This document shows, in pieces, positions 1-64,000 of a stretch of DNA of 64,000 bases. The translations under genes were made by a program, and so were the position numbers. How positions within the stretch are numbered: position 1 is the first letter of the stretch; the number at the start of each line of letters is the position of its first letter. The notes beneath the pieces were generated by a model. It ran no database searches, was not told the origin of the DNA, and saw nothing but the letters and a program-made list of their open reading frames with translations. This DNA comes from a phage, in sequence record NC_094493.1, one strand, 5' to 3'.

Positions 1-136
1 ATTCAGTTTCCCAAGTCCAGTATCCTACAAAAGCCACAACAGCTACCCACATTAATATCGATTTAATCTTTGACATTCTCTCTACCTCTTTCTTAATTTG
101 TTTAATTATGGCACATCCTTTGTGCCTTGTTGCACA

Positions 137-598
137 CTACTTAAACAACAGTTCAAAATAGTGCAAAATTAACAGAAGTTGAATTACGCCTAGCACAACA
201 GCAAGTATGTTAATCTTAGAATCAAAAAACTTCTTAACTTTTACCCTAAAAGGTTCCTTAATGTCCTTTACGATCCTATCTATAGATGACCTCATATCCC
301 TGATTACCATCCTGAACATTAAAGACGGATGATCCCTCTCTGTAACGGAATCGAAAACATACTCTCTTTGATCACAAGGGCCGCCAGCTCTGCGTATTAA
401 CCTCTCCACAGAGACCTCGTACGACACACCTGTAACGTAATCATCTATGACAAGGAGTGACGGGTCTTTATCGTCCAAGGGTATCAAAGTTATCTTTCCA
501 GATTTTGTTAAAATTTCTCCTTTTTCAAGTAAGGTGTACCAATGCTCTCTGCCAAGACTGTTGAGGCACGTTTTTACATATTTAACAAACATCGTCAC
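137..598 (-). CDS. hypothetical protein with C-terminal hydrophobic helix
   Basis: 153-aa ORF; C-terminal ILAVVLGVIQLLLILHYF resembles a membrane anchor; no catalytic motif recognised. Confidence 0.4.
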   Translation of the reverse strand: MTMFVKYVKTCLNSLGREHWYTLLEKGEILTKSGKITLIPLDDKDPSLLVIDDYVTGVSYEVSVERLIRRAGGPCDQREYVFDSVTERDHPSLMFRMVIRDMRSSIDRIVKDIKEPFRVKVKKFFDSKINILAVVLGVIQLLLILHYFELLFK

Positions 599-798
599 CC
601 CTCATCGCACGTCTGATATAACCACTCTATAAAATCTTGATACCATTCGCCCTCTGAGCGCTCCGTAGGCCAATAATCTTCACCCTCTCGTGCATTAAAA
701 TCTGAGTATTCAACTTTCCACTCCTTTACCAGCTCGTGGAGAAGGTTTTCAGCCTGCTCTAAAGATTTATTTTTTGCCATTGCTGTCTCCTTTTTCAA
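595..798 (-). CDS. hypothetical small protein
   Basis: 67-aa ORF in same-strand gene run; start overlaps stop of upstream ORF. Confidence 0.3.
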   Translation of the reverse strand: MKKETAMAKNKSLEQAENLLHELVKEWKVEYSDFNAREGEDYWPTERSEGEWYQDFIEWLYQTCDEG

Positions 799-999
799 GA
801 TAGTTATACATCAGAACTGCACCACCTAAGATGGCTACCAGTAACAATACCCCAGATAGCATCTCAATAAACATGGCTTGAAACACTGGAAGGTCTCCCT
901 AAATTAACGCACCATTTTAAATACATGCTCTTTTCCCATAAAGGTGCCTGGCTAAGATCTGCGTAGAACGCAATCTCTTTAAGAACAGTATAAACAGTT

Positions 1000-1236
1000 T
1001 TAGGTGCGGTCTCCATCCCTACTCTCCTTTTTCTCCTTACGGATATTCTTGTAGTAATCAACTAGGCACATTATTACAATGAAGATAACAATAGGCCAAA
1101 AAGGTGCAGCAGTGATGATGGTGATAAAATCATCAAACTTCACCTTTCGTCTAGCTACTATGCATACACCTGTCAAGAATACCGCTGTTATAACGGCTAT
1201 TACCAGGTAACCTATTAGCACAGCATTTATACTCAT
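1000..1236 (-). CDS. small membrane protein (two predicted TM helices)
   Basis: 78 aa; hydrophobic segments AVLIGYLVIAVITAVFLTGVCIV and ITAAPFWPIVIFIVIMCLV; charged C-tail. Confidence 0.4.
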   Translation of the reverse strand: MSINAVLIGYLVIAVITAVFLTGVCIVARRKVKFDDFITIITAAPFWPIVIFIVIMCLVDYYKNIRKEKKESRDGDRT

Positions 1237-1267
1237 TAGTCCTCCCTTTTGTAGGTTAAATTATATA

Positions 1268-1801
1268 CTACAGATGGTTGCTTATGGTGTCAAGAAAATT
1301 ATCTCGTTCTTTCTCGGAGTTTTCACGGGTGTAGCTGAAAAACATATCTAGAATAACCTTATTGATATATTCCAGCTCCTCTGTGTTCAGGTACTTAGCA
1401 GGATCTACAATGACATCCCAAATATCATACAGACCACACTCATGATATCCATAACGCCACTCAATTGTCAAGCTGAGCGGCAAATCTTTACCGTCACAAA
1501 CAACCTTCCATCTACATATGTTGGTATCTGGGCGTATCTGTGCACGGTATACCTGTACAAAATCCAATTTGAATTTGAGGTATTCGTCATACAATTTAAG
1601 CACAAAGCTCTCGATTTGTGGAGACACTTTTGCAGCAAACTGTGCGTATTTGTATTTGCACTGGATGATCTTTCTGCGTTTTGCAGTTAAATTTTTTGCC
1701 GCCAGTTGTTCTTCAGTGTATCTCCACCTACGATCAACAAACGCAACAGGGTCTTTGTCCCCATAGAGGTCTTCCCAGTTAATCAGAAGCATACCTGTCA
1801 C
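1268..1801 (-). CDS. hypothetical protein
   Basis: 177-aa ORF, coupled to downstream ORF; no motif recognised. Confidence 0.4.
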   Translation of the reverse strand: MTGMLLINWEDLYGDKDPVAFVDRRWRYTEEQLAAKNLTAKRRKIIQCKYKYAQFAAKVSPQIESFVLKLYDEYLKFKLDFVQVYRAQIRPDTNICRWKVVCDGKDLPLSLTIEWRYGYHECGLYDIWDVIVDPAKYLNTEELEYINKVILDMFFSYTRENSEKERDNFLDTISNHL

Positions 1802-2031
1802 TCCTCCACAACTTCAAGGCCTTTACCGCCTCGCTCTGGCAGATTACTTAAAGATAGGTAATACATATAATCAGGAGAGATCCTGCCAGACTCTGCACCT
1901 GCAGATAGTAAATCTTTTCCCTTAACCATGACAACATTATCGTTTGCAGATAGTCGTTTTGCTTCCACAATTTTACCAACGCAGTCAACCAAGGAAGGGT
2001 ACCCTAAATCTGTAAGAAATTTAACTTTCAT
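1798..2031 (-). CDS. hypothetical small protein
   Basis: 77-aa ORF overlapping the start codon of 1268..1801. Confidence 0.3.
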   Translation of the reverse strand: MKVKFLTDLGYPSLVDCVGKIVEAKRLSANDNVVMVKGKDLLSAGAESGRISPDYMYYLSLSNLPERGGKGLEVVEE

Positions 2032-2070
2032 GCTACCTCCTACCTCTACCGTCCCTGGTAAGATAAATTA

Positions 2071-2469
2071 TTACTGAACAAAGCGCGGAGCTGGGAAGGA
2101 TAACTCTTCTAAAGAGAAGATTTCATTCCCCACAATCCATGTTGCAGGATCATCTGGGTTGACTGGATAGATAATCATCACCTCGTCAGTGTTACATACC
2201 CGCTTTTTACCTGTGGAGTCATCAGCAACCAGCATGCGCGGTTCTTCAGAAATGCACAGGTAGCCTCCTCGGCCCACTGTTCCTTCCACAGGGTCTTGCC
2301 CTTTGATCACGATGATTATCTTCTCTCCTGTGGTGATATTACCTTGCACACTCACCGTTTGACCAACTTTAGATGTGCCGAACTTGGTGGTTTCAAACAT
2401 TAAATCTCGAATTACTGTTGCATAGTCTCCAGACACTTTCTTACCTTCTTTAGTGATCTCAATCTTCAT
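2071..2469 (-). CDS. hypothetical protein
   Basis: 132-aa ORF; no motif recognised. Confidence 0.4.
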   Translation of the reverse strand: MKIEITKEGKKVSGDYATVIRDLMFETTKFGTSKVGQTVSVQGNITTGEKIIIVIKGQDPVEGTVGRGGYLCISEEPRMLVADDSTGKKRVCNTDEVMIIYPVNPDDPATWIVGNEIFSLEELSFPAPRFVQ

Positions 2470-2732
2470 ACACTGGGCTCCTTAAATGAATCTATGTAAT
2501 CAATTAAATCCCAAGCATCCCTATGACCTGTCAGAGGGTATACTTCTCCAAGAGGGATCATAGCAATAAGTCTATCAAAAACCCAATCTGGGCGCAACAT
2601 TTTATGGTGATACTCCCACTCACCTTCTACAGATTTTTTCTGAGTAATCAGGATCTCTGTGTAGTGTTTCGCCTGTCTTGAGTAAATTGAAAATGACTTG
2701 TACATAAATGACCCCCTTGTTGAGAACAACAA
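2466..2732 (-). CDS. hypothetical protein
   Basis: 88-aa ORF, 4-nt overlap with downstream ORF. Confidence 0.35.
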   Translation of the reverse strand: MLFSTRGSFMYKSFSIYSRQAKHYTEILITQKKSVEGEWEYHHKMLRPDWVFDRLIAMIPLGEVYPLTGHRDAWDLIDYIDSFKEPSV

Positions 2733-2739
2733 TACATAA

Positions 2740-3093
2740 CTACCAGGTTACTGTCAAGTAGGCAACCGTGTTATTTTTCTCTGGAGAGATGCCAACAACA
2801 TCTACCTGCAGACCTCCTGCCCTCAAATCCCCAACAATATGCGGGAAGTAATCTGAGAGATGTGAGGGTAGATTTATCGAAAATCCGCATCCCAGAAAGC
2901 CTGCTAACGCTTTATTTTGTATCTCCCCTACAATCGCATCATAAATGGAGTTAAGCTCGTCAGGGAGCGTTACAGGACGTTTTAGCGCTAACTGGTGCAA
3001 CTTGTCCTTAGCACTCATTTTCATTTCAAATCTGCCTCTGGTGGTGCCAACCACATAAATGGCGGCAAGTTTAGACGGTTTTTCTTGTCCCAT
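2740..3093 (-). CDS. hypothetical protein; 5' end overlaps methyltransferase ORF in another frame
   Basis: 117-aa ORF; first 73 nt overlap 3021..3554; internal Met (MKMSAKD) may be the real start. Confidence 0.3.
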   Translation of the reverse strand: MGQEKPSKLAAIYVVGTTRGRFEMKMSAKDKLHQLALKRPVTLPDELNSIYDAIVGEIQNKALAGFLGCGFSINLPSHLSDYFPHIVGDLRAGGLQVDVVGISPEKNNTVAYLTVTW

Positions 3094-3554
3094 ACAAAAT
3101 ATGCATATGCCTGCCCATCCGTTCTACCATTGGATTGGAATGACGGGCGCTTAGATATTGTGATCACAGTGGTAGGTGCATTATCAAGCCACCATTCAAA
3201 TCTGGCCTTGCTTTCCAGAAAATTAAGACGCAAAAGCATAATAACTACGTCGGCATCTTTCAACGCCTTGTCCACAAACTCACGAGCCAGGCTGTACGGC
3301 GGGTTGGTGATAATACAGTCAACATGGTTGTATTCTGTATTCAGATAGTCAACACCTTCTTGGATTTCTCCCCATGCAGATCCTAATGGCATACGGGAGT
3401 AGAACACACCTGAGGCACTATTCCTGCAAGGCTCTAAGTAGGTCCAGTCTTCTGGGAACGTAATAAGGTCATACAGCCCTTCTGCACACCACTCCGGTGT
3501 CACATACTCATCGTAGGCGTTACGTTGTTCATCAGGTTTTCTAGCACAAGTCAT
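3021..3554 (-). CDS. small phage Dam-like DNA N6-adenine methyltransferase (putative)
   Basis: 177 aa; motif IV DCIITNPPY; size typical of small phage Dam-type MTases; motif I not confidently located. Confidence 0.5.
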   Translation of the reverse strand: MTCARKPDEQRNAYDEYVTPEWCAEGLYDLITFPEDWTYLEPCRNSASGVFYSRMPLGSAWGEIQEGVDYLNTEYNHVDCIITNPPYSLAREFVDKALKDADVVIMLLRLNFLESKARFEWWLDNAPTTVITISKRPSFQSNGRTDGQAYAYFVWDKKNRLNLPPFMWLAPPEADLK

Positions 3555-3570
3555 GCAAATCTCCAGATCA

Positions 3571-3594
3571 TAAAAGCCCTCCGAAGAGGGCTTT
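3571..3594 (-). terminator. rho-independent terminator-like hairpin
   Basis: aagccctc-cgaa-gagggctt stem-loop followed on minus strand by TTTTAT, just downstream of 3606..4655. Confidence 0.45.
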
Positions 3595-3605
3595 AGAATT
3601 AATGT

Positions 3606-4655
3606 TTAAGCTTCTTCGACAATTCCTGCACCCAGGATTTTTTCATTGAGCTCTTTTGCTGTTTTAATGATATTGTCCATCAGACGCTTGCGGGTCTTAT
3701 CTTTCACCTTAACCTCTTCACCGCCGTTCAGAGTAGTCTTCAATTGAGACAGAATATCCTGAAGTTCAACGACAGAGAATCTCTGCAGATCTTCTGAAGT
3801 AATCTCACCCAGGGCAATTCTGACGGTCTCGCCACTTTCCATCTGCAGATTCAGGAACACAGTGTGAACATCACCTTTCGAACCACCCGCTTTTGCAGAT
3901 TCAACCGCATGAACTAACTCATCTAAAGATGTGCACTGGTGAATCTCCGGAAGACCTGCTTCACCTAACACGCCTTCTTCATCACCTTTTGCCAGAAGCT
4001 TTTTCGGTTTTTGTCCGTTCTGGATGCGTTGTATGTTGCCTTCATCCAGAATAATAGCTCCAGTGCGTGCTGCCAGCTCTTCTCCGTCCAACCACACTTC
4101 GCCACCAGCTGTGATGGATGCGATCTCATCTTCTGTTAGCACCCCACCGTAGTATTTTTCGATCAGGCGTTCAAAACGTTTTTTCCAGTAGCTGACCTGA
4201 GTATTCATGTTCACACCGTTACCATAAGTGCCACCTTGATAGTAGTGGAACATAAACTCTGTGTCCGGAGCCACAGTACGTTCTTTACAACCAAGCCATA
4301 AGATTGTTCCAGCAGAGCAGCACATCCCTTCAGCATGTGCAACAACGCTTGCCTGAGACTCTCGGAATGCCTGCAGATAAGCCATTGCAATGTGCACGCA
4401 ACCCCCAGGGCTATTGATGATCACCCGAATGCTTTCTTCCGGCTGAGCCATACGGATCGTCTGCAGACGAGACATATGATCTTGTAAGTCTTCCAAATCG
4501 TCGATATAAAGAACGTGGTCAACAACAGGTGTTGGGTAGCTGTATGTTTCCATGATACCGCCCGGCATACCAAACATTTTATTACTCATAGGTTCGAAAC
4601 CGTTCTGTTTTTCTTTCATGCCGTGTACCATGGCTCTGCGAGGTGTTAAATTCAT
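3606..4655 (-). CDS. ClpP-like serine protease with C-terminal charged/helical extension
   Basis: 349 aa; ClpP-type VIINSPGG and catalytic-Ser context GMCCSAGT; about 120 aa of charged C-terminal sequence. Confidence 0.55.
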   Translation of the reverse strand: MNLTPRRAMVHGMKEKQNGFEPMSNKMFGMPGGIMETYSYPTPVVDHVLYIDDLEDLQDHMSRLQTIRMAQPEESIRVIINSPGGCVHIAMAYLQAFRESQASVVAHAEGMCCSAGTILWLGCKERTVAPDTEFMFHYYQGGTYGNGVNMNTQVSYWKKRFERLIEKYYGGVLTEDEIASITAGGEVWLDGEELAARTGAIILDEGNIQRIQNGQKPKKLLAKGDEEGVLGEAGLPEIHQCTSLDELVHAVESAKAGGSKGDVHTVFLNLQMESGETVRIALGEITSEDLQRFSVVELQDILSQLKTTLNGGEEVKVKDKTRKRLMDNIIKTAKELNEKILGAGIVEEA

Positions 4656-4715
4656 GAGAAATCCTTAATATTGGAAGTTGAAAGCTATTTATTTAAACCT
4701 GATTCACATTTACCT

Positions 4716-5027
4716 TTATTTAGCAATCACTATGGAATACTTACGATTGTCAGAAGCATCACAACTCAATGATTGCCAGTCTACCACATACCACGTATCA
4801 TTGTCAACAATTACTTTATCGCCTGTTCTGTAGCAAGTGCTGCTTTCAATAATTCTAGACTCGATAAAGAATCTGTGTCGGCGCTCACGTAGCAACGCTA
4901 AGTTAATTATATTACCACCGCTGTCCTTGGTCCACACATTCTTGGATCCCTTATTTGCCAAAATTGTCTCTCCGTTATAGACAAACAGGCAGTATATTTT
5001 ATTCAGTTTCTCTTGTATTGTAGCCAT
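4716..5027 (-). CDS. hypothetical protein
   Basis: 103-aa ORF preceded by a consensus promoter. Confidence 0.4.
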   Translation of the reverse strand: MATIQEKLNKIYCLFVYNGETILANKGSKNVWTKDSGGNIINLALLRERRHRFFIESRIIESSTCYRTGDKVIVDNDTWYVVDWQSLSCDASDNRKYSIVIAK

Positions 5028-5055
5028 ACTGTCCTTCTCTCTGTTTTGTCCGATA

Positions 5056-5084
5056 ATAATATCTAAAGCTTACCTATTTGTCAA
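5056..5084 (-). promoter_or_regulatory. sigma70-type promoter (minus strand)
   Basis: reverse complement reads TTGACA-17nt-TATTAT upstream of ORF 4716..5027. Confidence 0.5.
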
Positions 5085-5128
5085 CAACTGTTTTAGATAT
5101 TTAAGGGTGGAATAACCACCCTTCTGTA

Positions 5129-5917
5129 TTACTCGGAAACAGGGGTCCAAATATGATTTGCACGATCCTCAATAAGATTGAGTGCGATCTGACGACCCAA
5201 CCCAGAACGAACGACATCGTCTGGACTATCAAAGCTGATCATTCCAACCTCAGGATCTGGATGACGAGTAAAGAAATCCGTCACCCATGCAAGGCCAGAT
5301 TTACCAGGGATGTCACGTTGGCTATTATCACCCATAATTACAAGGGTGGCTTGATCAGAGATCCTTGTGATAATTGACAACATTTCTTCAGGGTTAGTTT
5401 GCTGTGCCTCGTCAATCAGGACAAAGCATCGCTCATCGAAACTACGACCACGAATGCTTTCAACTTCACAAATCTCGATACGGCTGTTCTGACCGTCTCC
5501 CAGCATTGCGGCAAAAGCACCTTTGCCAACACGACGACAAATCGTGTCCATCATGCTTCGAAGATAGGGCCACAGTTTCTGCATTGCATTTCCAGGTTTA
5601 AATCCTGAAGTCTTTCCTGTCTGAACGTAAGGACGTGCAACAATAATCTTATCAATCTCGTTCTTACGCAGAAGATCACCTGCATATGCAGATGCCATGA
5701 ATGTCTTACCGGATCCAAACACACCGTTTACAATAATAATCTTACGTGACCCTAGATAATCAAGATACTTTTGCTGCTTCTTATTCATTGGTCGGAGAGC
5801 TGGAGCGGTGTGCTCTCTTTCGTCAGCAAATTTCTCAGCAGCCTTACGCAGGCGATCAGATTTGCGAGCCTCTCTAGCTTCATCACGCATGCGTTTTGTT
5901 TCTTTAGCTCGACCCAT
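5129..5917 (-). CDS. phoH: PhoH-like ATPase
   Basis: 262 aa; Walker A GVFGSGKTFMA and Walker B-like FVLIDEAQ in PhoH-type arrangement. Confidence 0.85.
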   Translation of the reverse strand: MGRAKETKRMRDEAREARKSDRLRKAAEKFADEREHTAPALRPMNKKQQKYLDYLGSRKIIIVNGVFGSGKTFMASAYAGDLLRKNEIDKIIVARPYVQTGKTSGFKPGNAMQKLWPYLRSMMDTICRRVGKGAFAAMLGDGQNSRIEICEVESIRGRSFDERCFVLIDEAQQTNPEEMLSIITRISDQATLVIMGDNSQRDIPGKSGLAWVTDFFTRHPDPEVGMISFDSPDDVVRSGLGRQIALNLIEDRANHIWTPVSE

Positions 5918-5955
5918 GTTGGGACTCCTTTCAGATTGAGATGTGCCAAGTACTT

Positions 5956-6306
5956 TTACTGCAACAGTTTTTCAATAGCCGCTTCCATGCTGCTTGCAAC
6001 AGCCTGAACTCGGATATTCATCTCTTCTTGGTGGATCAGCTCCTTAAGCTCTTTAATGGTAAATTCTTTAGAGAAACCTTCCACCATAATCTTGTGCAAG
6101 GCTTCTTGCGTGTCTACTTGCAAGAACTTTTCCAGTTTGTTGGCAGAGGCTTCTAAATCAGCCCGAATACGAGGGTCATCTGTGCGATTCAGCATTAGGC
6201 GTAAGCCATCAAGATTAGTAGAAATAGCATCTGCATGTTGAGTAACTAACCGTGGCAAAATGAGATCTACAAACTTATTAGCCAAATCGATACGTTCTTG
6301 TGTCAC
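5956..6306 (-). CDS. hypothetical protein
   Basis: 116-aa ORF; helical/charged; no motif recognised. Confidence 0.4.
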   Translation of the reverse strand: MTQERIDLANKFVDLILPRLVTQHADAISTNLDGLRLMLNRTDDPRIRADLEASANKLEKFLQVDTQEALHKIMVEGFSKEFTIKELKELIHQEEMNIRVQAVASSMEAAIEKLLQ

Positions 6307-6417
6307 TGTTGCACCCCCTCTTCATCTTCATGATGTTTCTTTTCACGCTTGTGTTTTTTCTTAAGCTCAAGCGCAATCTCTTTCTTGTACGCCTTCTTCA
6401 AGGCTTTTTTAGCCATT
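6304..6417 (-). CDS. small lysine-rich protein (below track size cut-off)
   Basis: 37 codons MAKKALKKAYKKEIALELKKKHKREKKHHEDEEGVQQ read on minus strand; ATG preceded by AGGAGGTG. Confidence 0.25.
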
Positions 6418-6445
6418 TGGCACCTCCTCTGCTTTCATTACGGCA

Positions 6446-6475
6446 ATTATAACCAACTCAACAAAGCTTTGTCAA
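6446..6475 (-). promoter_or_regulatory. sigma70-type promoter (minus strand)
   Basis: reverse complement reads TTGACA-18nt-TATAAT upstream of the small basic ORF. Confidence 0.45.
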
Positions 6476-6478
6476 CAA

Positions 6479-6952
6479 CTAGTCTACCTGAACCCAACCG
6501 CCTGATACTTTTTTAAACATTCTTTGGTTATCACTGCCTCGGAACGGTTTCTTGGTTGGTAAATCTTTTACATACTTACCGTCAATGATGATATCAGCCA
6601 GTTTAAGAACATCACTAGAGATATGGTCAAATGTGAACCCAGTATATACAAGAATAGTTTTCTTGTCACCAAATTTTTCCTTAATTTTCTCCATCAGGCT
6701 AATAATATCTGGCTCATTATAGTATGCTAAGGGTTCTCCACCCAGCAGAGAGATACCGCACACAGACGGGTTATCTAAATCTGACAAGATTTTTTGCAAG
6801 TCTTCTTCAGTAAACTCTCTCCCCTTATCTTTTGACCAAAATGCCTGATTAAAGCAACCATGGCAAGCGTGTGGGCACCCAGATACCCATAAGGCAGTTC
6901 TAATACCTGGCCCTTCGGTGTAAGATATTTCTGTGTATCCGGCAATATTCAT
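6479..6952 (-). CDS. nrdG: anaerobic ribonucleotide reductase activating protein
   Basis: 157 aa; radical-SAM CxxxCxxC (GCPHACHGC); downstream of nrdD. Confidence 0.85.
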   Translation of the reverse strand: MNIAGYTEISYTEGPGIRTALWVSGCPHACHGCFNQAFWSKDKGREFTEEDLQKILSDLDNPSVCGISLLGGEPLAYYNEPDIISLMEKIKEKFGDKKTILVYTGFTFDHISSDVLKLADIIIDGKYVKDLPTKKPFRGSDNQRMFKKVSGGWVQVD

Positions 6953-7068
6953 AGATACTCCGCATCACATTTAGGGCAATGCCAAATAAAATCGTCCAGT
7001 GCCTTGCACCAACGAAGATTGCAACGACAACCACACTTGCAAATTTTATAAATACCTGTAGACATACT
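6949..7068 (-). CDS. small Cys-rich protein (putative zinc ribbon) between nrdD and nrdG
   Basis: 38 codons MSTGIYKICKCGCRCNLRWCKALDDFIWHCPKCDAEYL; GGAGG RBS; ATGA overlap with nrdG start. Confidence 0.3.
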   Translation of the reverse strand, partial: SMSTGIYKICKCGCRCNLRWCKALDDFIWHCPKCDAEYL

Positions 7069-7128
7069 GTACCTCCTAGCTCACTGTATGTCAATAATAT
7101 GCCACATCCTTGTGGCTTTTGTCAAGTA

Positions 7129-9252
7129 TCAGCAACCACAACTTCCGTAGTGCTTAACCCGTTCTATAACTTCCGCTTGCTTACCTTTATTGTAAGGACG
7201 GGAGTTTGGACTAGACAGGTACCCGGATACACGTCTGATCACACTGATCGTTCCCTCTTCATGGTTTCCACACTCTGGGCATACGAATCCCTTAGCTGTT
7301 GCACTGAACTCACCAGAGAAACCACACTTAAGACATTTATCCACAGGCTGGTTGATACCAAAATACATAATGTGTTTATATCCGAAATCAACAAGAGCTT
7401 CCAAAGCATCTAAGTTGTTTTTCAGATTTGGTGTCTCTACGTATCCGATGTTGCCACCAGAAGAGATCATAGCAAAACCTTCCTCATACTCCCACTTATC
7501 AAAAGGAGAGCTATTGATCCATACTGGCTGATGGAAACTGTTGGTGAGATATTCATGCTCGTGCTTCAACACTTCAGGATATTCACGATCCAGACAGGTT
7601 GCAGCTTTATAGCATAGACTCTCAGAAGGGGTGCCGTACAAGCTAAACGCTAGTCTACTTTCCTTCTTGTATCGCTCACAAGCATCTCTCATGTGCTGAA
7701 GTATTCCAAGAGCTAAAGCCTTGTCACCCTCCCTGCCCAAAATCTGACAGGTTTCATACACACCAATATACCCAATACTGATGGAAGCGTACCCGTCATA
7801 GAAGAGTTTATCAATACTCTCTTCAGGATCCAGGCGAGCAAGAGCGCCTTCACACCACATGATAGGGTTCTGCCCTGCCTTTGTTCCTTTTAGACGGTTA
7901 ACCCTTACAAGGTGAGCTTCATACGCCAAATCCAGATACTCGTCAAGAACTGCAAAGAAATCAACACCTTCCGTTTTAGCTTTTGCCGCAATCATTGGTA
8001 GGTTAAGGCTAACAACGCCTAAGTTAAATCTGCCAAGGTATTTCTCCTCGCCTGTTTCCAAGTCATTATATTTGCTAAGAAAACTCCGGCAACCCATGCT
8101 CGTTACTTTACCATCTGTCGAGCCTGTCACTTTACGATTTAGTGGAACAGAAACAAAGTCAGGATAAATCCGCTCTGCAGAGCATTCCAGAGCTAATCGT
8201 TTCAAATCATAGTTAGGATCTCCAGGGTTCATGTTGACACCCTCTTCTAGGAAGAACAGCACTTTAGGGAACACAGGTGTGATACGTTCTTCACCAAGAC
8301 CCATTTTGTGGACTTTCAAGTAATTTTTGGTAATCATTCTACCAAAGACCGAGGTATCCAGTCCTAAACTTAATGTGATGAATGGAGTTTGCCCGTTGAC
8401 AGAAGTTAACGTATTGATTTGATAGAGCAAAGTCTGCATGCTGTCAAATACGTCTTTATCTGTCATTTGCATTGCAACAGTCTCAGCATCTGGCAACCAA
8501 TGTTCCTGGCAAAATTTAAGGTTCTTCTCATAGGTCGCTTCAGCATACTGTGCCAGATAATGATCAATATGGCTCATAGTCTGACCCCCATATTGAGCAC
8601 TAGCTACTGCACTAGAGATTTGGCTAAGGATTGTTGTTGCAACCCCTATTGACTTAGGCTTACTGACATGGGCGTTACCAATGTTGAATCCGTTTTCCAA
8701 CATATCTGGATAATTTACCAAACAACAGTTTGTTAACGGACTGATCAAGTAGTCAAGATCATGCACATGGATGAAGCCTCTATTGTGCTCTTCTGAGACA
8801 CGGTCTGGCAGGATCTGTGTTGATGCAAGGTGTTTGCTAAGGATGCCTGCAAGCAGGTCACGATGAGTGTGTACATGATTGGTAGGCTTATTTGCGTTTT
8901 CTTTTGTAAATTCATCACAAGTGCGATCCAAGAAGCCACTAATATCTGCAAGCAGTTTTCCACCTGCCTCTCTGTTATTATCTCTTGTCTGCCTATACTG
9001 GATGTATTCTCTGGCTGCACATTTTAAACCCATATCCATAAGAGCGTCTTCAACAAGGATATGGATATTTTTTACAGAGATCGTGCACTGGTCGGTTGGT
9101 AGATTGTTAGCAACAACTTCATTAACCGCGCAGGCGATCCGGTAAGCTTCTTCTTCAGTATGCCCAGACTCAAGTAAGGCGGACTCTGCCGCCTTGATCA
9201 CCTTAATTCCGTTATAGACCTCTTCTCTACCATCCCGTTTTACAACTTTCAC
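7129..9252 (-). CDS. nrdD: anaerobic (class III) ribonucleoside-triphosphate reductase
   Basis: 707 aa; C-terminal glycyl-radical motif RVSGYL and terminal Cys cluster. Confidence 0.9.
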   Translation of the reverse strand: MKVVKRDGREEVYNGIKVIKAAESALLESGHTEEEAYRIACAVNEVVANNLPTDQCTISVKNIHILVEDALMDMGLKCAAREYIQYRQTRDNNREAGGKLLADISGFLDRTCDEFTKENANKPTNHVHTHRDLLAGILSKHLASTQILPDRVSEEHNRGFIHVHDLDYLISPLTNCCLVNYPDMLENGFNIGNAHVSKPKSIGVATTILSQISSAVASAQYGGQTMSHIDHYLAQYAEATYEKNLKFCQEHWLPDAETVAMQMTDKDVFDSMQTLLYQINTLTSVNGQTPFITLSLGLDTSVFGRMITKNYLKVHKMGLGEERITPVFPKVLFFLEEGVNMNPGDPNYDLKRLALECSAERIYPDFVSVPLNRKVTGSTDGKVTSMGCRSFLSKYNDLETGEEKYLGRFNLGVVSLNLPMIAAKAKTEGVDFFAVLDEYLDLAYEAHLVRVNRLKGTKAGQNPIMWCEGALARLDPEESIDKLFYDGYASISIGYIGVYETCQILGREGDKALALGILQHMRDACERYKKESRLAFSLYGTPSESLCYKAATCLDREYPEVLKHEHEYLTNSFHQPVWINSSPFDKWEYEEGFAMISSGGNIGYVETPNLKNNLDALEALVDFGYKHIMYFGINQPVDKCLKCGFSGEFSATAKGFVCPECGNHEEGTISVIRRVSGYLSSPNSRPYNKGKQAEVIERVKHYGSCGC

Positions 9253-9527
9253 TTTTTCTCTCCAAAACCATTCTTAACAAAAGAGATGAAATCGTCGGCA
9301 CCGCCTATATGGACACTTTCAAGATTGCTTTCTAAGAAGATCTGCGGCAACGTTCTGGGTACGATTGGACTGCACTTCTCAATAAGCTCTTCTTTTGTGT
9401 AACCCTCGCCAAGTGTCTTATATACAAAAGGCAGACCTTTACTGACTGCAAATTCTTTTGCTCTTACACAATGTGGGCAGTTATCTTTACCGTAAATAAT
9501 AAAGAAAAAAGATTTTTCACAGCTCAT
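9249..9527 (-). CDS. glutaredoxin/thioredoxin-like redoxin
   Basis: 92 aa; CPHC redox motif near N-terminus; coupled between nrdB and nrdD. Confidence 0.7.
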   Translation of the reverse strand: MSCEKSFFFIIYGKDNCPHCVRAKEFAVSKGLPFVYKTLGEGYTKEELIEKCSPIVPRTLPQIFLESNLESVHIGGADDFISFVKNGFGEKK

Positions 9528-9530
9528 GTA

Positions 9531-10619
9531 TTAAAACTCCCAAATTTCTTCTTCAGCGTCATTAACAGTTGTGTTGACGCGGTAGTCAGTGTTCGACATT
9601 TCTTGGTTCGCCGTCTGTTGCAATGAAGGTTTCATCCACACCTGCATAAACGGTAGAGGGTCCTTTGTTGGCGGCACAAAGTCTTTGTCGATGCCGTAGT
9701 AATCATAAATCGGTGAGCAGTTATAGTCAACCCATTCTTTAAGCAACGGTGAGTTAAGACCTATAATCGCTCTTCCTTCGCTGAAAATATAGTCACTCCA
9801 ACCGTACTCTTTGGTTCGTACTTCATCAAGAATCTCTTTTAACTCCCCTTTTATCTCAAGGAAGCTTTTCTCCCATGCCGGATCATTAAGCAGGATATCA
9901 ATGATGGCAAAATCACCTTTCGAATGTAGCATTTCGTCAAGCATGATTTTTTGAACAAGCTGCGCCACCTGAACAAAAATACCCTGTTCAGCTACTGCGA
10001 AAGTGCATGCAAAACTTGCAATAAACTCAATACTTTCCAGGGCTAAAAGTGCAAAAAGCGCTCTAAGAATGCATTTCCGCACAATATCTTCTTCAACACT
10101 AGAAGGATCCAGTCGGTATTTTGCACCAATAACCTCAAGCTCTTGCATGTATTTGACAATAACGCCGGATCTGCTCAGAACGTTTTGGTTTTCCTGAATC
10201 TCTTCTATAATCTCACGGGCATTGGGGAGGCATTGTCTAACAATCTCTGAGTAAGTTAGTGCGTGAAGAACTTCAATCTCTGACTGTTTCATCAATAGAG
10301 TGAAAAGCTCACTATTGGTGATAAATGGTGAAAACAGACAAATGATAGATCTTGCCGCAACGCTATCAGCCTCCCATTGCCACATCAAGGTCTGCACCAT
10401 CACGTCATAAGTTGACTTTGAGCATGTTACAAAATCTGAAATAGATTGCGACAAATCCACTTCATCCTCTGCCCAGTCTTGTTCTTTTTGTTTTTTGTAT
10501 AGTTCAAACAGTTGTGGATATTTTTTGTTGATAGAGTCGTACATACCCATTTGCTGTCCTAGAAACAGCGGATAGTCACCAGTTTTATGAGCGGTGTTCT
10601 CAGCATTAAATACAGCCAT
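9531..10619 (-). CDS. nrdB: ribonucleotide reductase small subunit (class Ia beta)
   Basis: 362 aa helical ferritin-like protein directly downstream of nrdA; acidic C-terminal tail EEEIWEF. Confidence 0.8.
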   Translation of the reverse strand: MAVFNAENTAHKTGDYPLFLGQQMGMYDSINKKYPQLFELYKKQKEQDWAEDEVDLSQSISDFVTCSKSTYDVMVQTLMWQWEADSVAARSIICLFSPFITNSELFTLLMKQSEIEVLHALTYSEIVRQCLPNAREIIEEIQENQNVLSRSGVIVKYMQELEVIGAKYRLDPSSVEEDIVRKCILRALFALLALESIEFIASFACTFAVAEQGIFVQVAQLVQKIMLDEMLHSKGDFAIIDILLNDPAWEKSFLEIKGELKEILDEVRTKEYGWSDYIFSEGRAIIGLNSPLLKEWVDYNCSPIYDYYGIDKDFVPPTKDPLPFMQVWMKPSLQQTANQEMSNTDYRVNTTVNDAEEEIWEF

Positions 10620-10658
10620 TATTCTAACCTCTAAAATGGGGCCGAAGCCCCTTTAAAA

Positions 10659-12974
10659 TTATAGTGCACAACTTTCGCAATACTGATCTTCAACTGAACT
10701 ATCTGCAGTCAAAGGATAGTTCTTTCTGGTTTCATCTTCAGCCTGTTTCTTGGCATGAAGTTCCTCTGCCAAGGAGTCACCAGCACCAACCCTAGAGTTT
10801 AAATAATACCATGTCTTCATTCCGAATTTAGTGGCACGGATAAGGTACCCTAGCTGCTCCTTCATTGAAATTTTACCATCTTTCAACTTGGTGTAGTCTA
10901 TGTACAAATCCGCGCTGATTGCCTGACCTGTGAATTTTTGAATCACAGCATACATATCGATCATGTCGTTAGTATCAACGTCCCAAGCCGAAGTGTAATA
11001 CTCTTTCAACTCATCATAGTCAGGAACGATAAACAGCACCTGCCCTTGTGGCGACTTTTTAAAGATAATGTGCTCACGGACAGGATAGACCCCGTTAGTG
11101 GTGTTTGTTGCCAGCGAAGAGCTTTCATTAGGCATATATGCTTCAAGAACGCTATTACGTAGCCCACCATTTTCAATGATTTCTTTACGTAACCCTTCCC
11201 AATCCTGTTTAAGAGAAGGATCTTTCACCACGCTATCGACCTCTTTGTTATAGGTGTCGATTGGTAACCAACCTTCTGGATATTTTGTTTTATGCATCCA
11301 CTCGCAGACACCACGCTCTTTTGCCAACCGTAAACTTGCCTTATGCAAGCTGTAGCTGTGAAGTTCTGCAAGATCGTGAACGAGCTGTTTACTTTCAGGA
11401 GATCCGTAAGTAACCTTGTGGCTGGCAATAAAATGTGCAACATTGGTAAGGCCAACCCCGATGGATCTGCGTTTTTTAACTGTGCTTTCCATATTTTCAT
11501 ACGGATATGTCATGATTTCCATAACATTGTCAATCATAAGCACCGTATAGTATGCAACATCCTCATACTCCTCTGGAGTAACCCTCCCAGCTACAAGAGA
11601 TGACAGGAAGCACAATGCAACCTCTCCATCATCAGCATCGTACTTGAAGATATTACGCATATCTGAATAGCCTTTTGTCGGGAGGGCTATTTCTGCACAC
11701 AGGTTACTTGAATAGATCACATCTTTAAAAGGTGTATGTCTATTCATCTCATCTGTCCAGTATACATACAGCCTTCCCACCTCAGTACGCTGCGTGATCA
11801 GTTCAACAGCAAGATCTCTAGCCCGGATCCATGTTTTAGGAATACTGTCATCTTTAGCAATACGATCAACCTCTGCATCAAACTCCTCCATAGACATGGT
11901 GAAGATACCCTCATGCAGTTGAGGCGCGTGCTTATAAGAAACAAGCATCCAATCCAAATTCTTAGCCACACGGTTGATAAACGACCTATTAATACCGATG
12001 GAGTAGTCCATGGTGTTGATTCTTTTTGAAGCAACAGTCATAGGGTTTCTCAAACGGATTAGCTCATCAATCTGCGGGTCCAGTGCAAGGAATGATACTG
12101 TTGCAGAACCGCCACGTGATTGTTGTCTGTTCTCCTTAACACCAGCATCAATACCTCGATAATATGGAATCTTACCCATATGTTTAATAGTGTTACCACG
12201 AACACCATCGCCTGCAGATCTTGAGGATAAGTAGTAGCCGATACCTGCCTGGTTAACCGTCATTGTGTACGCAACTTCACGTGCCACACCAATAGATTTT
12301 GCTGTATCGTCAGCTTTTATTACACAACAAGATGCATACCCTGTCTTACCTGTGCGCAGCCCGTTTAAGTACGGTGTCGGGGCATTGATCTTTAAGTCGG
12401 ACAGATAAGTGTATAATTTTACAACATCGTTGATACGACGTTCTTTCGGCATATTCTTCATGACAGCCATTGCTATCCCCATAAACATCATCTGGGGAGA
12501 TTCAAACAGGGTGTCTTTAAGAGTATCTTTGATCCCGTATTTGTCGCGAAACTGTTTAAGGACTGCATAGCCGTAACCGAGATCTTTACTGTGGTCAATA
12601 ACAGCGTCTAAAGTGTTTAGCTCGGTAAAGCTATAACCCATATCCTCCCAATAACCTTTCTCAACCATGTCATTGTAAAATGATGGTAAGGAAGGGATCT
12701 TTGTAAACCCTCCAAAAGCCTCTTTATAGATCTGACCAATAAGAACACGACCAGCCATACGGGAATGTGCTTCGTCTTTACGGCTAACACAAGAGTCTAT
12801 AATAGCTTGGTTAACTTCTTTGGTTGTACATCCATCATACAACCGCTTGTAGGCATCCAGTGCAATATGTGACCAATTGCCGTTACCATCGTCACCGAAA
12901 ATAGCTGCCTTATTTAAACGTTCTGGATCGAATGCCACTTCACATCCGTTGCTTTTAATTACCTTGGTGATCAA
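10659..12974 (-). CDS. nrdA: ribonucleotide reductase large subunit (class Ia alpha)
   Basis: 771 aa; active-site NLCAEIALP; C-terminal redox pair CESCAL. Confidence 0.9.
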   Translation of the reverse strand: MITKVIKSNGCEVAFDPERLNKAAIFGDDGNGNWSHIALDAYKRLYDGCTTKEVNQAIIDSCVSRKDEAHSRMAGRVLIGQIYKEAFGGFTKIPSLPSFYNDMVEKGYWEDMGYSFTELNTLDAVIDHSKDLGYGYAVLKQFRDKYGIKDTLKDTLFESPQMMFMGIAMAVMKNMPKERRINDVVKLYTYLSDLKINAPTPYLNGLRTGKTGYASCCVIKADDTAKSIGVAREVAYTMTVNQAGIGYYLSSRSAGDGVRGNTIKHMGKIPYYRGIDAGVKENRQQSRGGSATVSFLALDPQIDELIRLRNPMTVASKRINTMDYSIGINRSFINRVAKNLDWMLVSYKHAPQLHEGIFTMSMEEFDAEVDRIAKDDSIPKTWIRARDLAVELITQRTEVGRLYVYWTDEMNRHTPFKDVIYSSNLCAEIALPTKGYSDMRNIFKYDADDGEVALCFLSSLVAGRVTPEEYEDVAYYTVLMIDNVMEIMTYPYENMESTVKKRRSIGVGLTNVAHFIASHKVTYGSPESKQLVHDLAELHSYSLHKASLRLAKERGVCEWMHKTKYPEGWLPIDTYNKEVDSVVKDPSLKQDWEGLRKEIIENGGLRNSVLEAYMPNESSSLATNTTNGVYPVREHIIFKKSPQGQVLFIVPDYDELKEYYTSAWDVDTNDMIDMYAVIQKFTGQAISADLYIDYTKLKDGKISMKEQLGYLIRATKFGMKTWYYLNSRVGAGDSLAEELHAKKQAEDETRKNYPLTADSSVEDQYCESCAL

Positions 12975-13279
12975 TTTGCTTCCTCCACTTCACTAACGTA
13001 TTTATCAAGGCAGGTATCAGTATCTTGCTGGATAAAAGTATCCTCTTCTACAGAGATATTTATAATTTTACCTGTATACTCGTCATAATAGACATCATCA
13101 TACATTTTAATATCGTTTGTCAGGCCATTGAACCAAAGCCAACCAACATACTCTGCCCGACTTGCAAAACCAAGATCCTTCCACTTGGAGTTATGACTCA
13201 TCTTCACCACCTTAGCTTTCAATACCGAATAATTTTTCCAGGCGATGCAGATCTTCAAAATTGAAAGGTTCATCAACAA
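12971..13279 (-). CDS. hypothetical protein
   Basis: 102-aa ORF coupled to nrdA start; real start may be internal (MSHNSKW). Confidence 0.35.
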   Translation of the reverse strand: MLMNLSILKICIAWKNYSVLKAKVVKMSHNSKWKDLGFASRAEYVGWLWFNGLTNDIKMYDDVYYDEYTGKIINISVEEDTFIQQDTDTCLDKYVSEVEEAN

Positions 13280-13712
13280 TATGAATATCTTCAGCCTTTT
13301 CAGATTGTTTTGTATACTTTCTTACATTAACACGATCCTCTACAGGGATATCATACGGGAGATCTTGAACAAGCATTGCCTCACCAGGTGCTTTATCTAC
13401 ATCTAAAATATCTACACCGTTATACATTTGTGGGTATCTAAAGTCTGCACGCATGACACCAGCAAATACATCTGCCTTTCGATAATGTGTTGGCTTATTT
13501 TTGCATCGAACGTTTTTTCCACGAAGAACATCAATACTTTTTAAATCAAACCCTACGGCAAAGAGTGCAGCTCGGAGACCGTTTCGTGTGCGAACGTTAA
13601 ACCCGGGGACGGTAGATAGAAAATCTAAAGTAACTGAAATAAATGTCTTTTTAGGAATCATAACATTACTCATATCTGTCTCCATTTCTGGCTCACCAAC
13701 AAAGTGAGCCAT
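13212..13712 (-). CDS. hypothetical protein
   Basis: 166-aa ORF; no motif recognised. Confidence 0.35.
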   Translation of the reverse strand: MAHFVGEPEMETDMSNVMIPKKTFISVTLDFLSTVPGFNVRTRNGLRAALFAVGFDLKSIDVLRGKNVRCKNKPTHYRKADVFAGVMRADFRYPQMYNGVDILDVDKAPGEAMLVQDLPYDIPVEDRVNVRKYTKQSEKAEDIHIVDEPFNFEDLHRLEKLFGIES

Positions 13713-13771
13713 TATTATAGATTATCTAATACTATTAGTCAACACAAAAGTTACCTATCGCTGTGATAGGA

Positions 13772-14755
13772 TTAACCTTTCACGAAGTGGTTATTAAGCA
13801 GTTGTCTGTGCTGAACCCACCCACAAAAGTTGGCAGACCAGAATTTACCATCACGGTCTTGATGGGTTACACCTTCCTGCCAAGTACTGATGTCTTGTGT
13901 GATTTCACATGAAGACAGGTAGTAGTTTAAACGTTCCATTGCGTTATCGTGATCCATAGGTGTTGCCTGGTGCTCGTAAGGGCTTGCATGAATACGATCC
14001 CCACCAATCAATTTTTTAGCCACACTATCTGCCTTTTCAAACGTGCTGTCAATATTTCGATAAGATACTTGTGCACAGCAACTAGCACTGATAGACAGAG
14101 CTTCTTTAGTATCGAGAATGCAGAGCTTTCCTTCTGTGTCACGTACAGCGTAGTTAAACTCTCCGTCCAAATAAACGTGCTCTACATATGGGGTGTGCCA
14201 TTGACCCGGTTTAAGGATTTCAGGAGTGCTATTCTCAAGAGCCTCCCACATACAATTAGCTAACATCTGAATCGTAGGATCCGCATCGTGCCAGCAACGG
14301 AGGTGGAAAAAATTATTCCACTCGGTGCTTGTTACAACTGTTTTCATGCGCTGGAACGGCTCCACTAAGCGGTTACATACTTGCTTATGGTAACCAGCAA
14401 GGGCGAACTTCTCTGCATGCCAAGCGGCGTTTTTTGCAGCTTCTTTCCAAAACTCTTCAGGAGTTAGCTCCATGTCAGTGTACTCTACACGGATCTTTTG
14501 ATCGTGTTCCCCACCATCTTCCATTCCTCGCTTATTTACACCGAAGCGAACTGGCATTGCCGGATTCTCCACAATCTGTTGCAGCATCTTGCCGACAGGT
14601 ACTGCACGGGAAGACATGGCGTTTCGGCTGAACACTCGGTGCGTCATAAGCTCTGAGTGAATAATTCGAGGATACTCTAGTTCAAAAGTGGTGATACGCT
14701 TACCTTTCTCGGAAATGCTGTCAGCAATAATCTTTGCAGTGCACAGTTTTAGCAT
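13772..14755 (-). CDS. thyX: ThyX-like flavin-dependent thymidylate synthase (putative)
   Basis: 327 aa; ThyX signature HR-x7-S (THRVFSRNAMSSR, cf. RHRIASYNELSGRY); nucleotide-metabolism neighbourhood. Confidence 0.6.
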   Translation of the reverse strand: MLKLCTAKIIADSISEKGKRITTFELEYPRIIHSELMTHRVFSRNAMSSRAVPVGKMLQQIVENPAMPVRFGVNKRGMEDGGEHDQKIRVEYTDMELTPEEFWKEAAKNAAWHAEKFALAGYHKQVCNRLVEPFQRMKTVVTSTEWNNFFHLRCWHDADPTIQMLANCMWEALENSTPEILKPGQWHTPYVEHVYLDGEFNYAVRDTEGKLCILDTKEALSISASCCAQVSYRNIDSTFEKADSVAKKLIGGDRIHASPYEHQATPMDHDNAMERLNYYLSSCEITQDISTWQEGVTHQDRDGKFWSANFCGWVQHRQLLNNHFVKG

Positions 14756-14955
14756 TATTTAGCTCTCCTTGTTTTAATTTTGGAAATTTCGTCTGGGTTT
14801 ATGTTGGCCTTAAATGCAAGGTATCTGTTGAACATGTCAGAGCACATATCTTGGGTGATCCTAGAGGCATACACTAGCTTACCTCCTAGATCATACACCT
14901 CTAGCCAGTCACCGTATCTGACTACAGGATCGCCACCTTTAGAACATCTGCCCAT
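14755..14955 (-). CDS. hypothetical small protein
   Basis: 66-aa ORF coupled to thyX-like gene. Confidence 0.3.
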   Translation of the reverse strand: MGRCSKGGDPVVRYGDWLEVYDLGGKLVYASRITQDMCSDMFNRYLAFKANINPDEISKIKTRRAK

Positions 14956-14956
14956 T

Positions 14957-15550
14957 TCAAATACCTTCTAAAAACTTTCCTATTTTATACCAGCTATTGG
15001 CGGTATAGTCAACACTGACCTTTAACTCCTCGAATTGCTCATAAGGCGTATCTTTTAGGATTTTAATAACTTCAGGTCGTGAAGCGAATTGGTTAAGGTA
15101 TTCATGCCTGTCGTCAATTATAACATCTACAGCCACATTTCCTTTGAAATGTGTGGCGTAGAAGCCGTGACCCTGGGTGTGATCGTCCAGATCCATAAAA
15201 TCACTGGTCCAACGCTTTAAGAACCTTGATTTAGATGCAAGGTGACCTTTCTTGCATACCGAGATAAATGCAAGCTTGTGACCACGAGCCACCAAATCTT
15301 TCATAACCTCAATAGCCCCCTCTTCAGGCTTAAGAAAGTCGTAGAGGAATGGGTCACTCCAGAAATCAAAAGGCCCTATGATGTTTTCTTTGGGGCGATC
15401 AGGCCAATACTTTGACAGATCGTAATACATCAGTCCATTAGAAGGTTTAGCGACTGTCTTACTGGCTGGACCATACAAACGCTCCAACCACTCCCACCAT
15501 GCTGTTCCTGAATCTACCAGTGTCAAATCTACATCAATTCCGATTAACAT
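14957..15550 (-). CDS. HAD-family phosphatase, likely 5'(3')-deoxyribonucleotidase
   Basis: 197 aa; N-terminal DxDxT motif (GIDVDLTLVD). Confidence 0.6.
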   Translation of the reverse strand: MLIGIDVDLTLVDSGTAWWEWLERLYGPASKTVAKPSNGLMYYDLSKYWPDRPKENIIGPFDFWSDPFLYDFLKPEEGAIEVMKDLVARGHKLAFISVCKKGHLASKSRFLKRWTSDFMDLDDHTQGHGFYATHFKGNVAVDVIIDDRHEYLNQFASRPEVIKILKDTPYEQFEELKVSVDYTANSWYKIGKFLEGI

Positions 15551-16161
15551 TCTTCTTGGGCCTCTTTAGCATCAATATACTTGCACACAATCTCCGATGC
15601 ACACTCCCAAGGTGCACCTTCAGGGTTTACAACATCGAACTCAATCCCTTTTATTCCGTTCTTTTCCAGACTTAGATAGGTTCTGGAATCATTTCCCCAG
15701 TCATATCCGACACGGTGAATACGGAACAACAACAGATCTCCACCTGTGCTGTATGCGTACTCGCTAAGGCATGCCAGCTCCTCTTTGAATCCACCATCGG
15801 AGTAAACAACAACCCCTTTACCTTTAGGGAAATCTTTCTTCAAGGATGTGACTGCGGCCTTACCGAAAGCATCTTCACCAAAGATAGGTTTAATCAGATT
15901 TTCACTACAATGGATCATCCACTCTCGCGGAGAAACATGCTTACCGTCTATCATTAAGAAAGGGCAAGGCTCTTCTTTGTAGTGGCGGTCATAAAGTGCA
16001 TTCCAGAGTTGAGGAGTTACACCAGCTGCCTTAATTGCCACGCTGAAGAGCATCTCCTTAACCTCACGATGGTGTGAGTTAGGAATAGCTTCCAACAAGA
16101 GATCTGCAATGTGATCCTTACCACTACTAGGTGGGGCGTTAAGAACAATAATATCCATCAA
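15544..16161 (-). CDS. deoxynucleoside monophosphate kinase (T4 gp1-like)
   Basis: 205 aa; N-terminal P-loop LNAPPSSGKD resembling T4 gp1 SGVKRSGKD. Confidence 0.65.
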   Translation of the reverse strand: MMDIIVLNAPPSSGKDHIADLLLEAIPNSHHREVKEMLFSVAIKAAGVTPQLWNALYDRHYKEEPCPFLMIDGKHVSPREWMIHCSENLIKPIFGEDAFGKAAVTSLKKDFPKGKGVVVYSDGGFKEELACLSEYAYSTGGDLLLFRIHRVGYDWGNDSRTYLSLEKNGIKGIEFDVVNPEGAPWECASEIVCKYIDAKEAQEEC

Positions 16162-16361
16162 AAACCTCCGTGGTATTCTTCAACTGCATCAATAATACTT
16201 TTACACTTATCTACCAGCTCGTTAGCCACTACAGCATCGTCTTCCCAAACAGCCTCTTCAATCTGATCAAGCAATGATCGCATCTTATCCATCATTTCTG
16301 GGATAAAGTTTTCTGAAAAGCTGTCTGGAACTGTTAACCTTAGTGTCATTGCGGTCTCCAA
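16158..16361 (-). CDS. hypothetical acidic small protein
   Basis: 67-aa ORF, acidic, coupled to dNMP kinase gene. Confidence 0.3.
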   Translation of the reverse strand: METAMTLRLTVPDSFSENFIPEMMDKMRSLLDQIEEAVWEDDAVVANELVDKCKSIIDAVEEYHGGF

Positions 16362-16376
16362 TCATACTATGCGTTA

Positions 16377-16835
16377 TTAGAAGTTTGTTTTTACACGTCC
16401 CTTTTCATCTACCTCATTGTTAGCTAAAAGCGTTACAAAGTCTGTGAAACGGACATGAAGAACTCTTTTCTTGTCAAGGTATCCTAAAGCCACCCCTGAA
16501 AAATTTAGCATCAAGGGGGCTAAAGAAGCTCTAGCACTGAAATGCTGTTGTTCTACTCTTCCTACACCCTTAGTGTAGGATGGGTTAAGATTGTAAGTTC
16601 TGAATCCCAGTTTTGTTGGAGCTTTAGAATTAAAAACAACTTTATAGCGTTTCTTACTCAACTTATGCTCCAGGATAAGAATTCCCTTATCACCCTTGAT
16701 AAGTTGAAAATCTGTAAAGTGCTCTTTTAAGACGAAAGGTAGTGCCAGTCCCATCGCCTGCCCTCTTTGTACCGCTGTCTCACCAAAAGCTTTCGCATCA
16801 GTGAGTTCTTTGGTCAAGTCTATGCTTTTGATCAT
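16377..16835 (-). CDS. hypothetical protein, possible PD-(D/E)xK nuclease
   Basis: 152 aa; candidate D-x9-ExK (IKGDKGILILEHK); 5' end overlaps the 3' end of the upstream methyltransferase gene by about 38 nt. Confidence 0.3.
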   Translation of the reverse strand: MIKSIDLTKELTDAKAFGETAVQRGQAMGLALPFVLKEHFTDFQLIKGDKGILILEHKLSKKRYKVVFNSKAPTKLGFRTYNLNPSYTKGVGRVEQQHFSARASLAPLMLNFSGVALGYLDKKRVLHVRFTDFVTLLANNEVDEKGRVKTNF

Positions 16836-17646
16836 ACCTGGTCTCCAAAATGTATTGTAGTTCTTTCTTGCCTATACTCTTCATTCCAGCAGTCTTACCT
16901 GCTTCTTCTTGAAAAGAAGAATAGCATTCAGCAAACACTCTGTCAACACCGTCAACTAAAGATTTTATGAAATATGTCGATTCTTCAGATTTTGGGTCAT
17001 CATCTCCCAATACTTTTCCAGCATTATACCCAACACGTCTTACACAGAAGTCGTAGTCATCTGGAGTGCTAAAAGAAAATAACTTATTCTCTCCAATCTC
17101 TACAGGATCCCTATTACACGCCTTTTTCTCCCAAATTTGGAAAACACACGGCACGTCATAAGGTTTGCCATTAAGTAAAAACGAATTCTTAGGGCACCTT
17201 TCGCTGTAGACAAGGTGCATCGACATGTCCAGTTTGTTTGCAAAAAATATTTTTTCAAATGTCCGTGGCAAGATGAAGGCTATAGCCCCTCCAAGCTCTA
17301 GCAATGATGCACAATGGTTGAAGAATTTGCAAGCTAAAGATGAATTCTTGCCAAATGGTGGGTTACCTATGAAGACATCTGCCTTGGGATGCACCTCCAA
17401 GAAGTTTGCCTGAATGCACGGTGTTGGTCCTTCAAATTCAGGATCTGGTACTAAATCGTACGACAGTATCTCTGAAAATAGTTTTGAAAAAGAACCCCTT
17501 CCAGCAGAAGGCTCAACGTATGCACAATTCCCATACTTATCTTTTACTTTACCAACAAGATATTCTGCATACTCAGGGTTTGTGTAATATTTGTCGTTGG
17601 ACTCTTTCTTACTCAAAGTGCCTCCAAAAGGAAAAGGGAGGCGCAA
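16798..17646 (-). CDS. DNA N6-adenine methyltransferase (gamma-class)
   Basis: 282 aa; motif I VEPSAGRGSF followed by motif IV FIGNPPFG. Confidence 0.7.
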   Translation of the reverse strand: MRLPFPFGGTLSKKESNDKYYTNPEYAEYLVGKVKDKYGNCAYVEPSAGRGSFSKLFSEILSYDLVPDPEFEGPTPCIQANFLEVHPKADVFIGNPPFGKNSSLACKFFNHCASLLELGGAIAFILPRTFEKIFFANKLDMSMHLVYSERCPKNSFLLNGKPYDVPCVFQIWEKKACNRDPVEIGENKLFSFSTPDDYDFCVRRVGYNAGKVLGDDDPKSEESTYFIKSLVDGVDRVFAECYSSFQEEAGKTAGMKSIGKKELQYILETRYDQKHRLDQRTH

Positions 17647-17661
17647 GCCTCCCTCTACTTG

Positions 17662-18645
17662 TTAGATTATCTGAATCAGGGTGTTTTTCATCTCTTCTCT
17701 GGTACGGATGTTGTTACGATCACGAACAACAGATCCACAACCTTCGCAGCGGTATGTTTTAAATGCACTCAGCTGAGTATACGCCAAAGCTTCTTCCTCG
17801 TGAAGGTGTTCTCCACCACAGCGTGGGCAACGAACCTTTGGCTCCTCGTCCTGGTAGTACAATGACATGTTTGGGTGCTGCTTAGCAAACGGGCGAGCCA
17901 GCAAATACAAGCCTTCCAGAGACAGGATATCACCAACATTATACTCCCGCATCTGTTTAAATGCCTCAAGATCGCCATGGACACACTTGATCCACATTTC
18001 AAATGTGTGGTCAATCAGTTTCTGTCGGGCCAGTTGGAAGTATTTGCATGCATACTCTAAAGTGTTTGCATTCAAACGGAATGCCTTCTTGATCATTTTA
18101 AGGGTGTCAACCTCTTTGTAGGGGCTTGTTGGAGGCAACCCGTGAAATGCAAATCGTTGGTTGGCCCACCCGCAGTCAAAACCTGAATTGTGGGCTACTG
18201 CGACATCGCATTTATCCAGATAATACCACAAATCCTGAATCAATTCGAGATCATTGTGAATATCCTCATCCCACATTTTGTAATCTGGAAGAGCGCAGTC
18301 AACCACACTAGGGCTGTCTAACCACTTACCTGCGAAAGTTAGCATATAGGGCATAACTTCAATACCACAGGTTTGAATGTTGGTCTTATAGTGCCCAAAG
18401 AACCAGCCGTTTGTTGGGGATGTCTCTGTATCATACACCCAAACTTTAGCACCTTTGTGCTCTTCAAGGAAGCGCTCCGTTGCTTCTCCTACAATCTCCG
18501 ACATATTCTCTTGTGCACGTTTAAGCTGTAGTCGGATCCAGCTCTCACGTGACTCACGGCCTAAAAATTCACGAGCAATTTGTCTATTAGTGTATCCTTG
18601 TTGCTTTAGTGTTAAAATTTGCTCAAGAGTTAACTTTGTCATCAT
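17662..18645 (-). CDS. DEDD-family 3'-5' exonuclease with C-terminal zinc ribbon
   Basis: 327 aa; Exo I VYDTETSP, Exo II AVAHNSGFD, Exo III YNVGDI; CPRCGG...CEGCG. Confidence 0.6.
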   Translation of the reverse strand: MMTKLTLEQILTLKQQGYTNRQIAREFLGRESRESWIRLQLKRAQENMSEIVGEATERFLEEHKGAKVWVYDTETSPTNGWFFGHYKTNIQTCGIEVMPYMLTFAGKWLDSPSVVDCALPDYKMWDEDIHNDLELIQDLWYYLDKCDVAVAHNSGFDCGWANQRFAFHGLPPTSPYKEVDTLKMIKKAFRLNANTLEYACKYFQLARQKLIDHTFEMWIKCVHGDLEAFKQMREYNVGDILSLEGLYLLARPFAKQHPNMSLYYQDEEPKVRCPRCGGEHLHEEEALAYTQLSAFKTYRCEGCGSVVRDRNNIRTREEMKNTLIQII

Positions 18646-18657
18646 CGTTAAGATTCC

Positions 18658-18879
18658 TTAGTAAAACTGAAGAATGTCTTTTAAAGCGAAGTCACGATAT
18701 TCGCCCTTGTCTACATCGAAGGCACGCATCAACCACTGCTCTTCTTTATGATACTCTGTAGAGCCAAACCATAAATTAGGCTCAGTAACGCAGCGATCTG
18801 CAACAACACCTTTCCAGTTACGGTATTTCATCCTGATCAGGACTGAGTCGCAAGGATTGAATACCTTTTTCATCCCCAT
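18658..18879 (-). CDS. hypothetical small protein
   Basis: 73-aa ORF, overlaps 3' end of 18818..19423. Confidence 0.3.
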   Translation of the reverse strand: MGMKKVFNPCDSVLIRMKYRNWKGVVADRCVTEPNLWFGSTEYHKEEQWLMRAFDVDKGEYRDFALKDILQFY

Positions 18880-19423
18880 AGAAATCTCTCTCCTCAGTTT
18901 TCTTTATAAACTCCTGCATGTAGAGCTCAATAGCCTCATGCTTGGTGCACTCTGGATTAATGACAAGATTGAGATCTGATTCTGCTCGTGCAATAATCGT
19001 AGCTTTAGAGCATCTCCTCAAGAACTTTGTCATATCATCTCTGTAGTTTTTGTGGAGCGGGAAGTCGCTGTAGTCTTTCTCCAAATAGTCAGCCATCCGG
19101 CGCAACGCCTCTGATAAACTGCAATCTGTATACTCGTTACAGTATTTCATCCAGTATTTAAGCACATACCCCTCAAAGGTATTAGTGCATTGAGACAAAA
19201 CACCCCTGCAACGACCAGTCAGATGATCATGATCTAAACAAGGCTTACGAAGTGGCTCGCACAAGATCGGATCAAGACCATCCTGCTCCTCTGACAATTC
19301 TTTTCGAAAGTTGGCTATGTCCTTAGAATCTTTTAACCACCCGTTATGAACTGGGGCTTTGACAGCTTTCTTTCTTATTTTACGCTTTGCGATAATCCCT
19401 CCAGATGAGCCCTGCCTATCCAA
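18818..19423 (-). CDS. Endonuclease VII-like junction-resolving nuclease
   Basis: 201 aa; CLDHDHLTGRCRGVLSQCTN matches Endo VII His-Me/zinc motif. Confidence 0.65.
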   Translation of the reverse strand: MDRQGSSGGIIAKRKIRKKAVKAPVHNGWLKDSKDIANFRKELSEEQDGLDPILCEPLRKPCLDHDHLTGRCRGVLSQCTNTFEGYVLKYWMKYCNEYTDCSLSEALRRMADYLEKDYSDFPLHKNYRDDMTKFLRRCSKATIIARAESDLNLVINPECTKHEAIELYMQEFIKKTEERDFYGDEKGIQSLRLSPDQDEIP

Positions 19424-20004
19424 TAAGCATCTGCGAGATCGGCCTTACCTTGTACCAAATTGATCCCGTCTAGGAACCCAGGTTCAGATACTTCGCAGGC
19501 CTTAACCATCAACTTTTTATCCATTGTAACAGGTTTCTTCACAGTATGCTCTTTACCTGTCTTTTTGTCAAGCTTTTTCTTCTCCTCAAAAGCAAGTTCT
19601 TCAGGAAGATGACTACGAGCAAACTTTTTGGCAGTTGTTGGTGTCACTGTGTGGACCTTAAACAGGCCGTCATTTTCACAATCAGCTAAGGCATCCCAAA
19701 GCATAATTTCAAGACCGTAAAACAACCCAGCCAGTTCACGTGTGGCATCCCCGCGTGATCCAAAGGAAAGCCCTTCCATAACCACGGTGTCAACGTGATG
19801 CGTGTGGATATAATATCTGACCTGTTTGCAGATCCAGTCAATACGCTCAGCAGCTGTTGCAAAAGAAACCGTCCCTGGTTTCTTCTCTTTTGCAGATGAG
19901 CTTTGAGTTCGTAACACAACCTTATGAACAGGCTTTCCATCGTCCCATACAACGCAAGCTGTGTGTGTCAACGACTGGTCTATGGATAATAGACGCTCTC
20001 TCAT
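19375..20004 (-). CDS. RNase H-fold nuclease, possibly RuvC-like resolvase
   Basis: 209 aa; LSIDQSLTHTACVV and VVMEGLSFG resemble RuvC carboxylate motifs; weak. Confidence 0.3.
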   Translation of the reverse strand: MRERLLSIDQSLTHTACVVWDDGKPVHKVVLRTQSSSAKEKKPGTVSFATAAERIDWICKQVRYYIHTHHVDTVVMEGLSFGSRGDATRELAGLFYGLEIMLWDALADCENDGLFKVHTVTPTTAKKFARSHLPEELAFEEKKKLDKKTGKEHTVKKPVTMDKKLMVKACEVSEPGFLDGINLVQGKADLADAYWIGRAHLEGLSQSVK

Positions 20005-20336
20005 GCTTCCTCATCCTCCTCTCCTTCATCAGGAGCATAAGCCTTATCTTTGAACAAGACGAGAGAGCAAAGCTTAACATCTGTTTCCACACTGGTGAAC
20101 ATGCATAACCGCTCGCCCTCAATCAACTCACAATCCTCTTTTAAAACAGCAGACCATACACGGTCATCTGCGTAATCATCTGTGTACAGGATGTATGAAA
20201 TAGTGTCATCTTCATACAACCGCCACATACCTGTGGCAACAATAAATGTATTTTTTGTTTTAATGGTCCCTGTTGTATGATCATCCTCAAAAACAGCTTC
20301 CATAATTGCATTATCTACAGAATTTTTAGTCATCAA
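20001..20336 (-). CDS. hypothetical acidic protein
   Basis: 111 aa, Asp/Glu-rich with C-terminal DEGEEDEEA. Confidence 0.35.
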   Translation of the reverse strand: MMTKNSVDNAIMEAVFEDDHTTGTIKTKNTFIVATGMWRLYEDDTISYILYTDDYADDRVWSAVLKEDCELIEGERLCMFTSVETDVKLCSLVLFKDKAYAPDEGEEDEEA

Positions 20337-21472
20337 ATTGCTCCAACATTTCTAAGAACGTTAACAAGTTTTGTTCGATCATTGAATGTTCGCTTCATAT
20401 ACAAACAGTCAAAAATTATACTCATCCACTGACCTACGGAAATTCTACGATCAATACCATTGAAGTCAGTATACTTAACAACACCTTTCGGGAACCACTT
20501 CTTGTACTGATCAATAATAGCCGCCCACATCTCCTTTGGAGTGCTGCACTGAGACAGTAGGTAGAATGCTGAGGCATCCCCGAACTTACCCTTACCGATA
20601 AGTCCTTGATACGGCTTGATGTTGTCAGCAGAGTCACCACACAGCATTTGGTATCCGAAGAACAGCATTCCGTAACCACCAACCTCTCCATTAGGCTTCA
20701 TGAAGATGTTACCCATACCGTTATCGATCAGCATAGGGGTTTCCCTTACAAAATCTCCCTTATCATTTCGCATGGGATCGAACACAAGCCCCGGTAGTGT
20801 TCTTTGGTCCTTATCAATAGAGATAATAAACTTGTTGAACTTACCTGTTTTTTGGTAGTGGTTCCAACCTTCAAATTGCTGGATAGCTAACCAGTCGTCA
20901 GCCTCGATACCGTTGATCACTTGAGCATTATACTGCTTTTGGAGATACTGTCTTGCATCTCCAAGCAGCAGTGGTCGAAGAGTATTGTTACGGTTGGCTT
21001 TATATCTTTCCGGCATTGGGAGATCTAGTCTGAAGTTACCTGTGCCTCCCAGCACCCCAACGCACCGATCTTCCGGAATACCGAGATAATTAAGGACTGC
21101 ATTAGCTTTACACTTAATTGTGTGCAAGCAGTTCTCTACAGGATCTGGGGTTTGGATATCCAAGACATCGAAATCTTCTCGTGTCCACGGAATAAACTCC
21201 TTGCCAGCCTTTTTACATGCAGCTTCACGGTTGGTATTCTCAGCTTTTAACCAACCACCAACGGTGTTCTTCTGCCGCCCCCAGAACTCTGTTCGTGTTT
21301 TAAACATCTTCTTACGTCCGGAGGCTTTGTGTGTTACCTCAATTGTCCTTTTTTCACAACTTGCTGCAGCTTGATATGCAACCTGATCGAAGTCATAATA
21401 AACTATAGCGTCAGGTTCAAGAAGATCAGCCAGACAATCTATGGACTCAATAAGCGGATATTCTCTACTCAA
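20333..21472 (-). CDS. flap endonuclease / 5'-3' exonuclease (RNase H-type)
   Basis: 379 aa; IEADD, ISIDKD and GDSADNIKPYQGLIGKG motifs of the FEN family. Confidence 0.75.
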   Translation of the reverse strand: MSREYPLIESIDCLADLLEPDAIVYYDFDQVAYQAAASCEKRTIEVTHKASGRKKMFKTRTEFWGRQKNTVGGWLKAENTNREAACKKAGKEFIPWTREDFDVLDIQTPDPVENCLHTIKCKANAVLNYLGIPEDRCVGVLGGTGNFRLDLPMPERYKANRNNTLRPLLLGDARQYLQKQYNAQVINGIEADDWLAIQQFEGWNHYQKTGKFNKFIISIDKDQRTLPGLVFDPMRNDKGDFVRETPMLIDNGMGNIFMKPNGEVGGYGMLFFGYQMLCGDSADNIKPYQGLIGKGKFGDASAFYLLSQCSTPKEMWAAIIDQYKKWFPKGVVKYTDFNGIDRRISVGQWMSIIFDCLYMKRTFNDRTKLVNVLRNVGAI

Positions 21473-21773
21473 AGACCCTCCTGTTAGTTATTCTGCAAGA
21501 TGGTTGGATGCTGTAATGGAATGCATCATCACTCTCTGCAATAAGTGACTCAACATCCCAATACTTTTCAAAAAGGAACGGATTAGACCCCCAGTGGTGG
21601 GTTATTTTCATCAAGGAGTCTGGTATCATATAACCACAGATCTTAATTACATCGCCAGGTTGAATTGTGTTTTCATGAAGGTTGCTTGCCTTCTTCAGAA
21701 TCATACCTTTATGATTCTCGTTTGCATACAACTGGACAATATCTTTATCTTCAATAATAAAAATTTTAAGCAT
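21465..21773 (-). CDS. hypothetical protein
   Basis: 102-aa ORF preceded by consensus promoter. Confidence 0.35.
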   Translation of the reverse strand: MLKIFIIEDKDIVQLYANENHKGMILKKASNLHENTIQPGDVIKICGYMIPDSLMKITHHWGSNPFLFEKYWDVESLIAESDDAFHYSIQPSCRITNRRVFE

Positions 21774-21806
21774 ATCTAGTTCTCCTAGTTTATAGATATC
21801 TGACCG

Positions 21807-21836
21807 ATAATATCAGATTAATAACACTTTTGTCAA
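21807..21836 (-). promoter_or_regulatory. sigma70-type promoter (minus strand)
   Basis: reverse complement reads TTGACA-18nt-TATTAT upstream of 21465..21773. Confidence 0.45.
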
Positions 21837-22126
21837 GACTTTTTAGTCTTTCTTGGAGAGCTTTTTGTTGATCTTTTCCTTTTGTGGTAGATTCCAAGTG
21901 CAGCGTTTTCTTGGGCGCACGTTTTAACAGTTCTCAGACAAGAACTTTCAGCTTTAGGCAGGTTTAACTCCCACCAACCAAGCCAGTAAAGTTCTGATTC
22001 AGACAACTGCTCAGATTCAGCCTTCCGATACAAGGCTTGCATACCTCTGATGATATCGTCCAGAGGTGTATCGAATACAAAAGCTGTCTTATCGAATTTC
22101 TCTTTTACAGGTTTCTTAGCCATCAA
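21833..22126 (-). CDS. hypothetical protein with basic C-tail
   Basis: 97 aa; C-terminal KRKRSTKSSPRKTKKS. Confidence 0.35.
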   Translation of the reverse strand: MMAKKPVKEKFDKTAFVFDTPLDDIIRGMQALYRKAESEQLSESELYWLGWWELNLPKAESSCLRTVKTCAQENAALGIYHKRKRSTKSSPRKTKKS

Positions 22127-22580
22127 GGTAACCCTCTATCCACGAAAAGTCAGTCTTCCATTCTGGAACTTTACTAAGCTCACGCCACTCTGCAAAGCAG
22201 TCTCGGTAATAGGCCTCTGCCATACCCTTGGTGATCTTATTCACCTTAGCTAACTGACTAACTGCCTGAGCATACTTTCCACGGATATTTGCTAACCCAG
22301 GATGCACCGATGTGTGACAATCTGGGCACAACGCTATCAGTCCGACAAGCCGGATCACTCCCTCTTCGAAAGTGTAAAGTTCATGACACTCCACTGGGTG
22401 TTTGCTGCCTTTACCGCCGCACACCTCACAGGTGTAGTTGGCTTCTCTATAGCACTTCTTGCGGATCTTATCCCACTCACTCTTCTTCACAGCGTTTCGG
22501 AGGTTATTATACCAAGCTGTTTCTGGGATCAGTTGCACAATAAGCCTGCGTTCAGACTTCATTAAACGTCCGTCTTCCAC
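22116..22580 (-). CDS. HNH/His-Me finger nuclease-like protein
   Basis: 154 aa; CEVCGG...HPVECHE...LCPDCHTSVH pattern. Confidence 0.45.
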   Translation of the reverse strand: MEDGRLMKSERRLIVQLIPETAWYNNLRNAVKKSEWDKIRKKCYREANYTCEVCGGKGSKHPVECHELYTFEEGVIRLVGLIALCPDCHTSVHPGLANIRGKYAQAVSQLAKVNKITKGMAEAYYRDCFAEWRELSKVPEWKTDFSWIEGYLDG

Positions 22581-22589
22581 GTATTCTCC

Positions 22590-22796
22590 TCACTCAAAGA
22601 AATGGGTGCGAGGACAAGATCCAGCCTCGCCTTGTTTCACAAGCTCGTAGAGCTCACCTTGACTTGTCTCATAAAGGCAAATACGTTTACCATTGTCCCG
22701 ATATACATCGACAAGATACGCTGTTTCACCTGCAAACACGACACCACAGGCCAGACATGCTGCCATGAACAAAATTGCCAACAGAAAGTCTTTCAT
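22590..22796 (-). CDS. small lipoprotein
   Basis: 68 aa; signal peptide MKDFLLAILFMAACLACGVVFAG with lipobox-like Cys; directly downstream of endolysin. Confidence 0.5.
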   Translation of the reverse strand: MKDFLLAILFMAACLACGVVFAGETAYLVDVYRDNGKRICLYETSQGELYELVKQGEAGSCPRTHFFE

Positions 22797-22859
22797 GGTT
22801 AAACCCTCCTAAACATTTTATGAGGTAACAATACCACGTCCGTGTGGTTATGTCAATGA

Positions 22860-23330
22860 TCAATCAAGGACAACACCGCCTGCCTTTTTAAACACCTCGA
22901 TCAACTTCTCAATCTTCTGTTCATGCTGACCATATCCAGCACCAGGCAACGAAGCCCAGCGGGAACGGCATTTATGGATAGCCTCGTGGATACGCCCTTC
23001 GTCAATGTCGGCGAGAGCCTTGCACTCACGGATCAGTTGCAACGCAATCTTGTCCTGACTGGCAGGGCCAAAATCTGGCAATCCTAACTGTTCCATGTAG
23101 TGTTTAGCAAACTTCTCCAAAACCTGGTAACGCCCAGCAGCGGAGGAGGTAAGTTTAGCATTTAGCTTAACGTAAACACCGGGATGCTTGCTGTAATCGC
23201 TGAACAGCTTGCCTCCGACTATGACATCGTATCCCCGATCCTTGGTAGGTTGTCTACCATTATCTGTGCCTTCCGAATATGCGATCATATCCAAGAAAGC
23301 CTTTCGTTGAACATTTTTATCAAGTTTCAT
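22860..23330 (-). CDS. endolysin, lambda R-like lytic transglycosylase
   Basis: 156 aa, near-colinear with lambda R including catalytic AYSEGTDNGRQ and C-terminal WASLPGAGYGQ. Confidence 0.9.
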   Translation of the reverse strand: MKLDKNVQRKAFLDMIAYSEGTDNGRQPTKDRGYDVIVGGKLFSDYSKHPGVYVKLNAKLTSSAAGRYQVLEKFAKHYMEQLGLPDFGPASQDKIALQLIRECKALADIDEGRIHEAIHKCRSRWASLPGAGYGQHEQKIEKLIEVFKKAGGVVLD

Positions 23331-23472
23331 TTTTCATACTCTCCAGTTCACTCATAACGAGCCCCGATCAGCACCACTGTGTGGTGTGGCTAGGTTGCAC
23401 AGTTCATACATCAGGGCATATGTAGGTGCAAATTGAAAACACTTATTCAATTGGCTACTAAACATACCTAAA

Positions 23473-24756
23473 TTATTCCAGCACCTCCCAAGTGTCTGGG
23501 TTAACATTTCGGACGCAGATACCGACAGGGAATTGGTAGTTGTTGTCTTCTGTCCTTGCTTGATATTTGAAGGTGACAAACTTGCCGATCATTTCCTGCA
23601 TTCTGTCATAGCTACGCTCCTCGTGCGTACCTTTCATCTTCATTTTAACAACAATACCTTCCTTGTCAACACAGATAAGAACACCTTCATCATTCTTATC
23701 TTTCTCAACGTCAATAACTTTCACCTCTGCGTCGTTGAACTTTTTCCATTTCAATGCTTCAGATGTTCTCTGACCGTACTCATATTTACCACAGAAGTTA
23801 CGCATAATGGTACCTTCATATCCTTCGGACATGAATATACCAACAGATTCTTCGCAATGATCAACTGTGTACGCAAGCTCTGCGTCAACAACCTTGATAT
23901 GGTCAAGCATCAGAGTGGTAACGGTATCCTCTGCATCCATAAGATCCTTGCAGCGTCCAGACTCTGTTTCGGGATCCCACCACACCTTGTCGCTAGGAAT
24001 ATCAAAAATGTGATACTCCAGATCGTAGCTACAGTACCCACCGTAACGCAAATCATCACGAACAGGCTCAACATCGACAGGAATATCTACCTTGTTGAAG
24101 TTTTTATATGTTGATAAGCCGGACTTAATTGCGGCATGACGGCGTTTTTTATCTGCCTCATAGTCTTTATCGATCTCGGCCTGAATCTCTTCCTGTGTGC
24201 GCCACCGTTTAGCAAGAGACACTATTTTCTGCAAAGGAAGACCATGAATGTATAGTTCCCCATCAAGTTGTTTAATCCCAGTGGTAGAATGGAAAGAACG
24301 AAGTTGCTCTAAAAGCTTTCCTTGAATAGGGTAGGACTTATTACCACGGGAAATAAATTTAGGCTCACCATTTTGGAAAACAACAAGCAGACGAAGGCCA
24401 TCTAACTTACGCAAGATCCAGCAAGGTAGTTTAAGTGCCTTGCCACGCTTCAGGTAGTCATGCACCAGCATGGGTAAAAGATCAACACCCTGCTCGCAAT
24501 CTTCCATGTTTTCAACATACCCCAGACGGACTTGTTTTTCCCACTTGCTGATAGCCTCAAGCTCGGCCTGTTGCTCAGCTGTAGTCTCATTGGCACGACC
24601 TACGTTCTTAGGTGTGCATACCGTCTCTTTGTACTGCAATTTACCGTCAAGCTTGCCAAACTCTACGATAACCTTTTCGCCATCAGTGAATACTTTCCAC
24701 TGTTGGTAGCTGCCATCTTTGTTCAGTGCGTACAGTGTTGTTTTGATTTGATGCAT
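23473..24756 (-). CDS. ATP-dependent DNA ligase
   Basis: 427 aa; nucleotidyltransferase motif I KLDGLR. Confidence 0.7.
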   Translation of the reverse strand: MHQIKTTLYALNKDGSYQQWKVFTDGEKVIVEFGKLDGKLQYKETVCTPKNVGRANETTAEQQAELEAISKWEKQVRLGYVENMEDCEQGVDLLPMLVHDYLKRGKALKLPCWILRKLDGLRLLVVFQNGEPKFISRGNKSYPIQGKLLEQLRSFHSTTGIKQLDGELYIHGLPLQKIVSLAKRWRTQEEIQAEIDKDYEADKKRRHAAIKSGLSTYKNFNKVDIPVDVEPVRDDLRYGGYCSYDLEYHIFDIPSDKVWWDPETESGRCKDLMDAEDTVTTLMLDHIKVVDAELAYTVDHCEESVGIFMSEGYEGTIMRNFCGKYEYGQRTSEALKWKKFNDAEVKVIDVEKDKNDEGVLICVDKEGIVVKMKMKGTHEERSYDRMQEMIGKFVTFKYQARTEDNNYQFPVGICVRNVNPDTWEVLE

Positions 24757-25025
24757 TACTCGGCCTCTTCCTTAAAAATTTTAAACATCTCTTCTTTACT
24801 CATTACCAACCAGTCTCCCATAAAGTCAACTAGCCAATCTCCCTGGTACAAGACAAGGTTACCAAAAGGCTCGACAAGCTCACACATGCGACGAAGATCT
24901 CTGGTCCGAACAGGTGACGATGTAAACACACCTGTATCAATCCACCGTTGCAGATCAGATACTGATGAAGAGCTTCCGTCAAACTGGTGGGCTTCTACAG
25001 GTTTAGCAAGATTAAATAACGGCAT
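24756..25025 (-). CDS. hypothetical protein
   Basis: 89-aa ORF coupled to ligase gene. Confidence 0.3.
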   Translation of the reverse strand: MPLFNLAKPVEAHQFDGSSSSVSDLQRWIDTGVFTSSPVRTRDLRRMCELVEPFGNLVLYQGDWLVDFMGDWLVMSKEEMFKIFKEEAE

Positions 25026-25320
25026 TGCAGTCCTCCTTCTGTAGTAGGTCTTTTATAGGATAAACAAGTAAGTGTGGATCGGAATAACGTATAGTCTTAT
25101 TCTGCCACACTATGAACTTTATTACAACCAAATTTACAATATCTTTATCACCATGTAGCCCAACACACACATTTGTCCATATTTTGTGGTTGAAGATCTT
25201 GCTATCGATGTAGATTTTAGTGTCAAACTTATCTTCCATTCTACCTATAAGTTTGATCAGCTCCTTCATCTGGTCGCCAAACACAGCATCTTTTTCAAGA
25301 TCTCTGGAATGCTTGTACAT
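25012..25320 (-). CDS. hypothetical protein
   Basis: 102-aa ORF; no motif recognised. Confidence 0.3.
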   Translation of the reverse strand: MYKHSRDLEKDAVFGDQMKELIKLIGRMEDKFDTKIYIDSKIFNHKIWTNVCVGLHGDKDIVNLVVIKFIVWQNKTIRYSDPHLLVYPIKDLLQKEDCNAVI

Positions 25321-25358
25321 AACTAACTACCTCGCTGCATACTTTCCATAATAAGTAA

Positions 25359-25376
25359 AGCCGGGATTACCCGGCT
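25359..25376 (-). terminator. terminator-like hairpin (minus strand)
   Basis: gccggg-atta-cccggc stem-loop followed on minus strand by TTTACTTATT, downstream of 25383..26096. Confidence 0.4.
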
Positions 25377-25382
25377 ATGTTG

Positions 25383-26096
25383 TCAAATATACTCTGTTAC
25401 ATCCTTGAAGCTCGAAGGCTTCATGATCTTACCTTTACTGTCAAGGAATATGATAACTTTATTACCGTTGTAGAATTCTTCCTTAGCAACAAAACCTTCA
25501 TATCGACCATCAAAGCGTCGCTCAAGATCTTTAATCTCCAACTCGATGAGTTGTTCAGCAGGCATATCTGCACTGGCACCGTGTGAATACCGTAGATGGT
25601 TGACCCGTGCAAACTTGCTGTCATTCGATTTGAGAACCTTACGCATCATCCCGCACACATCGCCGCGAAGCTGGAACAGCAAAGCTGTTGACAACTCTGC
25701 TAAGCGGTAAGCAGACGCTCTTTGCTTAGAGGTGTTTTTCGCAGCGATCAGTGTATCATAGAACTCACCAATCTTGAACTTAATACCTCGTGGATTATCA
25801 AACAGGTTTGACCACTTTTCGTGATTGTCATTAACAAGATAAGCGGCATAACTTGTGACAACATGAAGATCGCAGGCCTCTTTTAGCAAGTGATCTCCAC
25901 CATCACCTTTCTCCAGCTCTTCCAAAACTTCATTGAACTCTTCCTCAATGAAGCTAAGCTGTAATTCGAATGGTGTGTATGATTTTTTCACCTTAGCTGC
26001 CACACGGTTCCAGTTTTCCACCCAGTTGGCAGACCAAAGGTAGTTTTCAGGCTGAGACAGTTTTTCCAGGTTGTCGATCAGTTTAGTATTCAGCAT
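25383..26096 (-). CDS. hypothetical protein, possibly MazG-like pyrophosphohydrolase
   Basis: 237 aa; acidic helix FIEEEFNEVLEELEKG reminiscent of MazG EExxE metal site; weak. Confidence 0.25.
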   Translation of the reverse strand: MLNTKLIDNLEKLSQPENYLWSANWVENWNRVAAKVKKSYTPFELQLSFIEEEFNEVLEELEKGDGGDHLLKEACDLHVVTSYAAYLVNDNHEKWSNLFDNPRGIKFKIGEFYDTLIAAKNTSKQRASAYRLAELSTALLFQLRGDVCGMMRKVLKSNDSKFARVNHLRYSHGASADMPAEQLIELEIKDLERRFDGRYEGFVAKEEFYNGNKVIIFLDSKGKIMKPSSFKDVTEYI

Positions 26097-26109
26097 TAAA
26101 GGTCTCCTT

Positions 26110-26871
26110 TTAAAGTTCCATAAAGTTTTCTACAGTTTCAATAAATACTTTATCAGAGAAAGCGTCAACAGCACCGTTAAACCATACAGGGATCCCGCGA
26201 TCCTCATATTGATAAAGGTCGCTACGTGAAATGCCACTTCCATCTGCACTCTGCGAATCATACTTGTTTACAATCAGCAGTTTTGTGCCTTTACAAGTAG
26301 CAGGAAACAATTCCCAGTTAAAATTAATAACTGTGTTAGAACAACCTACCAGGATAACCATATCATTGCTTGTGAGAGATGTCAACAGGTCATACATGTC
26401 TGTATACTTAGGAGCAACCTCACCGAAGAACACTACATTGGGCTTAACCCAGGTATACTTACCTGTATCTACCTCCGTGTATCCGATATTTTTAATTACA
26501 TCATTACCTTCAGCATCTTCGTAGGTGATTTCAGGCAAATACCCGTGGACATGTAAAATATCTTCATGTTTTACACCAGCACGCTCCAGCAAATCATCTA
26601 CATTGGTGGTAAGGTTGATCACACGACCAGACCAGCGGGAATACCACTCAGCGATCCGAAGATGTGCAAGGTTAGGATCAACACTGCCCAGAGCTACACG
26701 ACGTGCATTGTAAAAGTCATGCACCTTATAGTAGTTCTTGGCAAAGGTGTGGATGTTGCACACCTCATCTATGCTGAAATTCTCCCACATTGCAGTACTA
26801 CCAGATCGGAAAGTGGGAATACCAGATTCAGCGCTCAAACCAGCACCGGAGATAATAATCAGTCGTCGCAT
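26110..26871 (-). CDS. Sir2-family NAD-dependent protein
   Basis: 253 aa; sirtuin NAD-binding GAGLSAESGIPTFR, TTNVDDL and catalytic HG; no zinc-ribbon Cys pairs seen. Confidence 0.8.
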   Translation of the reverse strand: MRRLIIISGAGLSAESGIPTFRSGSTAMWENFSIDEVCNIHTFAKNYYKVHDFYNARRVALGSVDPNLAHLRIAEWYSRWSGRVINLTTNVDDLLERAGVKHEDILHVHGYLPEITYEDAEGNDVIKNIGYTEVDTGKYTWVKPNVVFFGEVAPKYTDMYDLLTSLTSNDMVILVGCSNTVINFNWELFPATCKGTKLLIVNKYDSQSADGSGISRSDLYQYEDRGIPVWFNGAVDAFSDKVFIETVENFMEL

Positions 26872-26879
26872 AAGTGCCC

Positions 26880-27230
26880 TCAGTAGATGTTTTGTTTAAT
26901 CTCTATTCCAAACTTTTTAAACGAGTCAGCTGCAAGCATGAATTTACGAGCCGCTGATGGATTAGAAGTATGTACGAAAATCTTCACGTTGTCAACCACG
27001 GGAGGCTTACCGAATACAAATTTTTCCTCCAACATGGATAGGCAATCGTATCCTTCGAATACTTCTCCTAGGTCGTTGTCCATATGCCACTCAGAAACGC
27101 GTCTGTAGAGCTTTCCCTTATCGTTAATAAAATCCATAAACTCGGAGGAATTCTTCAGCCAAACAGCGTCTGGGAGCCCGTAATTTGACGGATCTCTTAA
27201 GTCATCTAGCCACACAATCAACTTCTTCAT
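26880..27230 (-). CDS. small alpha/beta protein with receiver/flavodoxin-like acidic motifs
   Basis: 116 aa; LIVWLDDLRDP, HMDNDLGE, IFVHTSNP; ATGA-coupled to rnlA and 9 nt upstream of the Sir2 gene. Confidence 0.35.
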   Translation of the reverse strand: MKKLIVWLDDLRDPSNYGLPDAVWLKNSSEFMDFINDKGKLYRRVSEWHMDNDLGEVFEGYDCLSMLEEKFVFGKPPVVDNVKIFVHTSNPSAARKFMLAADSFKKFGIEIKQNIY

Positions 27231-28162
27231 TGCATATAGTTCTCGTTGTGGAAATAGTAATCAAGTATCTCACGGCGTTCCTGCTCCAGGAGGCAGTTCC
27301 ACACATCCTCTGTGTAATTGCTACGAATGAAGTTTACCATGCCGTAAAACTCTTCGTCAACACGTTTAAAGATATCATCATCCCAAATCTTCCAAGCTTT
27401 ACCCCTCATTACGGCCTTCCGTGCCAGATAGTATGGAGACTTGATCTTCAGCTGCAGATCATAAGGGTAGTAAGGCTTACGAATCATATACCCTTCACCT
27501 CTTGTTTCTGCAGCTAATTCTTTTGCATAGCTGAACGGAATTTCACGCACAGTGTGAGGACGTTTTGCACCAAGGTATTTGGCAATCCCATCTAAAGCTG
27601 CTTCTGGTAGCATTATTCCAGAATCATTATATCTGCAACCTATCAAATATGCGCCATGATCTTCCTGAACAATATGCGGATCTGAAGGGTGACAAATTTC
27701 AAACATGAATGTCATGTTTTCATTGCCCATAACCTTCTTGATAAGATCTAAATTACCACATTGCTCTTGGATGGTTTCCTTTGCAAGGTTACAATATGGA
27801 GAATCAAGAGACCCGGTTGTTGAGAACAATAGTTCACCTTTATGAGATGATACCACACCGAGGAATCCGTTCTTTTTCTCTACCGCAGTAACAAGTTTAC
27901 TGTCCGGTAGGTTGGTGGAGTTTTCTCCTAAGTTGAATACTTTTGTGAAAGGCCATGCCACAACATTCCCCTCATTGCCAACAACAATACCTCGGCACTC
28001 CAGTAAACGCGGAGACAAATGCCACAGATTGTTGTAGAATACTTTTCTGGCATATTTATAGATCTTTAATCCAAGATCTGGATAATACCGACTGGTTACA
28101 AGACCTTTGTCTACTAGGTCATCTGCATTAAAATACTTCATCATACGTTCCTCATTTGTCAT
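27227..28162 (-). CDS. rnlA: RNA ligase 1 (T4 RnlA-like)
   Basis: 311 aa; RLLECRGIVV...WPFTKVFNLGEN parallels T4 Rnl1 ALECRGIMF...FFNLNEN; motif I lysine in VEKKNG. Confidence 0.8.
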   Translation of the reverse strand: MTNEERMMKYFNADDLVDKGLVTSRYYPDLGLKIYKYARKVFYNNLWHLSPRLLECRGIVVGNEGNVVAWPFTKVFNLGENSTNLPDSKLVTAVEKKNGFLGVVSSHKGELLFSTTGSLDSPYCNLAKETIQEQCGNLDLIKKVMGNENMTFMFEICHPSDPHIVQEDHGAYLIGCRYNDSGIMLPEAALDGIAKYLGAKRPHTVREIPFSYAKELAAETRGEGYMIRKPYYPYDLQLKIKSPYYLARKAVMRGKAWKIWDDDIFKRVDEEFYGMVNFIRSNYTEDVWNCLLEQERREILDYYFHNENYMQ

Positions 28163-28205
28163 TTTGTCAGTCTATCCTGCCACACAAATAACCTAGTGTC
28201 AACAC

Positions 28206-28234
28206 TTGAAATTAACAAAACAGTTAGGTATACT
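28206..28234 (+). promoter_or_regulatory. sigma70-type promoter
   Basis: TTGAAA-17nt-TATACT upstream of kinase gene. Confidence 0.45.
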
Positions 28235-28262
28235 ATCATTAAAATTAAAACGGAGGGTTGCT

Positions 28263-28673
28263 ATGTCTAAAATGCTATATATCGTGCGTGGTCTGCCAGG
28301 GTCTGGCAAATCAACACTGGCAAATGCGCTATCTTTAGAAGGTCTGTATCCACATTTTGAGAACGACATGTTCTGGTATGACGATGACGGCAATTACAAC
28401 TGGGATGCAAGTAAAGTAACACTCGCAGCAAAATGGTGCAAAGATAACGTAGAAGATATGATGCGTATGGGATACGACCGTATCGTGGTAAGTAATACGT
28501 TTACAAAAGAAAAACATGTGCAGGAATATGTTGACATGGCAATCAGTCACGGGTATAGTTATACCGTGATCGTGGTTGAAAACCGCCACGGTAATAAAAG
28601 CATTCATGATGTTCCAGACAAGGTTGTGGATCGTATGGAACGCCAGCTTAAAAACTGCATTAAACTTAAATGA
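28263..28673 (+). CDS. P-loop kinase, polynucleotide 5'-kinase-like
   Basis: 136 aa from ATG after GGAGGG; Walker A RGLPGSGKST as in T4 Pnk kinase domain GCPGSGKST. Confidence 0.65.
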   Translation: MSKMLYIVRGLPGSGKSTLANALSLEGLYPHFENDMFWYDDDGNYNWDASKVTLAAKWCKDNVEDMMRMGYDRIVVSNTFTKEKHVQEYVDMAISHGYSYTVIVVENRHGNKSIHDVPDKVVDRMERQLKNCIKLK

Positions 28674-28680
28674 GGAATGT

Positions 28681-29235
28681 ATGAAATACTTTGTAACAAG
28701 CGACACACACTTTCTCCACCAGCGGGTCATGGAGTTTGATTCATGTCAAAAACACAGATCTCAGTATGATCACAATCTTGACAGTATGAATGCGGGAATC
28801 ATCACCAAGTGGAACTCTGTTGTGTCACCTGCAGACACTGTGTTTCACTTGGGAGATATTGCGTGCACTAATGATAAGAATATCAACAAATTGCTCCCAG
28901 ATGTTCTAAATATGTTGAACGGACATATTATTCTTGTTCGTGGTAACCATGACACAAGGACGACTGTCAGAATTATGAAAGAGTTCGGTCATGAGGTTGT
29001 AGATTATTACGAGCTTCGCCACAACAAGAATTTGATCTGTATGAGCCATTACCAGTTTGCAAAGTGGAACAGAAAGCCTCACGGATCAGTCCAACTGTTC
29101 GGTCATGCTCACGGAACCACACAGCAGTTGTTTGGCAGGCAGTTTGATGTCGGTTGGGATGTGTGGGGGAGACTCTTACCATTAGAAGAGGCATACCGTA
29201 TTGCAATGAGTCTTGCTATTGACAGCGGGGAGTAA
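28681..29235 (+). CDS. calcineurin-like metallophosphatase
   Basis: 184 aa from ATG 7 nt after kinase stop with GAGGA RBS; motifs SDTHF, GDIA, GNHD, GHAH. Confidence 0.75.
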   Translation: MKYFVTSDTHFLHQRVMEFDSCQKHRSQYDHNLDSMNAGIITKWNSVVSPADTVFHLGDIACTNDKNINKLLPDVLNMLNGHIILVRGNHDTRTTVRIMKEFGHEVVDYYELRHNKNLICMSHYQFAKWNRKPHGSVQLFGHAHGTTQQLFGRQFDVGWDVWGRLLPLEEAYRIAMSLAIDSGE

Positions 29236-29282
29236 TCCCTGCTATTTTAAAGAAAATTGCCACACAAGGAGAATCAGGAGAT

Positions 29283-29633
29283 ATGAAAGATGGGGATAAG
29301 CTGCTATATCTTAAAGTCCCCCTTGAAATACTGTCTATGTCAAAAGTTTTGAATGACACAACTGGGGAGGTTGTTGTTCTTGACTTATATGACAAGATCG
29401 TATACTGCTACCTGCACAACTGGTATAAGCTTGGAGGAAATTCACGCTTCACACCCAGCACAAGGAAAATTGCAGCAGATGTTGGGATAAAGAAAACAAA
29501 AGCAGCAGCGTGCGTTAAAACTTTAGAATGTGCAGGAGTGGTTGAAATATCCACACAAGGGAGAGGTAAAAGATGTACATTTTCCAAAGTTTTGCCACCA
29601 GAAGAGGTTATTCGAATGTCAACAACTGGTTAG
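29283..29633 (+). CDS. hypothetical protein, possible HTH DNA-binding
   Basis: 116 aa; helix-turn-helix-like TRKIAADVGIKKTKAAACVKTL; immediately upstream of palindrome array. Confidence 0.3.
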   Translation: MKDGDKLLYLKVPLEILSMSKVLNDTTGEVVVLDLYDKIVYCYLHNWYKLGGNSRFTPSTRKIAADVGIKKTKAAACVKTLECAGVVEISTQGRGKRCTFSKVLPPEEVIRMSTTG

Positions 29634-29709
29634 ACCAGTAAAAACTTAAATATCTGTACTATAAGGATTCGTATGTTTTATGTTCGCTCTGGAACAGAGG
29701 TCAGTAACT

Positions 29710-29788
29710 GTCCGTGATACGGACACTACTGTCCGTCACGCGGACACATCTGCCCGTAATACGGACACTAACTGTCCGTGATACGGAC
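29710..29788. repeat. array of four 15-bp palindromes GTCCGT-N3/4-ACGGAC
   Basis: copies start near 29710, 29731, 29752, 29774 (21-22 bp spacing); followed by AT-rich tract with AGTAC...GTACT palindromes. Confidence 0.7.
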
Positions 29789-29929
29789 ACATAAAGAATA
29801 TAACTAAAATAACTAAATAATAAAAATAAAAGATCTAGTACTTATGGTACTAAGTACATATACTTAACTTATGTAGAATATACTAGATCCTAAGTACCAT
29901 GTTTTAAAATTATTACTTACTATAGGTAG

Positions 29930-30180
29930 TGTCGGCCCTTCATTGGCACTCGCCTACGAGGGGCGAGATGCCGGGCCTCCTTGGTGCACACAATAACAGA
30001 AGTGCATACATGCAGGTCTGTTAACATGTGTGGGAGCGAAGCGATAGCGCAGGCCAAAGGCCGAGCACTGATGTGGACCACCGACGAAAGCTTGCCAGCG
30101 CCGTAAGGAGTCGGTTGAGAGTCTCCCGCGCGAGCTTGGATGAAGTTTATGTGTGGAAACTGACAAGAAGGCCCCTAAAT
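29930..30180. ncRNA. candidate structured non-coding RNA (GC-rich island, strand undetermined)
   Basis: about 250 nt visibly GC-rich in AT-rich context, no credible ORF, local hairpins (ctcgcc/ggcgag; ccgac...gtcgg). Confidence 0.25.
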
Positions 30181-30292
30181 CGCTCCACAGCTATATAAAC
30201 TATACCAGGTAATGCAATCGCACCAGTTTGATAGAAAAGCTCGTTACAAAGTGATACAGTGAGTTTTTCTATAACTTGAAGAGGAGGCGGCT

Positions 30293-30871
30293 ATGGGTTC
30301 ACGCAAAGATGACCGTGAAAAGATTGCAAAACGTTATCAGAATGAAGAACAGATGGAGAAAACTTTCAAATGGAAGCCTGGTTTCCAGCGTAATCATTCT
30401 AACGCTCGTGATCGTAAGCATCCAGATAAGTGGCTAACACCGCCAAATGATGGCATGCAGGTTGGTGATGAGAAGGAGATGTCACCTGGAAAAGATGGCA
30501 ACTACATTCGCACTAAGGAAGCTGGTCCAAAGGATGACAGCTATCTTGTAGATAAGGTTCTTAATGGTATTGATGTAGATGTTGACACTGCACGAAACCT
30601 TTTTCTTGGTTGGTATCGTACAGGGTTTTTCGACATCAAGGCTATTCGTCGTGTTTGTGATATTAAAAAGTCTGCCTATGATGATGACTCCCTACATCGC
30701 ACTCTGAGACAATACTCAGAGAGATACGGTCATCCAGTTATCACTCTTGACGATATTAACGAAGTGATGTATCATGCAGAGGTTGTTGCAGGTAGATTCG
30801 GTGATGCATATCTAGATATCCTTTCTGCAAAGGATGAGGTAATGTTAAATAAGATTTACTATGAACGCTGA
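30293..30871 (+). CDS. hypothetical protein
   Basis: 192-aa ORF with GAGGAGG RBS; no motif recognised. Confidence 0.4.
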   Translation: MGSRKDDREKIAKRYQNEEQMEKTFKWKPGFQRNHSNARDRKHPDKWLTPPNDGMQVGDEKEMSPGKDGNYIRTKEAGPKDDSYLVDKVLNGIDVDVDTARNLFLGWYRTGFFDIKAIRRVCDIKKSAYDDDSLHRTLRQYSERYGHPVITLDDINEVMYHAEVVAGRFGDAYLDILSAKDEVMLNKIYYER

Positions 30872-31070
30872 GGGGTGCTTAATGAACAATCCGGTAGCAA
30901 AGAACTGTAATAAGTTCAACAAGTCTGCAATTCACACTGACAGGAAAAAGAGCTGGTCTCCTGACATTGACGAGGAGCTTGAGAGTTACTTTGAAGACAT
31001 GGTCACCAATGCAGATGAGGTTGCGATTAAAGAATACGCAGACAGGAAGGATAAGGCCGGAATCTGTTGA
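30861..31070 (+). CDS. hypothetical small protein
   Basis: 69-aa ORF overlapping stop of upstream gene. Confidence 0.3.
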   Translation: MNAEGCLMNNPVAKNCNKFNKSAIHTDRKKSWSPDIDEELESYFEDMVTNADEVAIKEYADRKDKAGIC

Positions 31071-31095
31071 CAAAAATAGTGTTACCTGATAAGAT
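31067..31095 (+). promoter_or_regulatory. sigma70-type promoter
   Basis: TTGACA-17nt-TAAGAT upstream of 31147..31389. Confidence 0.5.
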
Positions 31096-31146
31096 CTGCA
31101 ATATGATGTGATGCAATTTTAACTTACGAGGTCTACAGGTAATGCT

Positions 31147-31389
31147 ATGTTTAAGGTTAAGCTCGTTTTTCGTTCCATGAATGAGGATTATTTAGAAGAT
31201 GAAGGTGAATTTCGTGCACTGGATGATGCAATAGATTTTGCCAACGACTTAGCTTGTATGAATACAGGTTATGGGCTATGTTGTTGGGATGGTGGTGTTC
31301 AGATCGGTGATAGCAAGATCTTCTACTTCTACCCTGAGCCTGATAACAAACAAATTAAGTATGTTTTATTTATTTGTGCTTTACAATGA
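31147..31389 (+). CDS. hypothetical protein
   Basis: 80-aa ORF; acidic. Confidence 0.35.
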   Translation: MFKVKLVFRSMNEDYLEDEGEFRALDDAIDFANDLACMNTGYGLCCWDGGVQIGDSKIFYFYPEPDNKQIKYVLFICALQ

Positions 31390-31429
31390 GGTTGTTTTCG
31401 TGTATCATGATGAATATCCAATTTAAAGA

Positions 31430-31680
31430 TGAATTTGATGGCTTTATCTCTGGATGCTTTGAAACAGGGTTCGGAGAAGGCTGAGTTCCCCTTAGAGGGC
31501 TTGATAGTGCACCACACTTAAAATGGTAGGGGCAGCCAGCACATGACGATGTGACCCCAGCCAACCTGTAACAAGGTCGAGCCGAAGCGCGGGTAATAGG
31601 CCTCTGGTAACCCACTTGTTGGGTCTTGCTGGTCCAGGACGCTGGACAAGTCGCAGGGAATACCACCCTGCGGCGAACTT
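31430..31680. ncRNA. candidate structured non-coding RNA (GC-rich island, strand undetermined)
   Basis: about 250 nt GC-rich, no credible ORF; perfect small hairpins cacat-GACG-atgtg, gtccag-GACG-ctggac, caggg-aatacca-ccctg. Confidence 0.3.
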
Positions 31681-31707
31681 GACAATCAGTATTTGCTATG
31701 ATAAAAT
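31679..31707 (+). promoter_or_regulatory. sigma70-type promoter
   Basis: TTGACA-17nt-TAAAAT; GGAGG RBS and ATG at 31736 follow. Confidence 0.55.
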
Positions 31708-31735
31708 CCACCTATCACGTGATAATGGAGGAAAC

Positions 31736-32074
31736 ATGGCGGATACAACTAAAAAGCGTCGCCGTAGAGGCAGACCTCTGAAAGAGGAGTCCAACGCCAT
31801 TCAGCTAGAGAAGAACATCCTTGATATGAAGGAATCTTTTATAGCGATGGTTCCAGAAGCTCACAAAGTTTTAAGAGAGCTGATGTTGGACCCGAAAACC
31901 AAACAAAATATTCGTCAAAGCATTGCAGAGTATGTTCTTGATAAGGCAGACCGAATGCAGGAAGAATATGATGAGATGTTTGGTGAAGAGGAAGAGGTGG
32001 TAGTGGAAGAGGCTGAAAAACCAGCACCTTTTATGCCATTTACTACAGAAATACAGCCTGTTAGCAATAGCTAA
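31736..32074 (+). CDS. small DNA-binding protein with AT-hook-like motif and acidic tail
   Basis: 112 aa from ATG; N-terminal KKRRRRGRPLKEE, C-terminal EEYDEMFGEEEEVVVEE. Confidence 0.4.
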   Translation: MADTTKKRRRRGRPLKEESNAIQLEKNILDMKESFIAMVPEAHKVLRELMLDPKTKQNIRQSIAEYVLDKADRMQEEYDEMFGEEEEVVVEEAEKPAPFMPFTTEIQPVSNS

Positions 32075-32083
32075 AATATTTTC

Positions 32084-32112
32084 TTGACAAACTTTGCTTA
32101 ACAGTGTAATAT
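32084..32112 (+). promoter_or_regulatory. sigma70 consensus promoter of tRNA cluster
   Basis: TTGACA-17nt-TAATAT about 60 nt upstream of first tRNA. Confidence 0.6.
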
Positions 32113-32170
32113 TGTAAACATGGTCTCCCACCTTTTCTGGCGGCTAAGGTGTAAAAGAAAGCCACCCAGT

Positions 32171-32245
32171 GCCCTGTTAGCTTAGTGGATAAAGCAGCGG
32201 CCTTCTAAGCCGTTGACACTGGTTCGAGTCCAGTACGGGGTGCCA
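32171..32245 (+). tRNA. tRNA-Arg (anticodon TCT)
   Basis: cloverleaf drawn by hand: acceptor gccctgt/acggggt, anticodon loop cttctaa, T-loop ttcgagt, encoded CCA. Confidence 0.75.
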
Positions 32246-32249
32246 AATT

Positions 32250-32336
32250 GGGGAGTTATCCCGTAGAGGTAGCGGTGTAGACTGTAAATCTATTGTCATT
32301 GCGACTCGGGTGGTTCGACTCCACCACTCCCCACCA
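32250..32336 (+). tRNA. tRNA-Tyr (anticodon GTA), long variable arm
   Basis: acceptor ggggagt/actcccc, anticodon loop ctgtaaa, T-arm ggtgg-ttcgact-ccacc, CCA; 87 nt. Confidence 0.75.
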
Positions 32337-32450
32337 AATTTATATTTTTAGATGCATAAATAATACAGATAATGGCATTGATATTTATCGTCGTTTATAC
32401 TAGTCACTAACTGCTCGAAAATCAGTGTCATTATCAGTATAATTTATAAA

Positions 32451-32541
32451 GGAGGGTAGGGAGCAATGGTGCTCAAGCGGTCTTGAAAACCGTCCCGTTG
32501 AGGATGACTCGATGATGGTTCGATTCCATTACTCTCCGCCA
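32451..32541 (+). tRNA. tRNA-Ser (anticodon TGA), long variable arm
   Basis: acceptor ggagggt/actctcc, anticodon stem gcggt/accgt with loop cttgaaa, T-loop ttcgatt, CCA; about 91 nt. Confidence 0.7.
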
Positions 32542-32639
32542 CATTGTTGACCTTGTAATTAAGCGAAAGCCGGAAGCAGAACCGGATTATCAAATGTTAC
32601 AGTCGTCATCGCCGACTAGCAACATGGTCAACATACTGA

Positions 32640-32736
32640 GCTAGGTAAGCCCTTTGGCAAGGGCGAGGATTTTTAATCCTGAAAATAGACGAGGTAGTCG
32701 TTGAATACATAGGTGGTTCGATTCCATCACCTAGCA
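32640..32736 (+). tRNA. atypical tRNA-like gene (possible tRNA-Lys TTT variant, about 97 nt)
   Basis: acceptor gctaggt/acctagc, D-arm gccc...gggc, T-arm ggtgg-ttcgatt-ccatc; anticodon arm aggatttttaatcct ambiguous; about 30-nt extra arm; no CCA. Confidence 0.45.
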
Positions 32737-32743
32737 CCTTTTT

Positions 32744-32819
32744 GCTGATGTAGCACAATCGGTAGTGCAATTGATTTGTAATCAATAGGTTGTAGGTTCA
32801 AGTCCTGCCATCAGCACCA
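32744..32819 (+). tRNA. tRNA-Thr (anticodon TGT)
   Basis: acceptor gctgatg/catcagc, anticodon stem attga/tcaat with loop tttgtaa, T-loop ttcaagt, CCA. Confidence 0.75.
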
Positions 32820-32820
32820 A

Positions 32821-32895
32821 GGCCCTGTAGCTGGAAGGTTCAAGCAAGCGACTCATAATCGCCAGACGGTGGTTCAATTCCACCCAGGGCCACCA
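32821..32895 (+). tRNA. tRNA-Met/Ile2 (anticodon CAT), elongator-type
   Basis: acceptor ggccctg/cagggcc with paired 1-72, anticodon loop ctcataa, T-arm ggtgg-ttcaatt-ccacc, CCA. Confidence 0.7.
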
Positions 32896-32906
32896 AATAG
32901 TAAATA

Positions 32907-32983
32907 CTCCGCGTAGCTCAGCTTGGTAGAGCGCCTGATTTGGGATCAGGAGGTCGAGTGTTCGAATCACTCCGTGGAGACCA
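32907..32983 (+). tRNA. tRNA-Pro (anticodon TGG)
   Basis: acceptor ctccgcg/cgtggag, anticodon stem cctga/tcagg with loop tttggga, T-loop ttcgaat, CCA. Confidence 0.75.
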
Positions 32984-33029
32984 CTTTCAGTTATACTTTA
33001 AACATATACAAACAAAAGGAACCTTTAAA

Positions 33030-33299
33030 ATGTATACACTTAAAATTGTAGAGCGTGTAAATCCAACTCATACCGTAGATTTTCGTGACGATTTCAATCC
33101 TCTGGCTGTAAATCTTCGAGAGTCATATCATGAACTCAGCTGCGATGCAGTGGTGGTCTTTTTTGAAGACAACTCTGAAGGGGCGGTAGCTTGTGTTGTT
33201 GATAGTGAGCAGAAGTTTTATATTTACAGAGATGTAGATGCATACTTGATGAATGAAAATGCAGTTACTGTTAGAATCATCCACCGAGTGCCTCGATAA
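33030..33299 (+). CDS. hypothetical protein
   Basis: 89 aa from first ATG after tRNA-Pro (track ORF 32940 starts inside the tRNA). Confidence 0.35.
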   Translation: MYTLKIVERVNPTHTVDFRDDFNPLAVNLRESYHELSCDAVVVFFEDNSEGAVACVVDSEQKFYIYRDVDAYLMNENAVTVRIIHRVPR

Positions 33300-33353
33300 G
33301 TATTAGTCTCCTTTTAGTTAGTTTCGATCTATTTAGGTTACTCAATTTTAACC

Positions 33354-33386
33354 CGCCCCGTTAGCTGTATAGCTGCGGGGTTTTTT
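33354..33386 (+). terminator. rho-independent terminator
   Basis: ccccg...cgggg stem enclosing agctgtatagct, followed by TTTTTT. Confidence 0.5.
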
Positions 33387-33404
33387 CGTTTCTGGAGCCT
33401 TAAA

Positions 33405-33803
33405 ATGATTTCAGTTTTAACATGGCTGAGTAGGTATAGAGGGATCATAAAAGGTTTAGTTTTTGCAGCTGCGATAGGTACAGCTTATCTTGGAGCCGTG
33501 TATTGGTTTAACTCTAAGCTTAATGATGCCTACCAAGAAGGTGTGTCAGCAACAGAGTTAAAGTGGGAACGGATCCTTGATCAGCAACAAAAGCAGGCCG
33601 ACAAAATTAAAATGGGCCACGCAGAGGAGGTTAAAAACCTTGAAAAATCCCTTTCTGACCTGCAGGATAAATTAAATATGGCTGAGAAGGCAGGTAAAGA
33701 AAAGCAGATTATTTACCTCCAATCACCTGAGGGTAAGAAGTCAACACTCCCTGATCAGCTTATAGATATTTATAATGAGAGTATTAATCAGGAGGGTCGA
33801 TGA
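33405..33803 (+). CDS. i-spanin (Rz-like)
   Basis: 132 aa; N-terminal TM helix IIKGLVFAAAIGTAYLGAVYWF then charged coiled-coil region; 4-nt overlap with lipoprotein gene. Confidence 0.5.
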   Translation: MISVLTWLSRYRGIIKGLVFAAAIGTAYLGAVYWFNSKLNDAYQEGVSATELKWERILDQQQKQADKIKMGHAEEVKNLEKSLSDLQDKLNMAEKAGKEKQIIYLQSPEGKKSTLPDQLIDIYNESINQEGR

Positions 33804-34087
33804 GAGTTGCTGCACTGTTTATTGTGTGCTTGTTATTGTGTGGGTGTGCAACCAGCGTTGAGAGAGAATACAAGATTGACCCTCCAGATGTAGGAAGGTT
33901 GATTGTTAAACCCCCGGAAGGTGCCATGAAACCACCTGCTAAAGCTATACCTTTAAAGAAAGGTGCGCCAGATGCGGTGAATTCTGGCATTATGAGGGAT
34001 AATAATCTGTCTTGTAGCAATGATAGAGCTAAATTGATCATTTTGCAAGACTATATTAGAACACTGTTTCCAAAGGAGAGAGGTTAA
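33800..34087 (+). CDS. o-spanin (Rz1-like lipoprotein)
   Basis: 95 aa; signal peptide with lipobox LLLCGCAT, Pro-rich mature part. Confidence 0.55.
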   Translation: MRVAALFIVCLLLCGCATSVEREYKIDPPDVGRLIVKPPEGAMKPPAKAIPLKKGAPDAVNSGIMRDNNLSCSNDRAKLIILQDYIRTLFPKERG

Positions 34088-34830
34088 TGTCTAAGATTTA
34101 CGGACCGTGTTCTGAAAAGCAGAAGATGATCCTAGAAAACGATGCAGATATTTTGGTAATCGGCGGTGCCGCAGGGTCTGGCAAGTCGTTCCTCTTGCAG
34201 TTGATGCCGCTTAAAATTATTGATGACCCCCACAGCTCTGTGGTTATGTTCCGAAGAACAACCCCACAGTTGGAAGGTGAGGGTGGACTATGGCCTAAAG
34301 CAGTAGCTATTTATAGTGATCTGCCTGAAAACATTAAGCCAAAGTTCAGAGAGAAGGATCATAAGTTCATTTTTCCACGGTTTGATCCGAACACTGGCAA
34401 GTGGGATAGGAGCAAAAAGGGAGCTGTTGTAAAATACTGCCACATGGAGTATGTACAAGATAAGCTTAACCATCAAGGGCTTGAGTACACCATGGTTTGC
34501 TTCGATGAGGGAACGCAGTTCGAATGGGAGCAGATAGACTATCTGATGTCTCGTCTGCGATCTCAGTCAAAGTATCCATCAAGAATGGTTATCAGCTGTA
34601 ACCCAGATTCAGAACACATGCTTGCCAAACTGGTTAGATGGTGGTTGGACGATGAAGGGTATCCAGATCCGGAGAAATGCGGTAAGAAAAGATATTTTAT
34701 CCGACGCGACGGTGAATTTATCTGGGGAGACTCTAAAGAAGAGTTGATAGAGAAATACACCACGGTTAACGGACTGGGTGTGGAGATCAAGCCAAGACCG
34801 TTGTCATTCTCGTTTATAGGCGCAACCATT
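34087..34830 (+). CDS. terminase large subunit, exon 1 (ATPase domain)
   Basis: Walker A LVIGGAAGSGKSF, Walker B MVCFDEGTQ; proposed 5' splice site after T34829/34830, in-frame TGA at 34834 lies in intron. Confidence 0.8.
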
Positions 34831-35830
34831 AAATGATAGTGGCTTCGTGCAGAAATGCACGTCGAATAACTTCGTTAATTGCTGGAAAATCCGATTGCTA
34901 AACGGACAATCAGCAGCTATAATTACCCTTCCGAACCTGTAGTAGGGAGATGTTTGAAATGAAAAATTTAGGCTTTTTAGGCTACAATCATTATTGTGCT
35001 ACATACGATGGCAGAATTTACAGTCTGTATTCTAATAAATTCCTCCATCCTAATGTGCAGAAAAAGACTGGCTATGCTATGGTAACTTTGTGCGAGGACG
35101 GTAAAAAGTTCCAAGTGCTCGTTCACAGAGTGATTGCTATGACTTTTGTTGATAATGATAATCCCAGCGTGAAAACTCAAGTAAATCACCTTGATGGCAA
35201 TAAGTTGAATAACGCCGCATGGAACCTTGAGTGGACAACACCTGAGGAAAACACACATCATGCTCATGAAATGGGACTTAAAAAGGACTATGTCAATAAA
35301 TACAGGTCCCTAGATGATGCCACTGCTCTTGAAATATGTAGACTGTTAGAGCAAGGTGCAAGGGTAAAAGACATTTGTGAAATGTTTGGTGTCAATCAAC
35401 CACTTGTAAGTGGTATAAAGAATGGCTCAGTATACCCAGATATTTCTAAAGAGTTTAACTTTAGAAAAGTGCCAACCTCTAATAGGATAAGTGAGCACAA
35501 GATAATAGGTATCTGCGAGGATCTTAGTGATAGGGTTTTGTGTGTAAATAAAATAGCTAAGAAGTGGGGCGTAAGTTTTAGTGTTGTTAAAGGAATAAAA
35601 GACCGTAAGACTTACACCTATATTTCAAACAATTACGATTGGTAATGTAGTTCAACGACTATCCCGAGAGGGAGTAGGGCGCAAGCTTATGGCGCTCGAA
35701 AAGCGAAGCACCCTGAGATGGGTGGTGATATAGTCTACTCTGCATGGTAACATGCAGCGGCACGTAATGGTGCGGAGGGTGGTGTTGCGACCACCTTTGA
35801 ATATAAGGATTCGATAATCCTGTCTGCTTG
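34831..35830 (+). mobile_element. group I intron with embedded HNH homing endonuclease gene
   Basis: ordered core elements P aattgctggaaaa (about 34877), Q aatcagcagc (about 34908), R gttcaacgacta (about 35649), S gatatagtc (about 35726); GACTA/TAGTC form P7; P9 hairpins downstream; boundaries +/-3 nt. Confidence 0.8.
34959..35645 (+). CDS. HNH homing endonuclease (intron-encoded)
   Basis: 228 aa from second ATG (RBS GGGAGA); HNH motif VNHLDGNKLNNAAWNLEWTTPEENTHH; ORF sits between Q and R. Confidence 0.85.
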   Translation: MKNLGFLGYNHYCATYDGRIYSLYSNKFLHPNVQKKTGYAMVTLCEDGKKFQVLVHRVIAMTFVDNDNPSVKTQVNHLDGNKLNNAAWNLEWTTPEENTHHAHEMGLKKDYVNKYRSLDDATALEICRLLEQGARVKDICEMFGVNQPLVSGIKNGSVYPDISKEFNFRKVPTSNRISEHKIIGICEDLSDRVLCVNKIAKKWGVSFSVVKGIKDRKTYTYISNNYDW

Positions 35831-36613
35831 AGAGACAACCCAGAATACCTTGCTTTCCTCGAAGGTCTACCAGAGCTGGAAAAAGCTCAGCTTCTCCATG
35901 GTAACTGGTTTGCAAAGCCTGAGGGTGCAAACTATTTTCAAAGATCTTTCCTTCGTGATGCCGATAGAGTACCTCTTGGGTCAGTATCTTGCAGGGCATG
36001 GGATAAGGCAGGAACCGAGAGAACTTCCGGTAATAAATTTCCTGACTTTACTGCCAGTATTAAGGTAAGTAAAGATAGCGACGGCTTTTATTACCTGTCC
36101 GGTGATTATTGTCCTGAGAACGTGGATGACGGGAGGTATTCCACAGGTCTGGAAGGCAAGTTCTGTAAAAAGGCTGGTGAACGAGATGTGATCATCAGGA
36201 AACAGGCGCAGTTCGATGGTGATGATTGCATAATCGTCTTCTCTGTGGACCCAGGGCAGGCAGGTAAGAGTGAGTTCTTAACCTCCTCCAGATCCTTGCT
36301 TGCCGAAGGGTTCAGGGTTGAAGAAGACCCAATGCCTTCCAACAAGTCTAAACTGACAAGGTTCTCACCTTTTGCCAATCTTGCCCAACAAGGAATGGTG
36401 AGGATTGTAAAATCCAGTTTCCATCCTGATACTCTGGAAGCATTTCTGACTGAACTTGAAAAATTCAACGGGGAAAGATCAACATTTAACAGAAAAGACG
36501 ACTGGGCCGACTGTGTAGCTTCTGCGATTAATTTCCTAGAGAAAGAGGAGGTAGCACTTCCTTGTGTGATTCCATCAATCTCATCACCTTCTATGTTCAA
36601 GCGTTTTATCTAA
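35831..36613 (+). CDS. terminase large subunit, exon 2 (nuclease domain)
   Basis: frame open without start/RBS; LLHGNW, VDPGQAGKSE and KDDWADCV motifs of terminase RNase H-like nuclease. Confidence 0.8.
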   Translation, partial: RDNPEYLAFLEGLPELEKAQLLHGNWFAKPEGANYFQRSFLRDADRVPLGSVSCRAWDKAGTERTSGNKFPDFTASIKVSKDSDGFYYLSGDYCPENVDDGRYSTGLEGKFCKKAGERDVIIRKQAQFDGDDCIIVFSVDPGQAGKSEFLTSSRSLLAEGFRVEEDPMPSNKSKLTRFSPFANLAQQGMVRIVKSSFHPDTLEAFLTELEKFNGERSTFNRKDDWADCVASAINFLEKEEVALPCVIPSISSPSMFKRFI

Positions 36614-36616
36614 GTG

Positions 36617-36645
36617 TTGCCAATCTTAATTAGATGTGGTACAAT
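36617..36645 (+). promoter_or_regulatory. sigma70-type promoter
   Basis: TTGCCA-17nt-TACAAT between terminase stop and portal start. Confidence 0.45.
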
Positions 36646-36663
36646 AAAGTAATTGGAGATACT

Positions 36664-36690
36664 AGCCCTCTGACGAGGGCTATTTTGTTA
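36664..36690 (+). terminator. terminator/attenuator-like hairpin in portal leader
   Basis: agccctc-tgac-gagggct stem-loop followed by ATTTTGTT. Confidence 0.4.
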
Positions 36691-36713
36691 TACTGTTTTG
36701 AGGGGTAAAGCTT

Positions 36714-38270
36714 GTGTCCAAAAAGAACCGCAGGAAACACAACGCCACAGCCAAAACTGTGAATAAATCTGGGAACGCAGGCGCACCAACTCATAATGTT
36801 CGTATGAGTGAGATCGGTTCTGGCGCACTTTCCCAAATTATGGCAGAATCGCAATCTATGATGGTTGAGGAATTGCGTTGGCCTCAGCTGATTGCCACAG
36901 TGGAGACTATGAAATGTGATTCCACAGTTGCTACTGCCTTAGATACAAAATATGTTTTCATCACGAAAGCATTCAATGATTTTAAGATCCTTTATAATGT
37001 TAAAAGTGAAGACTCTAAGAAAGCTGCCGAGCTTATAGAGTATTCTTTGCGTAATTTGGCAAACCAACAAACTCTTCGAGATATTGCAAGAAGCGCAGCT
37101 ACCTTTAACGAGTATGGTTTTTCACTGTTTGAGAAAGTATACCGCAGAGAGAAAGAAGGTAAATATGCCGGGATGCTTCTTATCGATAAAATTGCATTCC
37201 GACCTCAGGCCAGCCTGTCCAGATCAGAGCCGTTTGTTTTTGATAAGAATAGCAGAACACTGACAGGTATTTATCAGTCACCTAATGCATTTCTAAACAC
37301 TCAGAATGCACGCTGGGCTGGACCTCTTGCTGCAATGCCTTCAAAAGGCTTTAATGAGCCTGAAATTTTCATCCCTGCTAAAAAGCTTATGCTCATGACC
37401 CTGTCAGGAACAGAATCTAACCCTGCAGGTGTGTCACCTATGATAGGTTGCTACAGATCTTTCCGTGAGAAAGTTCTGATTGAAAACCTTGAGGTTGTTG
37501 GCTGTTCCAAAGACCTTGGTGGTGTGCTTGAGCTGAAAATTCCTTCCAATATTTTGAACAAGGCCAGCATTGACCCGAATTCAATGGAAGGGAGAATGGT
37601 TGCAGACCTTATGCTTGACGCAGCAAACGCCCATAGTGGTGAGCAAAGTTTCTTTATACTTCCGTCTGATAGAGATAAGTCTGGTAAAGAGCTTTACTCC
37701 ATGACCCTGAAGGGGGTTGACGGTATGGGCAAGCAGTATTCCACTAAAGATTTGATTGATGCCCGTAAGAAGGCGATTCTTGACCGTTTCGGTGCTGGCT
37801 TTATTAACCTCGGTAACGATAACGTCGGATCTTTCTCTCTGTCTGAGTCAAAACAGTCTATCCATGGTCATTTTGTTCAGCGTGATATAGATATTATCAC
37901 TGAGGCCTTCAATAAAGATCTTATTCCACAGCTTCTGGCATTGAATGGTATCATCCTTGAAGATGATGATATGCCTAAACTGAAACCTGGCCTGATTGAA
38001 GAGGTGGACATGGAGAGCTTCTCCAAGTTTGTCCAGAGGATCGGTGCTGTAGGTTACTTGCCAAAAACTCCTGCAGTAATTAATAAGATTCTTGAAGTAG
38101 GTGGGTTTGATGAAAGATTTGACGAGGACATGGATCAGGAAGAGCTAATGAAGCTCTTGGGCCAGGACATCAGTAGGGCTGGCGATGGAATGGCTGCAGG
38201 ATCCACTGGCAACGGCACTTCTAAGATGTCATCAACCAGAGATAATTCCATATCCAACATGGAAAATTAA
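36714..38270 (+). CDS. portal protein (putative)
   Basis: 518 aa, GTG start; position immediately after terminase large subunit; called from size and order only. Confidence 0.55.
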   Translation: MSKKNRRKHNATAKTVNKSGNAGAPTHNVRMSEIGSGALSQIMAESQSMMVEELRWPQLIATVETMKCDSTVATALDTKYVFITKAFNDFKILYNVKSEDSKKAAELIEYSLRNLANQQTLRDIARSAATFNEYGFSLFEKVYRREKEGKYAGMLLIDKIAFRPQASLSRSEPFVFDKNSRTLTGIYQSPNAFLNTQNARWAGPLAAMPSKGFNEPEIFIPAKKLMLMTLSGTESNPAGVSPMIGCYRSFREKVLIENLEVVGCSKDLGGVLELKIPSNILNKASIDPNSMEGRMVADLMLDAANAHSGEQSFFILPSDRDKSGKELYSMTLKGVDGMGKQYSTKDLIDARKKAILDRFGAGFINLGNDNVGSFSLSESKQSIHGHFVQRDIDIITEAFNKDLIPQLLALNGIILEDDDMPKLKPGLIEEVDMESFSKFVQRIGAVGYLPKTPAVINKILEVGGFDERFDEDMDQEELMKLLGQDISRAGDGMAAGSTGNGTSKMSSTRDNSISNMEN

Positions 38271-38337
38271 AAATTATCAACACAGGGGGTTGCAAAACCT
38301 CCTTTGGCGTGATAAAATAATCCACATGGGGAATAAG

Positions 38338-38757
38338 ATGCCACAGGAAGAAATGATTTCCTACGAAATCATCTACGAACCGGACACTAAAGACGCTCAC
38401 GGTGAGTGGATGAGTAAAGACACCATCAAAAAGGCTAAAGATAATTGGGACGCAGCATACGCCGCAGGCCTAGTTTCTGAAAACCTTTTCCACTTGACCT
38501 CTACAGATGCTTTCACTATTGAAAAGACGTGGATTCAAGAAGAGTTTGATGTTGTAGTAATTGGTACTGAGCAGGTCATCAAGGCTGGCTCTTGGGTTGC
38601 TAAAGTTAAATACAATAATCCTGAATTATGGGAAGCTAAGAAGGCGGGCATTGTTGGTGGCCTAAGCATTCAGGCAACAGGTAATGTTGATGAAGAGACG
38701 GGCGAAATTACCAATGTAAATTTCGGGATCAGTGTTGTAGAAGAGGGCAATGAATAA
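38338..38757 (+). CDS. hypothetical head morphogenesis protein (possible prohead protease)
   Basis: 139 aa from ATG with GGGGA RBS; sits between portal and scaffold. Confidence 0.3.
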   Translation: MPQEEMISYEIIYEPDTKDAHGEWMSKDTIKKAKDNWDAAYAAGLVSENLFHLTSTDAFTIEKTWIQEEFDVVVIGTEQVIKAGSWVAKVKYNNPELWEAKKAGIVGGLSIQATGNVDEETGEITNVNFGISVVEEGNE

Positions 38758-39737
38758 TGTCTGAAAAAACAATCACTATTAAAGAGAAGGGTATTGCCCT
38801 GTGCCATAAGGCGCAAGGCTATAGCGCTAACAATCGGCCTGTATCTCTTTTAATGAAGAGCGATCTTAAGCCTGAGCAGTTAACAGACGATATTGTTAAG
38901 GCACTTCGCCAAGTTACTGTGGAGCTCAGTTTTGAAGAATACCTGCGTCGTTTTTTCGATATGTGGTATGACGATGCTAAGGCACTGGCTCACCTGCTTG
39001 GGTTCGAGATTGAGGAAGAAGCTTGGGCAAAAGAACACCCAGATTGGGAGTGGGCACAGGCTGATGCAGAGGCTTGTGTGCAGTGGTTAGAAGAACGTTG
39101 TGATAACGTAACCATTCACAAAGCTGCTAAAGAAGGTAAAGATTTAAGTATTGTTGACCAATACACTCTGTTGAAAACCCAACAAGTTTTTGAGCAGATG
39201 ACCGCTGATCTCTTCGATGAAGAAGGGAAACTTATTAAAGCGGCGCAGGAAACCACAGAAGAAGTTGTTACAGACGCTGTGGACAATGTTGATAAATCCG
39301 CAAATACCGAGGAGAATCCGGTGGAAGACGTAACCAAGTCTCAAGAGTACCTGGACCTGCTGAAACAGTTCGAAGAACTGAAAGCTACCAATGAAAAGGC
39401 TGAAGAAATCATCAAGGCTCAGGTAGAAGTTGAAAAAGCTAAAATGCTGGAAAAAGCTCAGGCGTTAAGCTTCACCACTGAAGAAGACCACGCATCTCTG
39501 GTCGAATTCATGCTGGATAAAGCTAACGCTCCTGTTGTTGAATTGCTGGAAAAAGCTCAAGCTCGTATTGCTGAACTGGAAGCTAAAGTTGAAAAAGCTA
39601 AAGAAGAGTTCGCAACCACCGAGCAAGGCAAAGATGGTGATGTCGTAGTAGATGACATTGCTAAATCTGCTGAAGATATTATTGCTGAAAACGTCGCTAA
39701 AGCTCTGGCTCGTGCACGTAAAGAATCTAATAAATAA
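38757..39737 (+). CDS. scaffolding protein (putative)
   Basis: 326 aa; acidic, C-terminal half of Ala/Glu/Lys coiled-coil repeats (EKAKMLEKAQA, ELEAKVEKAKEE); upstream of capsid gene. Confidence 0.55.
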   Translation: MSEKTITIKEKGIALCHKAQGYSANNRPVSLLMKSDLKPEQLTDDIVKALRQVTVELSFEEYLRRFFDMWYDDAKALAHLLGFEIEEEAWAKEHPDWEWAQADAEACVQWLEERCDNVTIHKAAKEGKDLSIVDQYTLLKTQQVFEQMTADLFDEEGKLIKAAQETTEEVVTDAVDNVDKSANTEENPVEDVTKSQEYLDLLKQFEELKATNEKAEEIIKAQVEVEKAKMLEKAQALSFTTEEDHASLVEFMLDKANAPVVELLEKAQARIAELEAKVEKAKEEFATTEQGKDGDVVVDDIAKSAEDIIAENVAKALARARKESNK

Positions 39738-39758
39738 TCTGCTTAATAGGGGAAAATA

Positions 39759-40133
39759 ATGATCACCACTCAATATTCTGATATCGTGCTCGGCAAAGTA
39801 GATGCAAGCGATGCAGGTTTCAACTTTAAAGAGATTGAAATTACCCTTACTGCTGATCACGTTGCTGGCGCAGTAGTTACCAAAACTGGCACTCTGGCTA
39901 ACAAAGATGGCACAGACACATTTGGTGTTCTGGTTGACCGTGCACTTCTGCCGGACTCTGCTGGCAAAGTTAATCTGGCAGAGCCTCTGACTGTGGGTCA
40001 GAAATACAAATTAGTCGTTGCTGTTCGTGGCGTTACTTTCGCTAAAAAACACCTGAAAGTAGCCAGCGGCGAAGCTGCACCTGCTGCAGTTCTGGAAGCT
40101 CTCGAAGCCAAAGGCAACAAAGTTCAGGAATAA
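39759..40133 (+). CDS. head decoration/accessory protein (putative)
   Basis: 124 aa with strongly host-optimal codons (ctg, cgt, ggt), directly upstream of capsid gene. Confidence 0.4.
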   Translation: MITTQYSDIVLGKVDASDAGFNFKEIEITLTADHVAGAVVTKTGTLANKDGTDTFGVLVDRALLPDSAGKVNLAEPLTVGQKYKLVVAVRGVTFAKKHLKVASGEAAPAAVLEALEAKGNKVQE

Positions 40134-40167
40134 TCCTAGATCTTTGGGAAACAAATTTTAAAGTTAT

Positions 40168-41184
40168 TTGGAGAAAATAATGCGTAAAGATGATTTTGGT
40201 ATTGTTGATTTAGGTGCTACTCTTGAACTGGTTCCGCGCCAATATCGCCTGATCACTGGTATGGATCTGTTTGAAACCCATCTCGGCACCTCAACAATCG
40301 CACAGATCGAACGTGTTGATGAAGTGGTTGGTGATATCGCCGCTCGCCGCCGTGGTGGTGAACGTAACTACGTTGATAGCGAACGTGCACAGATCAAAAA
40401 CCTGAACATCCCGTTCTTCCCGCTGGATAAGGGCATTACTGCTGCGGACGTTCAGAACTTTCGTCGCTACTTCACCCCAGATGCACCGAAAACTGTGCAA
40501 GACGTGGTTACTCGTGTAGTTCGTCGTATTCGTCTGAGCCACGAAACCCTGCGTGAAAAAGCTCTTTTTTCTGCAATTCTGGGTAAATCCTATGCACCTG
40601 GTGACAAAACTTGCCAGTATGACTATTACACGCTGTGGGGCGTTTCTCAGAAATCTATCGAAATCGATCCTAAAAATGCAGCACAGGACCCGATGGAAGT
40701 AATCGAAGATGCACGTCTGCACATTGCTCTGCAGGCTGGTGACAACGCTGGTGCTTATAACATCATCGCGCTGTGCTCTCCGAAATTCTTCTCTGCACTG
40801 GTTCATCACCCACTGGTAGAGCTGGCCTACACCTACTACAGCTCTTCTCAGGAACCGCTGCGTCGTCGTCTGGGTGCAGGTGGCGAACAAAGCATTTACC
40901 GTGTGTTTGAACACAAGGGTATGACCTTTATCGAAGATATTTCTGGCAACATTCCGGACGGTGAGGCTCGCCTGATGCCTATGGGTATCGATCAGATGTT
41001 CCAGCTGCACTTTGCCCCGGCTGACACTGTGGAAGATGCAAATACCCCAGCTCAAGAGCTGTATATGTGGTATAAACACTCTGCCTACCTGAGAGAACAG
41101 AAAATCGAATCTGAAACCTCTATGCTGGCAGTTAACACCCGTCCAGAGCTGGTTGTTAAAGCAACTCTGAAAGGTGGTGACTAA
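40168..41184 (+). CDS. major capsid protein (putative)
   Basis: 338 aa; extreme host-optimal codon bias, follows scaffold/decoration genes, ends at very strong terminator. Confidence 0.65.
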   Translation: MEKIMRKDDFGIVDLGATLELVPRQYRLITGMDLFETHLGTSTIAQIERVDEVVGDIAARRRGGERNYVDSERAQIKNLNIPFFPLDKGITAADVQNFRRYFTPDAPKTVQDVVTRVVRRIRLSHETLREKALFSAILGKSYAPGDKTCQYDYYTLWGVSQKSIEIDPKNAAQDPMEVIEDARLHIALQAGDNAGAYNIIALCSPKFFSALVHHPLVELAYTYYSSSQEPLRRRLGAGGEQSIYRVFEHKGMTFIEDISGNIPDGEARLMPMGIDQMFQLHFAPADTVEDANTPAQELYMWYKHSAYLREQKIESETSMLAVNTRPELVVKATLKGGD

Positions 41185-41208
41185 TCACTAAGGTGATTCA
41201 TCCCATAT

Positions 41209-41238
41209 GGGGAGGGGGTTCTCCCCCTCCCCTTTTTA
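41209..41238 (+). terminator. rho-independent terminator
   Basis: ggggaggggg-ttct-ccccctcccc followed by TTTTT. Confidence 0.7.
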
Positions 41239-41265
41239 TTTATTAGGGTTTAACAGGAGTGTCCC

Positions 41266-42120
41266 GTGAATAGAGTTGTATATCCAGTCGAGTATGATCC
41301 TCTATTAAGAGTTTTCAACAATCAGTTAAGTTTTTATCAATTTTTAGCACAATACAATCCAGAAATCAATGTTGGTTTATCAGCCCTGCTGCCACCAACA
41401 GAGTTCGTTATTGGAAGTGTTCACTATCCATGCAGAACGATTGTAGACTTCTTCGAGAAGATTGCAAAACACACAGGCCTGCCAATTGATACTGGTATCT
41501 CAACTATCCGTATGGGTGTTATTCTTCTGTTCTTCACAGAGAACCTTGATGAAAGCACTTTAACACTGCAAAGCGGTGATGTCAATATCACACTCACCCC
41601 GTCAGTGTTTAAAGAGGTAGATGCCGCTTTCAAAGTTTCAGTGGCAGAGGGCCATCTGTGGGACCCTGAAGGGATGCCCAAAAAAGTGACCATAAACGAT
41701 GAGCAATGCGATGTTGCTTATGCAGAAGATACCCAGACTTTCACCATTGAGTGGCCTAAGAAACGTTCTCAGGTTGTAAATCTTGGGCTGACTTCTACAG
41801 TAGCCCCAGAACCTGAACCAGAGCCGGAGCCACCTGTAGGCCCTACTGAACCTGGTGGTGGCAGTGAGGAATCACCAGGCCCGACCGCACAGGAGGGTAC
41901 GGAAGGTACTGAACAGGATCCTGAGCAGGCACAAGAATCAAGATCTTCTCACGGCGATGTTGATGCCATACTGCACCAAGCCGCAGCTCTTAACAACGAA
42001 GATGACAAAAGTGGTTCGAAAGATGCACTCCAAACCTTCGCCAAAGAGCACGGTGTTACCTTAAGTAAGGCAAAAACTTTCCAAAATATGATGAAAGATT
42101 TTGAGGCTGCACTGGCATAA
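41266..42120 (+). CDS. hypothetical structural protein with PE-repeat linker
   Basis: 284 aa, GTG start after AGGAG; APEPEPEPEPP linker. Confidence 0.35.
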   Translation: MNRVVYPVEYDPLLRVFNNQLSFYQFLAQYNPEINVGLSALLPPTEFVIGSVHYPCRTIVDFFEKIAKHTGLPIDTGISTIRMGVILLFFTENLDESTLTLQSGDVNITLTPSVFKEVDAAFKVSVAEGHLWDPEGMPKKVTINDEQCDVAYAEDTQTFTIEWPKKRSQVVNLGLTSTVAPEPEPEPEPPVGPTEPGGGSEESPGPTAQEGTEGTEQDPEQAQESRSSHGDVDAILHQAAALNNEDDKSGSKDALQTFAKEHGVTLSKAKTFQNMMKDFEAALA

Positions 42121-42182
42121 TTTTGTTAAGGCCCCTTCCAAATCAGGAATGGGGCTTTATTTTTACGAGGTATTTTCAAATG

Positions 42183-42800
42183 GCATGGTATGAAGATGAA
42201 GAGATTATCCCGTCCCCGCCTAACCATGATGGTGTAGTCGATACCCCAGAAGAACCACCAAAAGAAGATCCTGTACTTCCGGAACCTGATCCAGACCAAC
42301 CTCTTATCAATATTATGAGGTTGTTGCTCGGCAATGTTGATGAGGAAACTCTCCCTGATGAGGTAATTAAAACATTCCTTGACATGGAGAAGTTGAAACT
42401 AAATTATCCGGCAGATCCTGATAAGCTACCTCTGCTCAAGTACAATGTGCTTGTGCAACTTGTGCGGTGGCTAATGATGCAGGAAGTGTCCAGCGGTAAT
42501 GCAAGTATAACTTCCCGTCTGGAAAAAATAGGTGATGAGACCATAGAGATTCGTGGTGGATCTTCCTACGCTCAATGGAAAGATTTCCTTGATTGGCTGC
42601 TGGCACACCCAGACTATGTAGATTCTGAGCTAGATGCTTACAGCAGAATGATTATCATTGGTGGTGTTCGTGTAGATGAAGGAATTCGGGTTAAATTTAA
42701 TGAAAACAGCAACGGGCCGTTCGATGTCCAGGGTATTACACCTATCAGTGGTCTAAATAACCAACCTCCTCGCCACCCAAGACGCAAACGCAGTTTTTAA
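42183..42800 (+). CDS. hypothetical structural protein
   Basis: 206 aa from ATG with GAGG RBS; Pro/Glu-rich N-terminus. Confidence 0.35.
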   Translation, partial: AWYEDEEIIPSPPNHDGVVDTPEEPPKEDPVLPEPDPDQPLINIMRLLLGNVDEETLPDEVIKTFLDMEKLKLNYPADPDKLPLLKYNVLVQLVRWLMMQEVSSGNASITSRLEKIGDETIEIRGGSSYAQWKDFLDWLLAHPDYVDSELDAYSRMIIIGGVRVDEGIRVKFNENSNGPFDVQGITPISGLNNQPPRHPRRKRSF

Positions 42801-42806
42801 AAATTG

Positions 42807-42835
42807 TTGCTTTTGATGTATCTTTGTGGTAAAAT
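42807..42835 (+). promoter_or_regulatory. sigma70-type promoter
   Basis: TTGCTT-17nt-TAAAAT upstream of 42854. Confidence 0.45.
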
Positions 42836-42853
42836 ACATTAGTGAGGGATATA

Positions 42854-43312
42854 ATGCTAAAGGTTAAATGTCAAACAAAGTTCAACCTAAAGCGTTTAGA
42901 TCGCTTCTACAAAGAACTTGTGAGACTTGAAAGTAAAACAATAACCTACGGCTTTTATGACGAACCTCACCCGTCAGGCTTAAATATGGCAACATTGGCA
43001 GCCATTCACAACTTCGGTTGGAACGGGCTGCCTGTTCGCAATTTCATGGAGACAGCCTTTGCATTTCACAGTACTCAACTACAGACCTTGACAGAAAAAT
43101 TGTTGAGAGCTATGGCTAGAGGGTCAAGTGCAGAGGCTATTCTTAAGCAGATGGGGGACACAGGGGCCAAAGCTATCCAGTTTGTTATTGAGGCTGGGCA
43201 GTTTAGTAATCCTACTGTTAGCGAGCAGTGGGCACAAGAGAAAGGCTTCAACGAGGCTATGCGGCATTACGATGTGCTGCTTGAATCTGCAACCTTTAAG
43301 ATCGGACAGTAA
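42854..43312 (+). CDS. hypothetical head-tail joining protein
   Basis: 152 aa from ATG; position between capsid and tail genes. Confidence 0.3.
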   Translation: MLKVKCQTKFNLKRLDRFYKELVRLESKTITYGFYDEPHPSGLNMATLAAIHNFGWNGLPVRNFMETAFAFHSTQLQTLTEKLLRAMARGSSAEAILKQMGDTGAKAIQFVIEAGQFSNPTVSEQWAQEKGFNEAMRHYDVLLESATFKIGQ

Positions 43313-43327
43313 AAATAAGGGGGTTGA

Positions 43328-43753
43328 GTGGCAGCAGGTTATAAGCTGATAGGAAAGAACAGACTAATACCTCGTAAAACATTCAAAGGTCGCCACAGAG
43401 TGTATAACAAAACAGTTGGTGGCCCTTTTGCCAACGAGGGGTTAGAACTTGAGTATGAAGAGTTTGATGTCTTAGAGTGTGTTGTGCAGCCGTTGACAGG
43501 AAGGGCGGCTAAAGATTACTCCTCTCAAATAAACCCTGAAGGTGACAGACAGTACGAGGCTTTTACAGTTTACTCCTCAACCAAGTTGTATAGTCCGGAT
43601 GAAGGAACATATGCAATGGCTGATCAAATTCAACTTCCTGACATCCGTGGTGACTTGAAATGGTTTACCGTTTTAAAATGCGATGCATATGTTACCTCTG
43701 GTGGTGGGAGATATAGATTTTTTGTGGTAGAAGAGCCTGAAGGAGAAAACTAA
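43328..43753 (+). CDS. hypothetical head-tail joining protein
   Basis: 141 aa, GTG start after AAGGGGG. Confidence 0.3.
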   Translation: MAAGYKLIGKNRLIPRKTFKGRHRVYNKTVGGPFANEGLELEYEEFDVLECVVQPLTGRAAKDYSSQINPEGDRQYEAFTVYSSTKLYSPDEGTYAMADQIQLPDIRGDLKWFTVLKCDAYVTSGGGRYRFFVVEEPEGEN

Positions 43754-44304
43754 TGGAAGCTTTCGAAAAAGTTTTTTCTGATCTTGAAACAACCATTGCT
43801 AAGCTCGTCAAGGTTGCCACAGGAAGAACTGTAGTTCTGGCAGAAAGCTCTACCATACCGAAGCCGGAAGGTGAGTTTGTACTTTTACAAACCTTGGCGA
43901 TCAATCCCACCACTTGGGAAGATAATGAGTTTCAAGATGCGGAGGGTAATGCTTACGTCACCCACAGCTACACTGTTACTTATATGTTAACAGCTTATCG
44001 TGGCAGGGCATATGCTGCACTTAGCAGAGTATTGCAAGCAATAAACCTTCCAATGTTTTATGACAAGTATTTCCCTCTGGGATCGTGCTTTGCCTACTCT
44101 AACAATTCAACAATCTCATCCCAAAGAGTGCCGTTGAATAAGCAGACGTATGAAAATAGAGCCACTGTGATGCTGACATTTAACGTAAGGTTTGTTGAAA
44201 CAGACATTGGGGCTTTTGAGGATCTTCAGGGAATTAAGGCTGAAATAACCACACACTTCCCTTCACCCAATTCTGGTAAAGCGGTTACAGACAGTGGTCA
44301 GTAA
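43753..44304 (+). CDS. hypothetical tail completion protein
   Basis: 183 aa, ATGA-coupled to upstream gene, precedes sheath-sized gene. Confidence 0.3.
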   Translation: MEAFEKVFSDLETTIAKLVKVATGRTVVLAESSTIPKPEGEFVLLQTLAINPTTWEDNEFQDAEGNAYVTHSYTVTYMLTAYRGRAYAALSRVLQAINLPMFYDKYFPLGSCFAYSNNSTISSQRVPLNKQTYENRATVMLTFNVRFVETDIGAFEDLQGIKAEITTHFPSPNSGKAVTDSGQ

Positions 44305-44319
44305 TCGTTATAATTGTGT

Positions 44320-44336
44320 AGTGTAATGATTACACT
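44320..44336. promoter_or_regulatory. 17-bp perfect palindrome in sheath gene leader (operator-like)
   Basis: AGTGTAAT-g-ATTACACT just downstream of a TATAAT hexamer (44309-44314) and 40 nt upstream of 44377. Confidence 0.4.
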
Positions 44337-44376
44337 GCGTGTTTGATATCCGTGCACAGATATTAAGAGGAAACAA

Positions 44377-45753
44377 ATGCCATATTTAGATAAAGTGGTA
44401 GATGTTACAGTTAACCTCGGAACCCAGCCTATTGACACTGTAGGTTTCGAAACTCCCCTGTTCATCGCTATCCACAATAACTTTACTGAGCGAGCTCGCG
44501 TATATGCGGAGCTGGATCAGATGGTGGAAGATGGTTTCGCACAAGGCTCTGCAGCGTATGAGTTTGCAGCAAAAGCTTTTGGTGGTGTATTCCCTCCACA
44601 ATACGTTATGATCGGCAGACAGGCCAAAGAAAAGACCACTGTAGATTTTAAAGGTATTGCTGCCGCAGCTGATACCGATGTTGTAATGACTATTGCAAAA
44701 GGTGACTACAATACTGCCTTGATAGTCCCTATCTCTGGTGGAACAGGGGCAACTCAGATCGCAGAGGCAATGAAGGAAAAAATTGAGGCTGATGATAGCT
44801 TAGACGGTATCACCGTGCAGGCCGAAGAAGGTGTTATCACCATCACTGGTGATTGTACTGTTGGTTATCATACTGGTAACTATACGATCAAAAACATTGC
44901 TAATAGTGAAAAACCTTCTACCGTGATCGACAAGATCAACGCTGAGCAGGATAATTGGTACTTCCTGTGTCATGAAGACCACACGGACATTGAAGCGTGT
45001 GCTAAGTGGGCTCAGGCTAACTACAAACTGCATGTCTACTCTACTGCAGAAGATGTGACTGGTAAAGACAGCAATATTGCCACTAAACTGAAAGCTGCAA
45101 AATATGACAGTGTTGGTATGTACGACCCTCGCGCAGACAAAGACTTCCCAGAGGGCGGTATTATCGGTGCTATGGCATCCAACGATCCGTCATACGGCGA
45201 CAGCTTACACTTAAAACAGATGCCTGGTGTTCTTGCACCATCCCTGACCTTGACCCAGCGCATGGCGATTTGGGAGAACAACATTAACTTCTACAGAACA
45301 ATCAACGGTGTTGGTGCTTTCTGGGAAGGTAAGTGTGCTTCAGGTCAGTATGCAGACGCTATTCGTTTTGCACACTGGATCAAGTTCAGATCTGAAGAGT
45401 CCATGTTTGGGTACATGCATCGTCGCTCCAATATGGGTTTAAGCATGAAGATGTCTGATGATGATCTTCCGGTTATCAAGTCTGTCCTGATGAACAACCC
45501 AATCAACACTGGCATTAAGAATGGTGCGATCCTGACAGGTTTCGACGAAGACAATAATGTGTTCTACGACCCGATCATCACAGTTCCTAAACGTGCAGAA
45601 ATCCCAACCAATCAGTTGGCTGCTCGTGTTCTGGAAGGTGTGAAAGTAGAACTGGTGTATAATAACGCCCTGCACTTCGTTCGTATCCGGATCAACGTCC
45701 TTCTGGACAAAGTTGGTTCTAAATCCACCAATGCTGTTGCAATGACTGAATAA
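44377..45753 (+). CDS. tail sheath protein (putative)
   Basis: 458 aa, host-optimal codons; followed by 157-aa tube-sized ORF, then chaperone pair and tape measure. Confidence 0.5.
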   Translation: MPYLDKVVDVTVNLGTQPIDTVGFETPLFIAIHNNFTERARVYAELDQMVEDGFAQGSAAYEFAAKAFGGVFPPQYVMIGRQAKEKTTVDFKGIAAAADTDVVMTIAKGDYNTALIVPISGGTGATQIAEAMKEKIEADDSLDGITVQAEEGVITITGDCTVGYHTGNYTIKNIANSEKPSTVIDKINAEQDNWYFLCHEDHTDIEACAKWAQANYKLHVYSTAEDVTGKDSNIATKLKAAKYDSVGMYDPRADKDFPEGGIIGAMASNDPSYGDSLHLKQMPGVLAPSLTLTQRMAIWENNINFYRTINGVGAFWEGKCASGQYADAIRFAHWIKFRSEESMFGYMHRRSNMGLSMKMSDDDLPVIKSVLMNNPINTGIKNGAILTGFDEDNNVFYDPIITVPKRAEIPTNQLAARVLEGVKVELVYNNALHFVRIRINVLLDKVGSKSTNAVAMTE

Positions 45754-45763
45754 GGAAGCCTAG

Positions 45764-46237
45764 ATGGAAACTCAAATTTTAACTCCTTATGCGTATGACC
45801 CTAAAAAGGTCAAACTGTATCTGATGCAGCAGCGTGTCACTGGCTTCGCTGCTGACACCAAGATTGTTGTTTCAAGAAACGAAGACAACATTTATCCTCA
45901 CGTCGGTGTGGATGGTGAAATGTCTGCAGCTCTGTCCCGTAACCAATCTGGTGTTATGACTGTGTCTTTGCAGAACACTTCTGTATGGAACGCTTACCTT
46001 TCTGACTGGCAGAAACAGGCATCTATTACTGGCCTGGTATTCTTCCCGGTTCTGCTGGAAGGTAGCCAGGGCCCTGGTATTTCCACAATCGGTTGGATCC
46101 AGAAACAGCCTGACCTGACTTACGGAACCGAAGTAGGTCAACTGGACTGGGATATCGGTATTTTGGATGCATGGCTCAACCGTGATAACATTACTGGTGC
46201 TCTCACTGGCCTCGCAGGTCTTGCAGGTATTATCTAA
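45764..46237 (+). CDS. tail tube protein (putative)
   Basis: 157 aa directly after sheath candidate; ends at terminator. Confidence 0.5.
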   Translation: METQILTPYAYDPKKVKLYLMQQRVTGFAADTKIVVSRNEDNIYPHVGVDGEMSAALSRNQSGVMTVSLQNTSVWNAYLSDWQKQASITGLVFFPVLLEGSQGPGISTIGWIQKQPDLTYGTEVGQLDWDIGILDAWLNRDNITGALTGLAGLAGII

Positions 46238-46254
46238 GGGCACGCTTTAGCATA

Positions 46255-46280
46255 AGCCTCACCTTCGGGTGGGGCTTTTT
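46255..46280 (+). terminator. rho-independent terminator
   Basis: agcctcacc-ttcg-ggtggggct followed by TTTT. Confidence 0.65.
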
Positions 46281-46292
46281 GCTTTTATGGTT

Positions 46293-46321
46293 TTGACATG
46301 TGTGTTTGTTTTTGGTATCAT
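46293..46321 (+). promoter_or_regulatory. sigma70-type promoter
   Basis: TTGACA-17nt-TATCAT upstream of 46351. Confidence 0.5.
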
Positions 46322-46350
46322 AGGTTGTAGGAAAAGTAAAGGAGATAATC

Positions 46351-48201
46351 GTGGCTAGAAAACTAAGATCAAGCACAGAGGAGTTCATTGCTAAGGCTAG
46401 GGAAGTTCATGGGGATAAGTATTCTTACGAAAAAACTGTGTACACAGGTTGTACAAAACCTCTGATTGTAACGTGCAGCTTGCACGGTGACTTCAAAATA
46501 ACTCCGCACAAACACATCTCTGGTAAGCAAGGTTGCCCGGAGTGTGGTAAGCTGGTTCGGGCAGCGAAAAAGAATAAGGGCGCTCTGTTTGTAGAAAGAG
46601 CTAAAGCTATCCACGGGGATAAATACGACTACTCCCTTGTGAATTACAAAACTTGCAAAGATCCTGTGGAAATCATCTGTAATAAATGTGGTAAACATTT
46701 TCTGCAAACTCCTGACAACCACATTAACACCAAAAAAGGTTGCCCCGTTTGTGGTAAGGAGAGGTCAAAAGAGAAATTGGTGGCTAGAGGAAAAGAACGT
46801 AGAGGAAAACCGAATCTTAGGCACAGATCTTCAACAGAAGAGTTTTTAAAGAAAGTTTTCAATAAATTCCCTCAGAACAGGGATTTGTTTGATTACTCAC
46901 ACGTTAAGTATACAACTTGTGAGGAAAAAGTAGAGATTCATTGTAAGGTTTGTGGGTACGTTATGCATCAAAAACCTTCAGACCATCTACAAGGGAAAGG
47001 GTGTAAGCGCTGTGCTGGAATGGCTACTTCTGCGAAAAAAGTGCCAAGTTTTCAAGAGGTGGCAGAAAGAGCCAAAGCTGTACATGGCGACAAATACGAA
47101 TATTTTGAAGATTCTTATGTGAATGCCTCAACACCTATGAAAATACGTCACAAAGAGTGTGGTAACATCTTCATGCAGCGTCCGGAGTTCCATTATGGTA
47201 AAGGCCAGGGTTGTCCTCGTTGTTGCCATAATCAGTCAACTGGCGAGAAAGATGTGCTGTCATTCATTAAAGGTATATATAGTGGTGTTGTTGAAGAGAA
47301 TGCGTGGGTTTTGGAAAACTTCAAATATCCGTCTAAGAAAAAGATGGAATTGGATATTTACCTCCCAGAGTTAAAGCTTGCTGTAGAATACAATGGTGTC
47401 TTCTGGCACTCAGTTGATCGTAAAGGGAAAGGATATCATATCCAGAAGAGAAAGGCTTGTGAGCAACAAGGAATTCGCATGCTATCTATTTGGGAATGTG
47501 ACTGGCATGATTCTCGTAAAAGGCCTATCATTGAGAGATATCTTAAAAACGCTCTTGGTGTTAAAGATGAGAAGACAGTGTATGCAAGGAAGTGCACGAT
47601 AAAAGATGTGGACAATAAAACTTACCGAGATTTTATGGATAAGAACCACATTCAAGGGTATGCAACTGCTAAAGAAGTGAAGAAGGGACTTTTTACAGCC
47701 GACGGTGAACTGGTAGCCTGTATGAGTTTTAAAATACTGAAAAACAAGGATCAAAAGGTAACACCTTTCGTCATGTGGGACATGGTAAGATATGCCACAA
47801 GCTGTAACGTTCCTGGTGGACGTAGCAAGCTGTTTAAACATATCCAAAAGGAGTTTAAGATGGATCATGTTCAATCTTTTCTTGATAGAGACTACTTTAC
47901 GGGCGTGTCCTATAAAGAGGAAGATGGATGGGTTCTGGCAGAGGACGATCAGGTGTCTATCAGTTTCTGGAGTTACCGAGGGGGTAGGATGTCAAGGCAA
48001 GCGTGGTGGAAGTCTAACATTCCAGAAACATTGAAACGTCTTGGGTTGGACGAATCCTTGTATGATCCGGAGAAAACACAAGAGTGGAATGCCAAAAATG
48101 CAGGATGTCACATTTTGGAGAACAGTGGTAACTCTCGCTTCGAGTGGCACAGCGAGGAAGGTAAAAATGACCCTGTGTATTTAAACTGGTTGAAAGGTTA
48201 A
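46351..48201 (+). CDS. free-standing homing-endonuclease-like protein: four zinc-ribbon repeats plus Vsr/PD-(D/E)xK-like nuclease domain
   Basis: 616 aa, GTG after AAGGAG; four repeats of about 60 aa (HGDKY-Y...C..C..HG.F...P..H..GKGCP.CG); later ELDIYLPELKLAVEYNGVFWHS. Confidence 0.5.
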   Translation: MARKLRSSTEEFIAKAREVHGDKYSYEKTVYTGCTKPLIVTCSLHGDFKITPHKHISGKQGCPECGKLVRAAKKNKGALFVERAKAIHGDKYDYSLVNYKTCKDPVEIICNKCGKHFLQTPDNHINTKKGCPVCGKERSKEKLVARGKERRGKPNLRHRSSTEEFLKKVFNKFPQNRDLFDYSHVKYTTCEEKVEIHCKVCGYVMHQKPSDHLQGKGCKRCAGMATSAKKVPSFQEVAERAKAVHGDKYEYFEDSYVNASTPMKIRHKECGNIFMQRPEFHYGKGQGCPRCCHNQSTGEKDVLSFIKGIYSGVVEENAWVLENFKYPSKKKMELDIYLPELKLAVEYNGVFWHSVDRKGKGYHIQKRKACEQQGIRMLSIWECDWHDSRKRPIIERYLKNALGVKDEKTVYARKCTIKDVDNKTYRDFMDKNHIQGYATAKEVKKGLFTADGELVACMSFKILKNKDQKVTPFVMWDMVRYATSCNVPGGRSKLFKHIQKEFKMDHVQSFLDRDYFTGVSYKEEDGWVLAEDDQVSISFWSYRGGRMSRQAWWKSNIPETLKRLGLDESLYDPEKTQEWNAKNAGCHILENSGNSRFEWHSEEGKNDPVYLNWLKG

Positions 48202-48202
48202 A

Positions 48203-48231
48203 TTGACAATGCACCATAATCATGGTAAAAT
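48203..48231 (+). promoter_or_regulatory. sigma70 consensus promoter
   Basis: TTGACA-17nt-TAAAAT upstream of chaperone gene. Confidence 0.55.
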
Positions 48232-48274
48232 ACACAAATATGGTGCACAACATGACTAATAAGGATGCTATAAA

Positions 48275-48748
48275 ATGGCTATAAACTTTAGACCTACAAC
48301 AGAGATTGATTTAGCAGGGCACAACTTTGTGATCACCCACTGGGGACCGATGAAAGCAATGAAAAACATGCCTAAAATCGGTAAGATTGTGGCTGTCCCG
48401 CTAGGTGCTATCGGTGGATCTATTATCTCTGGTGGTCAGAATATGGCAGAGGTCCTTCCTACTGCTCTGGCTTACCTGTTCCAAGAACTTGATGATAATT
48501 CTATTGAAGAGTTATTTAAAATCTTGTTCGAAGATATTACCGTAGATGGTGTGGATAAGCTTAACCCGGATGTTGTGTTTGCAGGGCATCTGCTGGAGAT
48601 GATTAAGCTGGCAGGTAAGGTTCTGGAGGTTAACTACGGCTGTTTTTTCACACAAGACGGTTTAGGAAGCCTTCTGGAGATGTTACAGCAGATGGGTATG
48701 ATTCAGCAGGTGAACAACCTGGATCAGACTCCGGAAGAGCAGGAATAA
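48275..48748 (+). CDS. tail assembly chaperone (G-like)
   Basis: 157 aa directly upstream of tape measure; contains slippery heptamer T_TTT_TTC at 48643-48649. Confidence 0.55.
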   Translation: MAINFRPTTEIDLAGHNFVITHWGPMKAMKNMPKIGKIVAVPLGAIGGSIISGGQNMAEVLPTALAYLFQELDDNSIEELFKILFEDITVDGVDKLNPDVVFAGHLLEMIKLAGKVLEVNYGCFFTQDGLGSLLEMLQQMGMIQQVNNLDQTPEEQE

Positions 48749-49008
48749 GTAAGGTTGTTGTGAGGGCCAGTGAGTGGGCAGCCAAGAACAGTTCACTCAA
48801 CTGGTTCGACTTTCTTTGGTGCAGGGTGCTCAAGAATTTCAAAGGGGAAAATTTTGAATCGCTAAATCTTGCAGATATGGCGTATTTCCTGAAGCTCTGT
48901 GAGTATCTTGATATCGAAGAATTCCTAGATACCGTCCAAAACAGGGAAATGGAGCGGGAGCAGAAGGCTGCCGCAGCTGCTGCGAAAGCTAAGCGCAGGA
49001 GAGGATAA
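48643..49008 (+). CDS. -1 frameshift extension of tail assembly chaperone (GT-like product, C-terminal part)
   Basis: -1 frame is open from slippery site TTTTTTC (48643) to stop at 49008; track ORF 48760..49008 is its distal part. Confidence 0.45.
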   Translation, partial: FFHTRRFRKPSGDVTADGYDSAGEQPGSDSGRAGISKVVVRASEWAAKNSSLNWFDFLWCRVLKNFKGENFESLNLADMAYFLKLCEYLDIEEFLDTVQNREMEREQKAAAAAAKAKRRRG

Positions 49009-49012
49009 TCTA

Positions 49013-49048
49013 AGGGCCGGATTCCTTTTCTGGGATCTGGCCCTTTTT
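49013..49048 (+). terminator. terminator-like hairpin
   Basis: agggccggat...atctggccct imperfect stem followed by TTTTT. Confidence 0.45.
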
Positions 49049-49062
49049 ATTATGAGGAAACC

Positions 49063-51399
49063 ATGGCTACAAACAAAATAGTTGCCACAACAGTCAACAA
49101 GATTGGCTTTGAGATAGAGAACTCCTCCTACAAAAAAGCTGTAGAGAAAATTCGCAGTATTGGGAGGGAGTTCAGGAAACTGGGCGAGGATTTTAACTCA
49201 GCCAACCCCATGAGTAGATGGCAGGCGGTAGCTGTTAAAACCCAGCAGACAATGCAGAGGGTTGCCAGACAGCAATCTCAGGCAAATGCTAAACTGCACA
49301 GAGAGAGCATAGCACAGGCCAAGAAAGAGGCTGCAGTAAGGGCTGCAATAGAACGTAGGGAGAATGCGAGACGTAAACAAGCTGTAGGTAATCTTACCGC
49401 TAAAAATCCAGAAATGGCTAGGATGCGTAAGTTCTACCAGCAGCAAGCTAAAGAGGCCAAAAAGGCTGCCAAATCTGCACCAGTGTCTTACGGTGGTTAT
49501 AAGGCACCTAAGGCAAGAGTTTTGGCTAATGCCAAATCTTTCAAATATATCCCCGGTAACCCTAATATGGGTGGTGTGGCTTCCGACCCTAACCTTGTGA
49601 AAGCTCAGACAGCCGCTATGAATCGTTATCATAGACAGCTAAGAAGAGACAGTAAAGCTGGTATGGATAATAAGCTTATGTCGGATCGTGAGGCAAGGAG
49701 AACCCACCTCTACAACTCCGCGATAAGACTTTCTGCCAAGTATGGGGCCGGATTCCGTGGAAGCTTGCCAGGATACTCAGAGTTAGAGTCCAGGTTTGCT
49801 CGCGGGGAGATGAAGAAGTCAACCTTTAACGCCCACCTGTCAGCGCTGCAGTCTGGGTTTAAAAGCGCCACCAGCCAAACGCTTACACTAGGTGATGCCA
49901 TGAGAGACCTACGTAGATCTGTTATTAATGCAACAGCTGCGTATACGGCTTTTTCTGGATTTGCTGCGGTTAACAGATCCGGTCACATGATGGAGGGGGC
50001 AAGTGCTGCTCTTACTGCTGTTACTGGAGATCCAAACAAAGCCAACAGTGAGGTTGCGTTTGTCCAGCAAGAGGCTATGCGTCTTGGTTTTGATCTCAAA
50101 TCTGGTCTTCAAGGTTACGCCCAGATGTCGGTAAACGCCAAAAACCAGATGACAAATCAGGAAGTGCATGAGCTGTTTTCTGCATACTCACAGTATGCTG
50201 CTGCTTATGGTGCCGATGAGGTAAAATACCAGCGCGGTATTATGGCTATCCAACAGATGCTAGGCAAGGGACAAGTAATGTCCGAAGAACTGAAGCAACA
50301 ACTTGCTGAAGCATTGCCCGGTGCATACGAACCTTTTATCAAGGCCACCAAAGAGGCTTTTGGTCTTTCTGAACTCTCCATGGATCAGTTCATGGACATG
50401 ATGAAGAAAGGTGAGGTTAAAACAGCCAAGATCATGAAGTATGTGGCTAAGTACATGAACGAGGCATCTGCAGCTGGTTATGAAAGAATGCAGAAGTCTA
50501 ACGTGCTGGCAGAAAACAGACTGAAAACCTTTATCGAACTGACTCGTCAGAAACTGTTCACCCGTTGGTCTGACGAACTAACAGAGTTCTATTATACACT
50601 GATCCGCACTGGTGAGACTCTGCAATTTATGTGGGATGCCTCTGGTGATTTTGTTAGCGGGTTTGTGAGAGGCCTTAACTGGGTAGTTGGTGAACTGAAC
50701 AACACTATAGTCAAGATCCGCATGTTTTTCCTTGAATGGGGGATTAAATGGGGGTTCATAACAGCTAAGACGAAGGAATATTCTGAAGAGCTTCATGACA
50801 CCTTTAGCTATGCTAAATGGGCAGGGTTTGCTGCTGCCATCATGCTGGTCGTCAACGCCCTAACAAAAGGTTTTGTCATGGCATCTATGCTTGTAAAAAC
50901 CTTTAAATTCCTTAGCTCTCTAAGGGGTGCAGCTGGAGTAGCAGGTGCCGCTACTACAGAAGGATCTGGTGGTGGCGCTCCGGCAGGAAAAGGGGGAGGT
51001 GGCCTCAAGACACCTGGTGGCAAAGTTGGTCTGCTCGGTAAGCTAGGTATTATCGGTACAATACTAAGCGCCGGGGAATTATTTAATGACCGTTACAACC
51101 CACTAAGTGAAAGAAATCAGCAGCTGGATACTATCAGCGATATGATTCGCAAAGATATCATATCGGGAGGTAACGGGTTTGTTAATCCTTTGGACACCTT
51201 ACCGGGCGGGACTCTTCCGTTGCCGGGTGGCCCTGGTTTTGCTTCTCAATTAAGAACTATGGAAATGCTACCTTTAGAGATCAGTGATGGGAAAATCACG
51301 ATTTCAATAGATGAGGGTGAGTTTAACAAAATATTTGATGCAAAACTTGAGTGGGAGAACAATAAAGATATCAACTTCATGTCTACCGACCTTTGGTAA
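49063..51399 (+). CDS. tail tape measure protein
   Basis: 778 aa, longest ORF after chaperone pair; Ala/Gln/Lys-rich helical N-half, Gly-rich tract GGGAPAGKGGGGLKTPGGKVG. Confidence 0.8.
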   Translation: MATNKIVATTVNKIGFEIENSSYKKAVEKIRSIGREFRKLGEDFNSANPMSRWQAVAVKTQQTMQRVARQQSQANAKLHRESIAQAKKEAAVRAAIERRENARRKQAVGNLTAKNPEMARMRKFYQQQAKEAKKAAKSAPVSYGGYKAPKARVLANAKSFKYIPGNPNMGGVASDPNLVKAQTAAMNRYHRQLRRDSKAGMDNKLMSDREARRTHLYNSAIRLSAKYGAGFRGSLPGYSELESRFARGEMKKSTFNAHLSALQSGFKSATSQTLTLGDAMRDLRRSVINATAAYTAFSGFAAVNRSGHMMEGASAALTAVTGDPNKANSEVAFVQQEAMRLGFDLKSGLQGYAQMSVNAKNQMTNQEVHELFSAYSQYAAAYGADEVKYQRGIMAIQQMLGKGQVMSEELKQQLAEALPGAYEPFIKATKEAFGLSELSMDQFMDMMKKGEVKTAKIMKYVAKYMNEASAAGYERMQKSNVLAENRLKTFIELTRQKLFTRWSDELTEFYYTLIRTGETLQFMWDASGDFVSGFVRGLNWVVGELNNTIVKIRMFFLEWGIKWGFITAKTKEYSEELHDTFSYAKWAGFAAAIMLVVNALTKGFVMASMLVKTFKFLSSLRGAAGVAGAATTEGSGGGAPAGKGGGGLKTPGGKVGLLGKLGIIGTILSAGELFNDRYNPLSERNQQLDTISDMIRKDIISGGNGFVNPLDTLPGGTLPLPGGPGFASQLRTMEMLPLEISDGKITISIDEGEFNKIFDAKLEWENNKDINFMSTDLW

Positions 51400-51410
51400 T
51401 AAACTGTGCA

Positions 51411-51436
51411 GGGGGGCTCCGGCCCCCTTTATTTTA
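51411..51436 (+). terminator. rho-independent terminator
   Basis: gggggc-tccg-gccccc followed by TTTATTTT. Confidence 0.6.
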
Positions 51437-51442
51437 TCGGTG

Positions 51443-51471
51443 TTGTAAAAACGGCTATTTTATGATACAAT
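51443..51471 (+). promoter_or_regulatory. sigma70-type promoter
   Basis: TTGTAA-17nt-TACAAT upstream of 51505. Confidence 0.45.
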
Positions 51472-51504
51472 ATCTAGATGGTATCGGAGTGTCCTGGAGA
51501 GGTT

Positions 51505-52389
51505 ATGCCAAGCAATATAGTTGATGAAAAAGACCTGTACAAGCCTCAAGAGGTTAAATCTCCAAAGGCTGAAAAGGCAGAACAGCAAACTGAAAGCGAT
51601 GTAAAGTACACTATGTTTGTCAGCGGTCTTAACTATGGTGGTCGCAATACGGAGATGAAGGGTAAAAACTTTACTAACGATCTTGCCATCATCTTCGATC
51701 AGGTTGAGAATTACTCTTTCAAACATTCTGTTGATAAGACTGGGTTTGCGGTGGAAGATAAATCTACCCTGTCAGACCACGCTGTAATTAAAGATGGTGT
51801 ATTTTCTTTTACTGGTAGGGTAAATACATCACCACATATAATCTATGAGCAAAACTACATTGACAGGAATACTGACTCTAAAAACCCTGCAGCGTCTATG
51901 CGACCAGGCGCTGCACTGGAGGCTTTGACTGAGATCATTAATAAGCGCCAGTTGGTTTCTTTGGTTACCGAGGAGAGACTCCTTGAGAACTACATCATAA
52001 CCAGCCTTTCTGCCAACAAGTCTGTTGGTGAAGGTGCTGCGATGGTGTTTGATGTAGAACTTACAGAGTTCCGCACATTCTACTTGAACAAGGTTGTTAA
52101 TGCAACTGTATACAGCAACCCTAAGAAAGTAGGCAAGACCCAGCAAAAAGGTGCTGTCAACGACTGTAAGAATGGCAGTAACGTAGGTAACAAGAGGGAC
52201 ACAGGGGCATTTGCAGACACTGCATCCACAAATGCCGCAGAAGAGTGGCAGCCCTACAAATCTATGATGTGGACGGATGAAAACGGTGTTACTCAATCTG
52301 CTGCGGATTGGTATTATCAGGAATATGGAAGACCTTCTACCATAGTCCCATCTGAGCAGGGAAACTACAACAAAGTTAACGGAAAATAA
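51505..52389 (+). CDS. hypothetical tail/baseplate protein
   Basis: 294 aa from ATG with GGAGAGG RBS; first gene after tape measure. Confidence 0.35.
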   Translation: MPSNIVDEKDLYKPQEVKSPKAEKAEQQTESDVKYTMFVSGLNYGGRNTEMKGKNFTNDLAIIFDQVENYSFKHSVDKTGFAVEDKSTLSDHAVIKDGVFSFTGRVNTSPHIIYEQNYIDRNTDSKNPAASMRPGAALEALTEIINKRQLVSLVTEERLLENYIITSLSANKSVGEGAAMVFDVELTEFRTFYLNKVVNATVYSNPKKVGKTQQKGAVNDCKNGSNVGNKRDTGAFADTASTNAAEEWQPYKSMMWTDENGVTQSAADWYYQEYGRPSTIVPSEQGNYNKVNGK

Positions 52390-52401
52390 GGAGAGCGTGT
52401 A

Positions 52402-52782
52402 ATGGAACTTAAAGATTGGTGCATAATCACCTTTGTGTGGGACATTGACGGCTTTCCTGATCAAACCATGCGTGTTGTTTTAGACAATGAGACGTATGAA
52501 ATGCGTATGCAATGGAATGAGAGGGATGAGTCCTGGTGGTTATCTCTTGGTCCGGTAGGTGACAGCCCTTTAGTAACCAGAAAAGTAACAGCTTGTCAAG
52601 ATATTTTAGACGGACTGCATTACAGAGACGATTTACCGAAAGGTAGATTGATGGCGCTGTCGTTTAAAGACGATCAATATTGGGGCAGGGTTGGAAGATA
52701 TAACCTTGGGGCGAGATCTGAGCTACAACTTGTATACGGCACCCCGGTTGATCTTTACAAGGAACAGCAAGGGTTAGAATAA
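52402..52782 (+). CDS. hypothetical baseplate protein
   Basis: 126-aa ORF in tail module. Confidence 0.35.
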   Translation: MELKDWCIITFVWDIDGFPDQTMRVVLDNETYEMRMQWNERDESWWLSLGPVGDSPLVTRKVTACQDILDGLHYRDDLPKGRLMALSFKDDQYWGRVGRYNLGARSELQLVYGTPVDLYKEQQGLE

Positions 52783-53786
52783 TGGCAGAGTACAGACGTA
52801 GAACATGGCGATTATTGTTTGGTCGTCCTGTAGAACATGGCGGTAAATCAAAAACCAATATCCCAAAATCTGTTGAAAAGAAAGGGGAGAGTGATTCCGG
52901 AGTTTATGAAGTTAGCTCGGACACTGGTGCTGCCAATATAGAGTTTGACATACAAAAGGACAATACCAAAGAGCCAAACAAAGGTTATGTGACAGTTTAC
53001 AACCTGTCTGACGATACAGTTAACTATCTGGATATGCATCAGGCTGATGCCCTTGCAGTTATGTTTGAAGCTGGCTATGATAATGAGAACCAGTTGATAT
53101 TCTCCGGAACTGTGGAGTTTGTTGAAGACAGATGGGAAGGTCCGACCAGAAAAACTAAGTTCATCTTTGGAGATGGCACTGAGAACATCATTAAGTGCCA
53201 AAGCACAAGATCTTATCAGAAAGGCACACCTCTGAACTCTGTGCTTAATGACCTGCTGAAGGATATGAACTTGCCAAAAGGTAGGGTTGTTGGTTTTGGA
53301 AACCAGACTTTGCAATACTCTATGGCTTTCTCTGGAAACACTGCAGAGAACCTCCGCAGGTTTGCAAGGCTGACCAACTCAACATTTAGCGTTCAGGATG
53401 GGGCTTTGTATTGGACCAAGGTTGGAAAAAGGTTCAAAGACTCTGTGTTTGAAATAAGTGCAGAGTCTGGGATGCACGGATCTCCTACCCCTAAAAACCC
53501 AGAACCTGCTAAAAAACGAAAAGCTAAAGCTGCTGCCAAAGGTGGTTCGACATCTAAAAAGAAAAAGAAAAACCCGAGAGAGGATGTTGGCCTTACTGTA
53601 ACCACATGCCTTAACGGAGCTATCCTCCCAGAGTCCACTATTTATCTTAAAAGCAAGCAATATACAGGATTCTATAAGGTGATCACGGTGCATCATAAGG
53701 GCACCATAGAAGGAGGTGATTACACTACAGAGCTTGGCCTTGGGGAAACAGTGGGTGGAGTTGTTGACAAAACTGAGGAGGTATAA
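52782..53786 (+). CDS. hypothetical baseplate protein with Lys-rich segment
   Basis: 334 aa; KKRKAKAAAKGGSTSKKKKKNPRE; ATGA-coupled. Confidence 0.35.
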   Translation: MAEYRRRTWRLLFGRPVEHGGKSKTNIPKSVEKKGESDSGVYEVSSDTGAANIEFDIQKDNTKEPNKGYVTVYNLSDDTVNYLDMHQADALAVMFEAGYDNENQLIFSGTVEFVEDRWEGPTRKTKFIFGDGTENIIKCQSTRSYQKGTPLNSVLNDLLKDMNLPKGRVVGFGNQTLQYSMAFSGNTAENLRRFARLTNSTFSVQDGALYWTKVGKRFKDSVFEISAESGMHGSPTPKNPEPAKKRKAKAAAKGGSTSKKKKKNPREDVGLTVTTCLNGAILPESTIYLKSKQYTGFYKVITVHHKGTIEGGDYTTELGLGETVGGVVDKTEEV

Positions 53787-54463
53787 TGGCAATAAATAGG
53801 AAAGATGCTGCTGTAAGATCCTTTATAGAAAAAATAATGAGGGACTACCACACCAGTATCAGGGCCAGAGTTGTCAGTGTTGACTACAGTATACCTTCTG
53901 CAGCCGTGCAGCCAATAGCTGAAACTACGTTTGATGACGGAGATGTGGAGAGATACCCTCTTATCTATGACGTTCCAATTCAGGTGATGTCTGCAAACAG
54001 CGGAAAGGCAAGGTTAACACTTCCTATTAAGGCCGGAGATGTTGTAGGATTACAGTTTTCAGAGAGAAATGAAAACAATAACGACGATCAACAAACTCAC
54101 GGCCTGTTTCCCGGGTGGGCAATCACCTCTGTCCATTCAGACTCAAACGCTTTACAGATCGATCCTGATAACGTAGAGTTATGGAATGATAGGGTTTATT
54201 TTAAACTGACACCTTCTGGCGATTTTGAGCTTCAAACACCTGGTGGGACATTACGGTGCGACAGCAGCGGGGAGTTTTCTTTCACTAACGGGGCTGCCAA
54301 TTTGCGAGCTGCTGTGGATGGAAATATCAGAATGAATGGTGCCACAATAGACCCATCTGGTAGAATTATAACTGCTGCTGGTGTGGATTTGGATTCATTC
54401 TATGCAGAATATAAAGGTCATACCCACTCTTGCCCTGATGGCGAGACAAGTGGACCGCACTAA
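53786..54463 (+). CDS. baseplate central spike-like protein (putative)
   Basis: 225 aa; C-terminal GHTHSCPDG resembles HxH metal-binding spike tips. Confidence 0.4.
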   Translation: MAINRKDAAVRSFIEKIMRDYHTSIRARVVSVDYSIPSAAVQPIAETTFDDGDVERYPLIYDVPIQVMSANSGKARLTLPIKAGDVVGLQFSERNENNNDDQQTHGLFPGWAITSVHSDSNALQIDPDNVELWNDRVYFKLTPSGDFELQTPGGTLRCDSSGEFSFTNGAANLRAAVDGNIRMNGATIDPSGRIITAAGVDLDSFYAEYKGHTHSCPDGETSGPH

Positions 54464-54475
54464 TAGAGGGCTTTC

Positions 54476-55192
54476 ATGGCTACGCTTTATAGTGATATAT
54501 TGATGGACCCACAGACAGGCGATTTGGCGATAGACAAAGGTCTTGAGTTGATAGATTCAAACCAAGTAAGTCTGCGCCAGCGCTTGTGGATGAGGTTTAA
54601 TACGTGGAAGGGGAGCTGGTACTTTGACGAGTTGTTTGGCTTCCCTTATATGGACTTTCTCAGTAAGAAGGTCATGAAGACTGTTCTTGATAACAAGATC
54701 ATGGAAGTGGCAAGACAAGAGCCGGATGTGCTAAACATCATAAACTTCCAGTCTACCATGGACCGAAGATCGAGAACATACCAAGCGTTCTTTGAGGTTG
54801 TTACCAAAGAGAACGAGATTGTAAGGCTGGCTTTCGTAGGTCTTGATCAGTTCACCTACCCACAACCTGATTCTGGGACAACCTCTCTCTGTGATGATGA
54901 GGGTTGGATTAAGTGGGCTAATAAACTGTACTACCTGATCAACTTCAGATTACCTAGAACCGGAGATGCCACATGGTGGAACCAGTATGCTGGTCCTGAG
55001 ATGGAAAACCCGATCCCTGTAGGCTCTCTGTTGACTCAGGATAAAGATCTGCTGATGACTGAGGCAGAACAAACCATTAACCGCAATACCTGGACGCTTG
55101 CTCCAGATGAGCGCGAATACTCTGGTGTTATTGCTACCTCCAATGATGAGGCTATTGCCAACCAGTCTGGTCGTGCTATTGATGTTAACTAA
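54476..55192 (+). CDS. hypothetical baseplate protein
   Basis: 238-aa ORF in tail module. Confidence 0.35.
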   Translation: MATLYSDILMDPQTGDLAIDKGLELIDSNQVSLRQRLWMRFNTWKGSWYFDELFGFPYMDFLSKKVMKTVLDNKIMEVARQEPDVLNIINFQSTMDRRSRTYQAFFEVVTKENEIVRLAFVGLDQFTYPQPDSGTTSLCDDEGWIKWANKLYYLINFRLPRTGDATWWNQYAGPEMENPIPVGSLLTQDKDLLMTEAEQTINRNTWTLAPDEREYSGVIATSNDEAIANQSGRAIDVN

Positions 55193-55201
55193 GGAGAAAT
55201 C

Positions 55202-55870
55202 ATGGCTGTAGCTTATCCTACAATACCAATTCCAGATCTTGAAGATGCAGAAACAGTCCTGAGTGATGACTTCTTGGTTGTCAACCAGACTGATGGGACA
55301 AGAAAGGCTAAGATTGACGATGTTGTCAACGATCTTAGTATTACTAAGATAGTCTATTTCACAGAGGGTGGTTATCTTAAGAGCAAGAAGGACTTTGCTT
55401 ATGACCCAGAGACTAAGCGCTACTACACGTGGAACGGGGATTATCCTAAAATAATCCTCCCAGACTCCACTGTAGAGGGTGCTGGGGGCGTGTCTGCAAA
55501 TGCCTGGTCTGTTTTTGGTGAGCTTGCTGCAACTTCTTCTGGCAGAATAGTTGATTACGGATCTATCGGTGGTCAGCTTGATATGGATCTTGAAGTTGCG
55601 GATACCTTTAAGGTTCGACTAACTTCAAATACCACAATCTCTTTTGAAAATCAAACAGAAGGTCTTGAAGGGGTGGCGAGAACTATAACCGTATGCATTA
55701 CTCAGACCTCTGGCGGCAACAAAGTCTATTGGCCTGGTAATGTTAAATGGTCCTACGGAAGAGATCCTATCCTAACATTTACAGCTGGTGCAACAGATAT
55801 TTTCAAGTTGGAAACCTACGACAACGGGTTAACTTGGTACGGGGCACTGATTATCGCAGGAGCTATCTAA
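55202..55870 (+). CDS. tail fibre-related protein sharing N-terminal module with long fibre
   Basis: 222 aa; N-terminal ETVLSDDFLVVNQTDGTRKAKIDDVVNDL parallels TAVTEDDYLVVQQPDLTRRVKIGDVVHVD of 58505..62323. Confidence 0.4.
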   Translation: MAVAYPTIPIPDLEDAETVLSDDFLVVNQTDGTRKAKIDDVVNDLSITKIVYFTEGGYLKSKKDFAYDPETKRYYTWNGDYPKIILPDSTVEGAGGVSANAWSVFGELAATSSGRIVDYGSIGGQLDMDLEVADTFKVRLTSNTTISFENQTEGLEGVARTITVCITQTSGGNKVYWPGNVKWSYGRDPILTFTAGATDIFKLETYDNGLTWYGALIIAGAI

Positions 55871-55871
55871 G

Positions 55872-58469
55872 ATGCGTATTCAACATAACATTGATAACGT
55901 ATTTCAGATGATTGAGGGGCACAGGAAGTGCCTCGATAACAACACAGGTATTACCAACACCCCTACACAAAATAAGCTAGTAAACCCTGATGGTCTTATA
56001 GCTGCAGGGTGGGCAGGTAATAAGATAAATAATGATTGGGCAATGCATGAGTCCCAAGCTGTGTTGATTCTGGGATACATTGAAGCATACAGGGCATCGA
56101 AAAGCGATTTCTATCTGGATAGGGCAAAAGATGCTTGGGAAGCTTACAATAGCCATCTTCTGGGCGCATATGCAGTAGAAAGTAAAATGCAAAGATTGTC
56201 CCACTACCCTCTATCCACAGATGGGGTTCCATCACATGGTGGGTTTAAAGATGTGGTGGTGTCTTTTACCAACGGTAGAGGAAAAATCCCAGCTGGATCT
56301 CCGACATGGGGGGAATACCTGGACAAGGCATTCCAAGCGTATAAAGGTGTGTTAGGAAGAAACACTGTAGACTCTGATGTTTACGGTGGCACAGATGCTA
56401 ACCCAGATTGGACAACATCCGGATTAAATTGGTGGGTTGAGTGGTACATAGCATGGGATGGTAACCGCTATTGGGCTAACGGGAGCATAGCCGACAGTGG
56501 GCATACGTCTATAGAGTTCGGCACAATCCAATTACAAGATAAGGGTGTTACAGGAAGCCACAAGGTGACCTATTGTGTAAGATTACCTCAAGAGCAGGGT
56601 GGATCGGTGATACCTGCTGGATCCCCTGTAATTGTAAATCCTATAAACGTGGTTGCAGATAATCAGGCCCCAGAGTTGGACGGGGAAGAAATGTGGTGTG
56701 ACGCTTGTTATCAACTCTACACCTTGACAGGTGAGGAAAAGTATCACACCGCATTTAAACAGTCTTACAACAAGTTGCTTAATTTCAGTGATATAAACGC
56801 CTACGACAAACTGTTTAGGAAGACCACGTTGATTAAGGCACCGTTTACAGATGGTACTTGTCTTGTTGCAGGAACAGTTCCTGTCATGAGCAGGGACAGT
56901 GACGGATATATCAATTTTAGAATGAACGCACGCCAGCCTTGCGAAATAATTCAAAAAGGGACTACATACAAAATAGGCAGAGATGCTGAAATTGTTATGA
57001 ATTTCGGAGGAGAAGGGGTTCTGTTCCAGCCACATTTCATCCTTAATGATGGCAACAATAACAAAAAACAGTACAGGATAGGTGTTCCTTTTGGAGGGGC
57101 AGAGGTAACAGAAATAGTTGCCAAGGTTACTGATTTCGTAGAGGTGGTTGGTAAAGACGGTAATCCATATCTCTTACCTAAAGAGGAAAACATTGTCGTA
57201 AGTGGTGGCGCTAGTGTTAGTATGCAGTATGATACCGACATTTACAACCACTCTGACAACTTCACCCGTTGTAATATAGTAAGAGGTAAAGTAACTTTCA
57301 ATTTTGGAAGAGAGATTTCTTTAAACTCAGTAACTTATCGATCAGATGATGAGATGGTAAGGGTCAAATTTCTTGACAAAGACAGGTGGTTATGGTATGC
57401 TGATCTATATGCCACTAATGGACAATGGATAACAGAAACTCTTACTCTAGGAGATTTCAAACTAGATCCGACACAACCTCATCACACTGAAGAAGAGATT
57501 AAACCTTTCTTTGCTAATCCTAAGGGGCTCACCTCTGTAGATTTCAGCCTAAGCGACAGACAGATAGGTAATGGCTTGTTTGATCTGTACTGCGTAAACA
57601 CGCTGCCGCAGTTCTATATTGCAGATAGGGATGCTTATCTAATATGGTTTAGCGTATGGATGGCAAGCAAGACAGAATCAACCGCCAAGGTTGGTGATTG
57701 CTATGTCAGAAACTACAAGCAAGGCGCATACAGGCACACACCGGGTGTGTTCCCTGCCGGAAAGGTGATAGATAAGGAAAACTATCTCTTAGAGGAAAAG
57801 CCAAATTGGCCCTACCCTGGCATGCAATACCCAGCAGTATACTGCATGGGTGCAGAAAACATAGATCGCCATAGATTGTCAAATACAATAGGCTTTCTGT
57901 ATGACGCTCAAGTCTGGTATAATAATACATTTAAGACAGAGGGTCCAGTTGCCTCACGTTATGTATGGCAGAGAGGTAATGAAGGGTTGACTGGTTGGTG
58001 GGAGATGGTAGATAACTCTAAGCTCCAGTCAAGATCTTTTGTTGCTGCGTGCCGCACAATCTATGAGCTCAAGAAACATAAAGAACCTGTTGATGAAAGA
58101 TTATTCCTGTTCTGCCAGAAATGGGCATGGTTCCTCAACAGATTCCAGTCATCTCATTCAGGAAATCTGCCTACAGACTTTAACACCTCTGGGGGATATT
58201 CTTATCAAGACAGAGGGGACAGGATGTGGGTGGTAGGTGAATGGCTTGCAGGTTGCTGCTGGCTAGGTCTGTGCGGGTATTCAGAGACAATACCCCAAAT
58301 AGATATTGTTGTAGAAGCCTGTGTGAAGCTGCTGCAAAAGCACCACTTCATTAATGGGGATAATGTTTTAAACGGCTGCTGGGCAGTTTCTGATCCGGTT
58401 GGCTATCACTCTGGCGAAATCCTTCGCGGTCTGGGACTTTATGCTCAATACCGTGGATTGTACCTTTAA
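55872..58469 (+). CDS. tail fibre/spike protein (putative)
   Basis: 865 aa, Trp/Tyr/Gly-rich; between baseplate genes and long fibre gene. Confidence 0.4.
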   Translation: MRIQHNIDNVFQMIEGHRKCLDNNTGITNTPTQNKLVNPDGLIAAGWAGNKINNDWAMHESQAVLILGYIEAYRASKSDFYLDRAKDAWEAYNSHLLGAYAVESKMQRLSHYPLSTDGVPSHGGFKDVVVSFTNGRGKIPAGSPTWGEYLDKAFQAYKGVLGRNTVDSDVYGGTDANPDWTTSGLNWWVEWYIAWDGNRYWANGSIADSGHTSIEFGTIQLQDKGVTGSHKVTYCVRLPQEQGGSVIPAGSPVIVNPINVVADNQAPELDGEEMWCDACYQLYTLTGEEKYHTAFKQSYNKLLNFSDINAYDKLFRKTTLIKAPFTDGTCLVAGTVPVMSRDSDGYINFRMNARQPCEIIQKGTTYKIGRDAEIVMNFGGEGVLFQPHFILNDGNNNKKQYRIGVPFGGAEVTEIVAKVTDFVEVVGKDGNPYLLPKEENIVVSGGASVSMQYDTDIYNHSDNFTRCNIVRGKVTFNFGREISLNSVTYRSDDEMVRVKFLDKDRWLWYADLYATNGQWITETLTLGDFKLDPTQPHHTEEEIKPFFANPKGLTSVDFSLSDRQIGNGLFDLYCVNTLPQFYIADRDAYLIWFSVWMASKTESTAKVGDCYVRNYKQGAYRHTPGVFPAGKVIDKENYLLEEKPNWPYPGMQYPAVYCMGAENIDRHRLSNTIGFLYDAQVWYNNTFKTEGPVASRYVWQRGNEGLTGWWEMVDNSKLQSRSFVAACRTIYELKKHKEPVDERLFLFCQKWAWFLNRFQSSHSGNLPTDFNTSGGYSYQDRGDRMWVVGEWLAGCCWLGLCGYSETIPQIDIVVEACVKLLQKHHFINGDNVLNGCWAVSDPVGYHSGEILRGLGLYAQYRGLYL

Positions 58470-58472
58470 CAT

Positions 58473-58493
58473 AGGGGGCTGTTTGCCCCCTTT
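58473..58493 (+). terminator. weak terminator/attenuator hairpin
   Basis: agggggc-tgttt-gccccct followed by only TTT, then RBS and ATG of fibre gene. Confidence 0.4.
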
Positions 58494-58504
58494 CAGGAGA
58501 AAGA

Positions 58505-61500
58505 ATGGCTGATATTAAAGTTGTCAGAATTGAATCTCTTCCTGCCACTACCGCAGTGACAGAGGATGATTACCTGGTTGTTCAACAACCAGACCTGACT
58601 CGTCGTGTAAAAATTGGCGATGTTGTCCATGTGGATGGGACTGTTTCTCATGTAATCTCCTTTAAGGAAGGTGGTAAGTTAAACGGCCCAATGGATTTTG
58701 CCTACTTCGAAGAGGAAGACCTCTACCTGCGTTGGAAAGGCGAATTTCCACACACTGTTCCTGCACTATCTTCACCGTACTCCGATGGTGGGATTACTGA
58801 CGCTGCATGGATGGTATATACTGACCCGTCCCTAAGGGAGGAGCTGGAATCTACCATTGGCGCATCTATGATCATGACAGCCGAAGGGCAGTCTGTCCAG
58901 GATGTAATGGATGTTACTGTTCAGACAGCTAACGATGCTAAAGCCCTTGCACAGCGTGTAGATTTTGGTACAGTGCACACTGTAGGTGATGTTATCCACC
59001 TTGATAACTTTGTTGGCCCTGCAGTTATTGAAGAGGGAAGAACCACCAACTACCCTTCTGTAGCAGCTGGTGAAAAATTTCTGAACGGTGTGGTATCTCG
59101 TCGTGATACTACAACTGTTGATGGCATTTTCCGTGGCGCTACCTCCGGAGCCATGTATACCATCGCAGTAACCAACGGTGTAGCGACAACAAAAAGAATA
59201 GCACTTCGTGATGAATTTAAACGCCTAGAGGCAAACAACCCAACAAGAACAGTTATCCGTGCTGGAGATGATTTAAACACGGCAGGGTACTTGCAGCTTG
59301 ACGCAACAGGCCGTTGGGGTATGTGGAACCAACAAACAGCCTCGTGGCAACCTCTTGCTATAGAGCAAGGCGGCACAGGGGCTAGAGATGCCGCTGGAGT
59401 CCGTATCAATATCGGTGCTTTCTATAAGCAACGTGCAGCCCTTGAGCCAAATTTCAATATCAATAACTTGACTGGTAATCAGGATGGTGTATACTACCAG
59501 CCGATGACTGCTTATGCAACTGAGGCAAATGGTTACCCTGCAGGTTCTGGTGCTGGTCACCTGATTGTTTGGCAGAACAATGCTAACGGCGGTACAGGTT
59601 GTCGTCAGGAATACTATCCATTCTCTAACGTAGATGTTTGGTATTTAAGAACCTATCAGGCCAACACAAATCAGTGGACTGCATGGCAGCCGATGGTCAG
59701 ACCTCGTAACGATGATACCTTTAGAGCGCACATCGGTCTCGGGTCTAGAAACTCCCCTACCTTTGGGCACCTTTACCTGTCTCAAAGTTCTGCTGATGTT
59801 AAGTCAGCATCAGGTATTGTTAACGGGGACAAATACAGCGCTGACGGTGTCCTTGAGCATGGATATAGGATCTACTCTGAGGTAAGAAACGACAATAAGG
59901 CTTGGTTGACAATCCACCTGCACAAAGGTGCAAAAGGATCTGAAACTCATAGATATTTAGGTTTCCGCGAAGATGGCGTGTTAGACTGCCCTAAATACAT
60001 GCAGGTTGGGGATCTTACTGGTCAGCTGACAAACTGGGGTCTTGGAGAATGGATCCGTAGTTCAGGGGCAGAAAGAGGCTTCTGGGGGTCCAAGAAAGCC
60101 GCCAAGATGGTTGTCTGGGATGGTGGGATGGACGAATCCGGTAACGGCACTCTGGAATGGGGTGTTTATAACAACCGGAAGGCCAAGTGGGAACCTTTAC
60201 CTCAAGCCGCAGGTGGTACTGGGGCTACAACTTTAGCAGATGCTCAGAATCTGTTCAAAGTTCCTATAGCAGCAGGTGTGAAAGACTTCTTAACACTGCC
60301 AAGAACCGCAGGGATGGAAGATGGGAAATACTACCCGATCATCGTTAGAACAGATCCGTATTACGCCCCTTCGACAGGTACAGATATTACCATAGTCACC
60401 AGGTCTTCATCTGGAAATGACCCTATGAACTGTGCCACCCTGCAGTGTCACTATAGAACTGGCGGCTGGACGGACAGGGGAGACTCTTTCTACGGGGTAG
60501 TAAATTTCTACCAGAATGAAAAAGCACTTCTTGGGATGGTTGCTCCAGCAAGGGGTAAACAAGAGTATGTTGCTTTCTATGCAGAGGCTCGTGCTTTCCC
60601 TGTCAGCATATACGCAAGTAGAAATGTTGTCGAAGTGTTTACCAGAGAGCAAGATTACCAGGTTGGGGCTGTAACAGCCAATCAGGATGGGGTTAAGTTC
60701 GTTGCACCTCTTCAGTCAGCAGATTTGAATCTCGCTATTCTTGGAGATAACAACACCAATACCAGACCTATTGTTGACTTCAAAGGTACTTCAGGGTTCT
60801 ACACTGGCGGCGGCACACAGTGGCACTATATAGGCACTGCTGAACGCTATGCTGTGATGAGCAAAATGAATATGCCTAAAGTCGAGCTATGGGCAGACGG
60901 TATTGACTACCTTTGCCCTGGTAGTCAGACCACTCGAAAAGCACTGTTCTCTAATGCAGGGTTCCAGGCTGCGTCGGAAGGAACAGAGGATCTGATCAAC
61001 AACACCTTTACCTCTAAATGTGGTAATGGTGCAAGACTGCAAGGACAGGCAGAGTTCAGATCTACTCCAGAAGCTGCTCAAGTTATTGTTCGTGATGTTG
61101 TAGGCACAGCTCATAGATTCTACAACTTCAACAAAGATGGCACTTTCTCAGCTCCGGGCGGTTTTGTATGCCACACGGGTGCAGACTGGAACAACCAGTT
61201 TGGGCCTAACAACCCGTCAAAAATAATAGCTGGTAATGTTAACGGCCCACAAGATACCATGGTTGTAGGCGGGTTATCTGTAGGATTCTCGGGAAACTAC
61301 GCTTTCCAGATTGCTGGCAGACAAAGTAACTTATACACCAGGTCTATAGAAGGTGGTAATCACCATCCCTGGAATAAGGCTATGCAACACAGGGGTCAAG
61401 GTCTTGGTTCTTCAGACCTTAACACCTATCACGGATTGTGGGAAGGTATTTACCATCAGCCTGCAAATAATGATGCAACATATGATCGTCATTATCCCGT

Positions 61501-62323
61501 AAATGAGGCCGGAACACTTATTGTGTTGCAAAATAACGCCAATAACGGTAATGGGTGTGTTCAAGAATATATTACCTACCATGGCGATAGATTTACACGT
61601 TATGGGAATATGGTGAAACAGGTCTTCACTTGGGGCCCGTGGACCCAAACAGGTGGTAATGGTGTTAGCTTCAGATATGGAGGAACAACTCCCGAAGGGG
61701 AAATACCGACCTCAGAGTTAAAGGTATATATTTCTGGAAGCCATGTTACTAATAACGGTGGCAACATGCCTGCGAATAGCGCTCATATGCACTATTGGGG
61801 CAACGGCAGCACAGGGGATCGCCCAAACGTGTTAGAGTTTAAGGTTCTTGACGAGTCTCAAGCAAATTGGGTATGGCATTGCGGTACCTTGCCAGATAAA
61901 TCAAGATATTTTGCTGTCAACGGTACGGTAGAATGTACTACTGTTAGCCAAAGTTCCGATAGGGACCTGAAGGATAACATAGAGGTCATACCTAACGCTC
62001 TGGAAGCAATTAGAAAAATGAAAGGTTATACCTACACCTTGAAAGAGAATGGTATGCCTTATGCAGGCGTGATTGCTCAAGAGGTTATGGAAGCATTGCC
62101 AGAGGCAGTAGGATCTTTCGTAAAAAGGAAGGAAATAGAAGGTCCTACTCAAGACGGTATTCCTCTGATGACCGAGGAAAGGTTCTATAACGTTGACTAC
62201 GCAGCTGTAACAGGCTTGCTTGTCCAGGTTTGCAGGGAACAGGACGATAAAATAACCGCCCTTGAGGAGCAGGTTAAAAAATTGACAGAGGTTGTTACTG
62301 GATTGCAAGAGAAACTGAAGTAA
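58505..62323 (+). CDS. long tail fibre protein with C-terminal intramolecular chaperone (S74-type) domain
   Basis: 1272 aa; Gly-rich fibre body; C-terminal SDRDLKDNIEVIPNALEAIRKMKGYTYTL...GVIAQEVMEALPEAV. Confidence 0.7.
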   Translation: MADIKVVRIESLPATTAVTEDDYLVVQQPDLTRRVKIGDVVHVDGTVSHVISFKEGGKLNGPMDFAYFEEEDLYLRWKGEFPHTVPALSSPYSDGGITDAAWMVYTDPSLREELESTIGASMIMTAEGQSVQDVMDVTVQTANDAKALAQRVDFGTVHTVGDVIHLDNFVGPAVIEEGRTTNYPSVAAGEKFLNGVVSRRDTTTVDGIFRGATSGAMYTIAVTNGVATTKRIALRDEFKRLEANNPTRTVIRAGDDLNTAGYLQLDATGRWGMWNQQTASWQPLAIEQGGTGARDAAGVRINIGAFYKQRAALEPNFNINNLTGNQDGVYYQPMTAYATEANGYPAGSGAGHLIVWQNNANGGTGCRQEYYPFSNVDVWYLRTYQANTNQWTAWQPMVRPRNDDTFRAHIGLGSRNSPTFGHLYLSQSSADVKSASGIVNGDKYSADGVLEHGYRIYSEVRNDNKAWLTIHLHKGAKGSETHRYLGFREDGVLDCPKYMQVGDLTGQLTNWGLGEWIRSSGAERGFWGSKKAAKMVVWDGGMDESGNGTLEWGVYNNRKAKWEPLPQAAGGTGATTLADAQNLFKVPIAAGVKDFLTLPRTAGMEDGKYYPIIVRTDPYYAPSTGTDITIVTRSSSGNDPMNCATLQCHYRTGGWTDRGDSFYGVVNFYQNEKALLGMVAPARGKQEYVAFYAEARAFPVSIYASRNVVEVFTREQDYQVGAVTANQDGVKFVAPLQSADLNLAILGDNNTNTRPIVDFKGTSGFYTGGGTQWHYIGTAERYAVMSKMNMPKVELWADGIDYLCPGSQTTRKALFSNAGFQAASEGTEDLINNTFTSKCGNGARLQGQAEFRSTPEAAQVIVRDVVGTAHRFYNFNKDGTFSAPGGFVCHTGADWNNQFGPNNPSKIIAGNVNGPQDTMVVGGLSVGFSGNYAFQIAGRQSNLYTRSIEGGNHHPWNKAMQHRGQGLGSSDLNTYHGLWEGIYHQPANNDATYDRHYPVNEAGTLIVLQNNANNGNGCVQEYITYHGDRFTRYGNMVKQVFTWGPWTQTGGNGVSFRYGGTTPEGEIPTSELKVYISGSHVTNNGGNMPANSAHMHYWGNGSTGDRPNVLEFKVLDESQANWVWHCGTLPDKSRYFAVNGTVECTTVSQSSDRDLKDNIEVIPNALEAIRKMKGYTYTLKENGMPYAGVIAQEVMEALPEAVGSFVKRKEIEGPTQDGIPLMTEERFYNVDYAAVTGLLVQVCREQDDKITALEEQVKKLTEVVTGLQEKLK

Positions 62324-62330
62324 CTGTTTT

Positions 62331-62356
62331 GCCCTCGCTTCGGCGGGGGCTTTTTG
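62331..62356 (+). terminator. rho-independent terminator
   Basis: gccctcgc-ttcg-gcgggggc followed by TTTTT. Confidence 0.65.
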
Positions 62357-62362
62357 TTTGTA

Positions 62363-62391
62363 TTGCGTATTAACTCAAAATCTGGTAAAAT
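62363..62391 (+). promoter_or_regulatory. sigma70-type promoter
   Basis: TTGCGT-17nt-TAAAAT upstream of 62423. Confidence 0.45.
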
Positions 62392-62422
62392 AACTATCAT
62401 GATTGTTTAACCTGGAGGCACA

Positions 62423-63013
62423 ATGTTTTTATGGGAAAGGCCTAGATACCTTCCAGATATTAGATTGGAGCTGCTGGCAGATATTGTTACGTTTAAAAGT
62501 CCGTTTACAGGTAAAACGCAAAAAGTAACCTATGCCACACCTAACTGGAAAGGCACTTTGACGGTTTCCAATATCAGCGAGTCACAGTTGCTAGAGCTTA
62601 AGAGCTTTGTTGATCAGGTGTATAAAGATGGAAACATCTTTCTTATTAAAACTTACGGTCACTCAGTTACAGCTAATGAGCCAATCGCCCTTGGGCCTAC
62701 TGGTAACGACGATTTTTTGAAGACGGTTGGGTGGGAGCCAAACAGAGACATAGCCAGAGCTGGGGATAAAATATCTGTCAATGATGAATTGAAAGTGGTA
62801 ACAGCTCCAGTGCGTAGCGATGGTGTTGGGTCTGCTGTTATAAGCATATCTCCAAGACTTAGAAAACCTATTGCCGCAGGGGACACTATGAAGATAATAA
62901 CTCAATCCCCGAAGGGTAGGTTTCATATCAGAGATATTTATAAAATTAAGCAAAAAGTCGATGCTATGCAAAAAGGTGATAATATAGTTATCAACTTCTT
63001 TGAGGATTTCTAA
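62423..63013 (+). CDS. hypothetical tail-associated protein
   Basis: 196-aa ORF after fibre gene. Confidence 0.35.
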   Translation: MFLWERPRYLPDIRLELLADIVTFKSPFTGKTQKVTYATPNWKGTLTVSNISESQLLELKSFVDQVYKDGNIFLIKTYGHSVTANEPIALGPTGNDDFLKTVGWEPNRDIARAGDKISVNDELKVVTAPVRSDGVGSAVISISPRLRKPIAAGDTMKIITQSPKGRFHIRDIYKIKQKVDAMQKGDNIVINFFEDF

Positions 63014-63014
63014 G

Positions 63015-63566
63015 ATGATCAGAGCGCCATTAGATAATTTATTTCTTGAAAAGCTGGAGCTTGATGGTGTTGAGATCTTAATTGCTGCAAAGCTGGAGCT
63101 ACCGACAGGAACTGTCAGGGTGTGCTCAGGCACTGGTGTTGTAGTAATTGAGGGGCAACATTTTATAGGGATAGGTGGATCAGCAACGTTAACTGCTGTG
63201 TCTGAGAAAGATGCCACCAACTTCGGATCTGTGGTAGCGACATTGAACGGGTTTGATCCTAAGTATGTGGGTGATCTTCTGAAGACGGAGTATTCCGGTT
63301 GTCGTGCCACGTTGTACATTACCGCTATGGAGAATGGTCTGCCTGTCACAACTAATGGCTTGTTTGACGGCCTTATAACAGATATGGCTATTCAGACAGG
63401 GGAGAATAGTGCTTTGTCCATATCCATCTCTTCCATCTTCAATAGTTGGTTAAGAGGTTTTCCTTATCGGTACACGGAGGAAAGCCACAGCTCAAGAAAC
63501 GATAATGACAGATTTTTTAAATATGTGGATCAGGTGGCGAGCCGCCCGATCATTTGGGAGGTTTAA
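63015..63566 (+). CDS. hypothetical tail-associated protein
   Basis: 183 aa from ATG 1 nt after upstream stop. Confidence 0.35.
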   Translation: MIRAPLDNLFLEKLELDGVEILIAAKLELPTGTVRVCSGTGVVVIEGQHFIGIGGSATLTAVSEKDATNFGSVVATLNGFDPKYVGDLLKTEYSGCRATLYITAMENGLPVTTNGLFDGLITDMAIQTGENSALSISISSIFNSWLRGFPYRYTEESHSSRNDNDRFFKYVDQVASRPIIWEV

Positions 63567-63991
63567 TGAGCACACACCCTCGTTTAGTGGATTGGCAAGA
63601 AAGATTGTGGAAAGTGTTTGACGAAGAGGCCACCATACCTTTTGAATGGGGATTCCACGATTGTTGCACCTTTGCGGCTAAGTGTGTTGATGCCCAATAC
63701 GGAACAGATTTTCTTTCCAACTTCGAAGGAACGTATAAAACAGAGTTGGAAAGCAAAAGATGGTGCATGCTTCGTTTCAAAACTACACACCTGCCTACTA
63801 TTTTTGATCTCTTTATGACTCGGCTGGATACTCCTAAACAGGTTCAGCGTGGAGATATTGTCATTTTCGAAGGTCTGAACGGGCTCACCGCTGGTGTGTT
63901 CTGGAACAACCAGATTTGGGCGAAAGGTGATAAAGGGGTCTTTATGTTCGACATGAAAGATTCTATCGTTGTTGATGTCTGGAGGTATTAA
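63566..63991 (+). CDS. hypothetical protein with Cys/His pattern
   Basis: 141 aa from ATG overlapping upstream stop (TAATG); WGFHDCCTFAAKC; function unknown. Confidence 0.3.
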   Translation: MSTHPRLVDWQERLWKVFDEEATIPFEWGFHDCCTFAAKCVDAQYGTDFLSNFEGTYKTELESKRWCMLRFKTTHLPTIFDLFMTRLDTPKQVQRGDIVIFEGLNGLTAGVFWNNQIWAKGDKGVFMFDMKDSIVVDVWRY

Positions 63992-64000
63992 TGCCAATTG

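What the first reader, a model, noticed from the sequence alone, without database searches (positions are those of the whole stretch)
31430..31680. Second GC-rich non-coding island with GACG-tetraloop hairpins just upstream of a consensus promoter
Seen: about 250 nt without credible ORF between gene 31147..31389 and the TTGACA-17-TAAAAT promoter at 31679; contains perfect hairpins cacat-GACG-atgtg and gtccag-GACG-ctggac (same loop), caggg-aatacca-ccctg and accca-cttgt-tgggt. It shares the short motif gagc(c)gaagcg with the first island. Inference: a structured RNA or 3'-UTR element; the repeated GACG loops suggest a protein- or RNA-recognition motif.
Basis: seen in the sequence. Interest (0 to 1): 0.55.

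Follow-up and report, generated by a model that had tools for sequence, protein, structure and literature searches.

The report
Unrecognised structured RNA shared by coliphages
The flagged non-coding island is real. It is the rV5-type copy of a strongly conserved folded RNA, absent from the RNA-family database, that also occurs in phage T4 and at least four other phage groups, usually beside phage tRNA genes, and its function is unknown.

Summary
The window is an rV5-like Vequintavirus.

The important part is not the GACG hairpins but the stretch between them, 31557-31604. This about 45-nt core recurs almost unchanged in hundreds of T4-like phage records and in Phapecoctavirus, N4-like Pylasvirus, 44-47-kb coliphages and divergent Vequintavirinae. 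Their flanking DNA is otherwise unrelated.

The core is best modelled as a three-way junction. Its closing helix covaries perfectly: two pairs, four pair types, 0 of 35 sequences unpaired. The two inner hairpins are invariant, but a divergent second copy shows compensatory changes in both. The peripheral helices, including the GACG hairpins, also change compensatorily.

Outside T4-likes the motif lies within 1.2 kb of tRNA genes on the same strand (17 of 17 loci that hold tRNA genes). In T4-likes it always precedes gene vs.8, and T4's RefSeq record annotates it as coding sequence.

There is no Rfam 15 match and no copy in 5,426 E. coli genomes. The GACG loops are conserved only within Vequintavirinae. 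The motif shared with island 1 is chance.

My best guess is a stable RNA of the tRNA operon that binds a conserved partner. A cis-acting leader and a ribozyme remain open.

The parts
31380..31408 (+). Candidate sigma-70 promoter (TTTACA-17-TATCAT) that could start the transcript carrying the RNA. Read-through from the promoter at 31067 is the alternative.
   Evidence: Consensus scan, 10 of 12 positions. The sequence is conserved in six rV5-like phages. The syntenic relative L137 instead has a strong TTGACA-17-TATACT promoter about 10 nt before the RNA. Function is not shown.
31488..31530 (+). 5' domain specific to Vequintavirinae. It holds hairpin CCC-CUUAGA-GGG (31488-31499) and hairpin AGUG-CACCA-CACU (31506-31518).
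   Evidence: It is 91% identical between the window and L137, whereas the flanking coding genes are about 70% identical. It was not found in the loci fetched from other phage groups. The helices are invariant, so covariation cannot test them.
31529..31558 (+). Stem A (GGGG 31529-31532 with CCCC 31555-31558) enclosing hairpin B (CACAU-GACG-AUGUG, 31540-31553).
   Evidence: Compensatory changes in other lineages. Stem A reads GGAAC/GUUCC (L137), GGGAA/UUCCC (T4), GGGAG/CUCCC (Bp7), AAAGG/CCUUU, AAAGCU/AGCUUU and AAAGA/UCUUU (T4-like clade 2). Hairpin B reads CUACG/CGUAG, CCUCAU/AUGAGG, UGAAUG/CAUUCA and UGAGUG/CACUCA.
31535..31539 (+). 5' strand of a proposed pseudoknot (GCCAG) that pairs with CUGGU at 31604-31608.
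   Evidence: The same topology is seen elsewhere: L137 GUGAGGG/CCCUUAC, L181 UGAGG/CCUCA, EcoPhCCP1-type CUCCGG/CCGGAG. In 46-kb phages, Pylasvirus and Phapecoctavirus, which lack stem A, it becomes an ordinary 8-bp outer stem GUUGUGAC/GUCACAAC with compensatory variants. It is inferred for the window, where CCAGCA 31536-31541 with UGCUGG 31627-31632 is an alternative partner.
31557..31604 (+). Conserved core, modelled as a three-way junction. Closing helix GCC 31560-31562 with GGC 31599-31601. H1 is ACCU-GUAACA-AGGU (31564-31577). Junction CGA (31578-31580). H2 is GCC-GAA-G(C)GC (31581-31590). Junction GGGUAAUA (31591-31598).
   Evidence: Covariance model R1 scores 56.2 bits, E = 1.9e-16, and this is the only strong hit in 64 kb. 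blastn links it to about 460 T4-like records. Closing-helix pairs read CG31/GC4 and CG24/UA5/GC4/AU2 with none unpaired in 35 distinct sequences. A divergent second copy in L160 gives compensatory support for H1 (GCCU/AGGC) and H2 (GUC-CGC-GAC).
31604..31608 (+). 3' strand of the proposed pseudoknot (CUGGU).
   Evidence: CUGG is kept in bov25_3 although the neighbouring bases differ. See the 5' strand entry at 31535-31539.
31610..31650 (+). 3' domain specific to Vequintavirinae. It holds hairpin ACCCA-CUUGU-UGGGU (31610-31624) and hairpin GUCCAG-GACG-CUGGAC (31632-31647, extended by CUU/AAG).
   Evidence: L137, L177 and L181 carry CCC(C)-AUAGA-GGG and CUGG-GGACGGA-CCAG at the same places: different stems, with GACG kept in the loop.
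31652..31672 (+). Hairpin CGCAGGG-AAUACCA-CCCUGCG, present only in the rV5-type lineage, directly before the next promoter.
   Evidence: A perfect 7-bp stem. It is absent from L137, L177 and L181. No U-run follows, and the scan does not call it a terminator. Its role is unknown; it could be a 3'-end or processing structure.
31679..31707 (+). Promoter TTGACA-17-TAAAAT of the downstream ORF (31737-32074). It marks the 3' limit of the island.
   Evidence: Matches 11 of 12 consensus positions with an extended -10 TG. A TTGACA promoter-like site also follows the motif directly in L137 (scanned) and in EcoPhCCP1 (read by eye in the sequence).

Best explanation
Window 31488-31650 (extending to 31672 in this lineage) encodes, on the + strand, the Vequintavirus member of a family of phage structured RNAs that matches no family in Rfam 15.

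Shown:
- An about 45-nt core (31557-31604) folds as a small three-way junction. A covarying closing helix holds hairpin H1 (ACCU-GUARNA-AGGU) and hairpin H2 (GCC-NNN-G(N)GC). These are joined by the near-invariant junction strands CRR and GGUAAN.
- A variable hairpin lies directly 5' of the core. A helix or pseudoknot ties the 5' flank to the sequence 3' of the core.
- The same core occurs in T4-like phages, Phapecoctavirus, Pylasvirus, 44-47-kb coliphages and divergent Vequintavirinae.
- The hosts named in the deposited records are overwhelmingly Enterobacterales; a few records name Campylobacter (marked unverified) or Pseudomonas.

Inferred:
- The RNA is transcribed together with, or just ahead of, the phage tRNA operon, either from the weak promoter at 31380-31408 or by read-through.
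- It accumulates as a discrete stable small RNA.
- It acts by presenting its invariant hexaloop and junction to a conserved partner. That partner is most likely a host protein or RNP of the translation or tRNA-metabolism apparatus, or a tRNA-directed defence nuclease.
- In T4-likes the same module has been captured in the leader of vs.8.
- The GACG hairpins are lineage-specific scaffolding or secondary contact sites.

I put the probability that this is a genuine conserved structured RNA at about 0.9. The confidence of 0.4 given for this explanation refers to the trans-acting stable-RNA mechanism.
For: Homology:
- blastn finds the core in 584-979 phage records across unrelated families.
- Pattern scans and model R1 find exactly one copy per locus, 63 hits in 62 loci, and one copy in the window.

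Structure:
- The closing helix covaries with four pair types and no unpaired cell. The covariation score is 0.163 against 0.050 +/- 0.011 in shuffles, reached by 0 of 500.
- The L160 second copy compensates in both H1 and H2.
- The outer stem and hairpin B compensate.
- G-U pairs occur only on the + strand.

Selection:
- Between the window and L137 the flanking genes are about 70% identical. The 5' domain is 91% and the core 84% identical. The helices are about 49% identical but still pair.

Stable-RNA reading:
- All 17 non-T4 loci that contain tRNA genes have the motif within about 40-1200 nt of them on the same strand.
- In Phapecoctavirus DE16 the motif lies between tRNA-Thr and tRNA-Gly.
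- In L187 it starts 39 nt after a tRNA.
- In three lineages an 8-bp stem closes the 5' and 3' ends.
- L137 has its own strong promoter about 10 nt upstream.
- A promoter follows the motif directly in three lineages, so most transcripts of the downstream gene would not carry it.

Other points:
- Non-coding.
- No host copy in 5,426 E. coli genomes.
Against: - There are no expression data. Nothing shows a discrete or stable RNA, and no terminator follows the motif.
- Most instances by number are in T4-likes. There the motif is not near tRNA genes and always precedes vs.8, which looks cis-regulatory.
- In EcoPhCCP1-type phages it follows the endolysin gene, with no tRNA in the fetched locus.
- The partner is unknown, and no mimicry of a host RNA was found.
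- H1 and H2 are nearly invariant, so their pairing rests on one divergent copy.
- Thermodynamic stability is ordinary.
Confidence: 0.4

Rival explanations
1. A cis-acting leader. The motif would be an aptamer or protein- or RNA-polymerase-binding element, such as a riboswitch, a translational operator or a put-like antiterminator. It would control expression of what lies downstream: vs.8 in T4-likes, and ORF 31737-32074 plus the tRNA operon here.
For: - In Straboviridae the motif is always immediately 5' of vs.8, whatever the upstream gene. The linkage holds even where Vs.8 has diverged to about 37% amino-acid identity.
- The architecture is aptamer-like: invariant junctions, covarying helices and a pseudoknot.
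- T4-likes carry a further conserved hairpin, GCCANGGAAUGGCC, between the motif and the vs.8 start.
- In L137 the motif lies directly after a promoter.
- In EcoPhCCP1 an intrinsic terminator follows about 95 nt downstream (read by eye).
Against: - Strong promoters lie between the motif and the next gene in the window, L137 and EcoPhCCP1.
- In DE16 the motif sits between tRNA genes, and in Pylasvirus about 0.7-1.2 kb after the last tRNA with no ORF close by.
- No alternative terminator or anti-terminator pairing is conserved across lineages.
- Vs.8 is absent from the window and was found only in T4-like records.
Confidence: 0.25
2. A self-cleaving ribozyme or dedicated processing module. It would cut polycistronic transcripts and so separate the tRNA or stable-RNA units and the neighbouring mRNAs.
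For: - The motif appears in varied genomic contexts in virulent phages, often beside tRNA genes. From my own knowledge, not checked here, this is typical of hammerhead, twister, hatchet, pistol and HDV-like 'theta' ribozymes.
- It is compact, with about 30 invariant nucleotides concentrated in junctions.
- Its nested-pseudoknot topology (A5'-PK5'-B-A3'-core-PK3') resembles the strand order of HDV-like ribozymes.
Against: - No Rfam ribozyme model matches, even at E <= 10 on a 320-nt slice.
- The HDV-defining features are absent on inspection: P1.1, a 3-bp P3 with a 7-8-nt L3, and a variable P4.
- No conserved candidate cleavage dinucleotide was identified.
- The strict linkage to vs.8 in T4-likes is unusual for a ribozyme.
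Confidence: 0.12
3. Ordinary 3'-UTR or intergenic hairpins, acting as a terminator, RNase barrier or stabiliser of the upstream gene's mRNA, with no sequence-specific function.
For: The island follows ORF 31147-31389 and precedes a promoter. The lineage-specific hairpin 31652-31672 could be a 3'-end structure. Overall folding energy is not exceptional.
Against: A generic hairpin would not keep about 30 bases identical across phage families that share no other DNA. It would also not be more conserved than the flanking genes. No U-tract terminator is present.
Confidence: 0.03
4. Protein-coding sequence: either the N-terminus of a longer protein, as T4's RefSeq record annotates for Vs.8, or the 113-aa minus-strand ORF 31370-31711.
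For: T4 NC_000866 starts vs.8 at an ATG inside hairpin B, so the motif becomes codons 1-37. Some rV5-like records annotate small ORFs in the island.
Against: - The variable positions are not at third codon positions.
- A 1-nt indel inside the core distinguishes the window from its close relatives.
- The reading frames are not conserved.
- Other T4-like records start vs.8 at MRTFLTG, 179 aa.
- In the window the frame that runs through the core has no start codon before 31616.
Confidence: 0.02
5. A DNA-level site, such as a regulator or recombinase binding site or a replication or packaging signal, rather than an RNA.
For: It lies directly upstream of sigma-70 promoters in three lineages. In T4-likes the motif plus vs.8 behaves like a mobile cassette.
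Against: Helices covary, and several pairs are G-U on the + strand, which would be A-C on the other strand. Orientation is always that of the neighbouring genes and tRNAs, 17 of 17.
Confidence: 0.03

Closest known systems
T4 species 1 and species 2 stable RNAs (rnaC, rnaD)
   Same: They are small structured RNAs of unknown function, encoded in or next to a phage tRNA cluster and co-oriented with it (T4 annotation). This is the same genomic niche as the motif in Vequintavirinae, Phapecoctavirus, Pylasvirus and 46-kb phages.
   Different: There is no sequence or model similarity. R1 hits only the denV-vs.8 spacer in the T4 locus that also holds rnaC and rnaD (sequences read). In T4 itself the new motif lies 6 kb from the tRNA cluster. 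The new motif crosses phage families.
GOLLD and ROOL RNAs
   Same: They are phage and prophage structured RNAs of unknown function, 'often near tRNA islands', with pseudoknots and no known protein partner (10.1101/2024.12.08.627333).
   Different: They are 600-800 nt long, occur mainly in Gram-positive and other lineages, and form RNA-only cages. The present RNA has a 45-nt core inside a 110-190-nt molecule, in phages whose named hosts are almost all enterobacteria. No Rfam GOLLD or ROOL match was found.
Riboswitch aptamers built on a three-way junction with a pseudoknot or loop contact (for example purine, TPP)
   Same: Invariant junction nucleotides, covarying helices, and a position in a 5' leader in the largest group, the T4-likes upstream of vs.8.
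   Different: No Rfam riboswitch model matches. Many copies have no downstream ORF or are separated from it by a promoter. No ligand or expression platform was identified.
HDV-like ribozymes, including the tRNA-adjacent 'theta' ribozymes of gut phages (recalled from my own knowledge, Kienbeck et al. 2024; not checked here)
   Same: Small size, location in phages, sometimes directly 3' of a tRNA (L187), and a nested-pseudoknot strand order.
   Different: P1.1, a short P3 with L3, and a catalytic C in J4/2 are not present. The position equivalent to P4 is the most conserved part here but the most variable part in HDV-like ribozymes. No Rfam match.
Guanidine-II (mini-ykkC) riboswitch
   Same: Two small hairpins that carry the same tetraloop.
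   Different: The loops are GACG, not ACGR, and they lie 85 nt apart around a conserved core. They are not conserved outside Vequintavirinae. No RF01068 match at E <= 10.

Membership tests
Any Rfam 15 family (4227 covariance models) | A score at or above the family's gathering threshold, or at least a suggestive E-value | tested here: not met
   Only tRNAs reach the gathering threshold, in the window and in 9 related loci. At E <= 10 the short slices of the window and of T4 give only chance snoRNA-type hits outside the core.
tRNA or tRNA-like RNA | Cloverleaf with acceptor, D, anticodon and T arms | tested here: not met
   ARAGORN and the Rfam tRNA model find the neighbouring tRNAs but nothing at 31488-31680 or at the motif in any locus. 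The loop context CUGUAA resembles the tRNA-Tyr anticodon loop only superficially, because the stem register does not fit.
T4 species 1/2 stable RNAs | Homology to rnaC or rnaD | tested here: not met
   Model R1 gives one hit in T4 locus L149, at the denV-vs.8 spacer and not at rnaC or rnaD. The sequences are dissimilar on reading.
T4 species 1/2 stable RNAs | Accumulates as a discrete, stable, processed RNA | not testable with these tools
   This needs Northern blots or RNA-seq of infected cells.
Guanidine-II riboswitch | Two hairpins with ACGR tetraloops, upstream of guanidine-related genes | tested here: not met
   The loops are GACG. The gene context is unrelated. No RF01068 hit.
HDV-like ribozyme | P1/P1.1/P2/P3/P4 double pseudoknot with a 3-bp P3, an L3 that forms P1.1, and a catalytic C in J4/2 | tested here: not met
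   The strand order is similar. However, hairpin B has 5-7 bp with a 4-6-nt loop that cannot form P1.1. No HDV-family Rfam hit.
Self-cleaving ribozyme of any class | Site-specific self-scission | not testable with these tools
   This needs an in vitro transcription and cleavage assay.
Intrinsic terminator | G+C-rich hairpin followed by a U-run | tested here: not met
   The scan finds no terminator-like site in 31400-31700.
Riboswitch or cis-regulatory leader | Consistent position in the 5' UTR of a functionally coherent gene set | tested here: inconclusive
   Met in Straboviridae, where the motif is always 5' of vs.8. Not met elsewhere: the motif lies in tRNA clusters, or a promoter intervenes.
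GOLLD/ROOL | Match to the family model; size of 500-800 nt | tested here: not met
   No Rfam hit. The RNA is at most about 190 nt.

The most novel reading that the evidence does not exclude
The motif would be a new functional RNA class carried by virulent enterobacterial phages, including T4 itself. It could be a new aptamer or riboswitch, a new self-cleaving ribozyme, or, most intriguingly, an RNA decoy or inhibitor aimed at a conserved host enzyme or a tRNA-directed anti-phage nuclease. It would have spread horizontally among unrelated phage families as a 45-nt module, and in T4 it would have been hidden for decades inside a mis-annotated start of gene vs.8.
Probability: 0.3. Interest if true: 0.85.

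Novelty: new variant of a known kind. Interest (0 to 1): 0.68.

Why it matters
If the family is truly undescribed, it is a new and very strongly constrained RNA module present in about a thousand sequenced coliphage records, including the model phage T4 and the rV5-like, phAPEC8-like and N4-like groups.

The constraint is unusual. About 30 bases stay unchanged while the surrounding helices and neighbouring genes diverge. Together with the absence of any copy in complete E. coli genomes (chromosomes, their prophages and plasmids), this points to a specific molecular interaction that virulent phages need.

T4 genetics makes the question directly testable. It would also correct the annotation of vs.8.

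The finding adds to the long-standing puzzle of what the non-tRNA stable RNAs in phage tRNA clusters do, such as T4 species 1 and 2, GOLLD and ROOL.

Tried and rejected
- **Bacterial genome scan.** I scanned genome contigs with an 18-position pattern (16 specified bases). All listed hits were chance matches in G+C-rich coding DNA and none had the upstream half of the motif. Absence is shown only for E. coli complete genomes.
- **Vs.8 as an obligate protein partner.** tblastn finds no homologue in the window and finds Vs.8 only in T4-like records. Pfam, PHROGs, PADLOC and PDB say only that it is a P-loop ATPase with weak similarity to terminases.
- **Homology between island 1 and island 2.** None was found.
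- **Resemblance to the 16S rRNA 530 loop.** The shared 8-mer GCGGUAAU (the 16S sequence is recalled from memory) is about what chance predicts for a 35-nt core against 1.5 kb. Dropped.
- **Mimicry of the tRNA-Tyr anticodon loop.** The loop context CUGUAA matches, but the stem register does not fit and the tRNA models are negative. Kept only as a weak lead.
- **Twister, HDV and pistol ribozymes.** The look-alikes I recalled from memory got no model support.
- **A universal pseudoknot between the H1 loop (GUAA) and a 3' UUAC/UAC.** The partner is present in T4-likes and L137 but absent in the window, in 46-kb phages and in EcoPhCCP1. Not general.
- **The alternative helix CUAACCU/AGGUUAG.** RNAalifold predicts it in the 46-kb group. 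It conflicts with the covarying closing helix and is lineage-specific, so it may be a switch or a tertiary contact. Unresolved.
- **Literature searches.** Searches by sequence words and by topic found no description. The library lacks most subscription journals.
- **Full-length Vequintavirinae pair counts.** The MAFFT alignment (A4) is off by one column in stem A. I therefore checked the peripheral helices with a script instead of the pair-counting tool.
Full report
**What the window is.** The region is 99-100% identical to rV5-like phages (genus Vequintavirus). Examples are Escherichia phages nom and Gotham, and a set of unannotated 'Campylobacter phage' records, at least one of which (A147) is marked UNVERIFIED. 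The island lies between a small ORF (31147-31389, phrog_5676, unknown function) and a strong promoter at 31679. That promoter drives a 112-aa ORF (31737-32074, phrog_3330, unknown function). A cluster of seven tRNA genes starts at 32171.

**Check of the observation.** The promoter and the short motif shared with island 1 are present too. G+C rises to 0.54 against about 0.38 in the flanks.

The island is non-coding:
- The + strand has only ORFs of 30-36 aa.
- The 113-aa minus-strand ORF falls apart in bov25_3 and in the divergent relative L137.
- Phages 96-98% identical to the window differ by 1-nt and 3-nt indels inside the island.

Taken alone the hairpins are only modestly unusual. There are 5 counted against 1.56 +/- 1.44 in shuffles, with 43 of 1000 shuffles reaching 5. 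The folding energy has z = -1.28.

**The decisive lead.** A sensitive blastn of 31390-31740 found the 118 expected Vequintavirus records. It also found about 460 T4-like phages that match only query positions 168-211, which is window 31557-31600. In T4 this stretch lies between denV and vs.8.

The flanks differ in sequence but not in shape. T4 has CCUCAU-gauuau-AUGAGG enclosed by GGGAA/UUCCC. The window has CACAU-gacg-AUGUG enclosed by GGGG/CCCC.

Pattern scans of IMG/VR and of metagenomes, and further blastn searches, added more carriers:
- 46-kb contigs.
- Klebsiella N4-like Pylasvirus (Pylas, KpCHEMY26).
- Phapecoctavirus (DE16, phiWec188).
- 44-kb phages of the EcoPhCCP1 type.
- Three lone contigs (L158, L170, L187).
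- A divergent Vequintavirinae lineage (L137, L177, L180, L181) that is syntenic with the window.

A query of the 46-kb type matches 979 phage records.

**Structure of the core.** There are 35 distinct core sequences. 23 of 48 alignment columns are invariant. The consensus is NN-N-ACCUGUARNAAGGUC-RR-GCC-NNN-G-N-GCGG-UAA-N-N-NN.

The two base pairs next to the core covary without a single exception: CG 31/GC 4, and CG 24/UA 5/GC 4/AU 2. A third pair shows five pair types. The covariation score is 0.163 against 0.050 +/- 0.011 in shuffles, reached by 0 of 500.

The two inner hairpins are H1 (ACCU-GUARNA-AGGU) and H2 (GCC-NNN-G(N)GC). Both are invariant, so covariation cannot test them. However, one T4-like contig (L160) carries a second, divergent tandem copy scoring 35 bits. 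In that copy H1 is GCCU-GUAAUA-AGGC and H2 is GUC-CGC-GAC. These are compensatory changes in both hairpins.

The positions that vary freely are exactly the H2 triloop, its bulge, position 5 of the H1 loop and the base after UAA. Its resemblance to island 1 is therefore chance. Island 1 has no relatives outside Vequintavirus, and the core model does not find it.

**Peripheral structure.** A hairpin always sits directly 5' of the closing helix. Its sequence and loop are lineage-specific, and it changes compensatorily: GAGUG/CACUC against GAAUG/CAUUC (GC 4, AU 3). Further variants are listed.

In 46-kb phages, Pylasvirus and Phapecoctavirus an 8-bp stem closes the whole element. It reads GUUGUGAC/GUCACAAC, with the variants ...GAA/UUC... 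and G-U pairs.

In Vequintavirinae, T4-likes and the EcoPhCCP1 type an extra stem A is present. In Vequintavirinae and the EcoPhCCP1 type the equivalent long-range pairing becomes a pseudoknot:
- L137: GUGAGGG/CCCUUAC.
- L181: UGAGG/CCUCA.
- EcoPhCCP1: CUCCGG/CCGGAG.
- Window, proposed: GCCAG 31535-31539 with CUGGU 31604-31608.

I could not identify the partner in T4.

G-U pairs on the + strand, and a constant orientation relative to neighbouring genes, show that the RNA strand is the + strand.

**Selection.** Between the window and L137 the flanking genes are 70% identical at the DNA level, and the proteins 66-72%. The Vequintavirinae-specific 5' domain is 91% identical and the core 84%, with differences only at the free positions. 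The stem A and hairpin B region is 49% identical but still pairs. This is the signature of a functional structured RNA.

**The GACG loops.** Within Vequintavirinae both GACG-containing loops are kept while their stems change. They are probably meaningful in this lineage. They are absent from the equivalent hairpin in every other lineage, so they are not part of the shared functional centre.

**Genomic context.** Outside Straboviridae, all 17 fetched loci that contain tRNA genes have the motif on the same strand and close by:
- 567 nt upstream of the tRNA cluster in the window.
- 516 nt upstream in L137.
- About 200-355 nt upstream in the 46-kb phages.
- Between tRNA-Thr and tRNA-Gly in Phapecoctavirus DE16.
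- 0.7-1.2 kb after the last tRNA in Pylasvirus.
- 168 nt after a tRNA in L158, and 39 nt after one in L187.

L137 has its own strong promoter about 10 nt before the RNA. The window has only a weaker candidate at 31380-31408. No terminator follows the motif. Instead a TTGACA promoter abuts it in the window, L137 and EcoPhCCP1.

In Straboviridae the picture differs. There are no tRNA genes nearby. The motif is always directly 5' of vs.8 whatever lies upstream, even where Vs.8 is only about 37% identical. Vs.8 is a P-loop ATPase of unknown function, found only in T4-like records and absent from the window.

T4's RefSeq record begins vs.8 at an ATG inside hairpin B, so the RNA is annotated as the first 37 codons. 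The variation pattern and the frame-shifting indel argue against this.

No copy exists in 5,426 complete E. coli genomes.

**Comparison with known RNAs.** No Rfam 15 family matches, even at E <= 10 on short slices of the window and of T4. ARAGORN sees no tRNA-like fold. T4's species 1 and 2 RNAs are unrelated.

The nearest analogues by niche are those T4 stable RNAs and the much larger GOLLD and ROOL RNAs. The latter are phage RNAs of unknown function 'often near tRNA islands' (10.1101/2024.12.08.627333). Full-text searches by sequence words and by topic found no description. That library is incomplete, so prior description cannot be excluded.

**Mechanism.**

Shown: a conserved, + strand, non-coding, structured RNA module with a three-way-junction core, horizontally shared among virulent phages whose named hosts are almost all enterobacteria.

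Inferred: how it works. I rank the possibilities as follows.
1. A stable small RNA of the tRNA operon that acts in trans by binding a conserved partner through the invariant GUARNA loop and GGUAA junction (about 0.4).
2. A cis-acting leader: a riboswitch, operator or antiterminator (about 0.25). The T4-like context is its strongest support.
3. A self-cleaving or processing element (about 0.12).

Generic hairpins, coding sequence and a DNA site are each unlikely (0.03 or less).

None of these can be settled with sequence tools. The experiments that can settle them are listed under decisive next steps.

**Verdict.** The interpretation 'structured RNA' is right, but for a different and more interesting reason than the GACG hairpins. 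The finding is a new RNA family, a new variant of the known kind 'phage tRNA-cluster-associated structured RNA of unknown function', and it reaches into T4.

Noticed in passing
window 29900-30260: The 'first' G+C-rich island (G+C 0.53) is conserved at 90-100% in 118 Vequintavirus records. Unlike island 2 it has no match in any other phage group. It has no Rfam hit above noise (rli43 at 20.7 bits against a gathering score of 100).
   Followed up: partly
window 29709-29795: Four direct repeats of a unit that is itself an inverted repeat (cuGUCCGUgauACGGACac) lie just upstream of island 1 and are followed by a very A+T-rich stretch. This looks like an operator or iteron array.
   Followed up: no
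window 35646-35827: A gap of about 185 nt, richer in G+C, separates ORF 34950-35645 from ORF 35828-36613. From its sequence the second ORF looks to me like the nuclease half of a large terminase (not searched against any library). The gene may be split, or it may carry a small intron-like insert. No Rfam hit. A weak chance hit of the core model (14.9 bits) lies in the coding part at 35867-35911.
   Followed up: no
window 32640-32738: A 97-99-nt tRNA-like gene that ARAGORN reads with a 4-base anticodon 'atcc' and no amino-acid assignment. Rfam tRNA scores it only 35.5 bits. The Gotham record annotates the equivalent gene as tRNA-Lys-TTT. It may carry an insertion or intron, or be an unusual tRNA.
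   Followed up: no
L149 (T4 NC_000866) 64253-64912; L002 1991-2641: T4's RefSeq record starts vs.8 at an ATG inside the RNA motif, giving 219 aa. Other T4-like records and the conservation pattern place the start at MRTFLTG, giving 179 aa. This is probably a mis-annotated start.
   Followed up: partly
L005 5100-5980 (minus strand); L007, L008, L136, L141, L144: In 46-kb phages, Pylasvirus and Phapecoctavirus the motif sits in 0.8-2.5-kb non-coding arrays next to tRNA genes. The arrays are built of repeated long hairpins, CACAACAGGUAAGAGCA...UGCUCUUAUCGUUGUG, with variable inserts. The 3' arm resembles boxA (UGCUCUUUAACAA, recalled from memory). These may be further unannotated RNAs or processing sites.
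   Followed up: no
L160 5093-5250 (minus strand): A 177-kb T4-like contig carries two tandem copies of the motif upstream of vs.8. The second copy is divergent (35 bits) and has compensatory changes in both inner hairpins.
   Followed up: yes
T4-like loci, between the motif and the vs.8 start (e.g. L002 2063-2080): A second element specific to T4-likes, GCCANGGAAUGGCC(C), is conserved across Escherichia, Klebsiella and Yersinia T4-likes just upstream of the vs.8 ribosome-binding site. It forms a hairpin with a GGA-containing loop, which from my own knowledge resembles a CsrA site.
   Followed up: no
records MG065635-MG065682: About 18 GenBank records named 'Campylobacter phage' have no annotation, and the one fetched (A147) is marked UNVERIFIED. 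They are 96-100% identical to E. coli rV5-like phages over this region. The host label is probably wrong or reflects contamination.
   Followed up: no

What the first reader, a model, noticed from the sequence alone, without database searches (positions are those of the whole stretch)
32084..32983. Seven-gene tRNA cluster behind a perfect sigma70 promoter, next to the RNA-repair locus
Seen: TTGACA-17-TAATAT promoter followed by tightly packed tRNA-Arg(TCT), Tyr(GTA), Ser(TGA), a Lys-like atypical tRNA, Thr(TGT), Met/Ile(CAT) and Pro(TGG), most with encoded CCA. Established: phage tRNAs compensate codon usage and can replace host tRNAs destroyed by anticodon nucleases (tRNA-Lys by PrrC, tRNA-Arg by colicin D, tRNA-Tyr by colicin E5). 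Inference: the set (Arg-AGA, Lys, Tyr) together with the nearby ligase, kinase and phosphatase suggests a two-layer anti-tRNA-cleavage strategy of replacement plus repair.
Basis: partly seen in the sequence, partly recalled or inferred. Interest (0 to 1): 0.55.

Follow-up and report, generated by a model that had tools for sequence, protein, structure and literature searches.

The report
Known rV5 phage tRNA operon
This is the already published tRNA gene cluster of an rV5-type E. coli phage, which mostly supplies tRNAs for codons the phage over-uses; its seventh "Lys-like" gene belongs to an undescribed phage-only family of odd tRNA-shaped RNAs.

Summary
Seven tRNA-type genes lie at 32171-32983 (+) behind TTGACA-17-TAATAT, 2.9 kb from an RNA-repair gene set. 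The window is an rV5-like Vequintavirus (99-100% identical to GenBank records). The promoter and six tRNAs were published in 2013, so the object is already known. "Perfect" is overstated: the -10 hexamer matches 4 of 6. The CAT gene is tRNA-Ile2.

Codon supply explains most of the set. AGA, AGG, ACA and AUA are the four codons most enriched in phage versus E. coli, and phage Arg, Thr and Ile2 tRNAs read them. Tyr and the Lys-like gene fit worst. They, with Thr, match tRNAs now known to be cut by PrrC, PARIS and Septu/retron-Eco7. "Replacement plus repair" is therefore plausible but untested here, and it was already proposed in 2023.

The new part is the seventh gene. It belongs to a phage-only tRNA-like family with a 6-bp D stem, a 4-nt D loop and a long extra arm. 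All 21 scored pairs are kept in 22 homologues. Its anticodon loop differs between genera: UUU, UAU, UCA with A33, or 8-nt loops. Its role as a Lys decoder is uncertain.

The Ser spacer holds a structured element shared with lambda and P7.

The parts
32084..32112 (+). Sigma-70-type promoter TTGACA-17-TAATAT (the P(tRNA) of rV5)
   Evidence: Found by the consensus scan with 10 of 12 matches. Annotated in NC_011041. Both hexamers are invariant in all variants collected. No transcription start site data were available.
32171..32245 (+). tRNA-Arg(UCU), which reads AGA and AGG; CCA encoded
   Evidence: 67.8 bits. The anticodon loop CUUCUAA is identical to E. coli argU. AGA and AGG are the two most phage-enriched codons.
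32250..32336 (+). tRNA-Tyr(GUA), class II, A73, CCA encoded
   Evidence: 29.9 bits. The loop is identical to tyrU. The variable-arm loop is AUUGC against ACA in the host, but GUC48-A49 is kept.
32356..32447 (+). Long AT-rich hairpin in the Tyr-Ser spacer. It contains G-U pairs, so it is specific to the + strand RNA. Its 3' arm holds a promoter-like TCGAAA-17-TATAAT at 32415-32443. It is a possible processing site.
   Evidence: Fold z-score -4.45, with 0 of 200 shuffles folding as well. Promoter-like site from the scan. One variant changes a G-U pair to A-U.
32451..32541 (+). tRNA-Ser(UGA), class II, G73, CCA encoded
   Evidence: The loop is identical to serT. It is about 90% identical to an unannotated tRNA-Ser(UGA) in phage P7.
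32545..32633 (+). Conserved structured 3' trailer element of tRNA-Ser, made of an outer stem plus two hairpins. It is shared with lambda and with P7-like plasmid prophages.
   Evidence: 83-88% identity to lambda/HK630 and P7. The outer stem covaries completely between lineages, and the second hairpin has a U-A to G-C change. No Rfam family matches.
32640..32738 (+). Non-canonical 99-nt tRNA-like RNA. It has a 7-bp acceptor stem, A8-A9, a 6-bp D stem with the 4-nt loop UGGC, a 4-bp anticodon stem with loop UUUUUAA (UUU), a roughly 30-nt extra region with a hairpin, a canonical T arm and A73. CCA is not encoded.
   Evidence: (35.5 bits). The family alignment of 22 homologues is 100% paired, with 9 pairs showing double changes. 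The family model scores it at 107.5 bits against 26 bits or less for ordinary tRNAs.
32744..32819 (+). tRNA-Thr(UGU); CCA encoded
   Evidence: 76.8 bits. It has U32 where the host has C32, and it keeps U36AAUCA41. ACA is the third most enriched codon.
32821..32895 (+). tRNA-Ile2(CAU), which would read AUA after lysidine modification; CCA encoded
   Evidence: 60 bits. The acceptor start GGCCC and the anticodon arm GCGA-CUCAUAA-UCGC are identical to E. coli ileX, and C4-G69 and C5-G68 are present. tRNAscan-SE calls it Ile2-CAT in the Gotham record.
32907..32983 (+). tRNA-Pro(UGG); CCA encoded
   Evidence: 66.4 bits. 63 of 77 positions are identical to T4 tRNA-Pro. The gene is interrupted by an HNH endonuclease gene in navn-type relatives.
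27227..28162 (-). T4 Rnl1-family RNA ligase
   Evidence: Pfam PF09511, E=9e-15. phrog_562, E=4e-66. Annotated as rV5 gp078.
26880..27230 (-). cREC_REC protein (predicted cyclic-phosphate-processing receiver domain), overlapping the ligase stop codon
   Evidence: Pfam PF20274, E=1.5e-14. Operon linkage of this domain to RNA ligases is described in PMC7824862.
28263..28673 (+). P-loop kinase resembling a polynucleotide 5'-kinase
   Evidence: Pfam AAA_33, E=1.7e-10. phrog_505 'polynucleotide kinase', E=4.7e-10.
28681..29235 (+). Metallophosphoesterase, a candidate 3'-end-healing phosphatase
   Evidence: Pfam Metallophos, E=5e-6. phrog_547, E=5e-51. PDB chain 1xm7, E=7e-11.

Best explanation
This is the tRNA operon of an rV5-like Vequintavirus. 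Inferred from the promoter motif and the lack of a terminator: host sigma-70 RNA polymerase starts about 50 nt upstream of tRNA-Arg and makes one polycistronic precursor. Inferred from what is established for E. coli and T4 tRNA maturation: RNase P cuts the 5' ends, endonucleases cut in the two structured spacers, and exonucleases trim to the encoded CCA. The seventh RNA would instead need trimming and the CCA-adding enzyme, as T4 tRNAs without encoded CCA do. Host synthetases charge the tRNAs, and host TilS converts C34 of the CAU tRNA so that it reads AUA.

Shown by codon counts: the main effect is to raise the supply of tRNAs for codons the phage uses far more than E. coli does, namely AGA/AGG, ACA and AUA, then UCA/UCU, CCU/CCA and AAG. 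A secondary, non-exclusive benefit is inferred and untested. Tyr, Thr and the Lys-like RNA would act as spare copies of the host tRNAs that E. coli defence nucleases destroy, alongside the nearby ligase, kinase and phosphatase repair genes.

The seventh gene is a member of a phage-only, structurally conserved tRNA-like family. In the rV5 clade it carries a Lys-type loop (UUU) together with A73. It is therefore most likely charged with Lys there, in a phage that has lost the canonical Lys tRNAs of its relatives.
For: Identity of the phage: 99-100% to FFH2 and rV5, with the promoter and six tRNAs annotated there.

Codon supply: the phage/E. coli frequency ratios are AGA 11.2, AGG 9.1, ACA 3.75 and AUA 3.4, ranks 1-4 of 61. 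AAG is rank 6, CCU rank 7 and UCA rank 13. Cognate codons against the rest give p=0.0026, and finding at least 3 of the top 4 by chance has p=0.0037. The rV5 paper reported the same trend.

The set overlaps T4's Arg, Ile, Thr, Ser and Pro tRNAs, and the Pro genes are clearly homologous.

The seventh gene is a real structure: 462 of 462 cells are paired and 9 pairs show compensatory changes. The family model separates members from ordinary tRNAs.

Only the rV5 clade combines UUU with A73, the two E. coli LysRS identity elements by established knowledge. All other genera have U73. Relatives carry Lys(CUU) and Lys(UUU) genes that rV5 lacks.
Against: There is no expression, processing or charging evidence for any of these RNAs. 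Tyr codons are only about 1.4-fold enriched and AAA is not enriched (1.09), so supply alone explains Tyr weakly and Lys only through AAG.

The seventh RNA's body is far from any known Lys tRNA: A8, a 6-bp D stem, a 4-bp anticodon stem, and 8-nt and 10-nt single-stranded linkers. Its homologues mostly carry loops that should decode poorly (A33, or 8-nt loops), which argues that decoding is not the family's conserved role.

tRNA-Pro is naturally disrupted in some relatives, so not every member of the operon is needed. My E. coli codon sample is 64 genes from two regions, including highly expressed ones, and the phage ORFs were called mechanically.
Confidence: 0.6

Rival explanations
1. The cluster exists mainly as a counter-defence: nuclease-insensitive or simply abundant phage Tyr, Thr, Lys-like and Arg tRNAs replace host tRNAs destroyed by PrrC/RloC, PARIS or Septu/retron-Eco7, while the Rnl1, kinase, phosphatase and cREC enzymes reseal what can be resealed.
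For: Tyr and the Lys-like RNA are the members least explained by codon use. [quoted passage not shown] Here the Lys-like and Thr genes are adjacent in every genus, and they are the only two whose loops differ from the host's, with C32 changed to U. The Lys-like RNA has C41, which matches the paper's cleavage-reducing Mut2, and it lacks the U16-U17 D loop that AriB contacts. Phage tRNA-Tyr rescues infection from retron-Eco7 and Septu. A complete end-healing and sealing gene set lies 3 kb away, and cREC homologues lie near the odd RNA in distant relatives.
Against: The Arg, Tyr, Ser, Ile2 and Pro loops are identical to the host's. The phage Thr keeps the full AriB site U36AAUC|A41 and U16. The phage Tyr keeps GUC48-A49. 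Proximity in a syntenic phage genome is weak evidence of coupling. No phenotype is known for rV5. The strongest statistical signal is codon supply.
Confidence: 0.3
2. The seventh RNA is not a decoder at all. It is a tRNA-shaped decoy or regulator whose anticodon hairpin is re-targeted in each genus. It could work as a competitive inhibitor of an anticodon nuclease, as a sponge for a tRNA-binding host factor, or as a processing signal.
For: The stems and two single-stranded linkers (GAAAA.. and AAUACAUA) are conserved. The loop, by contrast, switches between UUUUUAA, UUUAUAA, C/U-A-UCA-AA with A33, and 8-nt CCAUCCAG-type loops. In the large relatives it coexists with canonical Gly(UCC) and Lys tRNAs, so it is redundant there as a decoder. 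In the rV5 clade the hairpin GA-UUUUUAA-UC copies host tRNA-Lys at 10 of 11 positions, including the AriB motif UAAUC. The PARIS paper itself raises inhibition by competition. T4's tRNA operon also carries two stable tRNA-like RNAs of unknown role.
Against: U73 with CCA is conserved in most genera, and A73 appears together with UUU in rV5, which looks like selection for aminoacylation. The T arm and the GG of the D loop are kept as in working tRNAs. There is no direct evidence for any partner.
Confidence: 0.2
3. Part of the cluster is evolutionary baggage: mobile tRNA modules picked up by recombination and kept without much selective value.
For: The tRNA-Ser gene plus its 3' element is a module shared with P7-like plasmid prophages, and a relic of it sits in lambda. 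tRNA-Pro is split by an HNH endonuclease gene in navn-type phages, which are still viable isolates. The Avunavirus copies of the odd RNA have degenerate 3' ends (CACA, UACA) and a variable discriminator base.
Against: The whole operon is 99-100% conserved in more than 100 Vequintavirus genomes. Compensatory changes show purifying selection on structure. The anticodons match the phage's most enriched codons.
Confidence: 0.1

Closest known systems
tRNA cluster of Escherichia phage rV5 (NC_011041; Kropinski et al. 2013, PMC3606486)
   Same: It is the same locus at 99.3% identity. The promoter P(tRNA) and the Arg, Tyr, Ser, Thr, 'Met' and Pro genes are annotated, and the paper argues codon compensation for AGA, ACA and CCA.
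   Different: The paper counts six tRNAs and calls the CAU gene tRNA-Met. The seventh gene and the two structured spacers are not described there. Later GenBank records label the seventh gene inconsistently, as tRNA-Lys, tRNA-OTHER, tRNA-TERM or ???(atcc).
Phage T4 tRNA operon with its Rnl1/Pnkp repair of PrrC-cut tRNA-Lys
   Same: Both have a polycistronic tRNA operon with Arg(UCU), Ile(CAU), Thr(UGU), Ser(UGA) and Pro(UGG). T4's operon also holds extra stable tRNA-like RNAs of unknown role (rnaC, rnaD). Both genomes encode an Rnl1-family ligase.
   Different: T4 has no Tyr or Lys gene. The rV5 odd RNA does not align to rnaC or rnaD and they do not hit its family model. End-healing here is split into a separate P-loop kinase and a metallophosphoesterase, with a cREC protein, instead of T4's fused kinase-HAD phosphatase.
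Phage T5/T6 tRNAs that neutralise PARIS, retron-Eco7, Septu and PrrC
   Same: The phage encodes isoacceptors of the very tRNAs those systems cut (Lys UUU, Thr UGU, Tyr GUA) behind a strong early-type promoter.
   Different: No rescue has been shown for rV5. Its Thr and Tyr genes keep the host cleavage-site sequences. Its 'Lys' member is structurally non-canonical, whereas T5 tRNA-Lys is an ordinary class I tRNA with point changes (U39A, A41C, U16C).
tRNA-Sec (Rfam RF01852) and other non-canonical long-arm tRNAs (allo-tRNAs, PMC5389517)
   Same: It shares a 6-bp D stem with a 4-nt loop, the loss of the U8-A14 type core, and a long extra arm. Henunavirus homologues carry the loop C-A-UCA-AA, one base away from the tRNA-Sec loop CUUCAAA, and score 37-39 bits on RF01852.
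   Different: It has a 7/5 rather than 8/5 acceptor/T arrangement, U73 or A73 rather than G73, a 4-bp anticodon stem, and long conserved single-stranded linkers. It falls below Rfam's threshold of 47 bits. The rV5 copy has UUU rather than UCA. Allo-tRNAs are 8/4 or 9/3.

Membership tests
Canonical bacterial-type tRNA genes (Rfam RF00005) | A cloverleaf that scores at or above the curated threshold of 29 bits | tested here: met
   Thr 76.8, Arg 67.8, Pro 66.4, CAU 60.0, odd RNA 35.5 and Tyr 29.9 bits. Ser is below threshold on RF00005 but is called by ARAGORN and has an anticodon arm identical to serT.
tRNA-Ile2 (lysidine-dependent AUA reader), for the CAT gene | A CAU anticodon in the ileX-type anticodon arm, plus the acceptor pairs C4-G69 and C5-G68 used by TilS, and A73 | tested here: met
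   The first five acceptor bases (GGCCC) and the arm GCGA-CUCAUAA-UCGC are identical to E. coli ileX, with 58 of 76 positions identical overall. tRNAscan-SE calls it Ile2-CAT in MT682716. The TilS determinants come from established knowledge.
tRNA-Ile2 (lysidine-dependent AUA reader), for the CAT gene | C34 is actually modified to lysidine and the tRNA is charged with Ile | not testable with these tools
   This needs mass spectrometry or tRNA-seq of infected cells.
tRNA-Lys(UUU), for the 99-nt gene | A 7-nt anticodon loop with U33, U34-U35-U36 and a purine at 37, plus the discriminator A73 | tested here: met
   The loop is UUUUUAA and A73 is present. The loop differs from host lysT only at C32, which is U here.
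tRNA-Lys(UUU), for the 99-nt gene | Class I architecture: U8, a 3-4 bp D stem with a 7-11 nt loop, a 5-bp anticodon stem and a 4-5 nt variable loop | tested here: not met
   It has A8, a 6-bp D stem with a 4-nt loop, a 4-bp anticodon stem plus a G-G mismatch, and a roughly 30-nt extra region with a hairpin.
tRNA-Lys(UUU), for the 99-nt gene | The identity is conserved in orthologues | tested here: not met
   Orthologues carry UAU, UCA with A33, or 8-nt loops with UCC or GCC, and have U73.
tRNA-Sec (RF01852), for the 99-nt gene | A 6-bp D stem with a 4-nt loop, and a long variable arm | tested here: met
   D arm GCCCUU-UGGC-AAGGGC. The variable region has the hairpin ACGA-GGUAG-UCGU.
tRNA-Sec (RF01852), for the 99-nt gene | A UCA anticodon, an 8/5 acceptor/T arrangement, G73, and a score at or above Rfam's 47 bits | tested here: not met
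   The rV5 copy has UUU, a 7/5 arrangement and A73. Its best Rfam hit is the general tRNA model. Only the Henunavirus homologues reach 37-39 bits on RF01852.
T4-type tRNA repair pathway (Rnl1 + Pnkp) | An Rnl1-family ATP-dependent RNA ligase | tested here: met
   PF09511, E=9e-15, above the cut-off. phrog_562, E=4e-66.
T4-type tRNA repair pathway (Rnl1 + Pnkp) | A polynucleotide 5'-kinase P-loop domain | tested here: inconclusive
   AAA_33, E=1.7e-10, and phrog_505 'polynucleotide kinase', E=4.7e-10. There is no PDB relative by sequence. Substrate specificity was not shown.
T4-type tRNA repair pathway (Rnl1 + Pnkp) | A 3'-phosphatase of the HAD (DxDxT) type fused to the kinase | tested here: not met
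   The phosphatase candidate is a separate metallophosphoesterase (PF00149/PF12850). This resembles bacterial Pnkp and lambda phosphatase rather than T4 Pnkp (PMC2190708 abstract).
Phage tRNAs acting as counter-defence (the T5/T6 paradigm) | The phage encodes isoacceptors of host tRNAs that a defence nuclease cuts | tested here: met
   Tyr(GUA), Thr(UGU) and a UUU-loop RNA are present. The targets are listed in PMC12409363, PMC11555353 and PMC13096335.
Phage tRNAs acting as counter-defence (the T5/T6 paradigm) | The phage copy differs from the host at the nuclease's determinants | tested here: inconclusive
   The odd RNA has C41 and no U16-U17. Thr keeps U39, C40, A41 and U16. Tyr keeps GUC48-A49. 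The Arg and Tyr loops are identical to the host's.
Phage tRNAs acting as counter-defence (the T5/T6 paradigm) | The phage tRNA rescues infection or relieves toxicity | not testable with these tools
   This needs plaque assays on hosts carrying PARIS, PrrC, RloC, Septu or retron-Eco7.
Codon-compensating phage tRNA sets | The tRNAs decode codons used more by the phage than by the host | tested here: met
   The cognate codons rank 1, 3, 4, 13, 18, 22 and 33 of 61, with p=0.0026.

The most novel reading that the evidence does not exclude
The 99-nt gene represents an undescribed, phage-only class of tRNA-shaped RNA with a Sec-like D arm, a long arm and two conserved single-stranded linkers. Its anticodon hairpin is swapped between genera. 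In the rV5 clade it has been remodelled to imitate host tRNA-Lys (loop, lower stem and A73). There it would act either as a nuclease-proof Lys donor or as a decoy that titrates Lys- and Thr-directed anticodon nucleases such as PARIS AriB, PrrC or RloC. In other genera it would have a different target, including a UGA-reading, A33-bearing form.
Probability: 0.15. Interest if true: 0.7.

Novelty: already known. Interest (0 to 1): 0.3.

Why it matters
As a tRNA operon, this adds nothing beyond the 2013 rV5 paper and the 2023-2026 work on phage tRNAs against tRNA-cutting defences. Two things could still matter.

First, rV5-type phages are common therapeutic and biocontrol candidates. Knowing whether their Tyr, Thr and Lys-like RNAs and the adjacent repair genes protect against PARIS, PrrC/RloC or Septu would help predict host range.

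Second, the seventh gene gives a compact natural example of a tRNA scaffold with a Sec-like D arm that changes its anticodon loop and discriminator base between genera. If it is charged and decodes, it widens the known structural limits of a working bacterial tRNA. If it is not, it would be a candidate RNA decoy against tRNA-targeting immunity.

Tried and rejected
- **Homology of the odd RNA to T4 rnaC or rnaD.** There is no alignment and no hit to the family model.
- **Filing the odd RNA as tRNA-Sec.** It fails on acceptor length, discriminator, anticodon and Rfam threshold.
- **A known Rfam family for either spacer or for the lambda/P7 element.** None was found at E<=5 on either strand. The known self-cleaving ribozyme families in Rfam are therefore excluded as far as Rfam can see.
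- **A bacterial origin for the odd RNA.** The conserved 22-mer has no match in 185,579 bacterial and archaeal genomes.
- **PDB sequence relatives of the ligase and kinase.** None were found.
- **Collecting relatives through a flanking protein.** Only 2 loci came back.
- **One gapped DNA pattern was mis-specified and found nothing**. It was corrected.
- **ORF74 as a tRNA-related enzyme.** I considered this because the gene sits inside tRNA clusters in all genera. It has no Pfam domain and looks like a small basic-then-acidic protein with an RGRP motif, so I left it unexplained.
- **Mention of rV5 in the supplementary files of van den Berg et al.** None was found.
- **A paper describing the odd RNA or phage tRNA decoys.** None was found in the searchable library.
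- **A first Pfam call and a first script failed** on coordinates and file names.
Full report
**What is there.** ARAGORN finds seven tRNA-type genes on the + strand between 32171 and 32983: Arg(TCT), Tyr(GTA), Ser(TGA), an unassigned 99-nt gene, Thr(TGT), CAT and Pro(TGG). Rfam's tRNA model reaches its threshold for six of them. Ser is seen only by ARAGORN and, below threshold, by the tRNA-Sec model. TTGACA-17-TAATAT lies at 32084-32112. First, the -10 hexamer matches the consensus at 4 of 6 positions, so the promoter is good but not perfect, and promoter-like sites as a class are not enriched here (10 against 6.8 +/- 2.5). Second, two spacers of 114 and 98 nt interrupt the otherwise tight packing. 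Third, the CAT gene can be assigned.

**Where it comes from.** The 2-kb region is 100% identical to Escherichia phage FFH2 and to several GenBank records labelled 'Campylobacter phage'. It is 99.3% identical to phage rV5. The rV5 record annotates this very promoter as P(tRNA), together with Arg, Tyr, Ser, Thr, 'Met' and Pro. The 2013 paper reports six tRNAs and argues codon compensation. Other records label the seventh gene tRNA-OTHER, tRNA-Lys(TTT), tRNA-TERM or ???(atcc). The object is therefore already known.

**The neighbouring repair genes.** The following genes lie upstream:

| Window position | Strand | Assignment | Evidence |
|---|---|---|---|
| 27227-28162 | - | T4 Rnl1-family RNA ligase | PF09511 9e-15; phrog_562 4e-66 |
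| 26880-27230 | - | cREC_REC protein | 1.5e-14 |
| 26110-26871 | - | Sir2 | 7e-28 |
| 28263-28673 | + | P-loop kinase (polynucleotide kinase-like) | AAA_33 1.7e-10; phrog_505 4.7e-10 |
| 28681-29235 | + | Metallophosphoesterase | |

Iyer et al. 2021 predicted the cREC domain to open 2',3'-cyclic phosphates and found it linked to RNA ligases in operons. The healing-and-sealing toolkit is thus credible at the family level. It differs from T4's in using a separate metallophosphoesterase instead of a fused HAD phosphatase. It lies 2.9-3.9 kb from the tRNA promoter, and six small ORFs lie between them on the + strand.

**Codon supply.** I counted codons in 74 mechanically chosen non-overlapping phage ORFs from the window (17,663 codons) and in 64 annotated E. 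coli K-12 genes (21,697 codons). The phage/host frequency ratios are:

| Codon | Ratio | Rank of 61 | Phage tRNA that reads it |
|---|---|---|---|
| AGA | 11.2 | 1 | Arg(UCU) |
| AGG | 9.1 | 2 | Arg(UCU) |
| ACA | 3.75 | 3 | Thr(UGU) |
| AUA | 3.4 | 4 | CAU tRNA |
| AAG | 2.5 | 6 | (UUU, by wobble) |
| CCU | 2.3 | 7 | (UGG, by wobble) |
| UCA | 1.9 | 13 | Ser(UGA) |
| CCA | 1.45 | 18 | Pro(UGG) |
| UAC | 1.37 | 22 | Tyr(GUA) |
| AAA | 1.09 | 33 | UUU loop |

The seven cognate codons are enriched against the rest (Mann-Whitney p=0.0026). Finding at least three of the top four by chance has p=0.0037. The CAU tRNA shares its first five acceptor bases and its whole anticodon arm with E. coli ileX, including C4-G69 and C5-G68. 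It is called Ile2 by tRNAscan-SE in one record. It is therefore an AUA reader, like T4's. The set overlaps T4's Arg, Ile, Thr, Ser and Pro tRNAs, and the Pro genes are plainly homologous. Codon supply is thus the best-supported function for Arg, Thr and Ile2. It is reasonable for Ser and Pro, and weak for Tyr and for AAA.

**The counter-defence reading.** Van den Berg et al. [quoted passage not shown] Experiments have since shown three things. [quoted passage not shown] Retron-Eco7 and Septu cut tRNA-Tyr at C48/A49 of the variable arm and are overcome by phage tRNA-Tyr. A supplied tRNA-Lys overcomes PrrC. The rV5 members least explained by codon use, Tyr and the Lys-like RNA, are therefore isoacceptors of known targets, as is Thr.

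The sequence comparison gives mixed support. The loops of Arg, Tyr, Ser, Ile2 and Pro are identical to the host's. Thr and the Lys-like RNA differ only at position 32, where C is replaced by U. The phage Thr keeps U39-C40-A41 and U16, and the phage Tyr keeps GUC48-A49. Only the Lys-like RNA has C41 and a D loop without U16-U17. I found no experimental work on rV5-type phages and these systems. The reading is plausible and not exclusive of codon supply, but nothing here shows it.

**The seventh gene.** It folds as a cloverleaf with these parts:
- a 7-bp acceptor stem and A8-A9;
- a 6-bp D stem with the 4-nt loop UGGC;
- a 4-bp anticodon stem closed by a G-G mismatch, with loop UUUUUAA;
- an 8-nt linker (GAAAAUAG), a 4-5 bp hairpin and a 10-nt linker (UGAAUACAUA);
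- a normal T arm (GGUGG-UUCGAUU-CCAUC) and A73.

Searches of phage records, IMG/VR and metagenomes gave 22 distinct homologues in Vequintavirus, Avunavirus, Seunavirus, Mydovirus, Henunavirus and unclassified contigs. Four more contigs came from a looser pattern. None came from 185,579 bacterial genomes.

On the alignment, all 462 cells of 21 scored pairs are standard pairs. Nine pairs show changes on both sides. The covariation score is 0.379, against 0.153 in shuffles and at most 0.105 when partners are slid. A covariance model built from the family scores members at 79-115 bits, including two that were not used to build it. Ordinary tRNAs score at most 26 bits. The structure is therefore real and selected.

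The anticodon loop, however, is not conserved:
- UUUUUAA in the rV5 clade;
- UUUAUAA in Avunavirus;
- C/U-A-UCA-AA, with A instead of the near-universal U33, in Henunavirus and several metagenomic lineages. There the RNA is annotated as a suppressor and scores 37-39 bits on tRNA-Sec;
- 8-nt loops (CCAUCCAG, CCAGCCAG, CCCUCAAG and others) in Seunavirus, Mydovirus and 4MG.

Most members have U73 and an encoded CCA. Only the rV5 clade has A73, and it has lost the A of CCA.

Two inferences pull in opposite directions. The poor-decoder loops, and the redundancy with canonical Gly and Lys tRNAs in the large relatives, suggest that decoding is not the family's conserved job. On the other hand, the joint appearance of UUU and A73 points the other way. 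By established knowledge these are the two E. coli LysRS identity elements, and rV5 is a phage that lacks the Lys(CUU) and Lys(UUU) genes of its relatives. That suggests the rV5 copy has been remodelled into a Lys acceptor. I put the decoder reading ahead of the decoy reading for rV5, but not by much. T4's rnaC and rnaD, the classic unexplained RNAs of a phage tRNA operon, are not homologous to it.

**The spacers.** The Tyr-Ser spacer folds into a long hairpin at 32356-32447 (z=-4.45) with G-U pairs that work only on the + strand RNA. Its 3' arm holds a promoter-like TCGAAA-17-TATAAT.

The spacer between Ser and the odd RNA is 83-88% identical to a stretch of lambda/HK630 lying between orf64 and S. 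It is also similar to a stretch of the P7 tRNA operon. The element has three parts:
- an outer stem whose sequence differs completely between lineages yet always pairs (GTTGACC/GGTCAAC, AGGATCA/TGATCCT, ATCATG/CATGAT, GTTGTGCTG/CAGCACAAC, TTGGCT/AGCCAA);
- an invariant hairpin CCGG-AAGCAGAA-CCGG;
- a second hairpin with a U-A to G-C exchange.

No Rfam family matches it. In P7 it follows an unannotated tRNA-Ser(UGA) that is about 90% identical to the rV5 one. Lambda keeps what looks like a relic of that tRNA's 3' half. The element occurs in 426 of 5,426 complete E. coli genomes, in prophages and P1-like plasmids, and is never annotated. It is thus a mobile 'tRNA-Ser plus trailer' module whose trailer function is unknown.

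**Verdict.** The cluster, its promoter and the neighbouring repair genes are real but already described. Codon supply is the best-supported function. The replacement-plus-repair idea is a published hypothesis that fits Tyr, Thr and the Lys-like RNA but remains untested for this phage. The only unexplained item is the seventh gene's family, which deserves a direct test of charging and of interaction with Lys- and Thr-directed nucleases.

Noticed in passing
window 32545-32633; L004:1201-1287 (lambda/HK630); L005:1501-1566 (P7): An unannotated structured element follows tRNA-Ser and is shared with lambda (between orf64 and S) and with P7-like plasmid prophages. Its outer stem covaries fully between lineages. 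No Rfam family matches. It is present in 426 of 5,426 complete E. coli genomes.
   Followed up: partly
L005:1391-1477 (phage P7, NC_050152 about 72257-72343): P7 carries an unannotated tRNA-Ser(UGA) about 90% identical to the rV5 tRNA-Ser, directly upstream of the shared element. A sub-threshold STnc100 sRNA hit (43 bits) lies just downstream at L005:1587-1702.
   Followed up: partly
window 32356-32447: A long AT-rich RNA hairpin (z=-4.45) lies between tRNA-Tyr and tRNA-Ser, with G-U pairs that work only on the + strand. A promoter-like TCGAAA-17-TATAAT sits in its 3' arm at 32415-32443. It may be an RNase III-type processing site or an internal promoter.
   Followed up: partly
L006:1731-2083 (phage navn; the same two-piece match appears in 'Campylobacter phage' C7, C9 and A112b): In some Vequintaviruses the tRNA-Pro gene is split after its D arm by a 353-bp insertion encoding a 113-aa HNH endonuclease. 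Seven bases of the anticodon stem are lost, so tRNA-Pro appears dispensable.
   Followed up: yes
window 31736-32074 (+): ORF74, just upstream of the tRNA promoter, belongs to a protein family found only in Vequintavirinae. It has an invariant basic N-terminus (RRRGRPLKEESNAIQLEKN, an AT-hook-like RGRP motif) and an acidic tail. In every other genus its homologue sits inside the tRNA cluster, between Cys and Tyr. It has no Pfam domain.
   Followed up: partly
window 26110-27230 (-): Sir2 and a cREC_REC (cyclic-phosphate-processing receiver) gene sit directly downstream of the RNA ligase on the same strand. cREC homologues also lie about 6 kb from the odd RNA in distant metagenomic relatives (L035, L055).
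   Followed up: partly
L016:2424-2500, L017:2412-2488, L018:2411-2487, L007:1419-1494: In Seunavirus, Mydovirus and 4MG a second gene lies between tRNA-Thr and the odd RNA. ARAGORN calls it differently in each phage: Ile(gat), Arg(gcg), ???(agat) or ???(ga). This suggests another tRNA with an unstable or atypical anticodon loop. It is absent from the rV5 window.
   Followed up: no
GenBank MG065644-MG065682 (hits H1-H4, H12, H13 and others): About 19 records named 'Campylobacter phage', with host Campylobacter jejuni, are 99-100% identical to E. coli Vequintaviruses over this locus and carry no annotation. The host labels look doubtful.
   Followed up: no
window about 34087-36613 (+): The large terminase gene downstream is annotated in rV5 as joined from three pieces with an HNH endonuclease ORF inside. 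The window shows the matching split ORFs (34087-34836, 34950-35645, 35828-36613), with the HNH ORF at a different offset from the rV5 record.
   Followed up: no
window 32606-32785 (-), 32782-32970 (-), 32940-33299 (+): These mechanical ORFs overlap the tRNA genes, and some GenBank records annotate them as hypothetical proteins (for example PMBT16 and A6-1). They are almost certainly not genes. The real downstream ORF starts at the ATG at 33030.
   Followed up: partly

Follow-up and report, generated by a model that had tools for sequence, protein, structure and literature searches.

The tRNA cluster of an rV5-like coliphage (genus Vequintavirus) contains a five-armed element that belongs to a conserved, phage-only family of tRNA-like RNAs and is not a decaying gene. 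This element occupies 97 nt (positions 32640–32736, + strand) of the window, by which we mean the entire 64,000-nt stretch of phage DNA (NC_094493.1) that was analysed. Its scaffold is conserved and L-shape-competent, with an acceptor stem, a D arm, a T arm, a 19:56 elbow, and an extra hairpin held between two A-rich, nearly invariant linkers, while its Lys-like loop is specific to one lineage. We are highly confident that the element represents a real, selected, and structured RNA family. With regard to its role, our leading interpretation, to which we assign a probability of roughly 40%, is that the family, whose loop cassette is lineage-specific, acts as a non-decoding tRNA mimic or decoy. 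The original prediction, which proposed a tRNA-Lys-like molecule that might evade or decoy anticodon nucleases, remains plausible.

Structure and genomic context of the element

The element folds exactly as it had been drawn in the original prediction, and each arm of that drawing was found in place on the + strand. The acceptor stem pairs its 5' strand GCUAGGU (32640–32646) with ACCUAGC (32729–32735) over 7 bp, three of which show double-sided compensatory changes among family members. Positions 8–9 are AA (32647–32648), and A8 replaces the usual U in all 24 members of the family. The D arm, GCCC-UUUGGCAA-GGGC (32649–32664), has a 4-bp stem and an 8-nt loop. A tRNA-Sec-like alternative drawing of this arm, with a 6-bp stem and the 4-nt loop UGGC, is also predicted by folding, and covariation cannot test it because the two additional U:A pairs never vary. 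An invariant G (32665) lies between the D stem and the anticodon-like stem, where it could be read as position 26 or as a G.G 27:43 mismatch with 32681.

The anticodon-like arm, aggatttttaatcct (32666–32680), is 15 nt long compared with 17 nt in a canonical tRNA, and both folds that had been claimed for it are possible. In the first register, the stem AGGA/UCCU closes a seven-membered loop, UUUUUAA, with U33, the anticodon UUU, A37, and A38; in the second, a 5-bp stem closes a 5-nt loop. From this stem to the T stem, the variable region spans 31 nt (32681–32711), which bears out the inflated size first reported for it. It consists of an unpaired, A-rich 5' linker, GAAAAUA (32681–32687), in which four of seven columns are invariant across 24 sequences, the extra hairpin GACGA-GGUAG-UCGUU (32688–32702; 5 bp with a 5-nt loop), and an unpaired 3' linker, GAAUACAUA (32703–32711). 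The T arm, GGUGG-UUCGAUU-CCAUC (32712–32728), includes one compensatory pair. The 3' end of the element (32729–32738) comprises the 3' acceptor strand, the discriminator A (32736), and CC (32737–32738), and is followed by a run of five U (32739–32743). The element therefore does not encode CCA, as had been noticed, compared with an encoded CCA in all six neighboring tRNAs.

Taken together, the element has the canonical cloverleaf features of a 7-bp acceptor, a D arm, a 5-bp T arm, a TPsiC-type T loop, and a G18/G19 elbow, but where class I tRNAs have a short (4–5 nt) variable loop it has 31 nt with a hairpin. The five-arm cloverleaf is also the minimum-free-energy fold (z = −4.09), and none of 200 shuffled sequences folded as well.

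The element sits in a cluster of tRNA genes (32171–32983, +) in the order Arg(UCU)-Tyr(GUA)-Ser(UGA)-[element]-Thr(UGU)-Met/Ile2(CAU)-Pro(UGG). Upstream of the cluster is a sigma-70-type promoter-like site, TTGACA-17-TAATAT (32084–32112, +; 10 of 12 matches), which the rV5 record labels P(tRNA) and which is probably the start of the transcript that contains the element. An RNA repair module (26880–29235) lies 3.4–5.8 kb upstream of the element. Based on Pfam, it includes a cREC_REC protein (26880–27230, −), an Rnl1-family RNA ligase (27227–28162, −), a P-loop kinase (28206–28673, +), and a metallophosphoesterase (28576–29235, +), the last three of which are labeled RNA ligase, polynucleotide kinase, and phosphoesterase in the BASEL record. 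A functional tie between this module and the element can only be inferred.

Conservation and covariation across a phage-only family

We identified 24 distinct homologues, which came from Vequinta-, Avuna-, Seuna-, Mydo-, and Henunavirus, one N4-like Salmonella phage, and metagenomes. The element has spread across the Vequintavirinae and into an N4-like phage, with a taxonomic range of at least five Vequintavirinae genera, one phage of the Schitoviridae (N4-like), and metagenomic contigs. The carrier phages infect Escherichia, Salmonella, Klebsiella, Proteus, Cronobacter, and Erwinia, and each phage has a single copy within its tRNA array. A scan of 185,579 species-representative bacterial genomes with the conserved 22-position family motif gave no matches, and a bacterial origin was dropped on this result.

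Patterns of substitution indicate that the fold is under selection. Across the 24 sequences, 99% of pair cells were paired, and 11 of 24 pairs had changed on both sides. None of 500 shuffled controls reached the observed percentage paired or the observed covariation score, slid controls gave at most two pairs with a change on both sides, and RNAalifold independently recovered the same helices. All stem substitutions among the distinct sequences, including eight distinct Vequinta/Avuna variants, keep pairing. Since G.U pairs are tolerated on the + strand only, we take this to be the functional strand. Covariation was found in three of four core pairs of the D stem (GCCC/GGGC, GACC/GGUC, GCGG/CCGC) and in three of five pairs of the anticodon-like stem. 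It extends to the tertiary 19:56 contact, in which the second G of the D loop (32657) covaries with C56 of the T loop (32719); this pair is G:C in 11 sequences and U:A in five. A covariance model built from the family scored members at 90–114 bits and ordinary tRNAs at no more than 30 bits.

The extra hairpin is always present and always folds. Its apical pair changes from A:U to G:C within a genus group (Av-05, TH18), and other genera have longer hairpins with at least nine different stem sequences, such that the variable region of 31 nt in the window copy reaches ~40 nt in relatives. Extra-arm types have also been swapped between scaffolds, with three members (L033, L037, L044) combining a Mydo-type body with a Henuna-type arm. 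Within the 3' linker, AAUACAUA is invariant in all family members, and this also holds in 14 sequences recovered by BLAST alone, for which the motif was not used. Most other members of the family encode U73 and CCA, but neither the discriminator nor CCA is conserved in the Vequinta/Avuna branch.

Several further structural features were considered and dropped. A kissing interaction between the anticodon-like loop (UCCA/GCCA) and UGGA/UGGC of the extra-arm loop was seen in PVP-SE1, LNA4, and L027, but was dropped because it is absent in KE22, L023, L033, and L037. The invariant AUACAU could pair with the 5' linker in Hena1-type and L048-type members alone (AUGUGU or AUGUA); because this pairing is impossible in the window copy, it is not a family feature. 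The insertion is not readily explained as an intron, since its removal leaves a short anticodon arm and no bulge-helix-bulge motif is evident, and we know of no enzyme that would splice such an insertion.

Variation of the anticodon-like loop among lineages

The anticodon-like loop differs among lineages that share the same scaffold. It is UUUUUAA in Vequintavirus and UUUAUAA (UAU) in Avunavirus, in which the discriminator is U or C. Henunavirus and its relatives have (C/U)AUCAAA, with A in place of U33, and the loops of Seuna- and Mydoviruses are six-membered (CNNCCA, as CAUCCA, CCUCCA, CUUCCA, or CAGCCA). The closing pair is U:A in the window copy, C:G in Seuna/Mydo members, and C.A or U:A in Henuna-type members, and the arm is 15–16 nt long across the family compared with 17 nt in a real tRNA. 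Overall, UUU, UAU, UCA, UCC, and GCC are all found on one scaffold, and the anticodon is not conserved among orthologues. With an entropy of 0.81, the loop varies more than any other unpaired segment except the extra hairpin; the D loop, T loop, and 3' linker lie at 0.13–0.18. Among tRNA isoacceptors of one family, the reverse would be expected.

The combination of UUU and A73 is found only in the genus Vequintavirus, and Seuna/Mydo and Henuna-type relatives have U73. Given that the Lys-type loop is limited to this genus, with UAU, UCA, or NCC in sister lineages, mostly in loops that lack U33 or are six-membered, selection acts on the scaffold and a swappable cassette and not on tRNA-Lys as such. 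PVP-SE1 has a normal tRNA-Gly(UCC) alongside its own Gly-like element, which speaks against ordinary decoding by the latter.

Gene-finder calls and public annotation

Covariance scoring and ARAGORN had been proposed as checks on the original prediction. The Rfam tRNA model matched the element with 35.5 bits (gathering score 29; E = 9.5e-4 across the whole 64 kb), accommodating a 26-nt insertion and aligning the seven-membered loop UUUUUAA with UUU as the anticodon. The generic tRNA model, and not tRNA-Sec, was the best match of the window copy in its Rfam clan. ARAGORN agreed that a tRNA is present but left its identity unnamed. It used a different, non-conserved register of the anticodon stem and reported a four-base anticodon, 'atcc'. 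We rejected this fold, since its stem, AUUUU/AAAAU, is impossible in the Seuna, Mydo, and Henuna homologues.

Public records label the element variously as tRNA-Lys, tRNA-OTHER, tRNA-TERM, tRNA-???, or not at all, and BASEL records describe it as a tRNA-Lys reading AAA. The element is at least 99% identical in 94 of 128 records. In phage V18, the element is deleted and the phage is viable, which demonstrates that the element is dispensable. We found no description of the element in the literature on rV5, Vequintavirinae, Hena1, and tRNA-like or noncanonical phage tRNAs.

Possible functions of the element

The genus-to-genus differences in the anticodon-like loop suggest a tRNA mimic engaged in the fight over host tRNAs, not an ordinary decoder. 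As a mimic, the RNA would be matured like a tRNA, with a 5' end made by RNase P, 3' trimming, and then CCA addition, but would not serve in ordinary decoding. The cassette of this phage may copy the loop of tRNA-Lys(UUU), the most frequent target of E. coli anticodon nucleases, and the RNA could be a surrogate substrate, decoy, or inhibitor of these nucleases that works beside the phage RNA healing-and-sealing enzymes. We favor this mechanism only tentatively. In E. coli, tRNA-Lys(UUU) is cut by AriB of PARIS, by PrrC, and by the bacterial Schlafen RorSlfn5 (PMC11464382, PMC11555353, PMC13056530), and PARIS and PrrC are neutralized by phage tRNA-Lys (PMC11464382, PMC11555353). However, the element stem AGGA/UCCU is unlike the anticodon stem of E. 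coli tRNA-Lys, GUUGA/UCAAU (PMC11464382). AriB recognizes the anticodon stem-loop and cleaves it in the 3' strand, so this dissimilarity would make the element a poor decoy for this nuclease.

The main competing explanation takes the element for a true elongator tRNA-Lys(UUU) whose variable region has been enlarged. LysRS would charge it, and it would read AAA/AAG and stand in for host tRNA-Lys destroyed by nucleases. Following the example of T5 tRNA-Lys, such a tRNA might be uncleavable by PrrC, PARIS, or similar nucleases because of its unusual stem and extra domain. Several observations are consistent with this explanation, including the score above the Rfam tRNA threshold with UUU aligned as the anticodon, the BASEL label, and the fact that no other tRNA-Lys was found in the window by ARAGORN. 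UUU and A73, which coincide only in Vequintavirus, fit LysRS identity rules, and the loop becomes fully canonical if its U:A closing pair opens (U32 U33 UUU A37 A38). Related phages have other insertion-bearing tRNAs with normal anticodon arms, so the insertion alone is no argument against decoding. There is also precedent in the rescue of phages from PARIS and PrrC by phage tRNA-Lys (PMC11464382, PMC11555353). Against decoding, the anticodon stem has only four Watson-Crick pairs, or else a G.G mismatch and no residue 26, and CCA is not encoded. The closest relatives, in Avunavirus, differ at the middle anticodon base and have a variable discriminator, and distant relatives with no U33 or with six-membered loops are equally strongly conserved. 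In addition, the invariant linkers point to something beyond decoding. We regard a decoding tRNA-Lys as possible, if doubtful.

A more specific version of the mimic reading is a modular RNA anti-defence device, whose exchangeable bait loop would jam or titrate PrrC, RloC, PARIS, or Schlafens. Here, host enzymes would take the rigid scaffold for a tRNA, and the extra hairpin, with the invariant linkers as its clamp, would prevent productive cleavage or turnover. The bait might be tuned to whichever tRNA is attacked locally, as Lys in E. coli phages and as Gly-like or UCA-type loops elsewhere, which would make the element an RNA-only decoy inhibitor of tRNA-targeting immunity. At this level of detail, the proposal is speculative and we consider it rather unlikely.

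The element could also be tRNA-shaped for a role that has nothing to do with anticodon nucleases, in which a conserved factor from phage or host would bind its linkers and elbow. Candidate roles include modulating the ribosome or translation factors, carrying an aminoacyl group for a non-ribosomal reaction, regulating RNases or tRNA-processing enzymes, and partnering the phage ligase/kinase module. The invariance or near-invariance of AAUACAUA and GAAAA across phages of six host genera points to a tertiary motif or to a binding partner that is itself conserved, and the encoded U73-CCA of most members and the exchange of extra-arm types among scaffolds also fit an unrelated role. However, no specific co-occurring protein partner was evident in the annotated 41 kb around the tRNA array of the N4-like phage UTK0002, and this explanation does not account for the likeness to a real anticodon loop (Y32, R37, A38) or for its change among lineages. 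We judge an unrelated role to be improbable.

The original prediction had allowed for a pseudo-tRNA, here in the sense of a functionless gene left to decay from what was formerly a larger tRNA array. Seunaviruses are much richer in tRNAs than Vequintaviruses (23 in PVP-SE1 versus seven found in the window), and the CCA loss and variable discriminator of the Vequinta/Avuna branch, the viability of V18, and the disagreement among gene finders could be read in the same way. This reading was rejected on conservation and compensatory change, as compensatory substitutions maintain the 19:56 elbow and all helices across at least five Vequintavirinae genera and an N4-like phage, every stem substitution retains pairing, the linkers are invariant, and most records are nearly identical over the element; it is extremely improbable.

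Comparison with known RNAs

Stop-codon recoding by a tRNA-Sec-like or suppressor tRNA, or quadruplet decoding of the kind implied by the ARAGORN 'atcc' call, has almost no likelihood in our assessment. The element resembles tRNA-Sec (RF01852) in its long extra arm, its possible 6-bp D stem with a 4-nt loop, and the absence of U8. Moreover, the Henuna-type loop CAUCAAA is one base from CUUCAAA of the Rfam tRNA-Sec consensus, and Henuna-type relatives score 39 bits on the tRNA-Sec model and have been annotated as tRNA-sup(tca). However, scanned members reach 23–39 bits, below the gathering score of 47 and similar to nearby ordinary class II tRNAs, the acceptor/T domain is 12 bp (7/5) as opposed to 13 bp (8/5), and A or U takes the place of G73 as the discriminator. 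These differences led us to reject tRNA-Sec membership. The window copy has UUU and not UCA, which is found only in Henuna-type relatives, and the stem needed for the quadruplet fold cannot form in other genera.

Like the element, class II tRNAs (Ser, Leu, Tyr) are cloverleaves in which a paired extra arm separates the anticodon arm from the T arm; they also share its normal T loop, the elbow between G18/G19 and the T loop, and a place in a tRNA operon. Real class II arms have 0–2 unpaired bases at the base of the arm. In comparison, the arm of the element is flanked by unpaired, sequence-invariant linkers of 7 nt and 9 nt, its anticodon arm is 1–2 nt short, it has A8, and its loop is not that of Ser, Leu, or Tyr.

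The tRNA-Lys genes of phages T5 and SP15 are also phage-encoded, and share with the element a loop of the tRNA-Lys(UUU) type and an anticodon stem unlike that of the host (PMC11464382, PMC11555353). The element of this virulent coliphage likewise would face nucleases that target tRNA-Lys. The T5 and SP15 genes are described as tRNA-Lys isoacceptors or variants with substitutions near the anticodon stem-loop, and their rescue of infection was shown experimentally (PMC11464382, PMC11555353); the element differs in its short anticodon arm, its 31-nt extra domain, and its relatives with non-Lys loops.

Species 1 and species 2 of phage T4 (rnaC and rnaD) are similarly small, stable RNAs at the end of a phage tRNA cluster, and rnaC ends in a tRNA-type T arm, CCGGG-UUCGAAU-CCCGG. 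They differ in being 139 and 119 nt long, with predicted folds that are not cloverleaves, and we dropped homology to them, as the family model finds no match in either. To our knowledge, the function of rnaC and rnaD is still unknown. The tRNA-like domains of tmRNA and of YrlA/Y RNA also keep an acceptor, T arm, and elbow while anticodon function has been lost or replaced, but the element has a full D arm and an anticodon-like arm and no ORF. A tmRNA would combine a tRNA-like domain with a tag-peptide reading frame and pseudoknots; ARAGORN reported no tmRNA and no Rfam tmRNA match reached threshold, and membership was rejected. GAAAAUAG resembles the sequence that precedes the resume codon of tmRNA, but this likeness was discarded as too short, with a UAG that is not conserved and no reading frame. 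The sole YrlA match scored 25 bits against a cut-off of 69 and lies elsewhere in the tRNA cluster.

Implications

Phage tRNAs have lately been shown to be weapons against tRNA-cleaving immunity, including PARIS, PrrC, and retron Eco7. The anti-defence cases tested to date have been described as phage-encoded counterparts of ordinary tRNAs. The element points to a distinct solution, a tRNA-shaped scaffold with a rigidly held extra arm and a loop that is swapped between genera. Should this swappable-loop element prove to be a decoy, or a surrogate that resists cleavage, it would represent a new class of RNA anti-defence factors, and would explain why gene finders call it Lys, 'OTHER', 'TERM', or nothing. 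As a decoder, it would instead show that a natural tRNA can tolerate a variable region of 31–40 nt together with a short anticodon arm, which would be of interest for tRNA engineering.

Identity and fold of the element

The window comes from an rV5-like myovirus of the genus Vequintavirus, and nucleotides 32000-33100 match Escherichia phage FFH2 at 100% identity and rV5 at 99.8%. All seven tRNA-type genes reported by ARAGORN lie in a single cluster, in the order Arg(UCU), Tyr(GUA), Ser(UGA), a gene at 32640-32738 to which no identity was assigned, Thr(UGU), Met(CAU), and Pro(UGG). The fourth gene is the element, an atypical five-armed tRNA-like gene (32640-32736, plus strand). Every helix of the original prediction was found in its place, and the minimum-free-energy fold was a five-arm cloverleaf (z = -4.09 against dinucleotide shuffles). 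The large variable region and the missing CCA also held up, with the Rfam tRNA alignment placing 26 inserted nucleotides in the variable region and the element ending in A-CC-UUUUU, while all six neighboring tRNAs encode CCA. Of the classification tools proposed, covariance scoring placed the element above the Rfam tRNA gathering score of 29 (35.5 bits, E = 9.5e-4 over the 64 kb), but ARAGORN gave it no identity. Public records label the same sequence tRNA-Lys (AAA) in BASEL phages, tRNA-OTHER, tRNA-TERM, or tRNA-???(atcc), and some, such as rV5 and FFH2, leave it unannotated. Our literature search for discussion of the element found no paper.

Selection on structure

The structure of the element is conserved. 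Across an alignment of 16 sequences, standard pairs filled 99% of the cells of the proposed structure, and both sides had changed in 11 of 24 pairs; neither the percentage paired nor the covariation score of the real alignment was reached in any column shuffle (0/500), and sliding partners by 1-3 columns left at most two both-sided pairs. RNAalifold independently predicted the same four canonical arms. The tertiary elbow pair covaries as well, from G19:C56 to U19:A56 in 5 of 16 sequences, and a D loop of UGUC rather than UGGC goes with a T loop of UUAGAUU rather than UUCGAUU. All 24 family sequences form the extra hairpin, with at least nine different stem sequences in three length classes, including an A:U to G:C change of the apical pair within the window's own group. 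G.U pairs were seen on the plus strand alone, which identifies plus as the functional strand. Together, these patterns rule out a decaying pseudogene, and the pseudo-tRNA alternative of the original prediction falls with it; we consider this reading highly improbable.

Several features depart from ordinary tRNAs. The extra hairpin lies between unpaired linkers, GAAAAUA (5') and GAAUACAUA (3'), and AAUACAUA is invariant, including in 14 sequences retrieved by BLAST without use of that motif. Position 8 is A across the family, never U. The D arm can alternatively form six pairs with a four-base loop, a possible likeness to tRNA-Sec, but the two additional U:A pairs never vary across the alignment, putting this form of the arm beyond the reach of covariation. 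The anticodon-like arm has 15-16 nt rather than the expected 17. Outside the extra hairpin, no unpaired segment is less conserved than the loop of this arm, which has an entropy of 0.81, whereas the D loop, T loop, and 3' linker have values of 0.13-0.18.

A phage family with variable cassettes

BLAST queries with the element, followed by its most distant match, found homologues in Avunavirus (Av-05, TH18), Seunavirus (PVP-SE1, GE_vB_MG, KE22, Csp-D17, LNA4), Mydovirus (Mydo, K18PH07C1), Henunavirus (Hena1, pEa_SNUABM_55), and one N4-like Salmonella phage of the Schitoviridae, UTK0002. Viral and metagenomic contigs from motif scans brought the family to 24 distinct sequences, and the family motif had no match in 185,579 species-representative bacterial and archaeal genomes. 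With a covariance model trained on 16 members, the family scored 90-114 bits and no ordinary tRNA exceeded 30 bits; the model found exactly one copy per phage locus. The UTK0002 copy is of the Henunavirus type and sits in that phage's own tRNA array (vB_SenP_UTK0002, OQ359892.1, 66353-66460; L020/L032), which implies that the RNA has moved horizontally between unrelated families of phages. Separately, about 18 unannotated "Campylobacter phage" records (MG065644-MG065682, host C. jejuni) are 99-100% identical here to E. coli rV5-like phages and are probably mislabelled or contaminant assemblies.

The anticodon-like loop differs among groups. It is UUUUUAA in Vequintavirus (A73, no encoded CCA), UUUAUAA in Avunavirus (U73 or C73, no encoded CCA), and (C/U)AUCAAA, with A at position 33, in Henunavirus, the N4-like phage, and some contigs (U73-CCA). 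Seunavirus and Mydovirus have six-membered loops with C:G closing, namely CAUCCA, CCUCCA, CUUCCA, or CAGCCA (U73-CCA). Arms have been exchanged between scaffolds, with a Mydo-type body carrying a Henuna-type extra arm in L033, L037, and L044. Because PVP-SE1 encodes a normal tRNA-Gly(UCC) too, decoding does not require its Gly-like element. We note that several other tRNAs of this Seunavirus carry insertions together with normal-looking anticodon arms (L051, NC_016071.1 59500-68200; locus 4433-4517, 4579-4664, 5139-5219, and 3395-3476, minus strand). They include a tRNA-Lys(UUU) of 86 nt with a D-loop hairpin, a tRNA-Asn of 85 nt whose variable arm is base-paired, a tRNA-Trp of 81 nt, and a Met/Ala-like gene of 82 nt. 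Elaborating the structure of tRNAs may be habitual in these phages.

Genomic context and transcription

A sigma-70-type promoter-like site upstream of the cluster (TTGACA-17-TAATAT, 32084-32112) corresponds to the P(tRNA) annotated in rV5. The RNA is probably co-transcribed with the cluster tRNAs and matured by the machinery that processes tRNAs; in Seuna, Mydo, and Henuna phages, the element starts 1-2 bases past the CCA of the preceding tRNA. Neither of two cluster gaps of about 100 nt (32337-32450 and 32542-32639) matched a tRNA or an Rfam model. Promoter-like sites lie in the first (TCGAAA-17-TATAAT, 32415-32443; ATGGCA-18-TATACT, 32372-32401), and these may be internal promoters or leftovers of lost tRNAs. 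A terminator scan flagged 32710-32743, where the T arm and acceptor precede ACCUUUUU, and 32649-32674, where the D-arm hairpin precedes GAGGAUUUUU. The U run 3' of the element is Vequintavirus-specific and might influence 3' end formation. The CAU tRNA at 32821-32895 is Met in ARAGORN and the rV5 record but tRNA-Ile (ATA) in BASEL records, and may be a lysidine-type tRNA-Ile2.

The element is dispensable, as seen in phage V18 (L006, NC_041937.1, locus ~1150-1250). There, a deletion has brought the 5' half of tRNA-Tyr directly against the 3' portion of the element (...AAATCTATTG|GTCGTTGAATACATAGG...), with loss of tRNA-Tyr, tRNA-Ser, and the element, and the chimera cannot form an acceptor stem. 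Elsewhere in rV5, the terminase large subunit is annotated as three joined pieces (ORF64ABC; L001, DQ832317.1, locus 3588 onward), suggesting that intervening sequences interrupt the gene.

Genes for RNA repair are found 3.4-5.8 kb upstream of the element. They encode a cREC_REC cyclic-phosphate-processing receiver-domain protein (26880-27230, minus), an Rnl1-family RNA ligase (27227-28162, minus), a P-loop kinase (28206-28673, plus), and a calcineurin-like metallophosphoesterase (28576-29235, plus). Together with a Sir2-family protein (26110-26871, minus), they make up a repair/conflict set at 26110-29235. T4 Pnk combines kinase and phosphatase in one protein, whereas the window encodes two. 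The four repair genes are of the same type as the healing-and-sealing system by which T4 counters PrrC cleavage of tRNA-Lys (PMC10264068).

Comparison with known RNAs and possible functions

The element shares its extra arm with class II tRNAs and tRNA-Sec but fails the defining tests of both, and a Sec or suppressor tRNA is very improbable. In status, it is closest to rnaC and rnaD, stable RNAs of T4 that are likewise encoded in a tRNA cluster and show no detectable homology to the element. T4 rnaC (species 1 RNA; L052, NC_000866.4, locus 1909-2047, minus) ends in a tRNA-type T arm (CCGGG-UUCGAAU-CCCGG) within its terminal helix, and it is therefore a further phage tRNA-cluster RNA with partial tRNA mimicry. 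We rate the element as a tRNA-like RNA or non-canonical phage tRNA.

Decoding tRNAs almost universally have U33, a seven-membered loop, and a five-pair stem, and most family cassettes break these rules. Rule-breaking, changing cassettes on a constant scaffold favor a non-decoding tRNA mimic whose cassette would imitate the loop of a tRNA important in host-phage conflict, here tRNA-Lys(UUU), a tentative reading to which we give a probability of about 0.4. It is possible, though somewhat less probable, that the RNA became, or still is, a working tRNA-Lys in the Vequintavirus branch, where the loop is canonical once the U:A closing pair opens, UUU is accompanied by A73, and tRNA-Lys is otherwise absent from the phage. 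A non-defence role acting through the invariant linkers appears unlikely.

PARIS AriB cuts E. coli tRNA-Lys(UUU) between residues 40 and 41, PrrC and a bacterial Schlafen also cut it, and phage tRNA-Lys variants rescue infection from PARIS and PrrC (PMC11464382, PMC11555353, PMC13056530). If the surrogate or decoy idea is true, the element would share its working principle with T5 tRNA-Lys, though it is built differently.
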